A stretch of DNA of 64,000 nt, from positions 2,569 through 66,568 of the forward strand of contig CAMELV010000009.1 of assembly GCA_945925985.1 (NCBI GenBank), given 5' to 3'. Position 1 is the first letter of the stretch, and every line of letters starts with the position of its first letter. The DNA comes from Comamonas sp. lk. Its GTDB lineage: Bacteria; Pseudomonadota; Gammaproteobacteria; Burkholderiales; Burkholderiaceae_C. The notes under the pieces were generated by a model. It searched no databases, had not been told where the DNA came from, and worked only from the letters and a program-made list of their open reading frames with translations. The translations under genes were made by a program, and so were the position numbers. Positions 1-64,000 of the stretch are shown piece by piece.

Positions 1-1065
1 CGCCCCCTGGCCCTGCTTGAAGCCCGCGAGCAACACGCCAAAGGCCAGATCAATGCCGCTGCCTTGCGCTTGGTGGAGGATCAGGCCATCAGCGACATCG
101 TCAAGTTCCAGCAGGATGTGGGCCTGAAAAGCATCACCGATGGCGAGTTTCGCCGCACCTATTTTCATATTGACTTTCTGGAACAGCTCGGCGGCGTCAA
201 GACCGACATCCCGATGACCATCCAAAAGCCCGACGGTACGCTGGAACTGGCCCCGCCCGTGATGCGGGTGGTGGACAAGGTGCGCCACGTCAAGGACATC
301 CAGTTGGCTGACTACCAGTACCTGGCCAGCCAGGTGGCGGCTGGCCACACACCCAAAGTGACGATTCCTTCGCCCACCATGCTGCACTTTCGCGGTGGTC
401 GCGCCGGTATCAGCCGCGAGCACTACCCCGAGCTTGACCCGGTTTTTTATGACGACGTGGCCAAGGCCTATGGCGACGAGCTGCGTAGCCTGGCCGCCGC
501 CGGTTGCACCTATGTGCAAATCGACGACACCAACCTGGCCTACCTGTGCGACGACAAAATGCGCGAAGCCGCACGCCAGCGTGGCGATGACCCGAATGAG
601 CTGCCCCACCGCTACGCTGCCTTCATCAACAAGGTGGTGGCGCAGAAGCCGCCTGGCATGTTGCTGGCCATGCACCTGTGCCGGGGCAACTTCAAGAGCA
701 CGCACGCCGCCAGCGGCAACTACGAGCCAGTGGCCGAGGCGCTGCTGAGCGAGATGAACCTGGACGCCTACTTTATGGAGTACGACGACGACCGCAGCGG
801 CGACTTCAAACCGTTGCGCTTTTTGCCTAAGGGCAAGACCGTGGTGTTGGGACTGGTCACCACCAAGTTCGACCAGATGGAAACCAAGGACGACCTCAAG
901 CGCCGTATCGACGAAGCCGCGCGTTATGCCCCTATGGAGCAGTTGGCGCTGTCACCCCAATGCGGCTTTTCCAGTACGGTACACGGCAACAACATTGCGG
1001 TGGAAGCTCAGCGCAACAAGCTGCGCCTGGTGATTGAGACGGCACGCGAGGTCTGGGGCGACTGA
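1..1065 (+). CDS. MetE C-terminal-like (cobalamin-independent methionine synthase II family) protein, 5' end outside window
   Basis: The frame of ORF 64..1065 stays open back to base 1. The translation has family-like HLCRGNF and SPQCGFSS motifs at the His/Cys ligand positions. Confidence 0.65.
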   Translation, partial: RPLALLEAREQHAKGQINAAALRLVEDQAISDIVKFQQDVGLKSITDGEFRRTYFHIDFLEQLGGVKTDIPMTIQKPDGTLELAPPVMRVVDKVRHVKDIQLADYQYLASQVAAGHTPKVTIPSPTMLHFRGGRAGISREHYPELDPVFYDDVAKAYGDELRSLAAAGCTYVQIDDTNLAYLCDDKMREAARQRGDDPNELPHRYAAFINKVVAQKPPGMLLAMHLCRGNFKSTHAASGNYEPVAEALLSEMNLDAYFMEYDDDRSGDFKPLRFLPKGKTVVLGLVTTKFDQMETKDDLKRRIDEAARYAPMEQLALSPQCGFSSTVHGNNIAVEAQRNKLRLVIETAREVWGD

Positions 1066-1150
1066 GCGCTGGGCGAAATCTCAAACAGAACCCGACGCTA
1101 CAGCGCCGCGATCAGGTCGACCGCCAGCTCGGCGTCGCTGTCGAGTGGTT

Positions 1151-2161
1151 TCAGACCGCGCGCTGCAGCTGAAAGACCGGCCGGCGCGCGCCCACTGTCA
1201 GGCCGCGCGCGTTGACCAGCGCTGCCGCTCGCCAGGCCGCTAGCTCGGTACGTTGCGCGTCGTCCAGCCAGCCCAGTTGTTCCATCACCTCGACACTGGC
1301 AGCAAACAGCGCGGGCTTGTTACCGTCTATCACCTTGATGGCAAAGGCCTCGCCCCGGCTTTTGCTACCCACCACCTGCACACCGTCAGCGCCCACCTTG
1401 CTGACCCAGTCGCCTCGCCCGGCCTGCATGAAGGCCAGGTCATTGCGCTTGGTGCCCGAGACCAGCTCGGGGTGAGCTGTCATGGCGGCGCTCAGGGCAG
1501 CAAAGCTCTGGCCAAACTCGGCATCACGCGCAGCGCTGGCCAGCCGGGCGTAGCCGTAGGCCAGTTTGGCCAAGGGCAGCGCGTAATTGGGCGCCGAGCA
1601 GCCGTCCAGCCCCATTTTGAAGTCGTTGGCATCCATGCCCACGGCGCGGGCCACATCGCGCCGAACAGCCGCTTGCAGCGGGTGCGCCGGGTCGATGTAA
1701 TCGTCCAGGCTCAGGCCGTGCTGCACGCAGTAGGCCAAAAACCCGGCGTGCTTGCCGCTGCAGTTGTTGTGCCGCTCGTCAAACTGCAATCCGGCTGGCG
1801 GCGCCTGGTCGAGCAAGGTGAACAGCCCGGGCACATGGCAGCCGCAGCGCAGCGCCTTGTAGGTGAGGCCGGTCTTCTCCAGCATGGTCTGCGTCTGGGC
1901 CACGTGCATGTCTTCGCCGTTGTGACTGGCGCACAGCATGGCCAGTTGCTGCTGGCCAAAGCCGAATTGGGCCGCGCCACCGGCCTCCATGAAAGGCAAT
2001 GCCTGCAGCGCCTTGAGGGTGGAGCGCGAAAAGGTGAGCCAATGCGGGTCGCCGGCCTGCGCCAGCAACTGGCCGCGCGTGTTGACCACGGCCACCGCGC
2101 CCAGGTGCAGGCACTCGGGCGTGCCGCCACGGCTGAGTTCGATCAGGGGGACAAGGTTCAC
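1151..2161 (-). CDS. Asparaginase II-like family protein
   Basis: The translation (LVPLIELSRGG...RSTLKALQA...CASHNGEDMHV...CGCH) fits the PF06089-type pattern. I chose the GTG at 2161, which sits 6 nt after a GGAG; the longer ORF extension to 2284 looks non-coding. Confidence 0.6.
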   Translation of the reverse strand: MNLVPLIELSRGGTPECLHLGAVAVVNTRGQLLAQAGDPHWLTFSRSTLKALQALPFMEAGGAAQFGFGQQQLAMLCASHNGEDMHVAQTQTMLEKTGLTYKALRCGCHVPGLFTLLDQAPPAGLQFDERHNNCSGKHAGFLAYCVQHGLSLDDYIDPAHPLQAAVRRDVARAVGMDANDFKMGLDGCSAPNYALPLAKLAYGYARLASAARDAEFGQSFAALSAAMTAHPELVSGTKRNDLAFMQAGRGDWVSKVGADGVQVVGSKSRGEAFAIKVIDGNKPALFAASVEVMEQLGWLDDAQRTELAAWRAAALVNARGLTVGARRPVFQLQRAV

Positions 2162-2352
2162 GGCAACTCCTGTGGGTGGGGATGACAGATGAGGGAAGGC
2201 AGGCGGGCGAAGGAAGCCATTGTCAGGCCAGTCTGGCCGAACGGCGGGTGGGGCGCTGTCTATACTTGAAGACATGCCCTTCACGCTCTCTCACGACCAG
2301 GTCGCCCGCTACCAGCAGGACGGTTTCTTGGTGCTGCCGGGCTTTGTTTGAC

Positions 2353-3261
2353 ATGGACGACGCTTTCAAGTCACAACTCTGCCTGCCCCTGACCGCGCCC
2401 CTGGTCAGTGCACTGGCCCGGATGACCGCGGCCATTGGCAGCGCAGACTGGTTCGATGCCGTGCTCAACCTGCTGGGCACGGTGTGCGCCATCGATTCTG
2501 GCGGCGCGATGGTCTACTTCCGTGAGCAGCGCCCACGGCGAATCCTGCACCGGTTTGACCCCTCGGAGCGGGCGCTGCCTGAGGATGCCTACCTGTCTGG
2601 CCCCTATGTGCTGGATCCGCATTACCAGCTGTTTGCGGCCGGTGCGCCCAGCGGTGTTCACCGGCTCACCGACATCGCCCCCGACGATTTTTTTCAGAGC
2701 GAGTACTACCGGGTGTTCTATTCGCAAATCGGGTTGTCCGATTCGATCGAACTGCTGTGGCGCATCGACGCAGACAGTGCGCTCAATATCTTCATCGAGC
2801 GCAGCATCCGTCACCCAAAGTTCCAGGATGCCGACACGGTGGCGATCAACACCCTGCTCCCGGTGATCTTTGCCTCTGCCGCACGCCACCATGAGCTCAC
2901 CGCTGCCGCCTCGCGGCGCGACACCGACAACTTGACCCACCGCAAGGTGCAGGCCACGATCGAGAACTTTGCCAGCTCGCTCCTGACACAGCGGGAGCGC
3001 CAAGTGTTGTTTTACCTGATCAGCGGCTACTCATCGGCACTGACGGCGCAGCGGCTTGCCACCACCGAGGGCACCATCAAGATCCACCGCCGGAACATCT
3101 ACCGCAAGCTCGACATTGGTTCGCAGGCAGAGTTGTTTTCGCTGTTCATCAACTGCATCCAGTTTGCTTTGCCCGAGGCGCCGGTTGACCCGCTGCAGAC
3201 CTACCAGTCGGCACCCCATGCGGCACGCACGCTCTCACTGCTTGGCGTGGCGCCGGCCTGA
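2353..3261 (+). CDS. LuxR-family transcriptional regulator
   Basis: The C-terminal LuxR-type HTH reads LTQRERQVLFYLISGYSSALTAQRLATTEGTIKIHRRNIYRKL. An internal ATG at 2353 was chosen as the start. Confidence 0.7.
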   Translation: MDDAFKSQLCLPLTAPLVSALARMTAAIGSADWFDAVLNLLGTVCAIDSGGAMVYFREQRPRRILHRFDPSERALPEDAYLSGPYVLDPHYQLFAAGAPSGVHRLTDIAPDDFFQSEYYRVFYSQIGLSDSIELLWRIDADSALNIFIERSIRHPKFQDADTVAINTLLPVIFASAARHHELTAAASRRDTDNLTHRKVQATIENFASSLLTQRERQVLFYLISGYSSALTAQRLATTEGTIKIHRRNIYRKLDIGSQAELFSLFINCIQFALPEAPVDPLQTYQSAPHAARTLSLLGVAPA

Positions 3262-3275
3262 GCGACCAGCCAGCT

Positions 3276-4829
3276 TCAGGGTCGCGGCGGGATGTAGATC
3301 CCACCCTGGTTGTCATGCAGCCAAGGGGCGATGTCCATGTCTCGGTCCAGCGGAAACATCGGGCGCGGCACTTGGGTGAATGGCAATGCGGCGTAATTGA
3401 CGGTGCACAAAGCGCCGCTGTCGCAGACGATGACTTGGCCTGCAATGGGCTCGAAGGCCGCACGGAAGTGCTGCATGGATTTCAAGGCCACCACGTCCTT
3501 GCGTGAGGGATCGATCCCGAAGGCCAGGAACTGTTGAAGGTCAAGGATCTGGGCCCGCACCGTCACCACCAGAATCTCGATGCCGTCCACCTGCGCCACG
3601 GCCAGCGGCCCCCAGGACCGCTGCAGGCCCCCGATCATGGCGCCACTGCCTGTGTAGTTACCGTTGGCATTGAGCGACACAAGGGTGCACGTCAAGGCAA
3701 GCGCGGTGCCGCCAACACCCGGATCGGTCTTGCCGCCGAGCTTGATCTGGACGGTGTCGCCCGGCGCATGGCCTTGCAACTGCTGCACAGTTTGGGCGTC
3801 GACCATGGGCCCGAAACAGGCGTTTTGCAAGCCGGCGTCCAGCATGGCCTTGAGCAGGTTGGTTGAGTCGCCATAGGTACCGCCACCCGGGTTGTCGGCA
3901 TAGTCGGCGACGATGATCGGGCCGCGACCCTCCGGGCGGTAGGCCTTGCAGATCGCCGCCGCCTGCGCCACGGTGTGGAACTGGTTGATGGCGTCGTGGC
4001 GGCGAGCCCAGATGTCGTCGGCCAGCTCACTGGCGAAGGCTGCATGGCGGGCCATGTCGCCTTGCGCGGTCACGGTCACGCTCGTGCCCACCTCGGGTAT
4101 ATTGGCGTGCGGGAACGCGCCGTTGATGCTGACCGCGAACACGTCGGCTTGCTGCTCATAGGCCCGCGCCCGTGCCAACCGGTCGACCATGGGCCCGATG
4201 TCGGTGCGCCCGCCGTTGGCCTCTTCCAGCATGGGGCGGGTCACGCGCAGTGTGACCGGGTGGATCTCGCCTTGCATCGTGCGCTGCAGGATGTCGGCGG
4301 CATGCCGCGCTGCGACCCGCATGTCGGTGTGCGGGTAGGTCTTGAATGACACGATGATCTGGGCCAGATCACACATGGCGCGGCTGACATTGGCGTGCGG
4401 GTCCAGGGTGATGCCAATCGGCAGGTCGGGGCCGACCACGGCGCGCAAGCGGCGCAGCAGTTCACCCTCGCCATCGCCACAAAAATCAGTCACCATGGCG
4501 CCGTGCAAGCCGAGCAAGATGCCGTCAAGCGTGTCGCGATGGGCTGCGGCCGCTGCCACGATGGGGTCGGTGAGTGTGTCAAAGGCCTCGCGCGTGACCA
4601 GTCCGCCCGGCTGGGCGTGGGCACTGATCACGTGCGTGACATTCCAGTTGTACGCAGAGCCGGCCTCCAGAAAACCGCCGAGCTCGGTGTTGTTGTCTTG
4701 ACGCGCCGCAACGGCCTCGGCGCCGTAGAGCAAGCCGCGTTCGGCAAAGACCGCCAGGTTGGTGGGCAGTTTGCAGAAGGTGTTGGTCTCGTGCAGAAAC
4801 TCGGCGGTAAGTACGTGGAATCGGGTCAT
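3276..4829 (-). CDS. M81 family metallopeptidase (MlrC-like)
   Basis: The N-terminus MTRFHVLTAEFLHETNTF and the overall length match the MlrC/DUF1485 family pattern. Confidence 0.7.
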   Translation of the reverse strand: MTRFHVLTAEFLHETNTFCKLPTNLAVFAERGLLYGAEAVAARQDNNTELGGFLEAGSAYNWNVTHVISAHAQPGGLVTREAFDTLTDPIVAAAAAHRDTLDGILLGLHGAMVTDFCGDGEGELLRRLRAVVGPDLPIGITLDPHANVSRAMCDLAQIIVSFKTYPHTDMRVAARHAADILQRTMQGEIHPVTLRVTRPMLEEANGGRTDIGPMVDRLARARAYEQQADVFAVSINGAFPHANIPEVGTSVTVTAQGDMARHAAFASELADDIWARRHDAINQFHTVAQAAAICKAYRPEGRGPIIVADYADNPGGGTYGDSTNLLKAMLDAGLQNACFGPMVDAQTVQQLQGHAPGDTVQIKLGGKTDPGVGGTALALTCTLVSLNANGNYTGSGAMIGGLQRSWGPLAVAQVDGIEILVVTVRAQILDLQQFLAFGIDPSRKDVVALKSMQHFRAAFEPIAGQVIVCDSGALCTVNYAALPFTQVPRPMFPLDRDMDIAPWLHDNQGGIYIPPRP

Positions 4830-4867
4830 GGGCTATGCCTCGAGTGTGGGGCCGGTTGGCCAGTGAA

Positions 4868-5875
4868 TCAGGACCCCAGGGGGTGGTGGCAGGCCAGGCT
4901 GTGGCCCTGTTCTATGCCATCCGGGTGGATGAGTTTAGGGCGCTCACTGCGGCAGCGCTGGGTGGCCTGTGGACAGCGGGCCGCGTAGGCGCAGCCGGCC
5001 GGCAAGTTGAAGGCGTCAGCAATCTCGCCGTGCAACAGGGTTACCGAGCGGCGTCGGCTCGGGTCGGGCTCGAAGGTGCTCTCCATCAGCGCCCGGGTGT
5101 AGGGGTGGCGTGGCGCTGCGGCCGGGTCGGGCAGGATCTCGACCACCCGGCCCAGGTACATCACCACAATACGGTGGCAAAAGTAGCGCACCAGCCCCAG
5201 GTCGTGCGAGATGAACAGGTAGGTCAGGCCCAGGTCGGCCTGCAGTTGTTCCAGCAGGGCGATGATCTGGGCCTGGATCGACACATCCAGCGAGGCCGTG
5301 GGTTCGTCGAGCACCAAAAAGTCAGGTTGCAGCGCCAAGGCCCGCGCAATGCCCACGCGCTGCTTCTGCCCGCCCGACAGCTGGTGCGGGTAGGTGTTGG
5401 CCAGCACCGGGTTGAGGCCGACCATGGCCATCAGTGACTCTACCTTGGCCCGGTTGGCCGCCTCATCCACCGCCAGGCCCTGAACGCGCAGCGGCTCCAG
5501 CACCGCATCGTGCACGCTGTAGCGCGGGTCGATGGACGAATAGGGGTCCTGGAACACCATCTGCATGCGCCGGCGCAAGGCCCGCAAGCCGGCGGGTGGC
5601 AGGCTCGCCAGGTCGGTGCCGTCAAAATGTACGCTGCCGCTGCTGGCATCCAGCAGGCGCAGCACGAGCCGGGCGAGGGTTGACTTGCCACAGCCGGATT
5701 CGCCCACCACACCGGTCACGCGGCCGCGCGGGATGTCAAGGTCGACATCGCTCACGGCTGCCAGCCTGCGCTGCTTGGCGAACAGGCCGGCCCGGCTCTG
5801 GAACACCCGGCTGAGGCCCCGGGTCTGGACCAGTGGCGACGGCTTGCCGTCCGTGCCGGCGAGCGCGTCAGCCAT
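4868..5875 (-). CDS. Peptide ABC transporter ATP-binding protein (DppF/OppF-like)
   Basis: Walker A is GESGCGKST and the ABC signature is LSGGQKQR. The start overlaps the upstream gene's stop. Confidence 0.85.
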   Translation of the reverse strand: MADALAGTDGKPSPLVQTRGLSRVFQSRAGLFAKQRRLAAVSDVDLDIPRGRVTGVVGESGCGKSTLARLVLRLLDASSGSVHFDGTDLASLPPAGLRALRRRMQMVFQDPYSSIDPRYSVHDAVLEPLRVQGLAVDEAANRAKVESLMAMVGLNPVLANTYPHQLSGGQKQRVGIARALALQPDFLVLDEPTASLDVSIQAQIIALLEQLQADLGLTYLFISHDLGLVRYFCHRIVVMYLGRVVEILPDPAAAPRHPYTRALMESTFEPDPSRRRSVTLLHGEIADAFNLPAGCAYAARCPQATQRCRSERPKLIHPDGIEQGHSLACHHPLGS

Positions 5876-6833
5876 GGGCCGCCCCGGCAGTGGCCACATG
5901 GCAGGCGATGCGGTGGGTGTTGTGCACTTGCGTGGCGGGCACCTCGGTCTGACAACGGGCCTGCGCCACGCTGCAGCGCGGGTGGTAGCGGCAGCCGCCG
6001 GCGTAGCTGGCCACGCTGGGGACGATGCCTGCGATGCCCCGCAGGCTGCCGCTGACCTGGCCGCTGCGCGGGATGCAGGCGATCAAGGCCTGGGTGTAAG
6101 GGTGGAGCGCCTGGGCAAAGATGGCCTCGACCGTGTTGCTCTCGGCGATGCGGCCCGCGTACAGCACCAGCACCTGGTCGCAGGCCTGGGCCACCACGCT
6201 CATGTCGTGCGTAATTAATAACAGCGCTAAACCGCGTTGGCGCACCAGGTCAACCAGGATCTGGATGATCTGGGCCTGAATGGTCACGTCCAGCGCGGTG
6301 GTGGGTTCGTCGGCAATGATCAGCTCAGGGTCGCCAGCCAGTGCCATGGCGATGACCACGCGTTGCTTCATGCCCCCCGACATTTGGTGCGGGTATTGGC
6401 CGTGCACGGTGGCGGCGTCAGGGATGCGCAGCTGTGTCAACAGCTCGATGCTGCGGGCGCGGGCGTCTGCTGCCGTCAAACCCCGGTGCAGGATACCGAC
6501 CTGGTCGATCTGTGCCCCCACCCGCTGGATCGGATCCAGCGAGGTCATGGGGTTTTGCGTGATGAGCGCAATGCGCCGGCCCCGCAGCGCGCGGTATCGC
6601 TCGCTGTCCAGGCCGACCAATTCGGTGCCGTCAAACCGCACCGAACCTTGGCTGACCCTGCCGCCCATGAGCGGCAGCAGGCCCATGAGCGCCATCGCGG
6701 TGAGCGACTTGCCGGAGCCAGATTCACCCACCAGGCCCAGGATACTGCCTTTGTCCACCGAGAACGTGACCCGGTCCAGCGGCTGCAGCGAACCGATAGT
6801 CACAGACAGATCGCGGACTTCAAGCAGCGCCAT
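5868..6833 (-). CDS. Peptide ABC transporter ATP-binding protein (DppD/OppD-like)
   Basis: Walker A is GESGSGKS and the signature is MSGGMKQR. A C-terminal Cys-rich oligopeptide-ABC extension is present. Confidence 0.85.
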   Translation of the reverse strand: MALLEVRDLSVTIGSLQPLDRVTFSVDKGSILGLVGESGSGKSLTAMALMGLLPLMGGRVSQGSVRFDGTELVGLDSERYRALRGRRIALITQNPMTSLDPIQRVGAQIDQVGILHRGLTAADARARSIELLTQLRIPDAATVHGQYPHQMSGGMKQRVVIAMALAGDPELIIADEPTTALDVTIQAQIIQILVDLVRQRGLALLLITHDMSVVAQACDQVLVLYAGRIAESNTVEAIFAQALHPYTQALIACIPRSGQVSGSLRGIAGIVPSVASYAGGCRYHPRCSVAQARCQTEVPATQVHNTHRIACHVATAGAAHG

Positions 6834-7684
6834 CAGTGGTCCCGCACCCGGTGGCGGATGTCAAGCGCATCAATGAGCGCGTCGCCAAACAGGTTGATGG
6901 AAACCACGGCAATCGCAATCGCCAGGCCCGGGCCGAGGATCGTCCACGGGGCCAGAAAGATCTGTGCCGAGCCGCTGCTCATCATGGCGCCCCAGCTGGG
7001 TTTTGGGGGCTGCACGCCCAAGCCAAAAAAGCCCAGGGTGGCTTCGAGGATGATGGCGTCGCCCGTGGCCAGCATGCCGGCCACGATCACCGGCGTGATG
7101 GCGTTGGGCAGCAGGTGCCGGAACAGGATGTGGCCATGGCCGGAGCCCAGGTTGACCGCCGCCTCCACGTAGGTCTCGCTCTTGAGCGTCAAGATCTGCG
7201 CCCGCGTCAGCCGCGCGAACTGGGCCAGGTAGGCGATGCTGATGGCCACGATGGTGCTGTACAGCCCCGCGCCGAGGATGGCGACAAAGATCAGGGCGAT
7301 CAGCACTTCAGGGAAGGACCAGGTCAAATCGACCACCGCCGTGACAGCACGGTCGAACAGCCCGCCGAAGTAGCCCGCGGCGGCGCCCAGGCACATGCCG
7401 AGGGTGACCGAGCCGCAAATGGCGGTGAGCGCCACCGTCAGCGAGGTGCGTGCGCCGTAAATGATGCGCGACAACACGTCTCGGCCGAACTCGTCGGTGC
7501 CCAGCCAGTGGGCCAGCGACGGGTCTTTGTTGGTGGCAGACAGGTTCTGGATGTCATAGGGGTAGGGCGCCACCCAGGGCGCGAACAGGGCGGCCATGGC
7601 GATCAAGACCAGCACGGCCAGCGACAGCCCGCCGCGCCAGGTGCGCACCGTGCGCCCAAGCGCTGAATTTTTCCAGCGGCTCAT
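6833..7684 (-). CDS. Peptide ABC transporter permease (DppC-like)
   Basis: Multi-span membrane protein of the BPD-transporter type. It overlaps its neighbours by 1-4 nt, indicating an operon. Confidence 0.85.
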   Translation of the reverse strand: MSRWKNSALGRTVRTWRGGLSLAVLVLIAMAALFAPWVAPYPYDIQNLSATNKDPSLAHWLGTDEFGRDVLSRIIYGARTSLTVALTAICGSVTLGMCLGAAAGYFGGLFDRAVTAVVDLTWSFPEVLIALIFVAILGAGLYSTIVAISIAYLAQFARLTRAQILTLKSETYVEAAVNLGSGHGHILFRHLLPNAITPVIVAGMLATGDAIILEATLGFFGLGVQPPKPSWGAMMSSGSAQIFLAPWTILGPGLAIAIAVVSINLFGDALIDALDIRHRVRDH

Positions 7685-8607
7685 CGTAAATGCTCCCGCA
7701 CGCGCGGGTCCATGCCGGCCTGGACCAGGTCACCCAGCAGGGTGCCCAGCATGACCGCGATGGCCAGCATCAGCAGGCAGCCCTGAACCACAGGGTAGTC
7801 GCGTTGCGCCAGGGAAGTAATTAGCAGCGAGCCCAGCCCTGGGCGGGCAAAGACGTACTCAATGGTGACGGCGCCGCCGATGATCCAGCCAATGCGCAGG
7901 CTCAGGATGGTCACCACCGGCAGCATGGCATGGCGCAACACATGCTGCAGCTGAATGCGCTGATGCGAGAGGCCTTTGGCGTGCAGCATCAGCACAAAGT
8001 CCCGCCGGCTGATGTCGAGCATGGCGGCGCGAGTGACCCGCGCGACCAGGGCGACACCATGCAAGCCGATGGTCAGGACCGGCAGCACCATCGCGGTCCA
8101 GGTGCGCGCGCCGGACACCGGGAACCATTCGAGTTGCACCGCAAACAGCAGGATCATGAGCAGACCGAGCCAAAAGCTCGGCAGGGTGGAGCCCAGCAGG
8201 ATCAGGGCCATCACGCTGCGGTCGATCCAGCTGTCTTTGAACACAGCCGCCAACGCGCCGGTGGCGATACCTACGACGGTTGAGAACAAAAAGGCCAAGC
8301 CGCCCAGGCGCAGGCTGTGCGGCAAATTCTCAGTAATCAGTTCGAGCACCGGGCGACGCAGGATGATGGCGTCGCCCAGGTCGCCCGTACTCAGGTTGCG
8401 CAGCCATACGCCGTACTGCACCAGCAGGGGTTGGTCGAGTCCGTAGCGCGCGACCAGGGCGGCTTTTTGCTCTGGCGAGGAACCGATCTGAACCATGTTG
8501 TCGATCGGATCCCCGGGAACCCAGTGGATGATCAAGAAAATGACCATCGACACCGCCAGAAAAACGGGGACCAGCATCAGCAGCCGCCTGAGGCAATAGT
8601 TCAACAA
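7681..8607 (-). CDS. Peptide ABC transporter permease (DppB-like)
   Basis: The N-terminus (M)LNYCLRRLLMLVPVF is typical of DppB/OppB. The start codon is TTG. Confidence 0.85.
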   Translation of the reverse strand: MLNYCLRRLLMLVPVFLAVSMVIFLIIHWVPGDPIDNMVQIGSSPEQKAALVARYGLDQPLLVQYGVWLRNLSTGDLGDAIILRRPVLELITENLPHSLRLGGLAFLFSTVVGIATGALAAVFKDSWIDRSVMALILLGSTLPSFWLGLLMILLFAVQLEWFPVSGARTWTAMVLPVLTIGLHGVALVARVTRAAMLDISRRDFVLMLHAKGLSHQRIQLQHVLRHAMLPVVTILSLRIGWIIGGAVTIEYVFARPGLGSLLITSLAQRDYPVVQGCLLMLAIAVMLGTLLGDLVQAGMDPRVREHLR

Positions 8608-8670
8608 ACGGGGATCCCCTCCGCCGGCGTCAAACCCAGCAACAACTGCTGTTGGCCCGGAGCACCAACT

Positions 8671-10254
8671 TTACTTGACCTCGATGTCCATGATGGACTG
8701 GGTCGCCATCTTCATGCCGCGAATGGTCTCTGGCAGTTTCAGGCGCGTCTGGCTGTAGGCAAAGCTTTGCGTTGGCTGGTAGATCGGTGCAAGCGGGAAC
8801 TGCGACAGCACGTACTCGTGATACACCTTGAAGTTCGCCACACGCTCTTCCCAGGTGCGTGACTGCTTCATGGCCTTGGCGTTGAGCTCTTCGGCCTTGG
8901 GGTCGTTGAACATCGACACATTGGGGTAGCCCAGGCGGGTGGCACTGAAGAACCAGTCAATGATGTCTGCGTTGGTGTAGTCATAGGCCCGCACGGCGAG
9001 CTGGTGGTCCGTCTTCTTGCGGTACTGCGCATTGATAGAGGCTGGCTCATGCACGGTGATCTCGGCATTCACGCCCACAGCTTTGAGTTGGGCCTGAATG
9101 ACTTCGGTGACCCGCTTGAACTGTGTGCCGTTCTGGGTCCACAGCTTGAGCGTTAGCGGCGCGCCGCCTTTGGCACGGATGCCGTTGGCGCCCATGACCC
9201 AGCCGGCCTCATCGAACAGTTTCTTGGAGCGGTCGGCGTTGTAGCTGATGTTGAACTTGGGGTTGATGTTGGCCTCTTGCAGGGCGCTGACCAGGAAGTT
9301 GTTGGCCACCATGCCGAGTCCACCGAAGATGCTGGCCAGAATCTCTTTCTGGTTAACCGCCAAGGCGATGGCTTCGCGAACCTTGATGTCGTTGAGCGGC
9401 GCGACAGACGTGTTCATGGGCATGTAGAACACCTCTGTGCCGGGCATCGTCACGACCTTGAGCGCTTTTTCGGCATTGATGCGCGGCAAAAAGTCTGTGG
9501 GCACGCCCAGCAGCAGGTCGACACCGCCGGTCTTGAGCTCGAGGAAGGCCGTGGCGTCTTCCTGAATTTCGCGCAGGGTCAAGTTCTTGATCTTGGCCGG
9601 GCCGGCGTTTTTGGACAGGTCACTGGCCCAACGGTAGTCGTCGTTGCGCACCAGCTTGGTCTGCTGGCCCACGGTGAAATTGACCAGCTTGAACGGACCG
9701 CTGCCGACCGCTGCCGTCACGCCGAACTTGTCGCCCAGCGCCTCATAAGCCTTGGGTGAGGGGATGCCCATGAAGCTGGTGGCCATGTTCAGCAGCAAAC
9801 TGGGGTCCGGGCTCTTCATTTGAAAGCGCACGGTGTAGTCGTCGACCACGATGACCTTGTCGATCTCCTCGACCATGAACGCGTTCTCGGTGCCTTTGTA
9901 CTTGGGGATCCACCATTCGATGACCTTGGCGTTGAAGGGCTCGCCGTCATGGAACTTGACGCCACGGCGCAGTTTGAAGGTCCAGCTCATGCCATCCGGC
10001 GAGGCTTGCCAGCTTTCAGCCAGTTGCCCGTGGAAGGACTGGTCGGCGTCCTGGACCACCATGCGGTCGAAGATCAGGTTGTTGGCGATGTTGAGTTTGG
10101 TGCCCTTGATCGGGTTGTAGGTCGGGGCGCCAGCTTCGCGGGAGTTGAGCACGAAGGTGGCGTCCTGGGCCAGTGCCGGGCTGAAGGCGGTCAGGCTGCA
10201 AACACTGGCTGCGGCCAGTGCCAGATGGCGCAGGGTGCTGTCGAACGAAGTCAT
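8671..10254 (-). CDS. ABC transporter substrate-binding protein, family 5 (peptide/nickel type)
   Basis: The ATG at 10254 is preceded by AGGAGA. A signal peptide is present (ALAAASVCSLTAFSPALAQ), and the body resembles the DppA/OppA family. Confidence 0.8.
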   Translation of the reverse strand: MTSFDSTLRHLALAAASVCSLTAFSPALAQDATFVLNSREAGAPTYNPIKGTKLNIANNLIFDRMVVQDADQSFHGQLAESWQASPDGMSWTFKLRRGVKFHDGEPFNAKVIEWWIPKYKGTENAFMVEEIDKVIVVDDYTVRFQMKSPDPSLLLNMATSFMGIPSPKAYEALGDKFGVTAAVGSGPFKLVNFTVGQQTKLVRNDDYRWASDLSKNAGPAKIKNLTLREIQEDATAFLELKTGGVDLLLGVPTDFLPRINAEKALKVVTMPGTEVFYMPMNTSVAPLNDIKVREAIALAVNQKEILASIFGGLGMVANNFLVSALQEANINPKFNISYNADRSKKLFDEAGWVMGANGIRAKGGAPLTLKLWTQNGTQFKRVTEVIQAQLKAVGVNAEITVHEPASINAQYRKKTDHQLAVRAYDYTNADIIDWFFSATRLGYPNVSMFNDPKAEELNAKAMKQSRTWEERVANFKVYHEYVLSQFPLAPIYQPTQSFAYSQTRLKLPETIRGMKMATQSIMDIEVK

Positions 10255-10567
10255 GGTTTCTCCTGGAAGGGGCGCGCCGGGGTGGGCGCAAGGGGTTGTC
10301 ACGGGACCGTCATCTCGCAAGAGAATAGCGGGAATCCTCCCGGCCAAGCAGGACCCTACCCCCAAAGGCATAGCACAAATCCGCGCCAGCTGGCGCTTTG
10401 ATTGGGTTCTATCACTTTAGGGGTAGTTGCCGGGTGCGGGCCTGCTTTTGGTGCCGGTGTGCCCGGCGTTTTGTCTTATTCTCGTAGTCCCTGATCCGCT
10501 GCCCGTGCCTGTTGCACGTGGTGCCGGGCCCTGTTACCTAGTCCTGTTACCGAGCCCTCCCCACACC

Positions 10568-11575
10568 ATGCACCAACTCCGGAAACCCTACCTGTTGTTC
10601 CTGGGCGATGTCGACCTCAAGTCAGACGCCAAGACGGCTTTTGGCCTGCGCGACTGGTGCCGCAACGATGTCATGGGCGAGTGGTCTCTGCCGGCGGCCA
10701 CGGTGTCGCTGGACCTGCCGCGTCACAGCCCGTCACAAGCCGCGGCTTTGGGCGCCGGCTCGATCGTCGTTGGGGTGGCCGCGGTAGGCGGGGTCTTGCC
10801 CGCCCACTGGCTGCCCGAGCTTGAAGCCGCCCTGGATGCTGGCATGGACGTGGTCAGTGGCCTGCATTCCCGGCTGGCGTCATTTCCCGCCCTGGTGCAG
10901 GCCGCGCAGCGGGGTGGTGGCCAGCTGCACGATGTGCGGCATTCCGACCAGGTGTTTGCCGCCGGTACGGGTCGCAAGCGCAGCGGTCAGAGGGTGCTGA
11001 CCGTCGGCACGGACTGCGCGCTGGGTAAAAAGTACACGGCGCTGGCCCTGACCCGCGCCCTCACGGCGCGTGGCGTGCCGGCGACCTTTCGGGCGACTGG
11101 CCAGACCGGCATCATGATCGCCGGGGCGGGTGTCGCGGTGGACGCTGTGATCGCCGATTTCATCGCCGGCGCGGCGGAGGCCCTGTCGCCCGACAACGCC
11201 GCCAACCACTGGGACGTGATCGAGGGCCAGGGGGCTCTTTTTCACCCGGCTTATGCCGGGGTCACGCTGGGCCTGGTGCATGGTTCACAACCCGATGCCT
11301 TGGTGCTCTGCCACGACCCGTCCCGCGACACCGTGGAGGGCTACCCCGACTGTCCCATTCCTGATCTCCAGCACGCGATCGACCGTTACCTAGAGGCGGC
11401 CCGCCTGACCAACCGGCAGGTGCGTTGCGTGGGGGTGAGCATCAACTCGTCGTCCCTCACGGATGCCCAGTGGCAAGCCTATGCGGCGGGTGTTGGACTC
11501 AAGCTGGGCTTGCCGGTGGTAGACCCGATGCGCGGTGGTGTTGACGCGCTGGCCGACGCCCTGCTGGCCCGATGA
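10568..11575 (+). CDS. DUF1611 family protein (DgcN-like)
   Basis: The N-terminus MHQLRKPYLLFLGDV...AKTAFGLRDW matches the DUF1611 pattern. Its stop overlaps the downstream epimerase start by 4 nt. Confidence 0.6.
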   Translation: MHQLRKPYLLFLGDVDLKSDAKTAFGLRDWCRNDVMGEWSLPAATVSLDLPRHSPSQAAALGAGSIVVGVAAVGGVLPAHWLPELEAALDAGMDVVSGLHSRLASFPALVQAAQRGGGQLHDVRHSDQVFAAGTGRKRSGQRVLTVGTDCALGKKYTALALTRALTARGVPATFRATGQTGIMIAGAGVAVDAVIADFIAGAAEALSPDNAANHWDVIEGQGALFHPAYAGVTLGLVHGSQPDALVLCHDPSRDTVEGYPDCPIPDLQHAIDRYLEAARLTNRQVRCVGVSINSSSLTDAQWQAYAAGVGLKLGLPVVDPMRGGVDALADALLAR

Positions 11576-12555
11576 TCAACTGCCGCACGAGCATCGAACA
11601 CTGGGCGATGACCGAGCCCTTCGAGATTGCACGCGAGGTTATCACCGACCTGCCGGTGCTGATGCTGGGCTTGGCTGACGAGCAGGGGCATGCTGGCCGT
11701 GCCGAGGCAGCCGGGGTCGACTATGACGGCGAGACGCCACACAGCATGGCCGGACAAATCGCCGGTGTGCTTGACCAGCTGCACGACACCCTCAACGGCG
11801 CCGACCTGATGCGCCTATTGCCGGCGGGCGGCGCCCGCAATGCGCTGGACTGCGCCCTGTGGGACTTGCGTGCCAAGCAGACGGGCGTGCCGGCCTGGCG
11901 CCAGGCCGGTCTTGCCGGGCTGAAACCGGTGATCACGGCCTATACCATCGGCCTGGGCGACGAGGCCACCACCCGGCGCAAGTTGCGGGCCGCCCGCCAG
12001 TACCCACTGCTCAAGCTCAAGGTCGATGCGCAGCGCCATGTCGACATCGTCCGAATGGCGCGTCAGGAGCACCCGCAGGCACGAGTCATGGTCGACGCCA
12101 ACCAGGCCTGGACTCGCTCGTTGCTGCTGGCGCTGCTGCCCGAGCTGGCAGCACTGGGTGTCGAACTGGTGGAGCAACCCCTGCCACGCGGCCAGGACGC
12201 CGAGCTTGACGGTCTGGTCTCCCCGATTCCGCTGGCGGCTGACGAATCCTGCACCGACAGCAGTTCGCTGGCGCACCTGGTCGGCCGTTACCAGTACATC
12301 ACGATCAAACTCGACAAATGCGGCGGCCTGACCGAAGCCCTGGCCATGGCCGATGCCGCCGAGCAACGCGGCCTGGGGCTCATGGTGGGCAATATGTGTG
12401 GCACCTCGCTGGCCATGGCGCCGGCCTTCCTGGTGGCGCAACGCTGCCGCTATGTGGACTTGGATGGCCCCCTGCTGCAGCAACTCGACCGTGCGACGCC
12501 GATGCACTTTCACGACGGCCTGATCGAGCCGCCAACCGCCGCCCTCTGGGGCTGA
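11572..12555 (+). CDS. Enolase-superfamily dipeptide epimerase / N-acyl amino acid racemase (DgcA-like)
   Basis: The layout is MR/MLE-like (LKLKVD...VDANQAW...VEQPLP...DES...KLDKCGG). Confidence 0.7.
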   Translation: MINCRTSIEHWAMTEPFEIAREVITDLPVLMLGLADEQGHAGRAEAAGVDYDGETPHSMAGQIAGVLDQLHDTLNGADLMRLLPAGGARNALDCALWDLRAKQTGVPAWRQAGLAGLKPVITAYTIGLGDEATTRRKLRAARQYPLLKLKVDAQRHVDIVRMARQEHPQARVMVDANQAWTRSLLLALLPELAALGVELVEQPLPRGQDAELDGLVSPIPLAADESCTDSSSLAHLVGRYQYITIKLDKCGGLTEALAMADAAEQRGLGLMVGNMCGTSLAMAPAFLVAQRCRYVDLDGPLLQQLDRATPMHFHDGLIEPPTAALWG

Positions 12556-12613
12556 GCGCTGCCTCGGCCTCTGGCCCGAGGGTGCTGACCGCGAACTGCC
12601 GCAAAATCTCGGT

Positions 12614-14491
12614 ATGCATTTAATTCGATCTCCCCTCCAAGCGCAAATTGTTCAATGGCTGGTGCAGCCCGGCGACCTGGTTCAGGCCGGTGCGCTGCTG
12701 GTGGTGCTGGAAGCCATGAAGATGGAGCACGAACTGCGCGCACCCTGCGCCGGTCGGGTCATTGCGCTGCTGCGCGAAACCGGTGAAGGGGTGGCAGAAG
12801 GCGATGTGCTACTGAATATAGAGCAAACTATTCAATCAGGGCAAGGGCTAGAGGCCAAAAACGCTCAAAGTTTTTCAGACAGTCCACCAGGTCTTACCAC
12901 GCCTGCCCCGGTTGCCCCGTCTGCCGTGAGGCCCGACCTGCTGCGCCTGCAGCAGCGCCAGGCGCTGACGCTGGACGCCAGCCGGCCCGAGGCCATGGCC
13001 AAGCGCCACGCGCTGGGCCTGCGCAGCGCCCGCGAGAACATCGCCGACCTGTGTGACCCGGGCAGCTTTGTCGAGTACGGCGCGTTGGCAGTGGCGGCCC
13101 AGCGCAGCCGGCGCAGTGAAGACGACCTGCAGCGCAACACCCCAGCCGACGGCATGGTGACCGGCATCGGCAGCATCAACCAGGCGCAATTCGGCCCTGA
13201 TGCCGCCCGCGCCGTGGTGATGGCCTACGACGCCACCGTGCTGGCCGGCACCCAGGGTATGCGCAACCACCAAAAAACCGACCGCCTGCTGGGCCTGGCG
13301 CTGCAGCAGCAACTGCCGGTGGTGCTGTTTGCCGAGGGCGGTGGCGGCCGCCCGGGCGACGTCGACATGCCCATCGTGGCCGGCCTGCACGTGGCCACCT
13401 TTGCCAGCTTTGCCCGCCTGAACGGCCGGGTGCCGGTGCTGGCCATCGTGGCCGGGCGCTGCTTTGCCGGCAATGCCGCGCTGGCCGGCTGCGCCGACGT
13501 GATCATCGCCACCCGCGGCAGCAACCTCGGCATGGGCGGCCCGGCCATGGTCGAAGGGGGTGGCCTGGGCGTGTTCCGCCCGGAGCAGATTGGCCCGAGC
13601 GCGGTGCAGCATGCCAACGGCGTGATTGATATCTTGGTGGACGACGAGGCGTCGGCCGTGGCAGCGGCGCGGCATTACCTGTCATTCTTTCAGGGCCGCT
13701 TGAGCTTTGACGCACACGCCGACGCAGCGCCCGCACCGGACCCGCAGGCGCTGCGCACCCTGGTGCCCGAGAACCGGCTGCGGGTGTACGACAGCCGGGC
13801 TGCCATTCACGGCATTGCCGATACCGGCAGCGTGCTGATGTTGCGCGAGGGTTTTGGCGCCGGCGTCCACACCGCGCTGGCGCGCATCGGTGGACGGCCG
13901 CTGGGCATTCTGGCCAACAACCCGCTGCACCTGGGCGGCGCCATCGACGCCGCAGCCGCCGACAAGGCCGCGCGCTTCATGCAGCTGTGCAATGCGCACG
14001 ACCTGCCGTTGCTGAGCCTGGTGGACACACCCGGTTTCATGGTCGGGCCCGACACCGAGGCGCAGGCGCAGGTGCGCCATGTCAGCCGGCTGTTCATTGC
14101 TGCGGCCCACCTGCGGGTGCCGTTTTTCAGTGTGGTGCTGCGCAAGGGCTACGGCCTGGGCGCCATGGCCATGTGCGCTGGCGGCTTCCACGCACCCCAT
14201 TTCACCGTGGCTTGGCCCACCGGTGAGTTTGGCGCCATGGGGCTGGAGGGCGCGGTGCGCCTGGGTTACCGCAAGGAGCTCGAAGCCCAGCCGGCCGGTG
14301 CCGCGCGCGAGGCGCTGTTTCAGCAGCTGCTGGCGCAGGAATACGCCAAGGGCAGCGCCCTGAACATGGCCGCCACGCTGGAAATTGACGCCGTGATTGA
14401 CCCAGCTGACACGCGTGACTGGGTGCAGAAGGGTTTGCAGGGGCAGCCAGCGCTCAGGTCTGGTTACCAACTGGCGATCGACAGCTGGTAG
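12614..14491 (+). CDS. Biotinyl (BCCP) domain fused to acyl-CoA carboxyltransferase domain
   Basis: The N-terminal ~70 aa carry the EAMKME biotinylation motif. The rest resembles a carboxyltransferase beta subunit (AYDATVLAGTQG, FAEGGGGRPGD, DTPGFMVGP). Confidence 0.75.
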   Translation: MHLIRSPLQAQIVQWLVQPGDLVQAGALLVVLEAMKMEHELRAPCAGRVIALLRETGEGVAEGDVLLNIEQTIQSGQGLEAKNAQSFSDSPPGLTTPAPVAPSAVRPDLLRLQQRQALTLDASRPEAMAKRHALGLRSARENIADLCDPGSFVEYGALAVAAQRSRRSEDDLQRNTPADGMVTGIGSINQAQFGPDAARAVVMAYDATVLAGTQGMRNHQKTDRLLGLALQQQLPVVLFAEGGGGRPGDVDMPIVAGLHVATFASFARLNGRVPVLAIVAGRCFAGNAALAGCADVIIATRGSNLGMGGPAMVEGGGLGVFRPEQIGPSAVQHANGVIDILVDDEASAVAAARHYLSFFQGRLSFDAHADAAPAPDPQALRTLVPENRLRVYDSRAAIHGIADTGSVLMLREGFGAGVHTALARIGGRPLGILANNPLHLGGAIDAAAADKAARFMQLCNAHDLPLLSLVDTPGFMVGPDTEAQAQVRHVSRLFIAAAHLRVPFFSVVLRKGYGLGAMAMCAGGFHAPHFTVAWPTGEFGAMGLEGAVRLGYRKELEAQPAGAAREALFQQLLAQEYAKGSALNMAATLEIDAVIDPADTRDWVQKGLQGQPALRSGYQLAIDSW

Positions 14492-14521
14492 GCTGGCGGC
14501 AGACCTGGGCCAGACCAATGC

Positions 14522-14818
14522 CTACGGCGCATCGAGGTCCAGCAATGCCATCCCCGCCCAACGCAACGCGCCTTTGTCAAAGCTCACCGTGTGGCTGCAG
14601 CCCAGGGCCTGGCCGATGTGGGTGATCAGCACGTCGGCAAGGCCAGCGCTGGCCTTGGGGCTTTGGCGCAAGGCGTGGACAGCCGCTTGCACCGATAGGT
14701 GGTGTTCCAGTTGCAAATGGCGGCTGCGCAGCAGGTCGTCGATCAAGTCCAGCAGCTCTGACGGAGTCACGCGGTACAGACTCTGCAATGCCCAGCACAA
14801 CTCCATCAACACCACCAC
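14522..14818 (-). pseudogene. PIN-domain (VapC-like) toxin remnant lacking the N-terminal ~35 aa
   Basis: VLMELCWAL...GLADVLI...SFDKGA matches the central and C-terminal acidic positions of PIN toxins. The N-terminal D(T/S)N motif segment is absent. Confidence 0.5.
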
Positions 14819-14937
14819 GCTGATGCCTGTTGTGCAATGGTTTGATCTATGGCGGCCAGGCTCACGGGCTTGCGCACCCGGCCTGCAAACCGGCCCTTGA
14901 GCGCTCCGCTGCTGTCTTGCAGTGCGGTGACCCGCAT
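14806..14937 (-). pseudogene. AbrB-type antitoxin C-terminal remnant
   Basis: The 43-codon ORF ...GALKGRFAGRVRKPVSLAAIDQTIAQQ resembles the tail of AbrB/SpoVT-type VapB antitoxins. The DNA-binding N-terminal half is missing. Confidence 0.35.
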
Positions 14938-14952
14938 GCCCGCGCCGTCTTG

Positions 14953-14986
14953 TAAAAAAGCAAGGCGGTGCACCAACCGCCTTGCT
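14953..14986 (-). terminator. Rho-independent terminator-like hairpin (minus-strand orientation)
   Basis: The 10-bp stem is AGCAAGGCGG/CCGCCTTGCT with an 8-nt loop. It is followed by a T-run on the minus strand. Confidence 0.5.
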
Positions 14987-15155
14987 TTGCTGACGATGCA
15001 GTTCATTGTGGCCGTGTCCAGAAAGCTCGGATTGTCGGGACCAGAGTGCGCGAAAAAGGCGGGTTGCAGTTCGTCAAGGCGAGCACAAAAACACTTCATA
15101 TCTCTGTCACAAAACAAAGTTCCACTTCTGTTTTTGTAACCAAATGGAGAGTGCA

Positions 15156-17153
15156 ATGTCCTTCAAATTGAAATCTGCATGGGCCGCACGCGCCGCCCTG
15201 CTTTCGACCGCGATACTCGGGCTTGCAGCTTGTGGTGGAGGCAGCTATGGACCGGCGTTCACCATGCAGTTGCTGCATGTGTCAGACGCCGACGGTTCAG
15301 ACCAAACCACGCTCAACTCCGTGGCCAATCTCTCAGGACTGGTCACCAAATTCAAGGCTGATTACCCCAACAACACGTTGGTGCTCAGTTCCGGCGACAA
15401 CTACATTCCCGGCCCTCGCTTTAATGCCGCCAATGACAGCAGCTTGACCACTCTGTTAGGCGTAGCAGAAGTAGGCCGTGGGGACATTGCTTTTCTTAAC
15501 GCCATGGGCGTTCAGGCCTCTGTCATCGGCAACCATGAACTCGATCTGGGTCCCAAGCAGTTTGCAGACCTCATCAAGACCAGCGGGACATGGAAGGGTG
15601 CGCAATTTCCGTATTTGGCCTACAACGTCGACTTCACGAAAGACAGCAATACCAGCGGATCGAAGGTTGCCAATGGGCTGGACGCTTCGGGTCTGACCGG
15701 CGGCAAGCTCGCTGGATGGACCAAAATCGTGGTGGCTGGCGAAACCATTGGTGTGATCGGCGCAAGCTCCCCCGTCTTTAAAAACATCACCACCACAGGC
15801 GGACTGGAGTTCACACCCACTTTGACCGGCACAGAACCCAACATTGACACGCTTGCTGCCGAGATACAAAAAGGCGTTGATGAAATGACAGCCGCAGGCA
15901 TCAACAAAGTGGTGTTGCTGGCCCACATGCAAACCATCGCTACCGAGAAAGCACTCGCCACCAAACTCAAGAATGTGGACATCATTGTGGCTGGGGGCTC
16001 CAACACCCTACTGACGGACGAGACCGACACCGTTCGTGCCGGTGACGCCTCAGCGGGCGTTTACCCGTTTCAAACTACCAGCGCCTCAGGCGAGCCAGTG
16101 GTGGTGGTCAATGTGGATGCCGACTACAAATACCTGGGCCGCTTTATCGCGCCGTTTGACGCCAAGGGCGTACTCTTGCCCGGTGGCTTCAACACCACGC
16201 TGTCTGGCGCCTGGAAAACCAGCGAGACCGACGATACCGCAGGCGGTGTCACGCCCAACAGCACAGTTCAAGCTATCCGCGATGCGTTGAAAAGCGTGCT
16301 TGTTGCCAAGGACGGTACCTCCTTTGGAAAGACCAGTGTGTTCTTGGAAGGCCGTCGCACCGCAGTTCGCAATCAAGAAACCAATTTCGGCAACATGACC
16401 GCCGATGCCAACCTGTGGTACGCAAAGTTGTATGACACCACAGCACAAATCTCGCTGAAAAATGGCGGCGGTATTCGCTCGGAGATTGGTGAGGTTGTAG
16501 CTGCTCCAGGTGCCATTTCGGTGGCCAGCCTTGAGCCACCCAAAGCCAATGCCAGCGCCAACAGAAAAGCGGGCGAAGTGTCGCAGCTCGCAATCGAAAC
16601 TGCGCTGAAGTTCAACAACAAGCTATGGGTTTTTGACGTTACCGCAACGCAACTGAAGTCGCTTTTGGAGCATGGTGTTGCGACGCTGGGAAGCCAAGGG
16701 CGCTTCCCCCAAGTCGGTGGTTTGAGCTTCAGCTACGACCCCAGCAAAACTGCCCAAGCGCTTGACGCCAATTTTGTTGTAACAACCGAAGGCCAGCGCA
16801 TTCGCTCGCTCAAAGTTGGCAACGATGTGGTGGTCAGCAACGGGGTAATCATTGGCGATGGCAACAGAAACTTCCGACTCGTGACGCTTAGTTTCCTGGC
16901 CGGTCGAGGCGATGGCTACCCCTTTCCTTCTGTCCTGCCGAACAAAACAGACTTGACCACCACAATGACCAGTGCAACTGCAGGCGGTGCAGCCAGCACA
17001 AGCACAGCCACCCTCGGCAGTGAGCAAGATGCATTCATGAAATATATGAAGTCGCAATACGGCACAAATGCCTACAACACGCCAGATACAGCAGAGGCCG
17101 CAGACCTGCGTATCCAGAATCTATCAGCGCGTACCGATAAGGTGCTTCCCTGA
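15156..17153 (+). CDS. 5'-nucleotidase / metallophosphatase lipoprotein (UshA-like)
   Basis: The ATG at 15156 lies 5 nt after GGAGA. The lipobox is LGLAAC. Metallophosphatase motifs (SGDNY, GNHELD) are followed by a 5'-nucleotidase C-terminal-like region. GC content is visibly lower than in neighbouring genes. Confidence 0.8.
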   Translation: MSFKLKSAWAARAALLSTAILGLAACGGGSYGPAFTMQLLHVSDADGSDQTTLNSVANLSGLVTKFKADYPNNTLVLSSGDNYIPGPRFNAANDSSLTTLLGVAEVGRGDIAFLNAMGVQASVIGNHELDLGPKQFADLIKTSGTWKGAQFPYLAYNVDFTKDSNTSGSKVANGLDASGLTGGKLAGWTKIVVAGETIGVIGASSPVFKNITTTGGLEFTPTLTGTEPNIDTLAAEIQKGVDEMTAAGINKVVLLAHMQTIATEKALATKLKNVDIIVAGGSNTLLTDETDTVRAGDASAGVYPFQTTSASGEPVVVVNVDADYKYLGRFIAPFDAKGVLLPGGFNTTLSGAWKTSETDDTAGGVTPNSTVQAIRDALKSVLVAKDGTSFGKTSVFLEGRRTAVRNQETNFGNMTADANLWYAKLYDTTAQISLKNGGGIRSEIGEVVAAPGAISVASLEPPKANASANRKAGEVSQLAIETALKFNNKLWVFDVTATQLKSLLEHGVATLGSQGRFPQVGGLSFSYDPSKTAQALDANFVVTTEGQRIRSLKVGNDVVVSNGVIIGDGNRNFRLVTLSFLAGRGDGYPFPSVLPNKTDLTTTMTSATAGGAASTSTATLGSEQDAFMKYMKSQYGTNAYNTPDTAEAADLRIQNLSARTDKVLP

Positions 17154-17208
17154 GCAAGCTGCGCTTGGGCATCCCGCCCAAGCAGGTGAACACGAACTTC
17201 TCTTTGTA

Positions 17209-17234
17209 GGCCCGCCAAACTGGCGGGCTTTTTT
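17209..17234 (+). terminator. Rho-independent terminator
   Basis: Stem GGCCCGCCA, loop aac, stem TGGCGGGC, followed by TTTTTT. Confidence 0.75.
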
Positions 17235-17373
17235 ACTCCTCGATTTTTTGGTGTCCAGATCTGGATGATCAAGATGATTCAGTTATTCATGTAAGGAAAT
17301 TGAACCGCATGAAGTCCGCGTGCTGGGGAGATGTGTGGAGGGTCAGAATCTGTCTTGATATTTGGGGGCTTGT

Positions 17374-17595
17374 GCCATGGTCGGCCTGGGCGTGTTCCGC
17401 ACGGAGCAGATCGGCCCCAGCGCCATGAAGCTCGCCAGCGAGTTCGGCGCCAAGGGCAGCGCCCTGAACATGGCCGCCACGCTGGAGATCGACGCCGTGA
17501 TCGACCCAGCCGACACCCGTGACTGGGTGCAAAAGGGCTTGCAGGGGCAACCAGCTGTCCGGCTGCCCGGCGTCCTGATGGTGGATGCTTGGTGA
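17374..17595 (+). pseudogene. Decayed fragment of a carboxyltransferase gene (copy of parts of 12614..14491)
   Basis: 17374-17430 matches ~13545-13610. 17448-17595 matches 14345-14491, with 8 mismatches in the first ~106 nt by hand count. About 720 nt of the gene are missing between the two pieces. Confidence 0.75.
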
Positions 17596-17672
17596 GCCGA
17601 CGCGGCCAGGGTATGGGTTTGCGTCAATAATCAGCGCACCCCAAGCTCGCGCCAACCTGACCTGAGACCGAC

Positions 17673-18551
17673 ATGTCCGACCCTGCCGCCTACACCCCCC
17701 CGACCATCTGGCAATGGCAAAAACCCAACGGCGGGCGTTTCGCCCACATCAACCGCCCGGTGGCAGGTGCCACCCACGAGCAGGCCCTGCCGGTTGGCCG
17801 CCATCCGCTGCAGCTGTACTCTTTGGGAACGCCCAACGGCGTCAAGGTGACGATATTGCTGGAGGAACTGCTGGCACTGGGCCACAGCGGCGCCGAGTAC
17901 GACGCCTGGCTGATCCGCATTCACGAAGGTCAACAGTTTGGCAGCGGGTTCGTGGCGGCCAACCCCAACTCCAAAATTCCGGCTCTGATGGACCACAGCG
18001 CTGCCACGCCGCGCCGGGTGTTTGAGTCCGGCGCCATCCTGCTTTACCTAGCCGAAAAATTTGACGCCTTTCTGTCGCACGACCCTGATGTGCGCGCAGA
18101 AACGTTGAACTGGATGTTCTGGCAGATGGGTGCGGCGCCTTTGCTAGGCGGTGGCTTCGGCCACTTCTATGCCTATGCACCGACCCGCATCGAGTACGCC
18201 ATCGACCGCTTTACCATGGAGATCAAACGCCAGATGGATGTGCTGGATCAGCACCTGGCCGAGCACGAGTTCATGGCCGGTGCCGAGTACTCCATTGCCG
18301 ACATGGCCATCTGGCCCTGGTACGGTGCCCTGGCCAAGGGGCTGCTGTACGAGGCGGGTGAATTTCTGCAAGTCCAGACCTACCAGCACCTGAACCGCTG
18401 GGCCGAGCAGATTCTGGCCCGCCCGGCCGTGCGCCGGGGCCGCATGGTCAACCGGGTGATGGGTGACCCGGCCAGCCAGTTGCACGAGCGCCATGAAGCC
18501 AGCGACTTCGACACCCGCACCCAGGACAAGCTAGCGGCAGCAAAAGCCTGA
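17673..18551 (+). CDS. yghU: Glutathione S-transferase-like disulfide reductase (YghU family)
   Basis: NINRPVAGATHEQALPVGRHPLQLYSLGTPNGVKVTILLEELL is nearly the E. coli YghU N-terminal pattern. Confidence 0.85.
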   Translation: MSDPAAYTPPTIWQWQKPNGGRFAHINRPVAGATHEQALPVGRHPLQLYSLGTPNGVKVTILLEELLALGHSGAEYDAWLIRIHEGQQFGSGFVAANPNSKIPALMDHSAATPRRVFESGAILLYLAEKFDAFLSHDPDVRAETLNWMFWQMGAAPLLGGGFGHFYAYAPTRIEYAIDRFTMEIKRQMDVLDQHLAEHEFMAGAEYSIADMAIWPWYGALAKGLLYEAGEFLQVQTYQHLNRWAEQILARPAVRRGRMVNRVMGDPASQLHERHEASDFDTRTQDKLAAAKA

Positions 18552-18563
18552 TCGCCTGTCTGA

Positions 18564-19739
18564 CTAAGCCTGCGCCAGTATTTCGGCCAACGCTTGTAAG
18601 CCGATGGCTTGTGCACCATGGCGCAGGGGGATGCGCTCCAGCCCCGGGTAGACCAGGTAGCGATGGGCAATCTTCAGGTCGTCGCAGGCCACGGAAAAAC
18701 CTTTGTCGGGGCTGGGTGCCATAGAGCGCTTCACCTCAATGGCGATCTCAGGTTTGCCGCCTTTTTCCAGCACCAGATCAATTTCTGCCCCAACATGGGT
18801 ACGGTAGAAGGAGGGCACGTGGCGCTTGCCTGAGGCCTGGATCAGGTTGTCGATGCAATGGCCCTCGAAGCTGTGGCCACAGACCGGATGGCCTAGCAAA
18901 TCATTCACGGTTTCCAGCTCCAGCAGGCCGTGCAGCAGGCCGCTGTCGCGCACGTACACCTTGGGCGACTTGACCAGCCGTTTGCCCAGGTTGCCGCCCC
19001 AAGGGCGCAGGCGCCGCACCAATTGCAGATCTACCAGCAGGTCGATATAGCGGTCTATGGTGGGGTTGGCTACGCCCAACGCGCTGGCGATGCGTGCCTG
19101 GTTGAGCACGCTGCCTTGGTTGTGCGCCAGCATGGTCCACAGGCGGCCAATCGTCTCTGCCGGCAAACGGGGCGCGAACATGGGCACGTCACGCTCCAGG
19201 TAGCTGCGGATGAAGTCGCGCCGCCAGTCCAGGCTTCGGGTGTCGTCAGCCGCCAGCAGGCTGTCAGGAAAGCCACCACGCAGCCACAGGGTGCTGTCGG
19301 CAATGCCCGCCGCAGTGGCCTCACCGATGCTCAAGGGTGCCAGGTCGATGTAGGCCACGCGCCCAGCCAGGGTTTCGCTGCTTTGTCGCATCAGCTCAAG
19401 GGCTGCCGAGCCCAGCAGCAAAAACTGGCCGCTGCGAATTCCGGCTTGCCGGTTGTCGTCGATGATGCCGCGCAAAATTTCAAACACGCCAGGCGCACGG
19501 TGGATTTCGTCCAATATCACGAGTTTGCCCTGCTGAGCGCGCAAGTAGGTGTCGGCGTCGTCCAGGCGCAGGCGGTCGGCAGGGCGCTCCAAGTCCAAAT
19601 ACACCGCGCCGCCGGGCCAGTCTTTGGCAAGGGTGCGGGCCAAGGTGGTTTTGCCCACTTGGCGGGGCCCCAGCAGCACCACAGCAGGGACTTGCAGCAG
19701 CGTTTGACGGACAGTAGATTCGAATTGGCGGCTTATCAT
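18564..19739 (-). CDS. AAA+ ATPase with DUF4143 C-terminal domain
   Basis: The P-loop is GPRQVGKTT. Length and C-terminal region are typical of the AAA_14/DUF4143 family. Confidence 0.8.
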   Translation of the reverse strand: MISRQFESTVRQTLLQVPAVVLLGPRQVGKTTLARTLAKDWPGGAVYLDLERPADRLRLDDADTYLRAQQGKLVILDEIHRAPGVFEILRGIIDDNRQAGIRSGQFLLLGSAALELMRQSSETLAGRVAYIDLAPLSIGEATAAGIADSTLWLRGGFPDSLLAADDTRSLDWRRDFIRSYLERDVPMFAPRLPAETIGRLWTMLAHNQGSVLNQARIASALGVANPTIDRYIDLLVDLQLVRRLRPWGGNLGKRLVKSPKVYVRDSGLLHGLLELETVNDLLGHPVCGHSFEGHCIDNLIQASGKRHVPSFYRTHVGAEIDLVLEKGGKPEIAIEVKRSMAPSPDKGFSVACDDLKIAHRYLVYPGLERIPLRHGAQAIGLQALAEILAQA

Positions 19740-19746
19740 TATTGAA

Positions 19747-19774
19747 ATTATAACTTTTAACGTTAATATTTCAA
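19747..19774 (-). promoter_or_regulatory. Near-consensus sigma70-type promoter directly abutting the ATPase start
   Basis: On the minus strand: TTGAAA (19774-19769), a 16-nt spacer containing TTAACGTTAA, then TATAAT (19752-19747). The ATG lies only 7 nt further on. Confidence 0.4.
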
Positions 19775-19929
19775 TATTAAAAGTCTTTGGCCTGACTGCT
19801 GAACACGCGCAGCGCCCAGGCGCAGGGTGGCCGGGCTCCCCAGGGCTGGGCAGCGCTGGCGTGGTGCCAAAGCGCCTGGATTGCGGTTGCTCGGCCTACA
19901 GCGCCGCTGTGGTACGGCAAAATGGGCTC

Positions 19930-21654
19930 ATGAGCACTGAATTTGACTACATCATCGTCGGGGCCGGTACCGCCGGCTGCCTGCTGGCCAACCGCCTGTC
20001 GGCTGACGCCAGCAAGCGGGTCCTGCTGATCGAGGCTGGTCGCCGCGACGACTACCACTGGATCCACATTCCGGTCGGTTACCTGTACTGCATCGGCAAC
20101 CCGCGCACCGACTGGCTGTACCAGACCGAGGCCCAGCCCGGCCTGAACGGCCGCGCCCTGCGCTACCCGCGCGGCAAGACGCTGGGCGGCTGCAGCAGCA
20201 TCAACGGCATGATTTACATGCGCGGCCAGTCGCGTGATTACGACCAATGGGCGGCCCTCACTGGCGACCCCACTTGGGGCTGGGACCAATCCCTGCCGTA
20301 TTTCAAGCTGCACGAGGACCATTACGCTGGCGCTACGCCGTCGCATGGCGCGCGCGGCACGACCCCCGAGCTGATGCAAGACGACAGCACGCCCTACCGC
20401 AAGCTGCTGCGTGGCCGCAAGGCCGGTGGCGAGTGGCGTATCGAGCAGCCGCGCGTGCGCTGGGACATTCTGGATGCCTTTTCCCAGGCGGCGCAGCAGG
20501 CTGGTGTCCCCGCCACCACCGATTTCAACCGCGGCAACAACGAGGGCGTCTCGTACTTTGAGGTCAATCAGAAATCGGGCTGGCGCTGGAATACAGCCAA
20601 GGCCTTCTTGCGCCCCACCTGCTACGCCCGGTCTAATTTTGAGATGTGGACCTCGGCCCAGGTGGCGTCGCTGGTGCTGGAAACGCTGCCCGATGGCCGC
20701 CTGCGTTGCACTGGCGTGACCGTCCATGGTGGCGACCAGATCGTCACCGCCACGGCTCGGGCCGAGGTGATTCTGAGTGCCGGCAGTATTGGCTCACCAC
20801 AGCTGCTGCAGCTGTCGGGCATTGGCCCCGGGGCCTTGTTGCAGCAGCATGGCATCGCGGTGCGGCACGACGCACCGGGTGTGGGCGCCAACCTGCAAGA
20901 CCACCTTCAGATTCGCTCCGTGTTCACGGTCAGTGGCGTCAAGACCCTCAACACCCAGGCCAACTCCCTATGGGGCAAGGCCATGATCGGACTGGAATAC
21001 GCGCTTAAACGCACCGGCCCGATGAGCATGGCGCCGTCGCAGCTCGGCGCCTTCACCCGCAGTGACCCGGCCCAGCCCTGGCCCAACATCCAGTACCACG
21101 TGCAACCGCTCAGCCTGGACGCCTTTGGCGAGCCGCTGCACGGCTTTAATGCCTTCACCGCCAGCGTCTGCAACCTCAACCCCACCAGCCGCGGCACGGT
21201 CCAGATCAAGAGCCCGCGTTTTGAGGTGGCACCCTTGATCTCGCCCAACTACCTTAGTACCGACGCCGACCGGCAGGTGGCTGCCGATTCCTTGCGGGTG
21301 ACGCGGCGCATCGTGGCCCAGCCGGCGCTGGCGCGCTATGCGCCGCAAGAGTTCAAGCCGGGCGTCCAGTTTCAGACCGACGCCGACCTGGCACGCCTCG
21401 CCGGTGACATCGCCACCACCATTTTTCACCCGGTGGGCACCACCAAGATGGGGCGGGAAGATGACCCGATGGCGGTGGTGGATGCGCGGCTGCGGGTGCG
21501 CGGCCCTGGCGGGCTGGTGGCGGGCCTGCGCGTGGTGGACGCCGGCGTGATGCCGGTGATCACCAGCGGCAACACCAATTCGCCCACCCTGATGGTGGCC
21601 GAGAAGGCGGCCCAGTGGATCTTTGAAGACGCGGTTCGCGCGCGTGCAGGGTAA
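19930..21654 (+). CDS. GMC family oxidoreductase (choline dehydrogenase-like)
   Basis: The N-terminal FAD fold reads FDYIIVGAGTAGCLLANRLS. The overall GMC pattern follows. Confidence 0.85.
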   Translation: MSTEFDYIIVGAGTAGCLLANRLSADASKRVLLIEAGRRDDYHWIHIPVGYLYCIGNPRTDWLYQTEAQPGLNGRALRYPRGKTLGGCSSINGMIYMRGQSRDYDQWAALTGDPTWGWDQSLPYFKLHEDHYAGATPSHGARGTTPELMQDDSTPYRKLLRGRKAGGEWRIEQPRVRWDILDAFSQAAQQAGVPATTDFNRGNNEGVSYFEVNQKSGWRWNTAKAFLRPTCYARSNFEMWTSAQVASLVLETLPDGRLRCTGVTVHGGDQIVTATARAEVILSAGSIGSPQLLQLSGIGPGALLQQHGIAVRHDAPGVGANLQDHLQIRSVFTVSGVKTLNTQANSLWGKAMIGLEYALKRTGPMSMAPSQLGAFTRSDPAQPWPNIQYHVQPLSLDAFGEPLHGFNAFTASVCNLNPTSRGTVQIKSPRFEVAPLISPNYLSTDADRQVAADSLRVTRRIVAQPALARYAPQEFKPGVQFQTDADLARLAGDIATTIFHPVGTTKMGREDDPMAVVDARLRVRGPGGLVAGLRVVDAGVMPVITSGNTNSPTLMVAEKAAQWIFEDAVRARAG

Positions 21655-21812
21655 ATCCCCAGAGGGTAAGTCCTGATGTTGCCGACGCGCCATTGACTTA
21701 GAGTCAACCCAACTCACCAGGGGCCACAAGGCCCACCAAAGGCGAGGGCCCCAGGAGACACGCCGGCCGGCACTCACCCAGTGCACCGCGGCACCACAGC
21801 CAACGCGCTCAG

Positions 21813-21846
21813 AAAAACACCGGCAACCCCGGTGTTTTTTTGTTTT
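21813..21846 (+). terminator. Rho-independent terminator (A-run/T-run flanked, possibly bidirectional)
   Basis: AAAAACACCGG caacc CCGGTGTTTTTTT. Confidence 0.6.
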
Positions 21847-21928
21847 GTGCGCCCTTAACGCCACCGGCCTGAAGGCTGGTTGACAGGGCGCATGCAGTAC
21901 TCCCTTGAACAGTGGGAGAATGCTGGCT

Positions 21929-22966
21929 ATGACAAGCAGTTCTTCGAGATACCGGGAGTCCAAAGAGAAGAGCGCCGAAATCATGCGGCAGGTGGTGGCC
22001 ATGATGGGTCAGCACGACGCTGCGTTTAACCCGGTGAATTTTGCAGTCTGGTACGAGCATTTGGCCGGTATCAACAGCCGATTGACGAAGGCGCTGGTCA
22101 AGGCGCAGCAGACCGAACCCCGTTTGTCCTACGCCACCATGGCCCGATTGCACCAGGAATGTGTGGCGGAGCCGGATGCCGAGTCCATGCATCAGGTCAG
22201 TCTGCAGCTACAAAAGGTGATGACGGGCGTGTGGGGCAGCGCCTCGCGGGCCGGTGAGCAAGCTGGCGCCTATGAGGGTCAGTTAAAAGAACTGGTTCTT
22301 GAGATCAATAGCGATGCCGCCCTGGCGGTGCGGCCGCTGATCACCCGTATTCTGGATGAAACCACCCAAATGGGCCTGACAGCGCGGCAGTTGTCCAGCG
22401 AGGTGACGCGGTGCAGGTTGGAAATCGACCGCCTGTCCAAAGAGCTGACGCGGGCGCTCGATGAAGCTCTGATTGACCCGCTCACAGGCATTCTGAACCG
22501 CAAAGGCTTTGACCAAAGCCTGGCCGCCATGCTGGAGGTCTCGCCCAAGGCTGGGGGCTCACACTGCATGATCCTGTTTGATATTGACCTGTTCAAGAAG
22601 GTCAACGACCTGTATGGCCACGTGATGGGCGATCGGGTGATTCAGGCTGTGGGCGACACACTGACGGCCTGTGCAGCCCACTTGGCGTCCCATTCTGTGG
22701 CCCGGTATGGGGGCGAAGAATTTGTCATTCTGTTGCCCGATTGCACGCTCGAGTTGGCCAACCAGGTGGCAGAAACGGTTCGGCAACGCACCAAATCTAT
22801 CAAAATTCGCGATCGTCGCTCAAACAGCGTTGCGGTGTCCATCACCATCTCGGGCGGTGTGGCCTCTCTCAGGCTGGGCGACCAGGCAAAGGCCCTTATC
22901 GAGCGCGCTGATCGGGCGCTTTACCAGTCCAAATTGGCCGGACGCGACCGTATCACGGCTTGTTAG
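21929..22966 (+). CDS. Diguanylate cyclase (GGDEF domain protein)
   Basis: Motifs DPLTGILNRKGF, FDIDLFKKVNDLYGH and RYGGEEF are present. The ATG at 21929 is 9 nt after GGAGA; 21905 and 21920 are alternative starts. Confidence 0.8.
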   Translation: MTSSSSRYRESKEKSAEIMRQVVAMMGQHDAAFNPVNFAVWYEHLAGINSRLTKALVKAQQTEPRLSYATMARLHQECVAEPDAESMHQVSLQLQKVMTGVWGSASRAGEQAGAYEGQLKELVLEINSDAALAVRPLITRILDETTQMGLTARQLSSEVTRCRLEIDRLSKELTRALDEALIDPLTGILNRKGFDQSLAAMLEVSPKAGGSHCMILFDIDLFKKVNDLYGHVMGDRVIQAVGDTLTACAAHLASHSVARYGGEEFVILLPDCTLELANQVAETVRQRTKSIKIRDRRSNSVAVSITISGGVASLRLGDQAKALIERADRALYQSKLAGRDRITAC

Positions 22967-24923
22967 AGTTCGGCGCTGACCCAGCCGCAGGCCAGGCCAG
23001 GTCGCTCACGCTCCGGGCTTTACCCAAGGGGGCCGTGCCTTGCGCCTTTTGGACGGCCGCAATGTCTTCCACGCTGGGGTAACGGCCCGTCAACCAGTAA
23101 TCGAACACGCGGCGTGCAATTGGCGCGGCGTTCTGGGAGCCAAAGCCGGCGTTTTCAACGACCAAGGCCAGCGCGATCGTCGGCGCCTCGGCTGGCGCAA
23201 ACGCCATGTACAAGGCGTGGTCACGCAGTCGCTCATCGATGCGGGAGGCGACGTATTTTTCGCCTTGCTTGATCTGGAACACCTGGCTGGTGCCGGTCTT
23301 GCCGGCACTGGTGTAGTCAGCGCCGATAAAGCTGGACGCCGAGGTGCCCTCGATAGTGACGCCTACCAGGGCATCCCTGATCACGGCAATGTTTTCGGGC
23401 CTGGCCACCGTTTGCCCCATGGCCTCCTGGGTGGTTGGCCGTGGGCTGCGGGTTAGCACATCAACCACCTGGCGCACTAGGTGTGGCTTCATCTTGACCC
23501 CGTTGTTGGCCAGGGTTGCGGTGGCAGACGCCAGCTGCAGCATGGTGAAGTTGTTGTAGCCCTGGCCAATGCCCAGCGAGATGGTCTCGCCGGCGTACCA
23601 CTTTCGCTGGTCGGCCCGCTTGTAGGCGCGCCGCTTCCAGTCGGTCGAGGGCAGCAGGCCACGCACTTCCCCCAGGATATCGATGCCAGTCAGTTCGCCA
23701 AAGCCAAAACGCTGCATCTGATCATGAATGACGTCGACCCCCATGTCATTGGCCAAGACGTAGTAATAGGTGTCACACGACTGGACGATCGAGCGGTACA
23801 TATCGACCATGCCGTGGCCGCCCTCCTTGTCGTCCCGGAAGCGGTGGTTGCCGAACATGAAAAACCCCGGGTCGGCAATGGATTGCTCGGGTCGGCGCGC
23901 GCCGGTCTCCAAAGCGGCCAGCGCCATGAAGGGCTTGTAGGTGGAGCCCGGCGGGTAGGTGCCGCGCAGTGCGCGATTGAGCAGCGGTTTGTCGGGTGAC
24001 TCGTTCAGGGCCTGCCAGCTCTCGCTGTCAATGCCTTCAACGAACAGGTTGGGGTCAAAGGTGGGTTTGCTGACAAAGGCCAGGATCTCCCCGGTTTTGG
24101 GGTCTAGGGCGACCAGAGCGCCTCGGCGTGGCCCATACAGTTCCTCCACCAACTGTTGTAACTTGATGTCAATCGACAGCTGCACCGTATTGCCTGGCGT
24201 GGCCGGCTGGCTGGCGAGCTTGCGGGTGGCGCGACCGCCAGCGGAGGTTTCGACCGAATCGACCCCGGTGATGCCATGCAACTCGGCCTCGAAACTCTGT
24301 TCGATGCCGAGTTTGCCGATGTATTCCGTGCCCCGGTAGTTGGCCGGGTCGTCCGACTCCTCGAGTTTCTCTTTCTCGGCGGTGTTGATCCGTCCGATGT
24401 AGCCGATCACGTGGCTGGCGAGTTCGCCGTAGGGGTAATTGCGGAATAGCCGGGCCTTGATGTCGACCCCTGTAAAACGGTAGCGCTGTGCGGCAAAGCG
24501 GGCGACCTCTTCATCGCTCAGTCGGGTGCGAAGGGGCAGTGACTCAAAGCTTTTGGACTCATCCATCAGCTTGCGAAACCTGCGGCGGTCGCGCGGTGTG
24601 ATGTCCACCACCTCGGCCAGTTGGTCGATAGTCTGCTCCAGGTTGCTCACCTTGGAGGGTGTCACTTCGAGCGTGTAGGCCGAGTAGTTGGTGGCCAGCA
24701 CAATTCCCTCACGGTCCAGGATCAGGCCCCGGTTGGGCAGCACCGGAATGATGGCAGTTCGGTTGTTTTCGGCCTGCTCCAGCAGATCCTCATGCCGGAC
24801 GACCTGTAAATAGGCCAGCCGCAGGGTCAGCAGCGCCAAGCAGACCAGAACGGCCAAGGTGGCGACCAGCACCCGGTCGCGAAAGCGACTCAGGTCGGCC
24901 TCGACGTTGCGCAGCTCAGTCAT
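22953..24923 (-). CDS. mrdA: Penicillin-binding protein 2 (peptidoglycan D,D-transpeptidase)
   Basis: PBP2 pattern with STYKP and a downstream KTGT motif. It is located directly after mreBCD. Confidence 0.9.
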   Translation of the reverse strand: MTELRNVEADLSRFRDRVLVATLAVLVCLALLTLRLAYLQVVRHEDLLEQAENNRTAIIPVLPNRGLILDREGIVLATNYSAYTLEVTPSKVSNLEQTIDQLAEVVDITPRDRRRFRKLMDESKSFESLPLRTRLSDEEVARFAAQRYRFTGVDIKARLFRNYPYGELASHVIGYIGRINTAEKEKLEESDDPANYRGTEYIGKLGIEQSFEAELHGITGVDSVETSAGGRATRKLASQPATPGNTVQLSIDIKLQQLVEELYGPRRGALVALDPKTGEILAFVSKPTFDPNLFVEGIDSESWQALNESPDKPLLNRALRGTYPPGSTYKPFMALAALETGARRPEQSIADPGFFMFGNHRFRDDKEGGHGMVDMYRSIVQSCDTYYYVLANDMGVDVIHDQMQRFGFGELTGIDILGEVRGLLPSTDWKRRAYKRADQRKWYAGETISLGIGQGYNNFTMLQLASATATLANNGVKMKPHLVRQVVDVLTRSPRPTTQEAMGQTVARPENIAVIRDALVGVTIEGTSASSFIGADYTSAGKTGTSQVFQIKQGEKYVASRIDERLRDHALYMAFAPAEAPTIALALVVENAGFGSQNAAPIARRVFDYWLTGRYPSVEDIAAVQKAQGTAPLGKARSVSDLAWPAAGSAPNSNKP

Positions 24924-24949
24924 GGTGGTGGGCGTCTCGGTGGGGCAGG

Positions 24950-25480
24950 CTAGAGCGGTCGGTGTGCGTCAGGGTCTGGGGCCCGGCGCTGCGGCAGCAG
25001 CAGCAGCACGCTGACCAGTGGCCACAGCAGCGCCTCCAGCAACGGCGCCAGCAGGACCGCCAGCCCCGGAAAGGTACCGCCCGCCGCCAAGCGCACGCTC
25101 AGCTCCAGGGCATGCGCCAGCAAGAACAGCGGCAGGATCTGAAGGGCTTGCGACGGCACGGTGAACCAGGGCAGCCGCCGCTGCAGCGCAATGGCAAGAA
25201 AGCCCATGGCGGTGTAGGCCAGGGCGTGCTGGCCCAGAATCGTGCCCTGGTGCACGTCCAGCAGCAGGCCAAACAGGAATGCCGAGCCCATGCCGACCCG
25301 GTGCGGTTGGTGCAAGATCCAGAACACCACCACCAGGGCCAGCACATCCGGGACCCAGGCCGCCCGGCCCCAGAGGCCCATATTGAGCAACATATTCAGG
25401 CTCAGGGCGGCCATCAGGGTGCCCCAAATGAACAGGGGTTGGGCTGGCAGCAGCAGCTGCTGGCCAGGGCGCATGATCAT
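24950..25480 (-). CDS. mreD: Rod shape-determining protein MreD
   Basis: Small multi-span membrane protein located between mreC and mrdA. Confidence 0.8.
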   Translation of the reverse strand: MIMRPGQQLLLPAQPLFIWGTLMAALSLNMLLNMGLWGRAAWVPDVLALVVVFWILHQPHRVGMGSAFLFGLLLDVHQGTILGQHALAYTAMGFLAIALQRRLPWFTVPSQALQILPLFLLAHALELSVRLAAGGTFPGLAVLLAPLLEALLWPLVSVLLLLPQRRAPDPDAHRPL

Positions 25481-26397
25481 TGACGTGCCCCTTTTCTCGG
25501 CAGCACTGTCCCGGTGCGGGCGTCGTCCGGCGGCGGGGTCGGCACCGCCATGGGCGCCAGCACCATCACATGCTCTACCCCACTTACCAGTGCCAGGGGT
25601 TGGCAGCTGATGCGGGCAAAAGCGGTATCTACGCGGCGCTCCACTTTCTCCACCCTTGCCACCTGCAGCCCGGCAGGGTACACCCCGTCCACGCCACTGG
25701 TGCTGAGCAGGTCGCCAACCTGGACATCGGCGTTTGCCGCCATGAAGCGCAGCTCCAGCGCGCCGCCACGCGAGGCGGGGTCTCCAAATGCCAGGCCACG
25801 TGCACCGGTGCGGGTATTGATCACCGAAATGGCCTGGTCCCGGTCGGTCACCAGGGTCACCTCGCTCACCAAGGGGTAGACCCGGGTCACTTGCCCCAGC
25901 ACGCCGGTTTCGTCCAGCACGGGCGAACCACTGGCCACCCCATGGACCAAGCCGCGGTCGATGATTACCTTTCGCGTGTAAGGGTCAGCGGCGTCATACA
26001 GCACCTGGGCCGCCAGTGCCGGTGTACTCAGCCGCTCGCGCAGCCCCAGTAGTTGCCGCAAGCGGCCGTTCTCAATGCTGAGTTGCTCCACTTGCCCTGC
26101 CCGCTGTGACTGTAGGTTCAGTTTCTGATAGGCCGCTGTCAAGGCGGCCTGTGCGGTTTGAAGTGATTCAAAATAGTCATTGCCGTCCCGGGCCCAGACC
26201 ACGGGCCGCATGACCAGCCATTGCAGCGGGTACAGCGCGGTGGCGATGGTCGCCCGCAAAGGCCGCACGACCTGATAGCGCGTGTCAGCCACCATCAAGA
26301 CGATGGCCAACAAACTGAAAAACGCCAGTCGGGTCAGGGCCGAGGGCCCTTGCCTGAAAAAAGGAGGTGGCGTTCTGTTCAGCGTACCGAGAGGCAT
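25477..26397 (-). CDS. mreC: Rod shape-determining protein MreC
   Basis: Position, size and an N-terminal TM segment plus coiled-coil region fit MreC. It overlaps mreD by 4 nt. Confidence 0.85.
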   Translation of the reverse strand: MPLGTLNRTPPPFFRQGPSALTRLAFFSLLAIVLMVADTRYQVVRPLRATIATALYPLQWLVMRPVVWARDGNDYFESLQTAQAALTAAYQKLNLQSQRAGQVEQLSIENGRLRQLLGLRERLSTPALAAQVLYDAADPYTRKVIIDRGLVHGVASGSPVLDETGVLGQVTRVYPLVSEVTLVTDRDQAISVINTRTGARGLAFGDPASRGGALELRFMAANADVQVGDLLSTSGVDGVYPAGLQVARVEKVERRVDTAFARISCQPLALVSGVEHVMVLAPMAVPTPPPDDARTGTVLPRKGARQ

Positions 26398-26412
26398 CGC
26401 CGCAACCGCCTG

Positions 26413-27528
<1,116 letters not shown>

Positions 27529-27659
27529 TTAAGAGGCAAACCCGCGCTTGCGCAGACCCACAACTAAAGGCAGGATAATACTCCATCGCCTTGTGAACGA
27601 AGGGCCTGACCGCCCCAAAATAGGGCGGTTTCATAACCGGTTTCCAACCAAATTTCGCC

Positions 27660-27959
27660 ATGTCCCTCACCCCTTCTGACATTGCCCGTATTGCCAACTT
27701 GGCGCGGCTGGAACTCCAGCCGGCCGAGAGCGCGCGCATGCTGACCCAGATCAATGGTTTTTTTGGTCTGGTGGAAACCATGCGCTCAGTCGACACCACC
27801 GGCATCGAGCCGCTGGCGCACCCCTTTGCTATCGTGCAGGACGTGACCCTGCGCCTGCGTGACGACCAGGCCAGCGAAACTAACCAGCGCCAAGCCAACC
27901 AGCGGAGTGCCCCGGCTGTGGAAAACGGCCTGTTTCTGGTGCCGAAAGTGATCGAGTAA
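27660..27959 (+). CDS. gatC: Asp/Glu-tRNA amidotransferase subunit C
   Basis: [19 protein letters not shown] and the position before gatA fit GatC. Confidence 0.9.
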
Positions 27960-27962
27960 GCC

Positions 27963-29444
27963 ATGAGTGACCTGCACAACCTCGGTGTTGCCGCTTTGGC
28001 CGCGCTGCTTCAAAAGAAAGAGCTGAGCGCTGTGGAATTGGCCACCCGGCTGCTCGCCCGACTGGGCGGCAACCCCCACCAAGCCTTCTTAAATGTGGAC
28101 TCAGAGGTGACATTGGCACAAGCCAAGTCGGCAGACGCGCGCATTGCGGCGGGCGAGCGCTCGGCTTTGCTGGGCGTCCCGATAGCGCACAAAGACATCT
28201 TTGTGACCAAAGACTTCCCCACAACTGCGGGTTCGCGCATGCTGGAGGGCTACCGTTCGCCCTTCAACGCCACGGTGGTGCAGCGCTTGGCTGACGCCGG
28301 TATGGTGAGTTTAGGCAAACTCAGCTGCGATGAATTTGCCATGGGCTCGGCCAATGAAAACGTGGCGGTACCCTCGGCCAAACCGCAGGCGGTGACCAAC
28401 CCTTGGGACACCAGCCGCGTGCCTGGCGGCTCGTCGGGCGGCAGCGCCGCTGCGGTGGCCGCCCGCCTGACGCCGGCGGCCACTGGCACCGACACCGGCG
28501 GCTCGATTCGGCAGCCGGCGGCGTTTTGCGGCATCACCGGCATCAAGCCCACCTACGGCCGGGCCTCGCGCTACGGTATGGTGGCTTTTGCCTCCAGCTT
28601 GGACCAGGCAGGCCCGATGGCGCGCAGCGCCGAGGACTGCGCCCTGCTGCTGAGTGCCATGTGCGGCCCCGACTTGGACCGCGACTCCACTTCGCTCGAC
28701 GTGCCGGCCGAAGATTTCAGCAGGTCGCTGTCAGATTCGATCGCCGGGCTGCGCATCGGTGTGCCGCAGGAGTTTTTTGGCGAGGGCCTGGCGCCTGACG
28801 TGCGCGCGGCGGTAGATGCGGCGCTGGCCCAATACCAGAAACTGGGCGCCACGCTGGTGCCGATCACTCTGCCGCGCACTGAGTTGTCCATCCCGGTCTA
28901 CTACATCATCGCCCCGGCCGAGGCCAGCTCCAACCTGAGCCGCTTTGACGGTGTCAAGTTCGGCCACCGGGCCGCCCAGCATGGCGACCTGACTGACATG
29001 TACAAAAAGACCCGTGCCGAGGGCTTTGGCGACGAGGTCAAGCGCCGCATCATGATCGGCGCCTATGTGCTGTCGCACGGCTATTACGACGCCTACTACC
29101 TGCAGGCCCAAAAAATCCGCCGCATGATTGCCGACGACTTTCAGCAGGCCTTTGGCCAGTGCGACGTCATTGCCGGCCCGGTGGCGCCCACCGTGGCCTG
29201 GAAGCTCGGCGAAAAAAGCGACGATCCGGTTGCCAATTACCTGGCCGACATCTTCACCCTGCCGGCCTCGTTGGCCGGCTTGCCAGGCCTGAGTCTGCCC
29301 GTGGGCTTTGGCGCGGCGGGTATGCCGGTGGGCCTGCAGCTGATCGGCAATTACCTGCAAGAGGCACGCCTGCTCAATGTGGCGCACCGCTACCAGCAGG
29401 CCACCGACTGGCACACCCGCCAGCCAGAGGGGCAATCAGCATGA
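27963..29444 (+). CDS. gatA: Asp/Glu-tRNA amidotransferase subunit A
   Basis: The amidase signature is [12 protein letters not shown]...[12 protein letters not shown]. Confidence 0.95.
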
Positions 29445-30922
29445 CGACCCAGACCAACAAACCAACCCCCGCCGCCAACGCGACGCTGCTGGTGCGCGGC
29501 TACGAGGTGGTGATCGGCTTCGAGACCCACGCCCAGCTCTCCACCCAGAGCAAGATTTTCAGCCGCGCCGCCACCGCCTTCGGCGCCGAGCCCAACACCC
29601 AGGCCTGCGCCGTGGACCTGGCCCTTCCAGGCACGCTGCCGGTGATGAACCGGGGCGCGGTGCAGCGCGCCATCGAGTTCGGGCTGGCGATTGGCGCTCA
29701 CATTGCGCCGCGCAGCATTTTTGCGCGCAAAAACTACTTTTACCCTGACCTGCCCAAGGGTTACCAGATCAGCCAGTTCGAGATCCCGGTGGTGCAGGGC
29801 GGCGCGGTCGAGTTTTACCTGGGCGACGAGAAAAAGTCAGTGCGGCTGGTGCGCGCCCACCTGGAAGAAGACGCTGGTAAATCGCTGCACGAAGACTTCG
29901 TTGGTCAGACCGGTATCGACCTGAACCGCGCCGGCACGCCGCTGCTGGAGATCGTGACCGAGCCCGACATGCGCTCCAGCGCCGAGGCCGTGGCCTACGC
30001 CAAAGAGCTGCACAAGATCGTGACCTGGATCGGCATTTGCGACGGCAACATGCAGGAGGGCAGCTTCCGCTGCGACGCCAACGTGTCGGTGCGCAAGCCC
30101 GGCGCGGCGCTGGGCACCCGGCGCGAAATCAAGAACCTGAACAGCTTTCGCTTCATGCAGCAGGCCATCGACTACGAGGTGCGCTGGCAGATCGAGCAGA
30201 TCGAAGACGGCCACGCCATCCAGCAGGCCACCGTGCTGTTCAACCCCGACACCGGCGAGACCCGCGCCATGCGCAGCAAGGAAGACGCGGCCGACTACCG
30301 CTACTTCCCAGACCCCGACCTGCCGCCCTTGGTGATCGCCCCGGCCTGGGTGGACCAGGTGCGTGCCGGCATGACCGAGCTTCCGCGCGTGATGGCGCAG
30401 CGTTTTGCCGGCCAGTACGGTTTGTCAGACTATGACGCCACAGCCCTGACCCAGAGCCGGTCAGTTGCTACTTATTTTGAAGCAGTGGCGCAGGCCTGCG
30501 GTCAGCCCAAGTTGGCCGGCAACTGGATCACCGGCGAACTGGCGCGACGTCTCAATGCCGCCGACCTGTCCATCGAGCAGGCCCCGGTCAGGGCTGAGCA
30601 ACTGGGCGCGCTGATCACCCGCATTCAGGACGGCACCGTGTCCAACAACGCCGCGCGGCAGGTGTTTGACGCGCTGTGGAGCGGCGAAGGCACACAGGTG
30701 GATGCGCTGATCGAAGCCAAAGGCCTGCGCCAACTCAACGACAGCAGCGCGCTGGAAGACATTGTCGACATGGTGATTGCCGCCAACGCCAAAAACGTGG
30801 CCGAGTACCGCGCCGGTAACGCCAAGGCGCTGAATGCGCTGGTGGGGCAGATCATGAAGGGCAGCGCCGGCAAAGCCAACCCGCAGCAGGTGAACGAGTT
30901 GCTCAAGGCCAAGCTGTGCTGA
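29441..30922 (+). CDS. gatB: Asp/Glu-tRNA amidotransferase subunit B
   Basis: [13 protein letters not shown] is the GatB N-terminal pattern. The ATG at 29441 overlaps the gatA stop (ATGA). The ORF-track extension back to 29159 overlaps gatA and was discarded. Confidence 0.95.
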
Positions 30923-30923
30923 T

Positions 30924-32051
30924 TCAGCTGGCCAAGTCGAGGCGCAAGGCATAACGGGTGCCCCGGCCCACGCCACCTTGGCTCAGGATGCCCATCTCGC
31001 ACAGCCTGTTGAGTTCGCGATAGGCAGTGGCCCGCGACACGCGGCACAGGTGGCTGTACTTCGCGGTGCTCATACCGCCGTCAAAGCCTCCGGGACCGGC
31101 GTCGTAGAGCTTGTCCACCGCTTTGGCTTGTGTTGCGGTGAGTTCGGGTGCGCGCTCGCGCAGGGCCGTCCAAAACCGGGTTTTTTGCACGGCCACTTGC
31201 ATGTGCTGCCAGGTGCTGTCCACGGCAGCTTGAACACGATTGACAAACCAAGTTACCCACGGCGTTACATCAAGATCGCCTTGCCCAGTGACCGCCTGCA
31301 ATTGGGCGTAGTAGCCTGTTCGGTCTTGCCACAGCTGTTTGGAAATACTCCATAGCCTTTGCTGCGTTTGCAGGTCCTGGGCTAGGGCCAGTTCGGCCAA
31401 GGCGCGGCCCACGCGGCCGTTGCCGTCTTCAAACGGGTGGATGGCTTCCAGCCACACATGGGCCAGGGCCGCGCGCACCAAGCCATCGGTCACGCCAAGC
31501 GACGCGTTGAACCAGGCCAGCAGCTGCGTCATCTCGGCCATCACGTGGGCTGAGTCGGGCGCCTGATAATGCACGATGTCGGGCTTGCCCAATCGTGGCG
31601 TCACGATTTGCATGGGCTCAGCGTGGCGTCGGTAGGCACCGGTCACGATGGCTTGCAAGCCACTGTAGCCGCTTGGAAACAAGGCCGCCTGCCAGGCCCA
31701 GAGGGTCTCGTGCGTCAACGCCTGAGGGCCGTGCAGCAGCGCCGCCTGCAAGACATCGAGTGTGGCTTCCGTTCTAGCGTCACGCTGCTCCGGCCCGGCG
31801 TCCAGGCCCAACCGTCTGGCGGCGGAGGCTCGCACCGAAAGAACCTGAAGTGTTTCGCCCTCAATTTGGGCAGTTGCCACCGCCTCCTCCGCCCAACCCT
31901 GAAGCTGCAACTCGCCCAGCGCCACCAGGTGCAGGTGGTTTGCCAGGCCTATCGCACGGCCTTGGGAAAAACGCGCTGCGGACAAGGCCGGCGCCAGCAC
32001 AGCCAGGTCGACTTGGAATGCGGGCCATTGCAGAGATTGCCAAATGTACAT
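30924..32051 (-). CDS. Fic family protein (AMPylation-type fold) with C-terminal wHTH
   Basis: The active-site motif is HPFEDGNGRVGRAL. An N-terminal TAQIEG matches the (S/T)xxxE(G/N) auto-inhibitory helix motif. Confidence 0.85.
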   Translation of the reverse strand: MYIWQSLQWPAFQVDLAVLAPALSAARFSQGRAIGLANHLHLVALGELQLQGWAEEAVATAQIEGETLQVLSVRASAARRLGLDAGPEQRDARTEATLDVLQAALLHGPQALTHETLWAWQAALFPSGYSGLQAIVTGAYRRHAEPMQIVTPRLGKPDIVHYQAPDSAHVMAEMTQLLAWFNASLGVTDGLVRAALAHVWLEAIHPFEDGNGRVGRALAELALAQDLQTQQRLWSISKQLWQDRTGYYAQLQAVTGQGDLDVTPWVTWFVNRVQAAVDSTWQHMQVAVQKTRFWTALRERAPELTATQAKAVDKLYDAGPGGFDGGMSTAKYSHLCRVSRATAYRELNRLCEMGILSQGGVGRGTRYALRLDLAS

Positions 32052-32053
32052 AT

Positions 32054-32086
32054 GAAGCGCAGTTTAGCCTTTTGCGCTTCTTTTTT
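32054..32086 (+). terminator. Plus-strand terminator-like hairpin followed by a second hairpin (32088-32112)
   Basis: GAAGCGCA, a 11-nt loop, TGCGCTTC, then TTTTTT. The second hairpin is AAGCGTAA..TTACGCTT. Confidence 0.5.
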
Positions 32087-32134
32087 GAAGCGTAATTGGA
32101 GAATTTACGCTTAATCACGGCTTGGCCATTGACC

Positions 32135-32854
32135 TCAGCTCACGCCGTAGCGGTCCCGGTAAGCCTGCACCGCCGCCAAGTGGCTGTGCGGCGCGTTACC
32201 CGCCGAGGCGGCCAGGTAGGCCAGCAGATCGGACAGCTCGGCAATGGCGCACACCTGCAGGCCGAGTTGCTGGCGCACGTACTGCACCGCGCTGTAGGGC
32301 ACGTCCAGGGTGCTGCCGTCGGGCTGCTTTTCGGTGGCCATTTCCTGCCGGTCCAGCGCAATCACCACCGCGTGTGGCGTGGCGCCGGCCGCCTGGATCA
32401 GCGCAATCGACTCGCGCACCGCAGTACCGGCGCTCATCACATCGTCCACGATCAGCACCCGGCCCTGCAGCGGGGCACCCACCAGCGAGCCGCCTTCGCC
32501 ATGGTCTTTGGCCTCTTTGCGGTTGTAGGCAAAGGGCACGTTATGGCCTAGCCGCGCCAGCTCCACCGCCAGTGCCACCCCCAGCGGAATGCCCTTGTAG
32601 GCCGGGCCAAAAATCATGTCAAATTGCAGCCCGCTGGCCAGCAGACGCTGGGCATAAAATGCGGCAAGCCGACCCATTTTGGCGCCGTCGTCAAACAGGC
32701 CGGCGTTGAAGAAGTAGGGGCTCAGCCGCCCGGCCTTGGTCTTGAACTCGCCAAAACGCAGCACGCCGCAATCCAGCGCAAACTGCACAAAATCCCGCGC
32801 CAGCGCATCTTGTGACCCCACAGGGTTTGAACTGGCCTCAACACGCTCTGACAT
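32135..32854 (-). CDS. pyrE: Orotate phosphoribosyltransferase
   Basis: Motifs FGEFKTKAGRLSPYFFNAG and VLIVDDVMSAGTA (PRPP-binding) are present. Confidence 0.9.
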   Translation of the reverse strand: MSERVEASSNPVGSQDALARDFVQFALDCGVLRFGEFKTKAGRLSPYFFNAGLFDDGAKMGRLAAFYAQRLLASGLQFDMIFGPAYKGIPLGVALAVELARLGHNVPFAYNRKEAKDHGEGGSLVGAPLQGRVLIVDDVMSAGTAVRESIALIQAAGATPHAVVIALDRQEMATEKQPDGSTLDVPYSAVQYVRQQLGLQVCAIAELSDLLAYLAASAGNAPHSHLAAVQAYRDRYGVS

Positions 32855-32865
32855 GGGGAATTTCC

Positions 32866-33657
32866 TTGTTTAAACTGACCAGTCTCAACCTCAACGGCAT
32901 CCGCTCCGCCAGCACCAAAGGGCTCGAAGCCTGGCTGGCCAAAACCGCGCCCGATTGTATGGGCGTGCAAGAGGTGAAGGCCCAGGCCGAAGACGTGCAG
33001 GGCCGCTTTGAGCAGCTGGCCGGCATGCAGGGCTACTTTCATTTCGCCGAGAAAAAAGGTTACTCGGGCGTGGGCCTGTACACCCGGCTGGAACCCAGCG
33101 ACGTGCGCACTGGTTACGGCTCGGGCGAGTTTGACGCCGAAGGCCGCTACGTGGAACTGCGCTTTGACACGCCCAAGGCCAAGCACAGCATCATCAGCGC
33201 CTATTTCCCCAGTGGCTCATCGGGCGAAGAGCGTCAGCAGGCCAAGTTTCGCTTTCTGGATGAGTTTTACCCGCACCTGGTCAAGCTGAAAGCCGAGCGC
33301 GACTTTATTCTGGTGGGTGATGTGAACATTGCGCACCAAGAAATCGACCTGAAGAACTGGAAAGGCAACCGCAAAAACTCCGGCTTTCTGCCCGAGGAGC
33401 GGGCCTGGATGAGCCGCTTGCTGGGCGAGGCTGGCCTGGTGGATGTGTACCGCCAACTCCACCCCACCGCCACCGAAGAGGCTTACACCTGGTGGAGCAA
33501 CCGTGGCCAGGCCTACGCCAAGAACGTGGGCTGGCGGCTTGATTACCACCTGGCCACGCCGGCACTGGCCGCTGGTGCTAGCAACGTGGAGATCTACAAG
33601 GGCGAGAAGTTCTCGGACCATGCGCCGGTGACGGTGGCGTACGACTGGGTGACGTGA
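32866..33657 (+). CDS. xth: Exodeoxyribonuclease III
   Basis: (M)FKLTSLNLNGIRSA...QEVK...SDHAPV is the ExoIII/AP-endonuclease pattern. The TTG at 32866, after GGGGAA, was chosen as the start. Confidence 0.85.
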   Translation: MFKLTSLNLNGIRSASTKGLEAWLAKTAPDCMGVQEVKAQAEDVQGRFEQLAGMQGYFHFAEKKGYSGVGLYTRLEPSDVRTGYGSGEFDAEGRYVELRFDTPKAKHSIISAYFPSGSSGEERQQAKFRFLDEFYPHLVKLKAERDFILVGDVNIAHQEIDLKNWKGNRKNSGFLPEERAWMSRLLGEAGLVDVYRQLHPTATEEAYTWWSNRGQAYAKNVGWRLDYHLATPALAAGASNVEIYKGEKFSDHAPVTVAYDWVT

Positions 33658-33694
33658 CCTGACCTGACCTGCACCTAGCGAAAGTCCCTCGCCT

Positions 33695-34147
33695 ATGAAG
33701 TCCGCTGTCATACGCCAAGCAGTTCTCGCAGACCTCGACGACGTCGCGTTTGTGTTTGATCAGTACCGGCAGTTCCAAGGCAAAGCATCGGACCTCAAGG
33801 CCTGCCGTGCGTTTCTGCGCGAGCGCTTCGATCATGGCGAGTCGGTCGTCTTCTTGGCATTCCTTGATGAACAAGCCGTGGGCATGGCGCAGCTCTATCC
33901 GAGTTACTCGTCCACAGCGCTTGCACGGGTGTTCATCCTCAATGATCTTTTCGTGTCGGTAGCTGGGCGTCGGGCCGGTGTGGCCACGGCTTTGCTGCAG
34001 GAGGTAGAGCAGTACGCCTGGAGCTTTGGCGCCTGCCGAGTCAGCCTGAACGTGGCTCAATCCAATGTGCCAGCCCAAGACTTGTACCACGCGAGAGGCT
34101 GGACAAAAGACGATGAGTTTTTCATGTTCCACAGGTTTCCGCCCTAG
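33695..34147 (+). CDS. GNAT family N-acetyltransferase
   Basis: GNAT core motif A-like segment LFVSVAGRRAGVATALL. Length is 150 aa. Confidence 0.75.
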   Translation: MKSAVIRQAVLADLDDVAFVFDQYRQFQGKASDLKACRAFLRERFDHGESVVFLAFLDEQAVGMAQLYPSYSSTALARVFILNDLFVSVAGRRAGVATALLQEVEQYAWSFGACRVSLNVAQSNVPAQDLYHARGWTKDDEFFMFHRFPP

Positions 34148-34166
34148 GCTTGATGCTGGCACAGGC

Positions 34167-34379
34167 ATGAACTCACGATCAAACATGCGCCTGGTGGCGC
34201 AAGCCAAGGCTTACACCAACAACCTGTCGGCAACGGCGGAGTCGCTGCTGACCGAGTTTGCAGCCAATCAGCAGAGCGCACAACGCAATCACCAACACGT
34301 GGCCGATGCGTGTGCTGCCGATTGGAATGCGGTGCATGCTGCGGTCGGTTCGTTCGCAGACGAACACTCCCCCTTGTAA
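34167..34379 (+). CDS. Hypothetical small protein (tentative)
   Basis: GC3-rich 70-codon ORF in an otherwise unassigned 450-bp gap. Its stop overlaps the ATG of a further 55-codon ORF (34379..34546). No family was recognised. Confidence 0.2.
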   Translation: MNSRSNMRLVAQAKAYTNNLSATAESLLTEFAANQQSAQRNHQHVADACAADWNAVHAAVGSFADEHSPL

Positions 34380-34597
34380 TGACGCACTTTGACCGCTACC
34401 GCAAACCCGTGGTGGTTCTGCTGGACATGGTGTCGGTTGCTCTCGACCAACTGGGTGAGGTGGTCGGGTCTTTGGCTCATAAGGGGGCAAACCATTGCCG
34501 ATGCACTGGACGAACTGTTGTCCCGGTCATGGGGTTGATGGAATAGTGTTTTTTATCGCACCAAAGGGCACTTGGCCATGCTGGCGCGGGCCGCCGC

Positions 34598-35083
34598 TTA
34601 GGAGTCACTAGGCCGCGCCATGACCGGCCTGTCGTGTATGGTGGCCTGCTCGGGTTGACCATCGACCCGGGCCCGTGCGCCTGCAAAGCAGTCAATGCCC
34701 GCCGGTAGAACCACCCCGGTCTGGGCCGACGCCGTCCAGATGTGGCTGGTGATTTCAACGGCATTGGGGTCGTCGTAGCAGCCGCGCGAGATGGCGCGAA
34801 CCTCCGGCCAGCGCTCGAAGGTCAGCCCGACGGTGGTGCCGCAGCTTGGGCAAAAGTGGACAAAGACTTTTTTCTGGCTGCCGTCCGACACATGCTCGTA
34901 CCGACTCAGCTCACCGTCATTGAACTGGACGGCATCCGCCGGGAAGATCGATTCCGCAAAGAAGGACGTGCCCGTTACGCGTTGGCAGAACTTGCAGTGG
35001 CAGGCAAAGGTACGCACGGGCGGCTGGTTGGCACGGAATCGAACCTTGCCGCATAGGCAGCCACCTTCAAGGATGACGGACAT
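34598..35083 (-). CDS. GFA family protein (CENP-V/glutathione-dependent formaldehyde-activating fold)
   Basis: The zinc-Cys pattern is GGCLCGKVRF...CHCKFCQRVTG...FCPSCG. The ATG at 35083 was chosen as the start. Confidence 0.75.
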   Translation of the reverse strand: MSVILEGGCLCGKVRFRANQPPVRTFACHCKFCQRVTGTSFFAESIFPADAVQFNDGELSRYEHVSDGSQKKVFVHFCPSCGTTVGLTFERWPEVRAISRGCYDDPNAVEITSHIWTASAQTGVVLPAGIDCFAGARARVDGQPEQATIHDRPVMARPSDS

Positions 35084-35087
35084 GATG

Positions 35088-35495
35088 TCAGGGATGCGCT
35101 TCAACGTGCTTGGCAAAACTATTGAGGATGGCTTGCCACCCCTCACGCTGTTGCTCCACGGGGTTTTCGGTTTCAGCATCAAACGTGACGCGCACCGTGA
35201 CGCCGTTGGCGCCGGCCATGAACTCGACCGCACAAACCCGGTCGCCAAACGAATACGCAATCAACTCGTTGGGCACGATCTTGGTGTACGTCCCGGCGAA
35301 GTCAAAGCCGAAGCTGCCGTCTTTGGCTTCCATGCGTGATGAGAATGCCCCGCCCACGCGCAGATCGACCGTCGCTGTCGTGGTGTGCCAATCATCAGAC
35401 GCCGCATTCCACTGCGTGATGTCAGAGGGCGTTGTGTAGGCGCGCCAGACTTTGCCGACTGGCGCCTTGATGAGGGTTTCCACAGTGATTTTCAT
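35088..35495 (-). CDS. SRPBCC / AHSA1-domain protein
   Basis: MKITVETLIKAPVGKVWRAYTTP...W is the typical AHSA1/START-like N-terminus. Confidence 0.75.
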   Translation of the reverse strand: MKITVETLIKAPVGKVWRAYTTPSDITQWNAASDDWHTTTATVDLRVGGAFSSRMEAKDGSFGFDFAGTYTKIVPNELIAYSFGDRVCAVEFMAGANGVTVRVTFDAETENPVEQQREGWQAILNSFAKHVEAHP

Positions 35496-35573
35496 GAGGG
35501 TGACTCCAGATGTCGTGGTGGTTCAAGCTGGTTATATTGGCCCTTATCGCAGCAAACCTGCCGCCCCGGCCAG

Positions 35574-35993
35574 TCAGCTCAGGCTCGCCACCAGGGTCAG
35601 GCGGCGGCGCAGCGGCAGCCAGGCCTGCAGCTGGTAGTACGGGTAGCGGCGCTCATCCACCAGCAGGCACGCCCCCAGCAACACGCTCAGGCCGAGCAGG
35701 CCCCCAGCCGGCGGCAGCAGCAGCGCCAGCCAGGCCAGCAGGCTGGGCGTCACGCCCCACAGGTAGGGCCCGGCGCCAGCGCCAGACTGGTCGCGCATGG
35801 CCAGGCCCCAGTGGATGGCGCCAAGAAAGCTGGCTATGGTGGCGCCATAGCTGGCCAGCGCATGGCTGCTGAAGGCCTGCTGGCCCAGGCCGGGCCACCA
35901 GAGCGTCAGTGCCAGCACCGCAAACGGGATCAGCCCGCCGGCACCGAGCCAGCTGGCCCAGGCTGGGGGCGCGGTCGCCACCGGTGCCGTCAT
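35574..35993 (-). CDS. DUF3429 family membrane protein
   Basis: Four predicted TM helices. The motif GAIHWGLAM is typical of DUF3429. Confidence 0.6.
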   Translation of the reverse strand: MTAPVATAPPAWASWLGAGGLIPFAVLALTLWWPGLGQQAFSSHALASYGATIASFLGAIHWGLAMRDQSGAGAGPYLWGVTPSLLAWLALLLPPAGGLLGLSVLLGACLLVDERRYPYYQLQAWLPLRRRLTLVASLS

Positions 35994-36163
35994 GCCGGGT
36001 CAGACGGCTCGGCGCCAGGCGCCTGGACCAGTGTGGGCGCTGATTCGCCCATGGCGGAGGGAGCGCACATGACGCTGCCGTTCCACTTTTGGCCGCACCA
36101 GCAGTAGCCGTCGGCATTGATCAAACAGGTACCGGTACCGCAGCAGCGCTCGTCGTCGTCCAT
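35990..36163 (-). CDS. Cys-rich 57-aa protein (not in the ORF track)
   Basis: Hand translation gives MDDDERCCGTGTCLINADGYCWCGQKWNGSVMCAPSAMGESAPTLVQAPGAEPSDPA. Third-position GC is high. Its TGA overlaps the DUF3429 ATG (ATGA). Confidence 0.4.
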   Translation of the reverse strand: MDDDERCCGTGTCLINADGYCWCGQKWNGSVMCAPSAMGESAPTLVQAPGAEPSDPA

Positions 36164-36256
36164 GGTGGGGTCTTTCGCAGTTAGAAGGTGGCCCTATTGT
36201 CTTCAAACCTGGGCGCTGTTGCCATGGCCGGGGCAATGTCAAAATGGGCTATGGCC

Positions 36257-36478
36257 ATGAACCCTGTCAATCCCAAAAAATTGCACTTGAGCAAATGGAC
36301 GGCGGTGGTGCCGATTGGCCGCAACAAACACTTTCTGGTGGCCAAGGTGATCCTGCCCGAGCCGCCGGCGCTGGCTGTGGAATGCGTGGACCTGGAGGCG
36401 GTGCATTCCAAAACCATCACCCGCATGGCCTGGCGCGAATTGCGCGACACCAGCCGCTGGCGCCAGGGCTGGGTCTGA
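36257..36478 (+). CDS. TIGR02450-type tryptophan-rich small protein
   Basis: MNPVNPKKLHLSKWTAV...KHFLV...LEAVHSK...WRELRD..RWRQGW matches the family pattern as I remember it. Confidence 0.65.
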   Translation: MNPVNPKKLHLSKWTAVVPIGRNKHFLVAKVILPEPPALAVECVDLEAVHSKTITRMAWRELRDTSRWRQGWV

Positions 36479-36545
36479 TTTTGCTATCATTTATATAGCT
36501 ATAACCCTAGTATCCACGTGGCCTAGAGGCCTAAATTATCCTAAA
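36452..36545 (+). repeat. Direct repeat copy 1 (includes the last 9 codons and stop of the Trp-rich gene)
   Basis: Matches 37488-37580 with 9 substitutions and 1 single-base indel by hand alignment. Confidence 0.8.
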
Positions 36546-36608
36546 CTTCCGCACCGTGCTGATCACCGGTCGGGCAGGTTGGGGAGACCAGCTCTCCGTC
36601 ATTCCCGG

Positions 36609-37088
36609 CTAGGACCGGGAAGCCACCCCAAGCGCCTTTCCCTGGAACTGCGCCATGATCCTCAACAATTGGCGTGCGGCTTGAATAGCGGCTTGCAGAC
36701 GTTCAAAGCGTTCGGTTGGGTTGTCAGGGTAGTCATGGGCGAATTGGTTGCGCACCTGGCGCAACACGAGCCAGGTGTCGGCACTGTCTAGCCAGCCGAG
36801 TTGTTCCAGGCGGGCGAATCGATCAATAGCAGACATGGGTGCAATGTCCTCGCCCAATGCTTTGAGCACTGCTGGCATCAGGCGCGCGCCCATATCGTCC
36901 TGCAGCCTCGTGTAGCGGTAGGCGAATTGGTCAAGAAGCCGACGGTCTTCCTTGTTCAGGTGCGTGTAGTCGTCAGTGCCAAGCGCACGCAATTGCATAT
37001 CTTGCAGTGCCTCTGACAGCGCGTTGGCATGGCCTTGGCATACCGTCTGGATGTGCTGCAGCGCTAGTTGTTCAGGGCTGGTTTTCAT
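36609..37088 (-). CDS. HEPN-domain toxin-like protein (HepT/DUF86-like)
   Basis: The Rx4-6H motif RNQFAHDY lies near the C-terminus. The gene overlaps the upstream nucleotidyltransferase gene by 4 nt. Confidence 0.65.
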   Translation of the reverse strand: MKTSPEQLALQHIQTVCQGHANALSEALQDMQLRALGTDDYTHLNKEDRRLLDQFAYRYTRLQDDMGARLMPAVLKALGEDIAPMSAIDRFARLEQLGWLDSADTWLVLRQVRNQFAHDYPDNPTERFERLQAAIQAARQLLRIMAQFQGKALGVASRS

Positions 37089-37387
37089 TGAATCTGGATG
37101 CCGGTGGCGTGGGCGACCGCAACGATCGGCCTGGGGTCATTGGCTTGCTCGATGACCACGTCGATTTTGCGCTCCCCAAGCAGGCGCTCCAGCAGGATCA
37201 GCATGCGGATTTTCTTGGCAAAGGGCTCGTCGTCCGTCATTGGCGCCGGGCGCACCAAAACGTCAATATCCCCGCCTTTTTTTGCATCATCCACACGCGA
37301 CCCAAACAGCCATACGGCTGCTTTGTCTCCGAAGGTGCTGCTGGCAGCGTCACGGATGGCCTGAATTTGATCGGTGGTGAGACGCAT
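37085..37387 (-). CDS. Minimal nucleotidyltransferase (MNT/MntA-like antitoxin)
   Basis: The motif is LFGSRVDDAKKGGDIDVLV (GS...DxD). The ATG at 37387 was chosen as the start. Confidence 0.75.
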   Translation of the reverse strand: MRLTTDQIQAIRDAASSTFGDKAAVWLFGSRVDDAKKGGDIDVLVRPAPMTDDEPFAKKIRMLILLERLLGERKIDVVIEQANDPRPIVAVAHATGIQIQ

Positions 37388-37487
37388 GGGATGGTGTGGT
37401 TCGATCAATTTGCAATATAGCATTCGCTATGGCGTCGGGCCAATCAAAATCCAATCCTGCCTTACAAAACCAAGGTTGCCTTGCCAG

Positions 37488-37580
37488 AGCCGCTGGCGCC
37501 AGGGCTGGGTTTGATATTGCTATTATTTATATAGCTATAAACCTAATAACCACTTGGCCTAGAGGCCTAAAACATCCAAA
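37488..37580 (+). repeat. Direct repeat copy 2 (carries a remnant SRWRQGWV-stop coding tail)
   Basis: See copy 1. It lies immediately upstream of the SDR gene start. Confidence 0.8.
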
Positions 37581-37594
37581 GAAATTTCAAATCT

Positions 37595-38326
37595 ATGACG
37601 ACTTTCGCCCACTACCCCAGCCTGACCGACCGCACTGTTTTGATCACCGGTGGCGCCACCGGCATCGGCGCCTGCCTGGTTGAGCAGTTTGCCGCGCAGG
37701 GTGCACGGGTGGGTTTTTTGGATATTGACGCCGACGCTGGCGCCGCGCTGGCCCAACACCCGGCCGACCTGACGGATATCTCGGCCCTGACGCGCGGCAT
37801 CGACGCGGTGCGCCAGCACTTTGGCCCGATTGGCGTGCTGCTCAACAACGCCGCCAATGACCAGCGCCACAAGGTGGAGGACACCACGCCCGAGAGTTGG
37901 GACGCTGGCATCGCGGTCAATCTCAAGCACCAGTTTTTTGCCGCCAAAGACGTGGCCGCTGACATGCGCCAGGCCGGCGGCGGGTCCATTGTCAACTTTG
38001 GTTCGGTCAGCTGGATGCTTAAGATGGGGGGCATGCCGGTGTACACCACGGCCAAGGCGGCGGTGCAGGGCCTCACGCGCAGTTTGGCGCGAGATTTTGG
38101 GCCCTTCAACATCCGGGTCAACACCCTGGTGCCGGGCTGGGTCATGACCGACAAACAACTGCGCCTGTGGGTGACCGACGCCGGTCGCGCCGACATCGCA
38201 CGCGGGCAGTGCCTGCAGCAGCTGGTGATGCCCGAGCACATTGCCCGAATGGCGCTGTTTCTGGCGTCTGACGACAGCGCTATGTGCACGGCGCAAGACT
38301 TCGTGGTGGACGGCGGCTGGGTCTGA
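37595..38326 (+). CDS. SDR family oxidoreductase
   Basis: Cofactor motif TGGATGIG. NNAA and the YxxxK region (YTTAKAAV) are present. Confidence 0.85.
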   Translation: MTTFAHYPSLTDRTVLITGGATGIGACLVEQFAAQGARVGFLDIDADAGAALAQHPADLTDISALTRGIDAVRQHFGPIGVLLNNAANDQRHKVEDTTPESWDAGIAVNLKHQFFAAKDVAADMRQAGGGSIVNFGSVSWMLKMGGMPVYTTAKAAVQGLTRSLARDFGPFNIRVNTLVPGWVMTDKQLRLWVTDAGRADIARGQCLQQLVMPEHIARMALFLASDDSAMCTAQDFVVDGGWV

Positions 38327-38359
38327 CCCGGGTTTTGGCGGGTGAACAAGGACAACACG

Positions 38360-38618
38360 ATGAAGACCGCGATTCGACTGGCCAAACTCGATGACTTTAC
38401 GGCCTGGCTGCCGCTGTGGCAGGGTTACCAAGCCTTTTACAAAACCGCCATTCCCCCCAGCGTGACCGAACTGACCTGGGCGCGCTTTCACCAGCCCGGC
38501 GACATGCATTGCGCGATGGCTGACGCACGAGTCCAATACCGACGCCATGCACCTGTATGACAAGGTGGCCGACAAAAGCGGCTTTGTGCAATACCGCAAG
38601 CTCTTGCCCCAAACCTGA
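38360..38618 (+). pseudogene. GNAT acetyltransferase with internal deletion and frame change
   Basis: The N-terminal ~50 aa (MKTAIRLAKLDDFTAWLPLWQGYQAFY...) and the C-terminal tail in another frame (RWLTHESNTDAMHLYDKVADKSGFVQY) resemble the ends of the intact GNAT at 33695. The central ~70-80 aa are absent, with the junction near 38510. Confidence 0.55.
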
Positions 38619-38727
38619 GGATGGCTCGGCTCTCAATGTATTTGATGGCTGGGCGCTCCCAACCGTTCTCGTTTTAAATGGTTGCGCGTGGTGCTCGCGG
38701 CTTGAGGGGGACGACTTTCGTTAACAA

Positions 38728-40065
38728 TTACGACTTCGGCATTCTTTCTAAAAGCCCTGCGGACACCCGTAATCCATTAAAAACTGACGCCGCAATCCAA
38801 TCCGGAAAACCTTCAGGCAGCCTGCGCCCCATGGCTTCGATCGCCATTGGCGCTGTCTCCAACACCCGCTGAATCACATCCTCTGCGTCGCTCCGATCAA
38901 AGCATTTGCTGGCCATATTGTTGAAGTGCCGTCGCTGAATGTCCTTGAACAAGTAGTGCTTGTTCTTGCCCATAACGGCCATAGCCATCTTGGCCTTGAA
39001 CATCGAAAACTGGTTCGGCCCATTCCCCTCGACCGGCCAGATTGACATCACGTCATACAGCGGAGTGAGCTGATACCGGCCTTGTGGAAGTACCCGGATG
39101 CTGAAATTCTTGGCATGACCGTCCGGTGCTGCCAACATCCAAAACAAGAGCTGAGTCGTCAGGAGGGTGGTGAGGTCCTTCTGTGCTTGGATCGACCCCT
39201 TGAGGACGCCGGCGAGGTCCGACAAACCAGGTCCACCGTCGCTTTCGTACTTGCCGTGCGATGGGACGCCCATGGCCTGACAGAAGTCCTCCTGGGGCAA
39301 GCGCATGATCCAGTCACCGCTGGAATGCCGTTGTCGATCGAACCTTTCCACACTCAACACCTGCTGGCTTCCAAAGGTCAGGATTTCTGTTTTTGCCACT
39401 GGCAGACCGAACTCTGCCAGCAGGTTCATGCAGAGCCATTCGTTCTCTACCGACGTGCTGAAGTCGGCCTGCCGGTGTCCCACCATGCCAATAGGCAGCT
39501 TCAAAATATGGGTCGTAGGCGTTGACCCGTGGGGTCTCATCCACTGACTTTTGTGCCAGAGCAGGGCGGTTTTTTCCTGGGCACCAGCAAGGGAGATGCG
39601 CAGGTCTTTCACGTCTTCCAGGTTGCCCAAGGGACCATCTCGCGTGGTCTGAACCAACAGGGCTTCAATCTCGGATTCAGAGAGAGGTGTGCCCGTGATG
39701 GATTGAACATCAGTGGCCGATTCGTCTTCACCGAGCAACTGCACGGCACCCACACAGTCCCGACCAATTGCCTGGAGCAGGTCAAACGCCTCCGCACCTT
39801 CGGTCTTGAAGCGGGTGGCTATCCGAAGACGAATCGCATCACTGTCGGGCAGCAGGTTATCGAAGAAATTGCGAACGCGTTCTCCCTTGAGGGCGATATC
39901 GCCAGTGAAGGGCAGGGACAGCGAAAGAGGGCGCCCGGCAGCAGAATTCATCCACTCTGTGTCGTACTGCAGGCTGTGCTCGCCACGGCGGTTAAAGGTC
40001 CAGGTGCCGACCCTTTGGCCATTGGTCCAAACGGAGAGGGTGCGGGAATGCGAAGGGCGACCCAT
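38728..40065 (-). CDS. hipA: HipA-family serine/threonine kinase toxin
   Basis: The N-terminal coupling domain (LSVWTNGQRVGTW...), the kinase core and a length of 445 aa fit HipA. It lies directly downstream of an XRE HTH gene. Confidence 0.85.
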   Translation of the reverse strand: MGRPSHSRTLSVWTNGQRVGTWTFNRRGEHSLQYDTEWMNSAAGRPLSLSLPFTGDIALKGERVRNFFDNLLPDSDAIRLRIATRFKTEGAEAFDLLQAIGRDCVGAVQLLGEDESATDVQSITGTPLSESEIEALLVQTTRDGPLGNLEDVKDLRISLAGAQEKTALLWHKSQWMRPHGSTPTTHILKLPIGMVGHRQADFSTSVENEWLCMNLLAEFGLPVAKTEILTFGSQQVLSVERFDRQRHSSGDWIMRLPQEDFCQAMGVPSHGKYESDGGPGLSDLAGVLKGSIQAQKDLTTLLTTQLLFWMLAAPDGHAKNFSIRVLPQGRYQLTPLYDVMSIWPVEGNGPNQFSMFKAKMAMAVMGKNKHYLFKDIQRRHFNNMASKCFDRSDAEDVIQRVLETAPMAIEAMGRRLPEGFPDWIAASVFNGLRVSAGLLERMPKS

Positions 40066-40068
40066 AGA

Positions 40069-40329
40069 TCACCATTCCTGCCCGGTCGGGCTCGACGACT
40101 TGCTTTCCGGAGTCCCTTTGCTTTGCACCACGAGTTCCAATTGCAGGGTGGCGCAAATGGACAGCAGTTGGTCCAGGCGCATGGAGGCCGGATCCAACTC
40201 AATGGCCGACATGCGGCTTTGGCTCAAGTCCAGTCGGCGGGCCAGTTCGGTTTGGGACAGTCCTGCAGACTTGCGAGCTGCTTGCAGGAGGGGGGCAAGT
40301 TGGTCAGAAATGAAGAGAATTTGTTTCAT
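40069..40329 (-). CDS. hipB: HipB-like XRE-family antitoxin
   Basis: The HTH reads LLQAARKSAGLSQTELARRLDLSQSRMSAIE. The ATG at 40329 is 9 nt after GGAGA. Confidence 0.75.
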   Translation of the reverse strand: MKQILFISDQLAPLLQAARKSAGLSQTELARRLDLSQSRMSAIELDPASMRLDQLLSICATLQLELVVQSKGTPESKSSSPTGQEW

Positions 40330-40375
40330 GAAGAGGCTCTCCTGGTGGCGTCGCGCGTGGAGCAGGGTTAGCCGC

Positions 40376-40441
40376 AAAACCGGTATTTTAAATATAGTTG
40401 CTTAAAAGGTAAAAGTAAAATACCCGTCATGCGGGTATTTT
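40376..40441 (-). promoter_or_regulatory. Putative hipBA promoter with two palindromic operators
   Basis: AAAATACCCG tcatg CGGGTATTTT (40417-40441) and AAAACCGGTATTTT (40376-40389) flank a TTTACT-17-TATATT promoter-like element on the minus strand. Confidence 0.4.
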
Positions 40442-40564
40442 GGCGAATTGGAGGACGCAGCTTGAACAAATGCTGTGATGCGACGCCACCTCTTTAAAAT
40501 TGGACTTGTATTGAGGTTGATGCTGCATGGCTTATATTGTTATCACGCGCCTTAAAAACTACCC

Positions 40565-41203
40565 ATGCTGCGTTACCTCACCATCCCCGTTACCCAATTT
40601 CAACAAAACTGCTCGCTGGTCTGGTGCGATGAGACGCTGCAGGCCGCGGTGATCGATCCCGGCGGCGATCTGCCTGTGTTGCTAGACGCCGCCCGGCGCC
40701 TGGCCCTGACGCTGACGCAGATCTGGCAAACCCATGCCCATATTGACCATGCCGGCGGCACCGCCGAGCTGGCCGCGCGGCTGGGCCTGCCCATCATCGG
40801 GCCGCACCCGGGGGATCAGTTCTGGATCGACGGGCTGGCGGAGCAAAGCAAGATGTTTGGTTTTCCGCCCTCGGCCGCCTTCACGCCCACGCGCTGGCTG
40901 CAGGACGGCGACACCGTTACCGTCGGGCATTGCCACTTGGATGTGCGGCATTGCCCGGGGCACACACCGGGGCACGTGGTGTTTCACTCATCCGAGATCG
41001 GGCGGGCTTTTGTGGGTGATGTGCTGTTTGCCGGCTCGATCGGTCGAACCGATTTCCCGCAGGGCGACCACGACACCCTGATCAACAGCATCGTGCAGCG
41101 TCTGTGGCCGATGGGAGACGCCACCGTGTTCATCCCCGGCCACGGCCCCGAGAGCAGCTTTGGCCGCGAGCGCAAGAGCAACCCCTACGTGGGCGGCACC
41201 TGA
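40565..41203 (+). CDS. MBL-fold metallo-hydrolase (glyoxalase II/YcbL-like)
   Basis: The THAHIDH motif is present, and the 212-aa length is typical. Confidence 0.8.
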   Translation: MLRYLTIPVTQFQQNCSLVWCDETLQAAVIDPGGDLPVLLDAARRLALTLTQIWQTHAHIDHAGGTAELAARLGLPIIGPHPGDQFWIDGLAEQSKMFGFPPSAAFTPTRWLQDGDTVTVGHCHLDVRHCPGHTPGHVVFHSSEIGRAFVGDVLFAGSIGRTDFPQGDHDTLINSIVQRLWPMGDATVFIPGHGPESSFGRERKSNPYVGGT

Positions 41204-42333
41204 GGCGGATTGGCTATGGTTACGGCGCCACGTAGCCCCTGCAGACTTCTCCAGCTGCGCACCTGAACGCCTTGCCGGGCCATGGTGTCGTCGCCGCCAT
41301 AGACCAGTTGCGCTGGTAGCGCCGTGGGCCCGGCATAGCGCATCCACTTGGTCAGTCCGGTCACAAAATCGGCGTTGAACGTCTGCCCGGATTTGATTTC
41401 CACCGGCGTCAGAAAGTCGCCCTGTTCAATCAGCAGGTCTACCTCGTCGCCGGTGTTGTTGCGCCAGAAGTACAAGTTGGACGGCAAACCCTGGTTGAAG
41501 CGCTGCTTCAAGAACTCGCTGATGACCAGGTTTTCAAAAAGCGCGCCACGCGCAGAGTGAATTGACAGGTGGGCGGCGTCTTGGATACCCATCAGATAGG
41601 CGGCCAGGCCGGTGTCGTGAAAATAGAGCTTGGGTGTCTTGACCAGTCGTTTGCCAAAGTTCTTGTGATGCGGTTGCAGCAGGAAAATCACGTAGCCGGC
41701 CTCCAGCACCGACAGCCAGGCGCCGATAGTTTTGTGGGTAACACCGCAATCGTTGGCCAGGCCGGTCATGTTGAGAAGTTGCCCACACCGTGCGGCGCAC
41801 ATCTTTAAAAAACGCTGAAACAGGCTTAGATTTTGTACTTCAATCAGCTGACGAACATCGCGCTCCACATAGGTCATGACATAGTTGGCCAACCAGCGCT
41901 CGGGCGCCAGTTGCCGGTCGTGGATGGGCGGGTAGAAGCCGCGCCACAGCAACTCGTCCAGGCTTGGTACGGGCAGGGGGCCGCTGCCAAGCTCCTGCAA
42001 TGAGAATGGCAGCAATTGCACCAGGCCCATTCGGCCTGCCAGGGTTTGCGTGATGGTTGACAACAGACCAAATTGCTGCGAACCGGTCAGCACAAACTCT
42101 GCCATCCGCCGATGTGCGTCGACCCTCGTCTGCAAGTAAGAGAACAGCGACGGGCAGCGCTGCACTTCGTCGAGGATGGCGCCGTCCGGCAGGCGTGCCA
42201 GAAAACCGCGAGGGTCGTCTTGGGCAAATGCCCGGGTGTCGGGGTCTTCCAATGACACATAGCGCTTGTCCGGAAACGTGCTTTGAGCCAGCGTGGTTTT
42301 GCCCGCCTGGCGCGGCCCGGTGATCGCAATCAC
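41185..42333 (-). CDS. AAA+ ATPase with DUF4143 C-terminal domain (second copy; true start uncertain)
   Basis: The P-loop is GPRQAGKTT. N-terminal homology to the first copy continues 18 codons upstream of the first canonical start, up to ATT ATT at 42387. Confidence 0.75.
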   Translation of the reverse strand: MIAITGPRQAGKTTLAQSTFPDKRYVSLEDPDTRAFAQDDPRGFLARLPDGAILDEVQRCPSLFSYLQTRVDAHRRMAEFVLTGSQQFGLLSTITQTLAGRMGLVQLLPFSLQELGSGPLPVPSLDELLWRGFYPPIHDRQLAPERWLANYVMTYVERDVRQLIEVQNLSLFQRFLKMCAARCGQLLNMTGLANDCGVTHKTIGAWLSVLEAGYVIFLLQPHHKNFGKRLVKTPKLYFHDTGLAAYLMGIQDAAHLSIHSARGALFENLVISEFLKQRFNQGLPSNLYFWRNNTGDEVDLLIEQGDFLTPVEIKSGQTFNADFVTGLTKWMRYAGPTALPAQLVYGGDDTMARQGVQVRSWRSLQGLRGAVTIANPPQVPPT

Positions 42334-42461
42334 CGGATAACCTTTGGCAAGTTCCAGAAGTGTGGCGGTCGCTTGGCGGGTAATAATTTTACAAATTGGT
42401 AATTGAATTACCGTATTGTAAATTGAATAGAAAGCCGCGCCAACTTAAGCGGGCCGGGGGA

Positions 42462-43271
42462 TCAGTTGGTCTTGACGCGCTCGTACAGCGGCATCACCCT
42501 GGGCAGATTGGCCTCGATGTCGCCGATGCGGGTGGTGCCGGAGGGGTGGGTGGACAGCCACTGCGGTGGCGCGCCCTTGTTGGCAGCACTCATTTTTTGC
42601 CAAAGGGTCACACCCGCGCGCGGGTCGTAGCCGGCGCGGGCGGCCAACTCCATGCCAACCAGATCGGCCTCAGACTCGTTGTCGCGGCTGAACTGCAAGG
42701 TGAGCAATTGCGCGCTGTAGTTGGTGACGGTTTGCCCGATCTGGCCCAGCCCAAGCATCTGCGTCAGCAGGCTGGCCCCGATGTTGGTGGCGGCACTTTT
42801 GCCCATCCGTTCTCGCGCGTGCTCACGCAAAGCATGGGCCACTTCGTGGCCCATTACCATCGCCACCTCGTCGTCGGTCAGCTTGAGCTGGTCCAGGATG
42901 CCGGTGTAAAACGCAATTTTGCCGCCGGGCATGCAATAGGCGTTGATCTGCTTGCTGCCGATCAGGTTCACCTCCCACTGCCAGTTGCTGGCGCGGGGGT
43001 TCCATTGCAGTGCATGGGGAATGATCTTGGCTGCAATGGCGCGCAAGCGCAGCAACTGCGGATGGTCTTTGCCGGCCAAGGCCTTTTTTTCACTGGCTTC
43101 CTGCAGCATTTGCTGGTACTGCTCCGCCGACGAGCGCTCTACACTGTCAGCCGGCACCAGGTTGCTGAAGGCCGAATTTCTGCCAACATCCACGCCCTCG
43201 CGCGTCTGAGCCGTGGCCGGTAGCCCGATGAAAAAGGCCAAAGCGAGTGCCAAGGCGGGGGCAGACGCCAT
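42462..43271 (-). CDS. M48 family metallopeptidase, secreted/lipoprotein-like
   Basis: The HExxH motif is HEVAHALREH. The ATG at 43271 gives the signal peptide MASAPALALALAFFIGLPATA. Codons upstream of it are AT-rich and atypical. Confidence 0.75.
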   Translation of the reverse strand: MASAPALALALAFFIGLPATAQTREGVDVGRNSAFSNLVPADSVERSSAEQYQQMLQEASEKKALAGKDHPQLLRLRAIAAKIIPHALQWNPRASNWQWEVNLIGSKQINAYCMPGGKIAFYTGILDQLKLTDDEVAMVMGHEVAHALREHARERMGKSAATNIGASLLTQMLGLGQIGQTVTNYSAQLLTLQFSRDNESEADLVGMELAARAGYDPRAGVTLWQKMSAANKGAPPQWLSTHPSGTTRIGDIEANLPRVMPLYERVKTN

Positions 43272-43360
43272 CCGCCAAGGCCTAGCGCGGCGGGCAGGGT
43301 TTGAATCAGTGCGTGTAGGGGTTAGCATATATTTCATACGTCGACACGTATTATTCTCCA

Positions 43361-44686
43361 ATGTCACCAGATACCGCCATCACCACCCAAATCAAGCCCA
43401 CTTGGCTCGCCACCTTCAAGGTTTACCTCGAGCCGCCCACGCTGCGCATGCTGGCGCTGGGCTTTTCAGCCGGGCTGCCCCTGCTGCTGGTACTGGGCAC
43501 CCTGAGTTTCTGGCTGCGTGAGGCCGGCGTTGACCGCACCACCATTGGTTACCTGAGCTGGGTCGGGCTGGCCTACGCCTTCAAATGGGTCTGGGCGCCG
43601 CTGGTCGACCGCCTGCCGATTCCGGTCCTGACCCGGCTTTTGGGGCGGCGGCGCAGTTGGTTGCTGTTTTCGCAGTTGGCCATCATGGCCGGGCTGGTGG
43701 CTATGTCGTTCAACGATCCGCAGCAGTCCTTGCAGCCCGTGGTGTGGGGCGCGCTGGCGGTGGCCTTTGGCTCGGCCACGCAAGACATTGCGCTGGACGC
43801 CTACCGCATCGAATCCGCCGATACCGACCGCCAGGCTGCGCTCGCTGCGGCCTACCAGACCGGCTACCGGCTGGCCATGATCTGGGCGGGCGCCGGCGTG
43901 CTGTGGATTGCTGCACGTGCCGAGGTGGCGCAGGCCGCCAACTACCAGTTTGCCGCCTGGCAAACCGCCTACCTGGTGATGGCGGCCAGCATGGCGGTGG
44001 GCGCGCTCACTGTGCTTCTGTCGCCCGAGCCCGCGCACGCACCGGTGCCGGTGGCGCGCAACCTGGGTGACTGGTTGCGCAGTGCGTTGGTCGAGCCCTT
44101 TGCTGATTTTTTGCGCCGTTACCAATGGCAAGCGGCATTGATCCTGGCGTTGATCGCCATCTACCGCATCAGCGACGTGGTGATGGGCATCATGGCCAAC
44201 CCCTTCTACGTGGACATGGGCTACACCAAGGCCGAAGTGGCCGCCGTGACCAAGATTTACGGCGTGATCATGACGCTGGTGGGTGCCTTTGTCGGCGGGG
44301 CGTTGGCGATGCGGCTGGGGGTGATGCGGGTGCTGATGCTGGGCGCGGTGTTGAGCGCCGCCAGCAACCTGCTGTTTGCCCTGCTGAGCACGCGCGGGCA
44401 CGACCTTACCGGCTTGATTTGGGTGATCTCGGCCGACAACCTGGCCAGCGGCATCGCCTCGGCGGCCTTTATTGCCTACCTGTCGAGCCTGACCAATATC
44501 AGCTACTCGGCCACCCAATATGCGCTGTTCAGTTCCATGATGCTGCTGTTGCCCAAGTTTTTGGCCGGCTACTCCGGCCGCTACGTGGACGCTTTTGGTT
44601 ACCCTAATTTCTTCATCGCCACGGCCCTGCTGGGGGTGCCAGTGCTGTTGCTGGTGTGGCTGGCCTCGCGCATCCGGCTGCGCTGA
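43361..44686 (+). CDS. ampG: AmpG family muropeptide MFS transporter
   Basis: The N-terminal pattern LRMLALGFSAGLPLLLVLGTLSFWLREAG and the multi-TM layout fit AmpG. Confidence 0.8.
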   Translation: MSPDTAITTQIKPTWLATFKVYLEPPTLRMLALGFSAGLPLLLVLGTLSFWLREAGVDRTTIGYLSWVGLAYAFKWVWAPLVDRLPIPVLTRLLGRRRSWLLFSQLAIMAGLVAMSFNDPQQSLQPVVWGALAVAFGSATQDIALDAYRIESADTDRQAALAAAYQTGYRLAMIWAGAGVLWIAARAEVAQAANYQFAAWQTAYLVMAASMAVGALTVLLSPEPAHAPVPVARNLGDWLRSALVEPFADFLRRYQWQAALILALIAIYRISDVVMGIMANPFYVDMGYTKAEVAAVTKIYGVIMTLVGAFVGGALAMRLGVMRVLMLGAVLSAASNLLFALLSTRGHDLTGLIWVISADNLASGIASAAFIAYLSSLTNISYSATQYALFSSMMLLLPKFLAGYSGRYVDAFGYPNFFIATALLGVPVLLLVWLASRIRLR

Positions 44687-44768
44687 CGCAAAGTCCATGG
44701 GCTGGCGGGTTTACTTAACTTTACGGCCACTTCAAGCCACAGACTGCTGGCGGGCCTAGACTGTTCTT

Positions 44769-45473
44769 ATGAGCCAACAACTGTTGATGATCGAGGACGA
44801 CGCGCGGCTGGCCCGGATGGTGGCCGATTACCTGGGGCAATCGGGCTTTGGCGTCAGCATCGCGGGTGACGGGCAGCATGGCCTGGCGGCGGTGCAGGCC
44901 AGCGCGCCAGATCTGGTGATTCTGGACCTGATGCTGCCTGACATGGATGGCCTGGAGGTGTGCCGTCGCATCCGGGCGCTACCCGGGGCCCTAGCGCGCA
45001 CACCGGTCCTGATGCTCACAGCCAAGGGCGACCCGATGGACCGCATCATTGGCCTGGAAATTGGCGCCGACGACTACCTGCCCAAGCCGTTTGAGCCGCG
45101 TGAGCTGCTGGCACGCATTCGTGCCGTGCTGCGCCGGCATGTGGATGGTCCGCCCGCTGAGCACGCGGTGCTGCGCTTTGGCAGCCTGAACATCGACCAG
45201 GACGCCCGAACAGTGACCGTTGGCGGCCAGGCTTGTGAGCTGACCTCTTACCAGTTTGACCTGCTGCTGGCCCTGGCTGAGCGGGCCGGTCGGGTGCTCA
45301 GCCGTGACCAGATCATGGAGGCGGTGCGTGGCCGTGAGCTCGATGCCTTTGACCGCTCGATTGACGTGCACATGGGGCGCATACGCGCCGCCATCGAGCT
45401 CGACGTCAAGAATCCCAAACGCATCCTCACCGTGCGCGGTGTGGGCTATGTGTTTGCCCGGCAACAGGACTGA
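44769..45473 (+). CDS. OmpR-family response regulator
   Basis: Receiver domain (DLVILDLMLPDMDG) plus a wHTH ending TVRGVGY. Confidence 0.9.
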   Translation: MSQQLLMIEDDARLARMVADYLGQSGFGVSIAGDGQHGLAAVQASAPDLVILDLMLPDMDGLEVCRRIRALPGALARTPVLMLTAKGDPMDRIIGLEIGADDYLPKPFEPRELLARIRAVLRRHVDGPPAEHAVLRFGSLNIDQDARTVTVGGQACELTSYQFDLLLALAERAGRVLSRDQIMEAVRGRELDAFDRSIDVHMGRIRAAIELDVKNPKRILTVRGVGYVFARQQD

Positions 45474-45475
45474 GC

Positions 45476-46765
45476 GTGTTCTTCAAAAAGCTGTATGTGC
45501 GGATCTGGCTGTCCGTGGTGCTGGCCGTGGCGGTACTGACCTTATTGGTCGGCTGGGCCTGGCGGCTGGCGGCCGAGCCGCCGCTGCGCGAGGTGGTGCT
45601 GCGCAACCAGGCGGGTGAGATCATTGGACAGGGGCGCCCGCGCACGATGCGCCGGGCGCCAGCGGCGGAGGGCCGGCCGGTCGATGCAGAGCGTGACGAT
45701 GAGCCTGATGTTGCACGACGCCTGCCCGGGCCGCGCGGTCATTTCGGCAATGGCCCCGAATTTGTGGTCCGCATGCAAGACGGCCAGACCCTGCACATGC
45801 ACATGCCGCGCCCGCCGCCGTCGGTCTGGTACCGGCCGCCCTTTGGCTTTTTTTGGTCTCTGTTGCTGGTGGCGGTCGCCGTGGCCCTGGCCACCTACCC
45901 GATCACCCGCAAGCTGACGCGGCGGCTGGAGCGCTTGCAAAACGGGGTGCAGCAGTGGGGCGAGGGCGATTTGTCCACCCGCGTCAATGAGTCGGGCCAA
46001 GACGAGGTCGCCTACCTGGCACGGCGATTCAACCAGGCGGCCGAGCGGGTGCAAACTCTGGTTCAGTCGCATGAGGCGCTGTTGGCCTCACAAAAATCGT
46101 TGCTGGCCAACGCCTCGCACGAGCTGCGCTCGCCGCTGACGCGCATCCGCATGGGCCTGGAGTTGATGGGCGGCGAAGCATCGCCGGCGTCACGCCTTGA
46201 AATCTCACGAAACATCACCGAACTTGACCAACTGATTGAGGAAATCCTGCTGGCCAGCCGGCTTGACGCCCGCGAAGCCAATTTGGGCACGGTGGAGTCG
46301 GTCGACCTGATCGGGCTGTCGGCCGAAGAGTGCGCCCGCGTTGGAGCGGAGCTGCTGCTCGACCTGAACCCAGCATGGCGCGCCGCCCCAACCGCAGCAA
46401 CGGGCGATGCGGCCCTGCCGGTTCAGGGGGTGGCCAAGCTGCTGCGCCGCGCGGTACGCAACCTGCTGGAAAATGCCCACCGCCATGCCGCCGGCACCAT
46501 CACCCTCGAACTCAGCCAGGCGGCCGGGCGAGCCGTGATCCGGGTCAGCGACCACGGACCGGGTGTGCCGGTCGATTTGCGCGAACGCATCTTTGAGCCC
46601 TTTTACCGCTTGCCCGGGGCGACCGAGCGCGATGGTGGCGTTGGCCTTGGGCTGGCGCTGGTCAAGTCCATCACCCTGCGTCATGGCGGCAGCGTGCACT
46701 GCGAAGACCGCGCCGGTGGCGGCGCTTGTTTTGTGATGCAGCTGCCCTTGGATCGCAGCGCCTAG
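45476..46765 (+). CDS. Sensor histidine kinase (HAMP-HisKA-HATPase)
   Basis: The H-box is ASHELRSPLT. N, G1 and G2 boxes are present (NLLENAHRH, DHGPGV, GLGLAL). Confidence 0.85.
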   Translation: MFFKKLYVRIWLSVVLAVAVLTLLVGWAWRLAAEPPLREVVLRNQAGEIIGQGRPRTMRRAPAAEGRPVDAERDDEPDVARRLPGPRGHFGNGPEFVVRMQDGQTLHMHMPRPPPSVWYRPPFGFFWSLLLVAVAVALATYPITRKLTRRLERLQNGVQQWGEGDLSTRVNESGQDEVAYLARRFNQAAERVQTLVQSHEALLASQKSLLANASHELRSPLTRIRMGLELMGGEASPASRLEISRNITELDQLIEEILLASRLDAREANLGTVESVDLIGLSAEECARVGAELLLDLNPAWRAAPTAATGDAALPVQGVAKLLRRAVRNLLENAHRHAAGTITLELSQAAGRAVIRVSDHGPGVPVDLRERIFEPFYRLPGATERDGGVGLGLALVKSITLRHGGSVHCEDRAGGGACFVMQLPLDRSA

Positions 46766-46804
46766 TCGGGCGTCACGAAAACTTATTTTTGCAATAAAAA
46801 GTGT

Positions 46805-46997
46805 TGCTGTATCCCCCAAAAGGGGGATGGCGCCCAGGCATTCTGCGAGATAAAGTGCCCCCACTGCTGTCACAGTCATCCTGGTTTTTGACGGGCAAGC
46901 CACATCAGACTGGCACTTTTATCAAAAACCAAGGTTTCCAACGACGTCCCCTGGGGGGACCTTTACAAAGCCAACCCTCACCGGTTGGCTTTTTTTT
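46805..46997 (+). ncRNA. Candidate structured small RNA or leader (unclassified)
   Basis: Three hairpins (46811-46828, 46880-46934, 46946-46960) precede a strong terminator. No convincing ORF is present. Confidence 0.25.
46968..46997 (+). terminator. Rho-independent terminator
   Basis: AAGCCAACC ctcacc GGTTGGCTT followed by TTTTTTT. Confidence 0.7.
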
Positions 46998-47120
46998 GGC
47001 CCCGGGCAGGCGTGGCTGCTTGACAGTTAAGCCCACCTTAATCTGAGCTCGCTATGGTCGGTGCTGCTTCTGCTGGCGTCTACCGTGGCATGAAGCGGCA
47101 AATCAACCAAGGATGTTCAA

Positions 47121-48557
47121 ATGACTGTGATCAATTTCGGCCGAGTCGCCAAGTTCCGTTGGGTCGCTGTGGGCCTGGCCAGCAGCATGCTGGTCACCGC
47201 CTGTGGTGGTGGCGGCAGTCTGTCGGCAGACCTGCCCACGCCCACACCGCTGGCAGCTGCAGCGGTGTATGCCGGGCCCATCGCCGGCTTTGGCTCGGTG
47301 ATCGTGAACGGCATGCGTTTCTCATCGGTCGGTGCAGACCTGGTCGACGACGACAACCAAGCCATCGAGTTGCAGGACCTGGCAATTGGCATGACGGTGC
47401 GCGTCAGCGGCGACGCGGACGACAGCACCCAGCTCGGTACTGCCCGCAAGCTCGAGGTGGTGCGGGGGACCCGCGGCGCCGTGACGGCGGTGGACCAAGG
47501 TGCCAGCACCCTGACGTTATTGGGTCAGGTGGTGCGCACCGATACGGCCACTGCTTTTCAGGGCTTGGCCAATTTGGCGGCCCTGACGGTGGGGCAAATG
47601 GTCGAGGTCTACGGCGCGACCCAGGCCGACGGCAGCCTGCTGGCCACGCTGGTGGAAACCAAGGCGGCACTGGGTGGCGTTCGTTTGACGGGGGTGGTGC
47701 AGGGCTTGAATGTGCCGGCCACCACGTTCCAGGTTGGCAACTTGACCGTGAAATATGACACCGCCCAGGTCACGGGCGTGCTGCGTGACGGGCAGTCGGT
47801 GCGGGTCAGAGCCGCCAGTGAGCCGGTGAGCGGGGTGCTCACGGCCACTTCGGTGCGCAGCGCCGCTGTGGGTGTCATAGATGGCAGCACGGTCAGCGCG
47901 GGTACGCGGATGAAGGTCAAAGGCATTGCCTTGGCGGCGCCGGTCAATGGTCAGTTCCAGATTTCCGGGACCACGGTGGACCTGTCGCAGGCGCAGATCA
48001 AGTCAAGCAGCGGCAACACCAGTATTCTTGCTGGGCAGGTTGTGGAAGCCAAAGGACTCTGGAATGGCACCCTGTTGCAGGCCACCGACATGGAGCTCGA
48101 AGGCTATCGGGAAAGTCAGCTGGGCGGGCGTCATGAACTGTACGGTGCCGTCAGCAGCCTCAACGGCAACATGGCGGTGGTCAATGGTGTCACGGTGGAC
48201 TTGGCCCGCGGACGTTTCGGGCAGGGCAGCTCGGCGCAGGTCGCGGTGGGCAGTTACGTCGAAATCAAAGGCAATCTGGCGGGCAACGTCTTGCAGGCCA
48301 ACAAGGTCGAGTTGAAATCATTGGCAACCGCCAGTGGCATCAGCTACGAGCAGTTTGGTCCAGTGACTGACTTTGTGTCGGTGGCCAACTTCCGGCTCAA
48401 TGGCTTGCAGGTCGATGCCTCGCGCGCGCGCTTCGAACACGTCGGTGCCGCGGGTCTGGCGAATGCGGTTTATCTTGAGGTCAAGGGCGTGCAGGACAGC
48501 CGTGGGGTTTTCATGGCCAGCAAGGTCGAGCTCAAGTCGCGGTCGTCGCGGGACTGA
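47121..48557 (+). CDS. DUF5666 repeat lipoprotein
   Basis: AAGGA lies 7 nt before the ATG. The lipobox is LVTAC. Segments of the form G.I..vd.....l.v.G..V..d..T.f......l..G..VEV.G are repeated. Confidence 0.7.
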   Translation: MTVINFGRVAKFRWVAVGLASSMLVTACGGGGSLSADLPTPTPLAAAAVYAGPIAGFGSVIVNGMRFSSVGADLVDDDNQAIELQDLAIGMTVRVSGDADDSTQLGTARKLEVVRGTRGAVTAVDQGASTLTLLGQVVRTDTATAFQGLANLAALTVGQMVEVYGATQADGSLLATLVETKAALGGVRLTGVVQGLNVPATTFQVGNLTVKYDTAQVTGVLRDGQSVRVRAASEPVSGVLTATSVRSAAVGVIDGSTVSAGTRMKVKGIALAAPVNGQFQISGTTVDLSQAQIKSSSGNTSILAGQVVEAKGLWNGTLLQATDMELEGYRESQLGGRHELYGAVSSLNGNMAVVNGVTVDLARGRFGQGSSAQVAVGSYVEIKGNLAGNVLQANKVELKSLATASGISYEQFGPVTDFVSVANFRLNGLQVDASRARFEHVGAAGLANAVYLEVKGVQDSRGVFMASKVELKSRSSRD

Positions 48558-48573
48558 GCCCATCGGCGAGATC

Positions 48574-48918
48574 TCAAAGCCCATAGACCTGCCGGACCGC
48601 CCCCTCGATGGCCGTCATGTCAGTCGCCGAGATTTCCCCTAGGTACTTGCCAATGCGCAGCTTGTCGATGGTGCGCACCTAGTGGCAAAGTGCCACAGAG
48701 TTCGGACCGACTGACGGCACGCCAACCACGACCGGCGGCAATACTTTGGCAGAGGTGGACAGAGGCACGACACCCACTTGGCGCAATTTGGCGTTCAGGG
48801 GGGTGATTGAAAAAATCAGGCAGGGCTGCGCTTGTAGTCCATGAATGAGCGGGATCAGGCCGGGCTGTCCAAGCCATCTGCTGACGTGGCTTCCCACAGC
48901 ATTTCGTCGTCGCGGCAT
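48574..48918 (-). pseudogene. MazF/PemK-family toxin with in-frame amber codon
   Basis: The translation reads ...PCLIFSITPLN...VVPLSTS...NSVALCH*VRTIDKLRIGKYLGEIS.... The TAG at 48681-48679 sits where family members have Gln, as in the EQIRTIDK pattern. Confidence 0.6.
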
Positions 48919-49106
48919 TCGGCGAAGGCCGGGTCGGTCATAAAGGCGTCGGCCAAGCGCTCGAGCTCGGCTTCACGGGCTGCCAGGGCCTGCTTCATCA
49001 ACTCCTCCATCACACGGCTGCGCTCGCCGTGTGGCACCACAGCGTTGAAGCGTTGCAGGACAGGGGCGGAGAACGTGTAGGACGCGCGAAGGGTGCTGGT
49101 TGCCAT
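48855..49106 (-). CDS. Ribbon-helix-helix (CopG/MazE-like) antitoxin
   Basis: Small ORF immediately upstream of, and overlapping, the toxin gene. The pattern FSAPVLQRFNAVVPHGERSRVMEELM is RHH-like. Confidence 0.5.
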   Translation of the reverse strand: MATSTLRASYTFSAPVLQRFNAVVPHGERSRVMEELMKQALAAREAELERLADAFMTDPAFAECRDDEMLWEATSADGLDSPA

Positions 49107-49269
49107 GGAGGTGGTGATGAAAGGAAGCGCAGTATTACTGCACACGGCGCCAAGTGTATCGATTGCCCTGGCTTTGCGTCAAGAATCGTTGGAACTGGTG
49201 GGCCAAGTGGCGCGCTGGTGGTGTGACAGTGAGTCAGGGCCTGGGCGGATCAAGGCCCAGGCCCAAACC

Positions 49270-50232
49270 TTAAGTAGCCAACCGCGCCAGCACTGCGGCC
49301 GGGCTCAGGTCATTCAGGCAGCGGGTGTGGCCCAGCGGGCAACTGCGCTCAAAGCAAGGCGCGCAGTCCAGCGGCGGCTGGTAGGCCGGATCGTCCTTGA
49401 GCCAGAGCACGCTGGCCTGCGGGTTCAGCGGCGGGGTGTGATGCGGGCTGCTGGAGCCAAACAGCGCCGCCTGCCGCACACCCAGCGCCGCCGCCACGTG
49501 CATCAGGCCAGAATCATTGCTTACTATTAATTTAGTAGCAGCAATGATAGACAGGGCAGGGCCTAGAGCCGTTTTTCCTGCTAAATTTTGGCACTTTCCG
49601 GGGGTCTGGGTGTTGACCTCCGTGGCAATGGCTTCGCACAGTTCAGCCTCTTTGGCCGAGCCCAGCAGCAGCACCGGGCCATCCAATTGCCGTGCCAGCT
49701 CAGCAAAGTGGCCGGCTGGCCAGCGTTTGGCCGGGCCGTATTCTGAGCCTGGTGCCAGCACGCTAAAGGCACCGGCTTGCAGGCCCAGACCGGCCAGGTC
49801 GGCCGCTAGGGTGGCGTCGCCCACCTGCAGACGAGGTTGGTCGGCGGTGGTCCCGGCCTCGCCGCTGAGGGCCGAGTAAAACGCCACCATGGGCGGGCGC
49901 CGGTCCTTGGGCGGGTTTTTCAGGCGGTGGGTCAGCAGGCCGATGCGCGCCTCACCCAGGTAGCCGATCCGTTTGGGAATACTGGCCAAAAAAGGCAGCA
50001 AAGCGCTTTTGAGCGAGTTGGGGCAGATGTAGGCTGTCTCAAAGCGCCCACTGAGTTCGCGCGCCAAGGTGCGCCGGGCCTTGAACTGCAGCCCGCCGTG
50101 GGCAAAGGGGAACTCGATCACTCTGACCACCTGGGGCATCAGACGGTAGACCGGCGCCACCCAGGGCAACGCACCAACCGTTAACCTCTCGCCGCGCGCG
50201 TGCAGCCGGCGCAGCAGCGGCTCGGTCATCAC
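49270..50232 (-). CDS. waaF: ADP-heptose:LPS heptosyltransferase II
   Basis: NLAGKT...IVSNDSGLMHVAAALG is the GT9 pattern. The conserved N-terminal SLVIAPQWIGDAVM lies upstream of the first canonical start, so the real start is probably near 50265-50289 with a non-standard codon. Confidence 0.85.
   Translation of the reverse strand: MMTEPLLRRLHARGERLTVGALPWVAPVYRLMPQVVRVIEFPFAHGGLQFKARRTLARELSGRFETAYICPNSLKSALLPFLASIPKRIGYLGEARIGLLTHRLKNPPKDRRPPMVAFYSALSGEAGTTADQPRLQVGDATLAADLAGLGLQAGAFSVLAPGSEYGPAKRWPAGHFAELARQLDGPVLLLGSAKEAELCEAIATEVNTQTPGKCQNLAGKTALGPALSIIAATKLIVSNDSGLMHVAAALGVRQAALFGSSSPHHTPPLNPQASVLWLKDDPAYQPPLDCAPCFERSCPLGHTRCLNDLSPAAVLARLAT
49513..49548. repeat. 36-nt AT-rich imperfect palindrome inside waaF
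   Basis: ATCATTGCTTACTA ttaatt TAGTAGCAGCAATGAT forms a 14-bp stem with a 2-nt bulge. It sits within a ~95-nt patch of AT-ending codons. Confidence 0.6.
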
Positions 50233-50269
50233 CGCGTCCCCGATCCATTGGGGCGCAATGACCAGCGAC

Positions 50270-50476
50270 TCAGTGGTGGGCGCTGAAATGCTCGCCGTCC
50301 TTGAGCTTGTAGACGGTCCCGCAGTAGGGGCACTTGGCCTGGCCGCTGTGGGCCACGTCCAGGTACACCTTGGGGTGGCTGTTCCAGATTTTCATGTCGG
50401 CCAGCGGGCTGGGGCAATACACGCCCCCCTGGGCGTTCAGGTCCTTGGCCAGCAGTTCAATAGGGGGTTGGCTCAT
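50270..50476 (-). CDS. Zinc-finger (zf-CHCC type) small protein
   Basis: The pattern is YCPSP...KCPYCGTVYKL. Length is 68 aa. Confidence 0.7.
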   Translation of the reverse strand: MSQPPIELLAKDLNAQGGVYCPSPLADMKIWNSHPKVYLDVAHSGQAKCPYCGTVYKLKDGEHFSAHH

Positions 50477-50497
50477 GGCGATCTTTGTGGCGCCGGC

Positions 50498-51436
50498 TCA
50501 GACCTGGCTGAGCCAGTGCGCGTATTTCGGGTTGCGGCCGTTGACGATGTCAAAGAAGGCGCTCTGGATTTTTTCGGTGATTGGGCCGCGGCTGCCGGCG
50601 CCGAGCTCAATGCGGTCCAGTTCGCGGATCGGCGTCACCTCAGCAGCGGTGCCGGTGAAAAAGGCCTCGTCGCAGATGTAAACCTCGTCACGGGTGATGC
50701 GCTTTTGCACCACCTCCAAGCCCAGGTCCTTGCAGATGTGGAACACCGTGTTGCGGGTGATGCCGTTGAGCGCACCGGCCGACATGTCAGGGGTGTAAAC
50801 CACGCCGTCTTTGACCATAAACAGGTTCTCGCCCGCGCCTTCAGACACGAAGCCCGAGCTGTCGAGCAGCATGGCCTCGTCGTAGCCTTCGTCGGTGGCT
50901 TCCATGTTGGCCAAAATCGAGTTGGTGTAGTTGCTCACCGCTTTGGCTTGCGTCATGGTGATGTTGACATGGTGCCGGGTGTAGCTGGAAATCTTCACGC
51001 GGATGCCGTTCTTGAGTCCTTCTTCGCCGAGGTAAGCGCCCCAGGCCCAGGCCGCGACCATCAGGTGGATGGTGTTGCCCTTGGGGCTGACGCCGAGTTT
51101 TTTGTCGCCGATCCAGGTCAGCGGTCGCAGGTAGCAGGAGGCCAGCTTGTTCTCACGCACCACGGCTTTTTGCGCCTCCATGACCTCTTCTTTGCTGAAG
51201 GGCAGCTTCATGCGCAGAATCTTGGCGCTGTTGAACAGGCGTTCGGTGTGCTCCGCAAGCCGGAAAATTGCTGTGCCATTGACCGTGTCATAGGCTCGCA
51301 CGCCCTCAAAGGCGCCGCAACCATAGTGCAGGGTGTGCGTCAGCACGTGGATCTTGGCGTCGCGCCAGTCCACCATCTGGCCGTCCATCCAGATTTTGCC
51401 GTCGCGGTCAGACATGGAGGGGGGTAGTGGGCTCAT
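50498..51436 (-). CDS. ilvE: Branched-chain amino acid aminotransferase
   Basis: GKIWMDGQMVDWRDAKIHVLTHTLHYG...EGVRAY is the IlvE pattern. The ATG at 51436 is preceded by AAGGA. Confidence 0.9.
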   Translation of the reverse strand: MSPLPPSMSDRDGKIWMDGQMVDWRDAKIHVLTHTLHYGCGAFEGVRAYDTVNGTAIFRLAEHTERLFNSAKILRMKLPFSKEEVMEAQKAVVRENKLASCYLRPLTWIGDKKLGVSPKGNTIHLMVAAWAWGAYLGEEGLKNGIRVKISSYTRHHVNITMTQAKAVSNYTNSILANMEATDEGYDEAMLLDSSGFVSEGAGENLFMVKDGVVYTPDMSAGALNGITRNTVFHICKDLGLEVVQKRITRDEVYICDEAFFTGTAAEVTPIRELDRIELGAGSRGPITEKIQSAFFDIVNGRNPKYAHWLSQV

Positions 51437-51501
51437 GGGGGTCCTTATGGGGCGTTGGAGGGCGTTGGAAGACGTTGGGGTTGGGGACTGAAAACCGGAT
51501 T

Positions 51502-51900
51502 TTACGGGGCTGGCGCTGGCCTCTCCAGTGTCCATGATTTGAGCTTGCCACCGACCAGTTCACAGGTGACATGCGACTGCGTGCCGTCGGTCCAGCGGTA
51601 GATCTCGGGTTGGACGTCTTTGGCGCTTTGCAGCTCGCCCAGCGCCCGGGTCATGGCCACGATGTGCAGCAGCGTCACGCCTGGGCGTAGCTTGGCATTG
51701 AGCATCACGGCACTGTCGACAAAACCTATCGGGCGCTTGGCGGCCCGCTGCAGCACGGTCATCATGCGGGTGAAGTGCAGCAGCAGCCACATCACCAGGG
51801 CACCCACCGCAATGGCCACGCCGGCCCAGCCGTAGGCCCGGTAGGCGGCGGCCACGCCCGCCACGCTGGCGATCGGGATCAGGTATTTCTGGAATTGCAT
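51502..51900 (-). CDS. Hypothetical membrane protein
   Basis: The start was taken at MQFQKY (51900). Two N-terminal TM segments are predicted. No family was recognised. Confidence 0.45.
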   Translation of the reverse strand: MQFQKYLIPIASVAGVAAAYRAYGWAGVAIAVGALVMWLLLHFTRMMTVLQRAAKRPIGFVDSAVMLNAKLRPGVTLLHIVAMTRALGELQSAKDVQPEIYRWTDGTQSHVTCELVGGKLKSWTLERPAPAP

Positions 51901-51953
51901 GGGCAGATTTTCGCAGCAAGTCGGGGCCGGGCCCGAGGCCGCTCCCAAGACCC

Positions 51954-53330
51954 TCAGGGCTTCAGCGGGGTCGGCCAGCGCACAGTCACGGCCAGGCCAC
52001 CCAGCCGCTCGGAACGGCCAAGCTGCAGTTGGGCGCCAGTCGCCTGCGCAATGCGGCGCACGATCGACCAACCCAGGCCGCTGCCCGGCTGGGCCTGGCC
52101 GGCCACCCGGTAAAAGCGCTCGCCCAGGCGGGCCATTTCGGGCTCGCTCAGGCCAGCGCCGCTGTCTTCGACACTCAGCACAGTGTGGCCGGCCTCAGAG
52201 TCGATCTGCATCGTGATCTGCGCCCCCGTTGGGCTGTAGCGCAGGGCGTTGTCCAGCAGGTTGCGCAAGAGCACGCCGATCAGTACTTCGGGACCCGGCA
52301 CCAACGCGGCGCTGGCGGCGGCCAGCGCCAGGTCCTGCTGCCGAGCCAGGGCGGCTGGGGCCAGCTCTGCCGCTGTGCGCTGGGCGACAGCGCGCAAATC
52401 AACCGGACGCCCGGCGTCTGCGGCTGCAGCGCCACCTGGGTTCGCCTCCAGGCGGGCCAAGGTCAGCAGCTGATCGACCAGCCGGCTGGCCCGGTCGCAG
52501 CCGGCCAGCGTGGCCTGCAAGGCCCGCTCGCGTTGCGCGTGATCGCTGCCCGCCCCCTGCGCCACCTGCGCCTGGGCCCGGATGGCCGCGATCGGTGTGC
52601 CCAGCTCATGCGCGGCATCGGCCGTGAAGCGCTGCTCGGCAGACAGCATTTGATCAAGCCGCTGAAAAAGCCCGTTGAGTGCCTCCACCACCGGGTGAAT
52701 TTCCATTGGTAACTGGTCAAGCGGCAGCGGCGCCAGCGCCTGGGCCTGCCGGCCATCGCGGTCTTTCAATTGCCGGCTGAGCTGGCTCAACGGCTTTAAT
52801 TCGCGTCGTACTGCCCACCAGATCAGCAGCGCCAACAAGGGCAATGCAAACAGCGGCGGCAGCAGCACGCTGCGCAACACGGCTTGCAGGATGGCGCTGC
52901 GGGAGTCGTCCTGCTCGGCCACGTAAACCTGGACATCGTCGGCCGCCCCGCGGGTGGCAAACACCCGCCAGGTGCTGCCATCGTCCCGCTGGACGGTGCT
53001 GAAACCTGCGTTGATCGTCGCCAACGGTGTCGGGTCGACGTTGGGAGAACGCATCACCAACTGGCCCTCATGAAACACCTGGAATGCCACCTTGGGTGCG
53101 TATTTGTGCAGCATCGGCACATCGGCCACATCGTCGTCTTCGGCCCGGGTTTGCTGCACCACCAGCAGGGCGGCGGCCTGAGCCAGGTGGCTGTCGAGCA
53201 GCTCGTCAAGTTCATGGCGGGCGTCAATCCAGGTCATCAAGGCGGTGACCAGCCAAACGGCGCACAGCAGCGCCAGCAGCAGGCCAAGCAGGCGGGCCTG
53301 CAGCGAACGTGGGGCCTGCGGCCGGCTCAT
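51954..53330 (-). CDS. Sensor histidine kinase (QseC-like)
   Basis: The H-box is AAHELGTPIA, and an HATPase region is present (DNALRYS, DSGAGL, GSGLGWSI). Confidence 0.85.
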   Translation of the reverse strand: MSRPQAPRSLQARLLGLLLALLCAVWLVTALMTWIDARHELDELLDSHLAQAAALLVVQQTRAEDDDVADVPMLHKYAPKVAFQVFHEGQLVMRSPNVDPTPLATINAGFSTVQRDDGSTWRVFATRGAADDVQVYVAEQDDSRSAILQAVLRSVLLPPLFALPLLALLIWWAVRRELKPLSQLSRQLKDRDGRQAQALAPLPLDQLPMEIHPVVEALNGLFQRLDQMLSAEQRFTADAAHELGTPIAAIRAQAQVAQGAGSDHAQRERALQATLAGCDRASRLVDQLLTLARLEANPGGAAAADAGRPVDLRAVAQRTAAELAPAALARQQDLALAAASAALVPGPEVLIGVLLRNLLDNALRYSPTGAQITMQIDSEAGHTVLSVEDSGAGLSEPEMARLGERFYRVAGQAQPGSGLGWSIVRRIAQATGAQLQLGRSERLGGLAVTVRWPTPLKP

Positions 53331-53997
53331 ACTGGCGCAGCCTGGCGCGGCACCGTGTAGCCAACACCGCGAAGGTCTGGATCAGCTCTGGCTGCAGTTT
53401 GCGCCGCAGGTGGTGGATGTGCACCTCGATGGCGTTGCTGTCGAACTCGTGGCCCCAGCTGTAAAGCTGCTGCTCCAGCTGCTCGCGCGACAGCACCCGC
53501 CCGACATTGAGCATCAGCACCTGCAGCAGGTCAAATTCGCGGGTCGACAGGGGTACCGCTGCGCCATGTAGGCTGACCTGGCGCGCGGCCGGCTCCAGCA
53601 AGACGGGGCCCCAGCGCAATGTGTCTTGAAGTTGGCCGTGGGCGCGTCGGACCAAAGACCGCAGCCGGGCACCCAGCTCATGCAGGTCTACCGGTTTGAC
53701 CACGTAGTCGTCAGCGCCCAGGTCCAGGCCCCGAACTCGGTCTGGCACCGCGTCGCGCGCGGTCAGCACCAGGATGGGTGTGGCGATCTTGCGCTGGCGC
53801 AAAGCCCTCAACACGGCCAACCCGTCTTTCAGCGGCAACCCAAGATCGAGCACGGCCGCAGCGTAGTCGCCAGAACTCAGTTCCCGCTCGGCGGCCAGGC
53901 CGTCTTGCACCCAGTCCACTTGGAAACCCAGCTGGCGCAACCCGGCGCGCAGCCCGTCGCCCAGCAGGGGGTCGTCTTCAGCCAGCAGAATGCGCAT
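53327..53997 (-). CDS. OmpR-family response regulator with apparent 1-nt frameshift near its 3' end
   Basis: The receiver and wHTH domains are intact up to ...ELIQT. The conserved RGVGYTV...stop continues in another frame from ~53372. The ORF-track reading (53224..53997) runs into the kinase gene. Confidence 0.75.
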
Positions 53998-54017
53998 GGG
54001 GCAGTGCCAGCGGGGGG

Positions 54018-54707
54018 CTAATCGTCGTTGTCATGTGACGGGTATTTTGCGCTTCCGGTGCTGACCGGCCCGTCGATCGCCTCTGGGGCGCTTTGCCACT
54101 GCAGCCACCAATAAGCCAGCACAGCCAGCACCAACACCACTGCCACGCCGGTCCAGGCCCGTCTTATTCCGTCGGCTGGAACGCCATTTTTTTGGCCCGT
54201 CACCATGGCCCGCACCAGGTTCTCACGGTGCAGCAGGCTGGCGACCAGCACACCGGCAATGTGAACCGCCACCAGCAGCAGCATGGTGGTGCTGGCCACC
54301 TCGTGCAATTCGGACAGCCACTCGCCGCCCAGGTCGTTGTAGATGGCCCAGCCGCTGCCAACCACCGCCACGCTGGCCAGCAGCAGCAGCACGATGGCCA
54401 CGGCGCCGGCTGGGTTATGGCCCAGGTGGTGTTGCGCTTGGCCGTCGCGCAGGCTGCGCAAATAGGCCAGCACGGCTTGCGGTCCACGCACAAAACTGGC
54501 AAAGCGGGCGTAGCGGGTGCCGATCAGGCCCCACACCAGCCGAAACGCCACCAGGCCGCCCAAGGTGTAACCCAGCGTGACATGCAGCAGGCGCCAGCGT
54601 TCACTCTCGGCGCTCAGGTAGGCGCCCGCAAAACTGAGCACCAGCAGCCAGTGAAACACCCGCACGGGCGCATCCCACACTTTGATTTTTGTTGTGATGT
54701 TGTCCAT
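54018..54707 (-). CDS. Cytochrome b561-type membrane cytochrome b
   Basis: The VFHW..V motif, four TM helices and conserved His positions are present. Confidence 0.8.
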   Translation of the reverse strand: MDNITTKIKVWDAPVRVFHWLLVLSFAGAYLSAESERWRLLHVTLGYTLGGLVAFRLVWGLIGTRYARFASFVRGPQAVLAYLRSLRDGQAQHHLGHNPAGAVAIVLLLLASVAVVGSGWAIYNDLGGEWLSELHEVASTTMLLLVAVHIAGVLVASLLHRENLVRAMVTGQKNGVPADGIRRAWTGVAVVLVLAVLAYWWLQWQSAPEAIDGPVSTGSAKYPSHDNDD

Positions 54708-54712
54708 GGCGG

Positions 54713-55192
54713 CTATTTGGGGATCTTGATGTCGCGTTCATTGAAGCTGCCCTTGTCGGCCTGGGTGTGGCAGGCAGCACAGTTGGCCGGGCTGCCCACA
54801 GACGCGCGCTTCCAAACAGCCAGCGGCACTTCGCGCTCCTTGTGCTTGCTCAAGAACCAGCTGGAGCGGGTGATGCGGTCTTGCGGCGGCGCTTCGGTCA
54901 CCCGCTTGTAGGTGCCCGCGTGCTGGTTCAGCCAAGTGCTGATCTCGCGCGAGCTGGTTTCATCCAGCGAGGCGTCGGTACCGAAATGCTTGCCCAGGCC
55001 CCCCATCAAGCGCTGCCAGGAGGCCGCCGGCAGCATCCCAGGCGGGTAGGCGACGTGGCAGGCTGCACACTCCTGCTGGTATTTGGGCAGCAGCGGCACC
55101 GTTGCGGCGCGGTCATCGGCCTGGGCCAAGGGCCACAGCCCAAGCAGGGCCAGGCTGCCGATGGCGGCCTTGTCAAAAAAGTGATTGAACAT
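54713..55192 (-). CDS. Dihaem cytochrome c
   Basis: Two CxxCH sites (CAACH twice) and a signal peptide are present. Confidence 0.7.
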   Translation of the reverse strand: MFNHFFDKAAIGSLALLGLWPLAQADDRAATVPLLPKYQQECAACHVAYPPGMLPAASWQRLMGGLGKHFGTDASLDETSSREISTWLNQHAGTYKRVTEAPPQDRITRSSWFLSKHKEREVPLAVWKRASVGSPANCAACHTQADKGSFNERDIKIPK

Positions 55193-55251
55193 GAACGGTC
55201 TTTCTGTGAATGGGTGTTAAGGCGCCGACTGCGAGCACGAAGCGGCGGTAT

Positions 55252-55665
55252 TCAGGGCTTGAGCGTCATCAGCCAGGCCAGCACATCGGCCTTCTCAGCG
55301 GCGCTGCACTCGCGGCCCACCACGTCGTTGCAGTTGCGGCGAAACCATTTCTCGGTCTTGGCGCTGTCGGTGAATCGTTCTGAGTTAAAGCGTGGTGCCA
55401 GTGGCGCTATCAACTTGCCGGTACTGGCGTGTTTGCCCGGCCCGGTTGGGCTGGCTCCATGGCATGAGGCGCAACTCCAGTCCTTGCCTTGGCGGCTGTT
55501 AAAGAACTTCTGGCCGCGCGCGGCTTGTGCCGGCGCGCCGGCTTGCGCGGTGTAGGCGCTCAGTTGCTCGGCCGGCGTAAGGGCATGTGCGGGCTGCACG
55601 GTCAGGGCCGAACCGGCCATCGCCAACAGCCAAGCCCATTGAAAACCAGAGGGGACAGTCAACAT
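55252..55665 (-). CDS. DUF1924-type periplasmic c-type cytochrome-like protein
   Basis: A signal peptide, a single CASCH site and a conserved C-terminal Cys pair are present. Confidence 0.6.
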   Translation of the reverse strand: MLTVPSGFQWAWLLAMAGSALTVQPAHALTPAEQLSAYTAQAGAPAQAARGQKFFNSRQGKDWSCASCHGASPTGPGKHASTGKLIAPLAPRFNSERFTDSAKTEKWFRRNCNDVVGRECSAAEKADVLAWLMTLKP

Positions 55666-55815
55666 AGCATCTCCTTTGCCCTGATTTTGCGGAGCTCAGA
55701 TTAAGCTGGGCTTAAGGCAGAGCTCGGTTTGCTTTGCGTCAAACTAAGCTAGCAAAGGGCGACTTCGCCCGCCCATCCTGCTGAACAGGCGTGGTCGGCG
55801 CGGTCAGCGGGGGTA

Positions 55816-57183
55816 TCAGCCCAGTGAGCGCACCAGTTCCATCGCCTGCTCGACCCGCTCCACGGCGTGAACGGTCAGGCCCTCAATGGCCTTCTTGGGC
55901 GCATTGGCCTTGGGTACCAGCGCCACGCTGAAGCCCAGCTTGGCCGCCTCGCGCAGGCGTTCTTGGCCGCGTGGCGCAGGCCGCACCTCACCCGCCAGAC
56001 CCACTTCGCCAAAGGCAAAAAAACCTTTGGGCAGCGGTTTCCCGCGCAGGCTTGAGGTGATGGCCAGCAGCACGGCCAGGTCGGCTGCTGGCTCGCTGAT
56101 GCGCACGCCACCCACCGCGTTGACAAACACGTCCTGGTCCATGCAGGCCACGCCGGCATGGCGGTGCAGCACCGCCAGCAGCATGGCCAGCCGGTCGCGG
56201 TCAAGGCCCACCGACAGCCGGCGCGGCGACGGGCCCCCGCTGTCCACCAGGGCCTGGATCTCGACCAATAGCGGCCGCGTGCCTTCGAGCGTGACCATCA
56301 CGCAGCTGCCCGGCACCGGCTCGGCGTGCTGGCTCAAAAAAATGGCGCTCGGGTTGGACACGCCCTTGAGGCCTTTTTCGGTCATCGCAAACACGCCGAT
56401 CTCATTGACCGCGCCAAAGCGGTTCTTGATGGCCCGCACCAGCCGGAAACTGCTGTGGGTGTCGCCCTCAAAGTAGAGCACCGTGTCCACCATGTGCTCC
56501 AGCACGCGGGGGCCGGCCAGCGCGCCTTCTTTGGTCACGTGGCCTACCAGCACGATGCTCACGCCGCTGGCCTTGGCCGCGCGGGTCAGGTGGGCGGCAC
56601 ATTCGCGCACCTGGGCCACCGAGCCCGGGGCCGAGCTGAGCTGGTCGGAGTAGACGGTCTGGATCGAGTCGATGACCGCGATGTCGGGCCGTGTGCTCTC
56701 CAGCGTAGCCAGGATTTTTTCAAGCTGAATCTCGGCCAGCACCTTGACCTGCGAGCCGTCCAGCCCGAGCCGGTGCGCCCGCAGCGCCACCTGGGCGCCG
56801 CTTTCTTCGCCGGTCACATACAGGGTGTGCTGGCCACTGCGTTGCAGCGAGTCGAGCGCCTGCAGCAGCAGGGTGGATTTGCCGATGCCGGGGTCGCCGC
56901 CGATCAGCACCACGCCACCCTCGACCATGCCGCCACCCAGCACCCGGTCCAGTTCCTCGTGGCCGGTGGGGGTGCGCGCCATGTCCACGGCGTCGATCTC
57001 GCCCAGGGTGGCGATCTCGGCGGTTTTGGCCAGCGAGGCAAAGCGATTCTTGACGGCCGACGGGTTCTCGGCCACTGATTCAATCAGGGTGTTCCAAGCG
57101 TTGCAAGCCGGGCACTTGCCCAGCCATTTGGGGCTGTTACCCCCGCAGTCGCTGCACACATAAACCGTTTTTTCTTTGGCCAT
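55816..57183 (-). CDS. radA: DNA repair protein RadA
   Basis: MAKEKTVYVCSDCGGNSPKWLGKCPACNAWNT is the zinc finger. The P-loop is GGDPGIGKST, KNRFG is present, and a Lon-like C-terminus follows. Confidence 0.9.
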   Translation of the reverse strand: MAKEKTVYVCSDCGGNSPKWLGKCPACNAWNTLIESVAENPSAVKNRFASLAKTAEIATLGEIDAVDMARTPTGHEELDRVLGGGMVEGGVVLIGGDPGIGKSTLLLQALDSLQRSGQHTLYVTGEESGAQVALRAHRLGLDGSQVKVLAEIQLEKILATLESTRPDIAVIDSIQTVYSDQLSSAPGSVAQVRECAAHLTRAAKASGVSIVLVGHVTKEGALAGPRVLEHMVDTVLYFEGDTHSSFRLVRAIKNRFGAVNEIGVFAMTEKGLKGVSNPSAIFLSQHAEPVPGSCVMVTLEGTRPLLVEIQALVDSGGPSPRRLSVGLDRDRLAMLLAVLHRHAGVACMDQDVFVNAVGGVRISEPAADLAVLLAITSSLRGKPLPKGFFAFGEVGLAGEVRPAPRGQERLREAAKLGFSVALVPKANAPKKAIEGLTVHAVERVEQAMELVRSLG

Positions 57184-57324
57184 GGGCGCATGATACTGGA
57201 TGTAATTACAGATTTCATCGGTGATTCGTATGCTGCGACAGGTCCGCCAATGTGTCGGCCCATGTTGCAAGCGCCATGGTAGATCTATAAAATGTCTATC
57301 TTGACCTTTTATGTTGGACATTTC

Positions 57325-57645
57325 ATGAGCTGGAACATCGCCCAAGCCAAACAACAGTTCTCTGAAGTCGTGCGCCTGGCGGCCCAGGAGCCGCAAGCCA
57401 TTTACAACCGGGACAAGCCGGTCGCCGTGTTGATCAATGCAGACGATTTCGAGGCCTTTCGCCAGTGGCGCGCCGGACAACACGCCCCGACCCTGGCGGC
57501 GCAATTTGCAGAATCTAGGCTGGCCTTACAGCAAGCGGGTGCCGACGCACTGCAGATTCCCGCGCGAGGGGCTGTGCAACGCCCGAACGCCTTCGTGCAG
57601 ATGCTGGAATCAGAGCAACTGCCCAAACCCCCAGCCAACCCCTGA
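57325..57645 (+). CDS. Phd/YefM-family antitoxin
   Basis: MSWNIAQAKQQFSEVVR...PVAVLI..DDFE is the typical prevent-host-death N-terminus. Confidence 0.75.
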   Translation: MSWNIAQAKQQFSEVVRLAAQEPQAIYNRDKPVAVLINADDFEAFRQWRAGQHAPTLAAQFAESRLALQQAGADALQIPARGAVQRPNAFVQMLESEQLPKPPANP

Positions 57646-57654
57646 AAGCCTGCC

Positions 57655-58059
57655 ATGCAACTGGTGGACACCAACATCTTGAGCGAGCTAATGCGCGCCC
57701 AGCCTGACGCTGGCGTGATGGCCTGGCTCCACCGGCAAGAGCTCGTCAGCCCACGCCTCACCATCTCTGTAGTGACCGTGGATGAAATTATCTATGGCTT
57801 AAGTTGGCATCCAACCGCAAGGTTGTTAGCCTGGTTTGATGCCTTTGTGGAGCGGCACGAGGTCTTGCCGATCACAACCGATGTGGCCCGATGTGCCGGT
57901 GCCTTGCGCGGCCAACTGCAGTTGCGTGGCCAGACGCGATCCCAGGCTGACATGCTGATCGCTGCTACCGCTCAAATTCATGCCCTGACCATCGTCACGC
58001 GCAATGTGCGCGACTTTGATGGCTGTGGCGTGGCGGTCTTGAACCCGTTTGCCTACTAA
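57655..58059 (+). CDS. vapC: PIN-domain toxin VapC
   Basis: MQLVDTNILSEL...ADMLIAATA...TRNVRDF places all four acidic PIN positions. Confidence 0.85.
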   Translation: MQLVDTNILSELMRAQPDAGVMAWLHRQELVSPRLTISVVTVDEIIYGLSWHPTARLLAWFDAFVERHEVLPITTDVARCAGALRGQLQLRGQTRSQADMLIAATAQIHALTIVTRNVRDFDGCGVAVLNPFAY

Positions 58060-58082
58060 CTAGGGTTTAGGGTTGAAAGCGG

Positions 58083-59096
58083 CTAGATCGCCCTGCCGAT
58101 CTCGGTGATTTTGGCCAGCGGCAGCGGCAGACCTTCGGCGATGGCGACATGCTCGAGAGCGGTTTCAAACAGCATGCGCGCGGCACCCGCAACCTGCTGC
58201 AAATAAGCGTGCAATTTCGCGTCGGCAGCGCTCCTGTTGGCACATTCGCCGCTGTAGGTTTCAAAGTTGGAAACTTGGAGCAGCAACTGCGCCAGATGGC
58301 TGGGGCACTCACAAGCTACTGCGGACGACAACCCGGCAAATTCCGTCAAGGCAGCACCGTCAAACCGGGGTGACGATATGGTTGGGTCGGTCTTGCCCGC
58401 CGGTGCATTGGCAACTTGAAACGAAGCCAGCCACTGGCCCAAGGAATCGTCGTCTGAGGGCTCATGCAATAGGGCAACGCCAGAGCCAGTTAACTCTGCA
58501 CGCCCCTCAGCACTGCTGTAGCGGTAAACCACTGCTGTCGCACGGGCTCGACAGGCGTCTTGGGCAATGCGCAGTTCTTGCCGTGCGCCAGGCTGCAAAC
58601 TTGCCGCCTGCCACAGCAGCAGGTCGACAGCGGGCCTAGCCGAATTATCTGCGGCTTGCGTTGCTTCGGCCAAGGTATCAAACGCTGCCACGATCTGCAG
58701 CGCTGGCGCCCAGGGCTGGCGATCGCACAAGCGCTGCAGACGGCGTGCCAAGGCTTGACCCACCACGATAGCCCTCAATGCGGTTTGCCGCGGTGCTTCA
58801 GGTGGGTGCATCAGCTCGTGCAGTTGTGTGGTCTCCAGCGCCGCCAGCAAGCGAATGGCATGTCCCTGCTCTGTGAGCCGGCGCAGCAAGATGACGCGCT
58901 CAACATCTGCTGCCAAATACAGCCTGTGCCCAGACTCGGCGGTGGTGGGGCGGGTCGCCTGGTACCGCTGCTCCCAAATGCGCAAAGTCGCCACGGGCAT
59001 GCCTGCTAGGCGTGCAACTGCACCACTGCGAAAGGTCGGCCGAATCTGGTTGGTCTGCGGTGCAGGCGATTGAGAAGCAGGCTCAGAGAAAGTCAT
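58083..59096 (-). CDS. MerR-family regulator with ~220-aa C-terminal domain of unknown function (LitR-like by context)
   Basis: The MerR HTH reads AVARLAGMPVATLRIWEQRY. The C-terminal region carries CECPSH...C, and I could not find a B12-binding motif. Confidence 0.7.
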   Translation of the reverse strand: MTFSEPASQSPAPQTNQIRPTFRSGAVARLAGMPVATLRIWEQRYQATRPTTAESGHRLYLAADVERVILLRRLTEQGHAIRLLAALETTQLHELMHPPEAPRQTALRAIVVGQALARRLQRLCDRQPWAPALQIVAAFDTLAEATQAADNSARPAVDLLLWQAASLQPGARQELRIAQDACRARATAVVYRYSSAEGRAELTGSGVALLHEPSDDDSLGQWLASFQVANAPAGKTDPTISSPRFDGAALTEFAGLSSAVACECPSHLAQLLLQVSNFETYSGECANRSAADAKLHAYLQQVAGAARMLFETALEHVAIAEGLPLPLAKITEIGRAI

Positions 59097-59311
59097 TGTT
59101 CACAATTTGAGTTGTTAATGAGTTTGATTGTGACCCTGATCTTGGCAGTTTTGAGTTTGTAATTGGTGATTTTGAGTTAACATCAATTGCCAAAAATAAC
59201 TCGCTGCGCTGAAACCGGGCTTTTTTTGAATCGGCTGCCCCGACGCTTTGGTAACTGCAAGCTCCGGAGGCTTTACTGAAACTTACTGACCTGTTTTGAA
59301 ACGGAATTCCC

Positions 59312-59614
59312 ATGAACAACAATCGACGCACCTTCTTCATGACGCTGGCCGCTGGTGGCTCACTTTTGGCCACAAGGGCTCACGGCCAAGCCAAGGCTGA
59401 CGAGAAAGACCCTCAATCCGTGGCACTGGGCTATGTGGCTGATGCCACCAAGACCGACACCAAAAAGTACCCTAAGTACGCTGCCGGTCAAGTTTGTACA
59501 AACTGCGCCTTGTACCAAGGCAAGGCCAGCGATGCCTGGGGCGGTTGCCCATTGTTTGCCGGTAAGCAAGTTGCTGGCAAAGGCTGGTGCAGCGCCTACG
59601 CCAAGAAAGGCTGA
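59312..59614 (+). CDS. High-potential iron-sulfur protein (HiPIP)
   Basis: The Tat signal is NRRTFF. The Cys pattern is C..C...GGC...GWC. Confidence 0.85.
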   Translation: MNNNRRTFFMTLAAGGSLLATRAHGQAKADEKDPQSVALGYVADATKTDTKKYPKYAAGQVCTNCALYQGKASDAWGGCPLFAGKQVAGKGWCSAYAKKG

Positions 59615-60009
59615 TGCTTACTGACGCGGCTGTCACGCCTGCCTGGGTTTGGGCTGACCTCCGGACAGACCATGCTGGGGAGGCAGGCGCGGTCTGCATT
59701 TACAAAGGGGTGCTGCGATTTGCGCGCGACCCCGCGCTCCGAGTCTTTGCCCAGCACCACCTGGCCACCGAACAAAAGCACCTGCGACTGATCGAGGGCT
59801 GGTTACCTCCGGCGCAGTACAGCCGCTTGCTGCCATTGTGGCGACTGGCCGGGTTTCTAACCGGAGCCTTGCCTGCACTATTTGGGCCCAGGGCGGTCTA
59901 CGCAACGATCGAGGCGGTAGAGACCTTTGTCGACCACCACTACGAGCAACAGGTGTGCGCGCTGGCTTCACAGCCGCGCGCTGCGGTGGCCTTGATCCGC
60001 TACGTTTGA
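59614..60009 (+). CDS. Coq7-like di-iron hydroxylase family protein, short form (4th helix absent)
   Basis: RTDHAGEAGAVCIYKG, TEQKH and IEAVETFVDHHYEQQ match helices 1-3 of Coq7. The ORF stops before the second ExxH. The start ATG overlaps the HiPIP stop. Confidence 0.55.
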   Translation: MLTDAAVTPAWVWADLRTDHAGEAGAVCIYKGVLRFARDPALRVFAQHHLATEQKHLRLIEGWLPPAQYSRLLPLWRLAGFLTGALPALFGPRAVYATIEAVETFVDHHYEQQVCALASQPRAAVALIRYV

Positions 60010-60020
60010 GCGACAGACGC

Positions 60021-60782
60021 ATGACCGCCATCGCTGCCGAGATCGAACGCTTCAACCGCCTCAGCGCGACCTGGTGGGACAGCCGTGGGCCTATGCGGCC
60101 CTTGCACGTTATCAACGCATTAAGGCTTGACTACGTTGTCGAACAAGTCGCCTCGCATTTGGGCAGGGACACCGCTATCGCGCTGAACGGACTCCGAATT
60201 TTGGACGTTGGATGCGGCGGTGGCTTGATGTCGGAAGCGCTGGCACGCCTAGGTGCGCAGGTCGTGGGCGTGGACGCTTCGCGGGGTAATGTTGCCGCCG
60301 CTCGCCTGCACGCTCAATCGCAAAACGTCATGGTTGACTATCGGCTCGGCGAGCCCGCCGAGGTTCTGGCGCCAGAAGAACGTTTTGATGTGGTGCTGGC
60401 GCTTGAGGTGGTCGAGCACGTGAGCGACGTGCCCGCATTTTTGGGTTGTGCCGCTGCCCTTATGGCGCCAGGCAGCATACTGTTTGTCTCCACCATCGAC
60501 CGCACCTTCAAGAGCTTTGCGGTCGCTATTGTTGGAGCCGAATACCTGCTGCGAGTTTTGCCGCGAGGCACCCACCAGTGGTCGATGTTTGTACGTCCCG
60601 TGGAGTTGAGTTCAGCTTTAGCTCCTTCGCACTTACAGATACGAGATCTGCGCGGCATGCGCTATTTGCCAGTTGTGCACAAAGCCTCCTGGTGCAAGGA
60701 CACCAAGGTTAACTACATCGCCACCTTCACGCACACTGCCCATCTCAACGACGACCATTTAAAGCCACCATGCACCCTATAA
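60021..60782 (+). CDS. UbiG-like class I SAM-dependent O-methyltransferase
   Basis: WWDSRGPMRPLHVINALRLDY, LDVGCGGGLMSE, LEVVEHV and GAEYLLRVLPRGTH closely match the UbiG pattern. Confidence 0.8.
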   Translation: MTAIAAEIERFNRLSATWWDSRGPMRPLHVINALRLDYVVEQVASHLGRDTAIALNGLRILDVGCGGGLMSEALARLGAQVVGVDASRGNVAAARLHAQSQNVMVDYRLGEPAEVLAPEERFDVVLALEVVEHVSDVPAFLGCAAALMAPGSILFVSTIDRTFKSFAVAIVGAEYLLRVLPRGTHQWSMFVRPVELSSALAPSHLQIRDLRGMRYLPVVHKASWCKDTKVNYIATFTHTAHLNDDHLKPPCTL

Positions 60783-62329
60783 AACATCTGATTTTGGTGC
60801 TGGGAGACCAGCTCGACCTGCAGGCTGCGGCTTTTGATGGTTTTGACGCTGAGCAAGACGCCGTGTGGATGGCTGAAGCCCACGAAGAATCCACCCACGT
60901 CTGGTCAAGCAAGCAACGCATCGCCTTGTTTTTAAGCGCCATGCGTCACTTTGCCCAAGCGCTGCGCGATGCGGGCCGACCGCTGCACTACCACCGGATG
61001 GACGACACCAGCGCTGCTGCCTGTTTGGACAGCCTTGGGGCCAAGCTGCAGGTAGATCTGGCTAATTTGAAGCCGCAGCGTGTCGTGATGACCGCACCTG
61101 GCGACTGGCGCGTGTTCCAGCAACTCAAGGCCGTGGTCGAGGCTGCTGGCCTGACGCTTGAGGTCTGCGATGACCGCCATTTTTTCACCACGGTGCGCGA
61201 CTTTGCGGCCCATGCGAAGGGGCGCAAGTCCCTGCGCCTAGAGTACTTTTACCGCGAGCTACGGCAACGCCACAACATTCTGATGGACGACGGCAAGCCC
61301 GCCGGCGGCCAATGGAACTTTGACGCCGATAACCGCGAAGCCTTTGGCCCACAAGGCCCCGGACCGGTACCGGCGCGCGCGACCTTTCAACCGGACGCCC
61401 TCACGCAAGACGTCATTGCACTGGTTAACACCCGCTTTGCCGACCATCCCGGCACACTCGACAGCTTTGCTTGGCCAGTCACCCGCAGCCAGGCCTTGCA
61501 GACGCTGCAGCGCTTTGTTGACGAGCGCCTGCCGCTGTTCGGCCGTTACGAAGACGCTTTGTGGCCTGGCGAGCCCTGGCTCTACCACTCTCACCTGTCG
61601 TCCGCCATGAACCTCAAACTGCTGAGCGCGCACGAGGTGGTGCAGGCTGTGGAAGCGGCTTACCGGGCGGGACAAGCGCCGCTGCAAAGCGCCGAGGGCT
61701 TCATACGCCAGATACTGGGGTGGCGCGAGTACGTGCGCGGCATTTACTGGACGCAGATGCCCAGTTACGTCGAGCTCAACGCCTTGGACGCGCAGGAAGA
61801 CCTGCCAGCCTGGTTTTGGACCGGCCACACCGACATGGCCTGCTTGCGCGATGCCATCACCCAGACCCTGGAACATGGCTACGCCCACCACATCCAGCGC
61901 CTGATGGTGACCGGCCTATATGCCCTTTTGTTCGGCGTGCGTCCACAGAAGGTTCATGCCTGGTACCTGTCGGTCTATGTCGACGCGGTCGAGTGGGTCG
62001 AGCTTCCCAACACCCTGGGCATGAGCCAGTACGGCGACGGCGGGCTCATGGCAAGCAAGCCTTACGTGGCCACGGGCAAGTACATCCAGCGCATGGGTGG
62101 GCCTTGCAAAGGTTGCCGTTATGACCCGGCGCTGCGCGAGGGTGAACGCGCCTGCCCCTACACGACGCTGTATTGGGACTTTTTGATGCGGCACGAAGCA
62201 CTGCTGGCCAAGAACGCACGAATGGCTTTGCAGGTCAAAAACGTGGCTCGCATGACGCAAAGCCAAAAGGACGCCGTGACACTGCGGGCTGATGCGATCC
62301 GCCGGGGCGAGGTTGGCGTAGTCCAATGA
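60770..62329 (+). CDS. Cryptochrome/photolyase family protein of the FeS-BCP (PhrB/CryB-like, COG3046) type
   Basis: The N-terminus LILVLGDQL, the LGWREY region and a C-terminal Cys cluster (CKGC...C) are present. Confidence 0.8.
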   Translation: MHPIKHLILVLGDQLDLQAAAFDGFDAEQDAVWMAEAHEESTHVWSSKQRIALFLSAMRHFAQALRDAGRPLHYHRMDDTSAAACLDSLGAKLQVDLANLKPQRVVMTAPGDWRVFQQLKAVVEAAGLTLEVCDDRHFFTTVRDFAAHAKGRKSLRLEYFYRELRQRHNILMDDGKPAGGQWNFDADNREAFGPQGPGPVPARATFQPDALTQDVIALVNTRFADHPGTLDSFAWPVTRSQALQTLQRFVDERLPLFGRYEDALWPGEPWLYHSHLSSAMNLKLLSAHEVVQAVEAAYRAGQAPLQSAEGFIRQILGWREYVRGIYWTQMPSYVELNALDAQEDLPAWFWTGHTDMACLRDAITQTLEHGYAHHIQRLMVTGLYALLFGVRPQKVHAWYLSVYVDAVEWVELPNTLGMSQYGDGGLMASKPYVATGKYIQRMGGPCKGCRYDPALREGERACPYTTLYWDFLMRHEALLAKNARMALQVKNVARMTQSQKDAVTLRADAIRRGEVGVVQ

Positions 62330-63543
62330 CGATGCTTGATACGTTCCCGCCCACGCGCCAAGCTGCTCTGGCGCGCGTCGGTGCAGTGCGACCGAGCGAC
62401 TATGCGCGCAGCCGTAACGCCATTGAGGGCGCGGTCACGGGCCTATCGCCCTACATCACGCACGGGCTGGTCAGCCTGCCCGAGGTTCTGGCCGGTGTGA
62501 CCGTCAAGCACCCGCTCGATGTGCAGCACAAGTTCGTTTTTGAGCTGGGCTGGCGCGAATACTTTCGCCATGTCTGGGCGTTCCGGGGCGAAGAGATTTT
62601 TGAATCCCTGCGCGAGGGGATGCTCCCAGAAGCCTGCTACGCCAATACGCTGCCTGCCGACATTCGCCAGGCTGCCACCGGCCTGCCCGTTATCGACATG
62701 GCGGTGCGCACCCTGTACGCCACGGGCTATTTGCACAACCATGCCCGCATGTGGCTGGCCAGCTATGTCGTGCATGTGCGCAAGGTGCGCTGGCGGGTCG
62801 CAGCGGACTGGCTGTACGGCCACCTGCTTGACGGCGATCTGGCCAGCAACCACCTCAGCTGGCAATGGGTGGCTGGCACCGGCAGCAGCAAGCCCTACCT
62901 TTTTAATGCAGATAACGTTGCCCGCTACGCCCCAGCCTCCTGGCACAGCCCGGGCAGTGTGATCGACCAGTCCTATGAAGCTTTGGACCGTCTCGCCCGC
63001 CAGCCCGCGCGCGGCGGCCGTGCTCAGCACGAAGCGCCCTTAGCTTTAACCGATCTGGTCGAGCCGCCCCTGTGCACGGTGCCACCACCGGATCTTGACT
63101 TGGCCTCGCCCGACCCGGCGGCGGTGGCGGGCCGTGAGGTTTGGTTGGTGCACCCCTGGAACCTTGGTGAGTTGCCCGCTTCGCTGCCTGCTGACACGGT
63201 GGTGGTGGGAGTTTTTCTCAGCGACTTTCACCGCGCCTGGCCCTGGAGCGAACGACGCTGGCGTTTTGTCGAAAGCCGAATGGCTGAACTTGCCACGCTG
63301 CGATGGCATGGTGATGCGGCGGCCATTGCAGCGGCGCTCAAGGGCGCCCGTCAGGTGTACAGCGTGGATGAGCCGCATCTCCAGCCGTGGCTGGCTAGCT
63401 TGGCAAGCTGTTCGGCGTCGCCCGCGCTGTTTCCGGCACTCAGCAGGCGTTGTGACTCCTTTAGCCAGTGGTGGACACGTGCCGCTAAGGGCATGACCTC
63501 AGCCGCTGACTTGCTGGCCGCCCGACCAGCCCCCTCATGGTGA
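62326..63543 (+). CDS. Photolyase homologue with the FAD-binding domain first and an alpha/beta-like domain last
   Basis: Residues 1-235 carry photolyase FAD-domain motifs (LSPYITHG, ELGWREYF, HNHARMWLASY, LLDGDLASNHLSWQWVAGTG). See the findings for the C-terminal part. Confidence 0.7.
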   Translation: MTMLDTFPPTRQAALARVGAVRPSDYARSRNAIEGAVTGLSPYITHGLVSLPEVLAGVTVKHPLDVQHKFVFELGWREYFRHVWAFRGEEIFESLREGMLPEACYANTLPADIRQAATGLPVIDMAVRTLYATGYLHNHARMWLASYVVHVRKVRWRVAADWLYGHLLDGDLASNHLSWQWVAGTGSSKPYLFNADNVARYAPASWHSPGSVIDQSYEALDRLARQPARGGRAQHEAPLALTDLVEPPLCTVPPPDLDLASPDPAAVAGREVWLVHPWNLGELPASLPADTVVVGVFLSDFHRAWPWSERRWRFVESRMAELATLRWHGDAAAIAAALKGARQVYSVDEPHLQPWLASLASCSASPALFPALSRRCDSFSQWWTRAAKGMTSAADLLAARPAPSW

Positions 63544-63977
63544 GCCTACGAAATATGATCGATGCGAACCAGACTGAAATAAACCAGTCCGAAACAAACC
63601 AGTGCGCGCCGGCGTTGACCGTTCTTTACGACGGCGCTTGCCCGTTGTGCCGGCGCGAAATAGGCGTCTACCGCGACCTGCAACCGTTGCAGCCCGGCTC
63701 GTCCGTGTGCTTTGCCGACGTGAGTAACACAGCACTGACGCTACCTGCTGGTACCACCCGGGAGCAGTTGCTGGCGCGCTTTCATGTGATGGACCGCGAT
63801 GGTCAACTGATCAGCGGCGCGCAGGCTTTCTTGGCCTTATGGGCAGCCCTGCCTGGCTGGCGCTGGCTGGCCTTGGCGGGACGCCTACCGGGCGCTAGCT
63901 GGGTCTTGGAGCGGATGTACCGCCTTTTTCTAAAACTGCGGCCGACGCTGCAGCGCTGGGCCTCACGTCTCGACTAA
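63537..63977 (+). CDS. DCC-family thiol-disulfide oxidoreductase (DUF393)
   Basis: VLYDGACPLCRREI is the DCC motif. The start overlaps the upstream stop. Confidence 0.75.
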   Translation: MVSLRNMIDANQTEINQSETNQCAPALTVLYDGACPLCRREIGVYRDLQPLQPGSSVCFADVSNTALTLPAGTTREQLLARFHVMDRDGQLISGAQAFLALWAALPGWRWLALAGRLPGASWVLERMYRLFLKLRPTLQRWASRLD

Positions 63978-64000
63978 GTCGCGACAACAAGGCCCGCGTC

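Follow-up and report, generated by a model that had tools for sequence, protein, structure and literature searches.

LitR regulators are MerR-type proteins grouped in classes I-III. Those of Pseudomonas class II and of the Burkholderia class III regulons (Sumi et al. 2018, per PMC9758184) are B12-less, and their genes adjoin and diverge from presumed targets that include photolyases. The classic cargo of these regulons comprises folE, a CFA/furan fatty-acid synthase gene, and SDR, DUF1365/1295/2878 and ECF sigma genes. Class III proteins, which are of the Burkholderia type and have no recognisable C-terminal domain, show a light-dependent spectral change (PMC9758184).

Two families of photolyases are relevant here. 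The first, the FeS-BCP, is represented by PhrB of Agrobacterium and CryB of Rhodobacter sphaeroides, and the cluster cysteines of PhrB are C350, C438, C441 and C454 (PMC8476157). The second, the short photolyase-like (SPL) class, was defined by Xu et al. (2021; PMC8476157). Its members lack the antenna-binding domain, Curvibacter, of the Comamonadaceae, falls in its subgroup Be, and CPD repair has been proven only for RfSPL, which is actinobacterial and contains a cluster (PMC8476157). Light also reaches quinones, since near-UV or pulsed light degrades UQ-8 and MK-8 in Escherichia coli (PMC7916761).

The 64,000-nucleotide stretch of Comamonas sp. lk DNA analysed here (the window) carries a locus that shares with the class II and III LitR regulons a B12-less MerR-type regulator, encoded next to and divergently from an operon with photolyases. 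The operon differs from those regulons in holding none of the classic cargo; its genes encode instead a high-potential iron-sulfur protein (HiPIP), a Coq7-like protein, UbiG, an SPL and a DCC protein, and its hosts are freshwater Comamonadaceae, unlike the Burkholderia and Pseudomonas hosts of LitR. We read it, with a probability of roughly 55%, as a LitR-controlled photoprotection operon of freshwater Comamonadaceae that combines DNA photorepair with a quinone/redox branch of unproven chemistry. A literature search found no paper linking Coq7 with DUF393/DCC, in keeping with the view of the first-pass annotation that no system of such composition had been described.

Operon layout and its conservation among relatives

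ORF calls and Pfam/NCBIfam profiles recovered all seven ORFs of the first-pass annotation, six coupled genes plus the divergent MerR gene, where it had placed them (Table 1). Four junctions are exact: the HiPIP and Coq7-like genes meet in TGATG (59612-59616), 11 nt separate the Coq7-like gene from UbiG (60010-60020), UbiG and FeS-BCP share 13 nt (60770-60782), and FeS-BCP and SPL share ATGA (62326-62329). The fifth, proposed as ATGGTGA at 63537, holds if the upstream DCC start is used; with the start at 63555, which the gene caller picks on the source contig, the junction becomes an 11-nt gap, and relatives of the DCC protein align only from residue 8-9. The operon ends with the DCC gene, a convergent fasciclin gene being next on the source contig. 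An amine-oxidase-like gene also lies on that contig, about 1 kb downstream of the operon.

Table 1. Features of the locus, in window coordinates
Feature	Position	Strand	Description
MerR gene	58083-59096	-	337 aa; MerR_1 match 42 bits
Divergent control region	59097-59311		between MerR and HiPIP genes; candidate operator and promoter
HiPIP gene	59312-59614	+	PF01355 95.8 bits, 66/66 positions
Coq7-like gene	59614-60009	+	131 aa; PF03232 103 bits
UbiG gene	60021-60782	+	TIGR01983 269.5 bits, cut-off 102.95
FeS-BCP gene	60770-62329	+	PF04244 257.7 bits
Short photolyase (SPL) gene	62326-63543	+	FAD_binding_7 domain only
DCC gene	63537-63977 (likelier start ATG 63555)	+	PF04134 87.6 bits, 112/113 positions

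The six genes are a tightly coupled, conserved unit. A pattern-based scan of 185,579 species genomes, which detects two short peptide motifs only where they match exactly, confirmed the Coq7-like clade at 43 species-level loci. The divergent arrangement of the MerR gene with HiPIP and Coq7-like genes recurs among freshwater Comamonadaceae, in about 20 genomes counted at species level. One isolate with the operon is Limnohabitans sp. Rim28. The complete six-gene order is present at four loci (L005, L007, L022, L026), and two more (L010, L011) are consistent with it as far as contig ends allow. Because the same order recurs across many species-level genomes, the layout is not the chance juxtaposition that the first-pass annotation had named as an alternative. 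Ratios of dN/dS between 0.05 and 0.3 for the operon genes compared with relatives indicate purifying selection.

Describing the quinone genes and HiPIP as hard-wired in front of the photolyases was nevertheless too strong, as UbiG, FeS-BCP and SPL are each missing or present only as remnants in several relatives. UbiG is absent or a remnant at L006, L019, L027, L028 and L033; FeS-BCP is lost at L019, L027, L028, L030 and L047, and at L027 and L047 both photolyases are gone, with HiPIP, Coq7-like and DCC genes kept at all of these photolyase-depleted loci. In the window strain, the operon is a decaying mosaic.

The regulator and its candidate operator

The MerR protein combines a helix-turn-helix domain (PF13411, 42.1 bits; PF00376, 28.6 bits; residues 22-82) with an alpha/beta domain that resembles a receiver or Rossmann fold and with a C-terminal domain made up of helices, and the top PDB fold matches of its AF2 model (pLDDT 69.6) are CarH. 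B12-binding and B12-binding_2 domains were absent from the whole protein and, even at E ≤ 10, from its C-terminal 235 or 105 residues, and the C-terminal region showed no similarity to known functional domains in Pfam at that threshold. That region instead carries the signature ACECPxH..FExYSxxC..R..DAxLH, which is invariant across homologues, so that the earlier description of a regulator devoid of a B12 motif but endowed with CECPSH...C proved accurate.

Among 901 homologues, some of which carry the JGI name "light-induced transcriptional regulator", the regulators of Burkholderia anthina, Burkholderia arboris, Caballeronia and Ralstonia are 36-40% identical to the window protein over 90-94% of its length. 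Their genes neighbour photolyase, folE, CFA-synthase-family, SDR, DUF1365/1295/2878 and ECF sigma genes. Neither Coq7-like nor DCC genes occur in the light clusters of Burkholderia and Ralstonia. Because the invariant CECPxH...C...LH motif is common to these full-length homologues from light clusters, the MerR protein is by sequence class III LitR-like, as judged against these regulators. The earlier suggestion of a LitR-like MerR is thus borne out by full-length homology and by the resemblance of the model to CarH.

Within the divergent control region, TGAGTT sites are clustered at 59108, 59119, 59152 and 59173, followed by a conserved TAnnAT at 59178-59183 and an inverted AACTC at 59199-59203, and the repeat families are spaced by 21, 33 and 44 bp. 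Three exact TTGAGTT copies fall within 72 bp, the entire window holding 11 against 3.7 expected, and TGAGTT-type motifs are conserved in an alignment of 20 intergenic regions. Nothing in the conserved repeats was convincing as a promoter in a simple sigma-70 scan. We regard this region as a candidate operator and promoter, in which the 21-nt spacing from TTGAGT to TAACAT would suit either repression or MerR-style activation. The class III LitR-type regulator would bind the TGAGTT repeats over the shared promoter, with light relieving its control, a scheme modelled on LitR classes I-III. Homology and genomic context make it probable that the operon is switched by light.

The same regulator could be read as a sensor of redox or photo-oxidative stress, not of light, in which the Cys/His motif would serve as ligand for a metal or an Fe-S cluster (cf. 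SoxR-type MerR proteins) and report oxidants or the quinone redox state, the operon being a unit against oxidative stress with the photolyases as passengers. An invariant CxCPxH...C...H in a helical domain with no known fold match would suit such a sensor, as would the redox-rich cargo (HiPIP, DCC and Coq7-like proteins, with an FAD oxidoreductase in relatives) and the fact that the class III LitR chromophore is not known (PMC9758184). We consider this unlikely, however, since homologues of the regulator lie in clusters matching the light-inducible class II/III LitR regulons (photolyase, folE, CFA/furan fatty-acid synthase), the class III LitR spectrum is reported to change in light (PMC9758184), and photolyases are useful only in light. 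For the favoured LitR-controlled photoprotection operon, the invariant CxCPxH...C...H motif offers a concrete target for the light-sensing mechanism of class III LitR proteins.

The Coq7-like protein, its DCC partner and UbiG

The Coq7-like protein shares the COQ7 Pfam domain with the Coq7/CLK-1 demethoxyubiquinone hydroxylase, and its full-length relatives (178-208 aa) likewise possess the COQ7 fold and all six di-iron ligands. The window copy differs from them by an in-frame internal deletion of 141 bp (47 aa), with the last ~10 residues kept, and is therefore neither a designed short Coq7 nor a form lacking its last helix, as had been proposed, but the product of a lineage-specific deletion. 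In a DNA alignment with relatives, the deletion is flanked by two 10-bp direct repeats, its junction falling inside the repeat GCGCGCTGCG at 59976-59985, and we read the loss as a slippage event. The lost segment, DEVAHRDE, contains the second EXXH iron-binding motif, leaving incomplete the ligand set (E, EXXH, E, EXXH) whose positions were taken from an alignment with human COQ7 (7SSP); full-length relatives keep this second EXXH, as does Coq7/CLK-1, unlike the window copy. Because the motif is gone, the window protein is probably inactive as a hydroxylase and this step probably dead in the window strain, which fits the piecemeal gene loss among relatives. Five contigs from four samples carry the identical deleted allele, and L005 has this deletion as well; the two deleted alleles yield a dN/dS of 0.25 from only 23 substitutions, which does not show decay.

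By sequence, the Coq7-like clade is divergent, falling far under the NCBIfam Coq7 equivalog cut-off (NF033656, 180 bits), with 34.5 bits for the window protein and 37-58 for full-length relatives. Unlike Coq7/CLK-1, it is often fused to DCC and tied to a LitR-like regulator. The window DCC protein is DCC1-like (DUF393), with a thioredoxin fold and a CxxC motif present as CPLC within YDGACPLC, and shares 39-46% identity with the DCC domain found in DCC::Coq7-like fusions. Such fusions occur in many other Burkholderiales, as single ORFs at L034, L035, L038, L039 and L040, and the two Pfam domains are found together in at least 120 fusion clusters; a model of a fusion protein (pLDDT 93.5, pTM 0.79) displays the COQ7 fold, with a TM score of 0.82 to human COQ7.

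The same MerR type is divergent from the fusion at 7 of 11 loci examined, five of which continue with an FAD oxidoreductase (L034, L039, L057, L058, L059), and a photolyase or SPL is found near three MerR-linked fusions (L040, L057, L039). The remaining four loci (L035, L051, L052, L053) have neither a MerR gene nor a photolyase, and a close single-domain Coq7-like relative was also found alone (L020), so that the Coq7-like/DCC association is not strictly light-linked. Three unrelated examples on plasmids did not bear out the notion that DCC genes often accompany photolyases. DCC is tied more closely to the Coq7-like protein, and the recurrent fusion of the two provides a first functional handle on DCC/DUF393.

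UbiG passes the TIGR01983 equivalog over model positions 1-228 of 228, and we infer from its sparse distribution and gene loss that this O-methyltransferase is an extra copy. Its position beside the Coq7-like gene corresponds to the next step in the Coq7/CLK-1 pathway. In the favoured photoprotection operon, the redox/quinone branch would have four members. The Coq7-like di-iron hydroxylase would be partnered by DCC with its thioredoxin fold, the hydroxyl added by a Coq7-type enzyme would be the methylation target of the extra UbiG, and the fourth member is the exported HiPIP. Our best guess is that the branch, whose chemistry is putative, may top up or restore the ubiquinone pool and support periplasmic electron transfer under light.

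It is conceivable that these genes are instead ordinary or redundant ubiquinone-biosynthesis genes that share a transcript with the photolyases, have no light-specific role and are kept by local inheritance and recombination in one family. By its score UbiG is a genuine UbiG, the Coq7-like proteins go under the JGI name 3-demethoxyubiquinol 3-hydroxylase, close Coq7-like relatives sit in unrelated contexts, and the module erodes freely, the window strain tolerating a crippled Coq7-like gene. Against this stand the distance of the clade, at 47-58 bits, from the NF033656 cut-off, the report of Coq7 as single-copy in Pseudomonadota (PMC10597321) and the pairing of the same MerR type with DCC::Coq7 fusions in distant Burkholderiales. 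Besides, a clade as sparse as that retrieved by the exact two-motif scan probably does not provide these genera, which use ubiquinone, with their general C6-hydroxylase, and we hold this explanation to be quite improbable.

A bolder form of the photoprotection reading, which we put forward tentatively and with considerable doubt, is that the Coq7-like/DCC pair represents an unrecognised, self-contained di-iron quinone hydroxylase system of class III LitR regulons that, together with the extra UbiG, rebuilds or repairs near-UV-damaged ubiquinone, HiPIP aiding periplasmic electron flow. If true, bacterial light responses would include a "quinone photodamage" branch parallel to DNA photorepair. 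Confirmation would add components of the respiratory chain to the LitR regulons, whose known scope is carotenoids, folate, fatty-acid modification and photolyases. It would also give the ubiquinone biosynthesis field a second, DCC-linked Coq7 subfamily, where Coq7 is at present viewed as a single-copy enzyme of conserved function.

The two photolyases and HiPIP

The FeS-BCP protein aligns over residues 6-510 with PhrB (4DJA/5KCM, 502 bits) and with 3ZXS (474 bits), and its MACL, CKGC and ACPY segments match the four PhrB cluster cysteines. The FeS-photolyase of the first-pass annotation is accordingly an FeS-BCP, a prokaryotic (6-4) photolyase of PhrB type, alike to PhrB and CryB in domain layout and cluster cysteines with nothing notable differing, except that its placement in an operon beside HiPIP and quinone-enzyme genes was previously undescribed.

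The second photolyase was also correctly recognised and can be specified as an SPL protein. It contains FAD_binding_7 (residues 70-197) and no N-terminal alpha/beta (antenna) domain, and its residues 10-199 align to ~208-411 of class I CPD photolyases. In the segments ELGWRE, HNHARM and DGDLASNHLSWQW, it keeps 9 of the 11 substrate and FAD residues of class I CPD photolyases (E274, W277, N341, R344, M345, D372, A377, N378, G381, W382 and W384 in E. coli numbering; PMC8476157), A377 and G381 both being Ser. A long C-terminal extension, conserved among 16 sequences, matches no Pfam family. [quoted passage not shown] RfSPL, in contrast, contains a cluster, and CPD repair by subgroup Be, as by the window protein, is putative. 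Strong homology suggests that the DNA-repair branch would use FeS-BCP for (6-4) photoproducts and SPL for cyclobutane dimers.

HiPIP bears a twin-arginine motif in its MNNNRRTFF N-terminus and, as read from the translation, four cluster cysteines arranged as C-x2-C...C...C. Its predicted location is periplasmic, and its role in the operon is a guess. The other operon products are all cytoplasmic. A service of the remaining genes to the photolyases, with HiPIP re-reducing the FeS-BCP [4Fe-4S] cluster and Coq7-like and UbiG making an antenna or cofactor, could draw on the translational coupling and on an FeS-BCP cluster of unknown function that cycles 2+/3+ at about 0.3 V like HiPIP (PMC12082625), but is highly improbable given the export signal, the persistence of HiPIP, Coq7-like and DCC genes where FeS-BCP or both photolyases are lost, the frequent lack of a photolyase near DCC::Coq7 fusions and the missing antenna-binding domain of SPLs (PMC8476157). 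The first-pass annotation had likewise doubted a HiPIP-photolyase partnership, which the retention of HiPIP at loci devoid of FeS-BCP makes unlikely. Across about 20 related loci, HiPIP is 83-100% identical, and the Coq7-like gene always lies directly downstream.

Operon structure and inheritance

The six-gene plus-strand operon that diverges from a minus-strand MerR gene is best read as a new form of the LitR-type photoprotection operons, its new element being a LitR-linked pair of genes, one encoding a Coq7-like di-iron hydroxylase and the other a DCC (DUF393) thioredoxin-fold protein. All seven genes listed in the first-pass annotation are present, with every assignment backed by Pfam and NCBIfam, and its reading of a light module holds as regards a regulator homologous to light-cluster proteins and a conserved, coupled unit, but is overstated as regards hard-wiring and lacks support as regards a Coq7 without its last helix and a tie between DCC and photolyases. 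The junctions are as claimed for the TGATG overlap, the 11-nt gap, the 13-nt overlap and ATGA, but the last overlap hinges on the DCC start codon, for which ATG 63555 is preferred by the gene caller of the source contig and by the alignment of relatives, turning the junction between the short photolyase-like protein (SPL) and DCC into an 11-nt gap. The window comes from a 120-kb metagenome contig on which a convergent fasciclin gene follows DCC, so the operon terminates at DCC; fasciclin genes may recur beside light-cluster genes (see table). An Rfam search of 57000-64000 matched no family.

Coordinates of the operon, its control elements and associated genes (window positions unless a related locus, L, is named; L001 is the source contig)
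Feature	Position	Strand	Remark
MerR gene	58083-59096	-	Pfam/NCBIfam
TGAGTT sites	59108, 59119, 59152, 59173		intergenic; spacings 11, 33, 21 bp
TAnnAT, conserved	59178-59183		intergenic
Inverted AACTC	59199		intergenic
HiPIP	59312-59614	+	Pfam/NCBIfam
Coq7-like	59614-60009	+	Pfam/NCBIfam
UbiG	60021-60782	+	Pfam/NCBIfam
FeS-BCP	60770-62329	+	Pfam/NCBIfam
FAD_binding_7-only photolyase	62326-63543	+	Pfam/NCBIfam
DCC	ends 63977	+	Pfam/NCBIfam
Fasciclin-domain gene	L001 14391-14846		adjoins operon, just past window end
Fasciclin-domain gene	L048 13743-14327		adjoins photolyase, Burkholderia anthina light cluster
Fasciclin-domain gene	L056 3147-3641		near DUF393 gene, Microvirga
FAD/amine-oxidase-like oxidoreductase	L034 8676-9791		after DCC::Coq7 fusion
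FAD/amine-oxidase-like oxidoreductase	L039 7223-8293		after DCC::Coq7 fusion
FAD/amine-oxidase-like oxidoreductase	L057 6995-8080		after DCC::Coq7 fusion
FAD/amine-oxidase-like oxidoreductase	L058 7074-8222		after DCC::Coq7 fusion
FAD/amine-oxidase-like oxidoreductase	L059 6953-8008		after DCC::Coq7 fusion

A pattern-based scan of 185,579 species genomes (one genome per species, restricted to sequences that match two short peptide motifs exactly) yielded 43 loci with a confirmed Coq7-like relative, hosted mostly by freshwater Rhodoferax, Limnohabitans, Polaromonas and other Comamonadaceae, onto which the seven window proteins were mapped. The MerR gene divergent from HiPIP and Coq7-like was found at about 20 loci, and the complete six-gene order recurs in four (L005, L007, L022, L026) and is thus not unique to the strain; two more, cut by contig ends, are consistent with it (L010, L011). 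The arrangement is not hard-wired: FeS-BCP survives only as a C-terminal remnant in L009, L014, L017 and L032, UbiG as remnants in L006 and L033, SPL is missing from L016 and L018, UbiG and FeS-BCP are both missing from L019 and L028, and in L027 only Coq7-like and DCC follow HiPIP. The carrier of L016 is the cultured Limnohabitans sp. Rim28, whose locus reads MerR<>HiPIP-Coq7-UbiG-FeSBCP-DCC. Because the same order and its loss variants recur across the mapped loci, the operon order is inherited, and it is under purifying selection (dN/dS 0.05-0.3 for operon genes in comparisons with relatives). The persistent core consists of MerR, HiPIP, the Coq7-like gene and DCC.

Regulator, control region and photolyases

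Some of the roughly 900 homologues of the MerR protein are listed by JGI as light-induced transcriptional regulator. The C-terminal region of the window protein lacks a B12-binding domain and returns no Pfam match, with noise only at E<=10, but carries the motif ACECPxH..FExYSxxC..R..DAxLH, invariant even among homologues of 28-40% identity, which bears out the earlier description of a domain with CECPSH...C and no B12 motif. In Burkholderia anthina/arboris, Caballeronia and Ralstonia, the full-length homologues are surrounded by genes for photolyase, GTP cyclohydrolase I, CFA-synthase-family, SDR and DUF1365/1295/2878 proteins and ECF sigma factors, a set matching that described for the light-inducible regulons of LitR classes II and III (PMC9758184). 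An AF2 model (pLDDT 69.6) comprises an HTH plus two further domains, a five-stranded alpha/beta one and a helical one at the C-terminus, with CarH structures as its best PDB matches and closest fold. We file the protein as class III LitR-like, a placement set by homologues in light clusters rather than by comparison with the B. multivorans reference protein, and predict that it senses light.

The 215-bp region between MerR and HiPIP is enriched in TTGAGTT, and its TGAGTT, AACTC and TAnnAT motifs are conserved over 20 aligned intergenic regions. The TGAGTT sites are candidate operators of the MerR regulator, acting in repression or activation, and light control would be exerted through them. 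A simple sigma-70 scan gave a sole plus-strand match that overlaps the HiPIP start codon and is not credible. Upstream of the amine-oxidase gene that lies downstream on the source contig, no TTGAGTT site was found.

FeS-BCP is a PhrB-type (6-4) photolyase of 519 aa, with a score of 502 bits to PhrB (4DJA) and all four cluster cysteines intact. The second photolyase (405 aa) matches class I CPD photolyases only over their C-terminal half and fits the SPL class described in Xu et al. 2021 (PMC8476157), in which subgroup Be, with a Curvibacter protein among its members, lacks the four cysteines. Judging from family function, the pair would deal with both main UV lesions, by (6-4) and CPD repair. 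The SPL bears a C-terminal extension of ~185 aa (62986-63540; VWLVHPWNLG...FHRAWPWSERRWRF...RRCDSFSQWW), strongly conserved in 16 relatives, for which no Pfam match was obtained even at E<=10; its reading as a permuted photolyase alpha/beta domain was rejected on the same Pfam result and an hhalign probability of 0.06 against the FeS-BCP N-terminal domain. The [4Fe-4S] cluster of FeS-BCP photolyases has HiPIP-like redox behaviour (PMC12082625). A direct HiPIP-photolyase partnership is rejected because HiPIP is predicted to be exported and is kept in loci without FeS-BCP, and the doubt already voiced about cytoplasmic partners is upheld.

The Coq7-like/DCC pair

DCC and the Coq7-like protein form a single ORF at five more distant Burkholderiales loci, an architecture present in at least 120 protein clusters, and a model of one such fusion (pLDDT 93.5, pTM 0.79) has the COQ7 fold. 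The same MerR type is divergently placed in 7 of the 11 fusion loci examined, the other four being stand-alone; in five of the MerR-linked loci the fusion is directly followed by a FAD/amine-oxidase-like oxidoreductase of ~350-380 aa, and a photolyase or SPL lies nearby in three. The fusions, these MerR-linked loci and the 39-46% identity between the window DCC and the fused DCC domain point to the Coq7-like enzyme, rather than the photolyases, as the most likely partner of DCC. The notion that DCC genes often accompany photolyases found no backing in three unrelated plasmid DUF393 contexts (two alphaproteobacterial plasmids, one Allochromatium), none with a photolyase nearby; tblastn of a fusion against plasmids returned almost exclusively stand-alone DUF393 genes of Alphaproteobacteria. 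A literature search found no paper mentioning both Coq7 and DUF393.

Coq7 is reported to be single-copy in Pseudomonadota, with mainly UbiH, UbiI and Coq7 present in Betaproteobacteria (PMC10597321). Full-length members of the Coq7-like clade keep all six di-iron ligands in alignment with human COQ7 and reach only 37-58 bits with the NCBIfam Coq7 equivalog (cut-off 180). Since the clade is sparse (43/185,579 species genomes, by two exact peptide motifs), it probably does not serve as the general C6-hydroxylase in these ubiquinone-using genera, and we thus infer an accessory paralogue.

The short Coq7 is a strain-level lesion and not the novel element. Its nearest homologues (80-91% identity) are full-length, at 178-208 aa, and are separated from it by one internal gap of 47 aa. 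In the DNA, 141 bp have been deleted between two copies of GCGCGCTGCG, a hallmark of slippage between direct repeats; a family trait is rejected on these grounds. The allele is real, since the identical protein occurs on 5 contigs from 4 samples and the deletion recurs in the related MAG L005. In the alignment with human COQ7, the lost stretch (...CQADEVAHRDEA...) falls on the second EXXH di-iron motif, and the hydroxylase is probably inactive in this strain. Between two deleted alleles dN/dS is 0.25, on 23 substitutions only.

Gene content, coupling, conservation, the deletion, the regulator's homology to light-cluster proteins and the DCC::Coq7 fusions are directly established. In the proposed quinone branch, DCC would support a quinone-directed hydroxylation followed by UbiG methylation, as consecutive steps of ubiquinone synthesis. 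Near-UV degrades UQ-8 and MK-8 (PMC7916761), and this degradation could tie the branch to light; the significance of the operon would grow if the branch proved light-induced and active.

Neighbouring genes and recombination

Against the closest relative, L005, dS is 0.013 for UbiG, 0.036 for FeS-BCP and 0.40 for DCC, a ~30-fold spread among genes that suggests recombination inside the operon. Downstream of the operon in a Polaromonas MAG (L019 10260-13350) come genes for SDR and DoxX proteins, for a second, more distant MerR homologue (35% identity) and for an Rrf2 regulator; DoxX comes after Coq7-DCC in L012 as well. Limnohabitans sp. MMS-10A-178 has a solitary Coq7-like gene without MerR, HiPIP or DCC (L020 9411-9842), followed ~1 kb downstream by a gene for a BLUF blue-light sensor. 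The source contig has a 514-aa amine-oxidase-like gene (L001 15169-16713) ~1 kb beyond the downstream end of the operon. On the other side, a Phd/YefM antitoxin and PIN (VapC) toxin pair occupies 57292-58059 between radA and the MerR gene, and a minus-strand cluster upstream of radA (~52000-55700) encodes a two-component system together with cytochrome b (Ni_hydr_CYTB), dihaem cytochrome c (DHC) and DUF1924 proteins.
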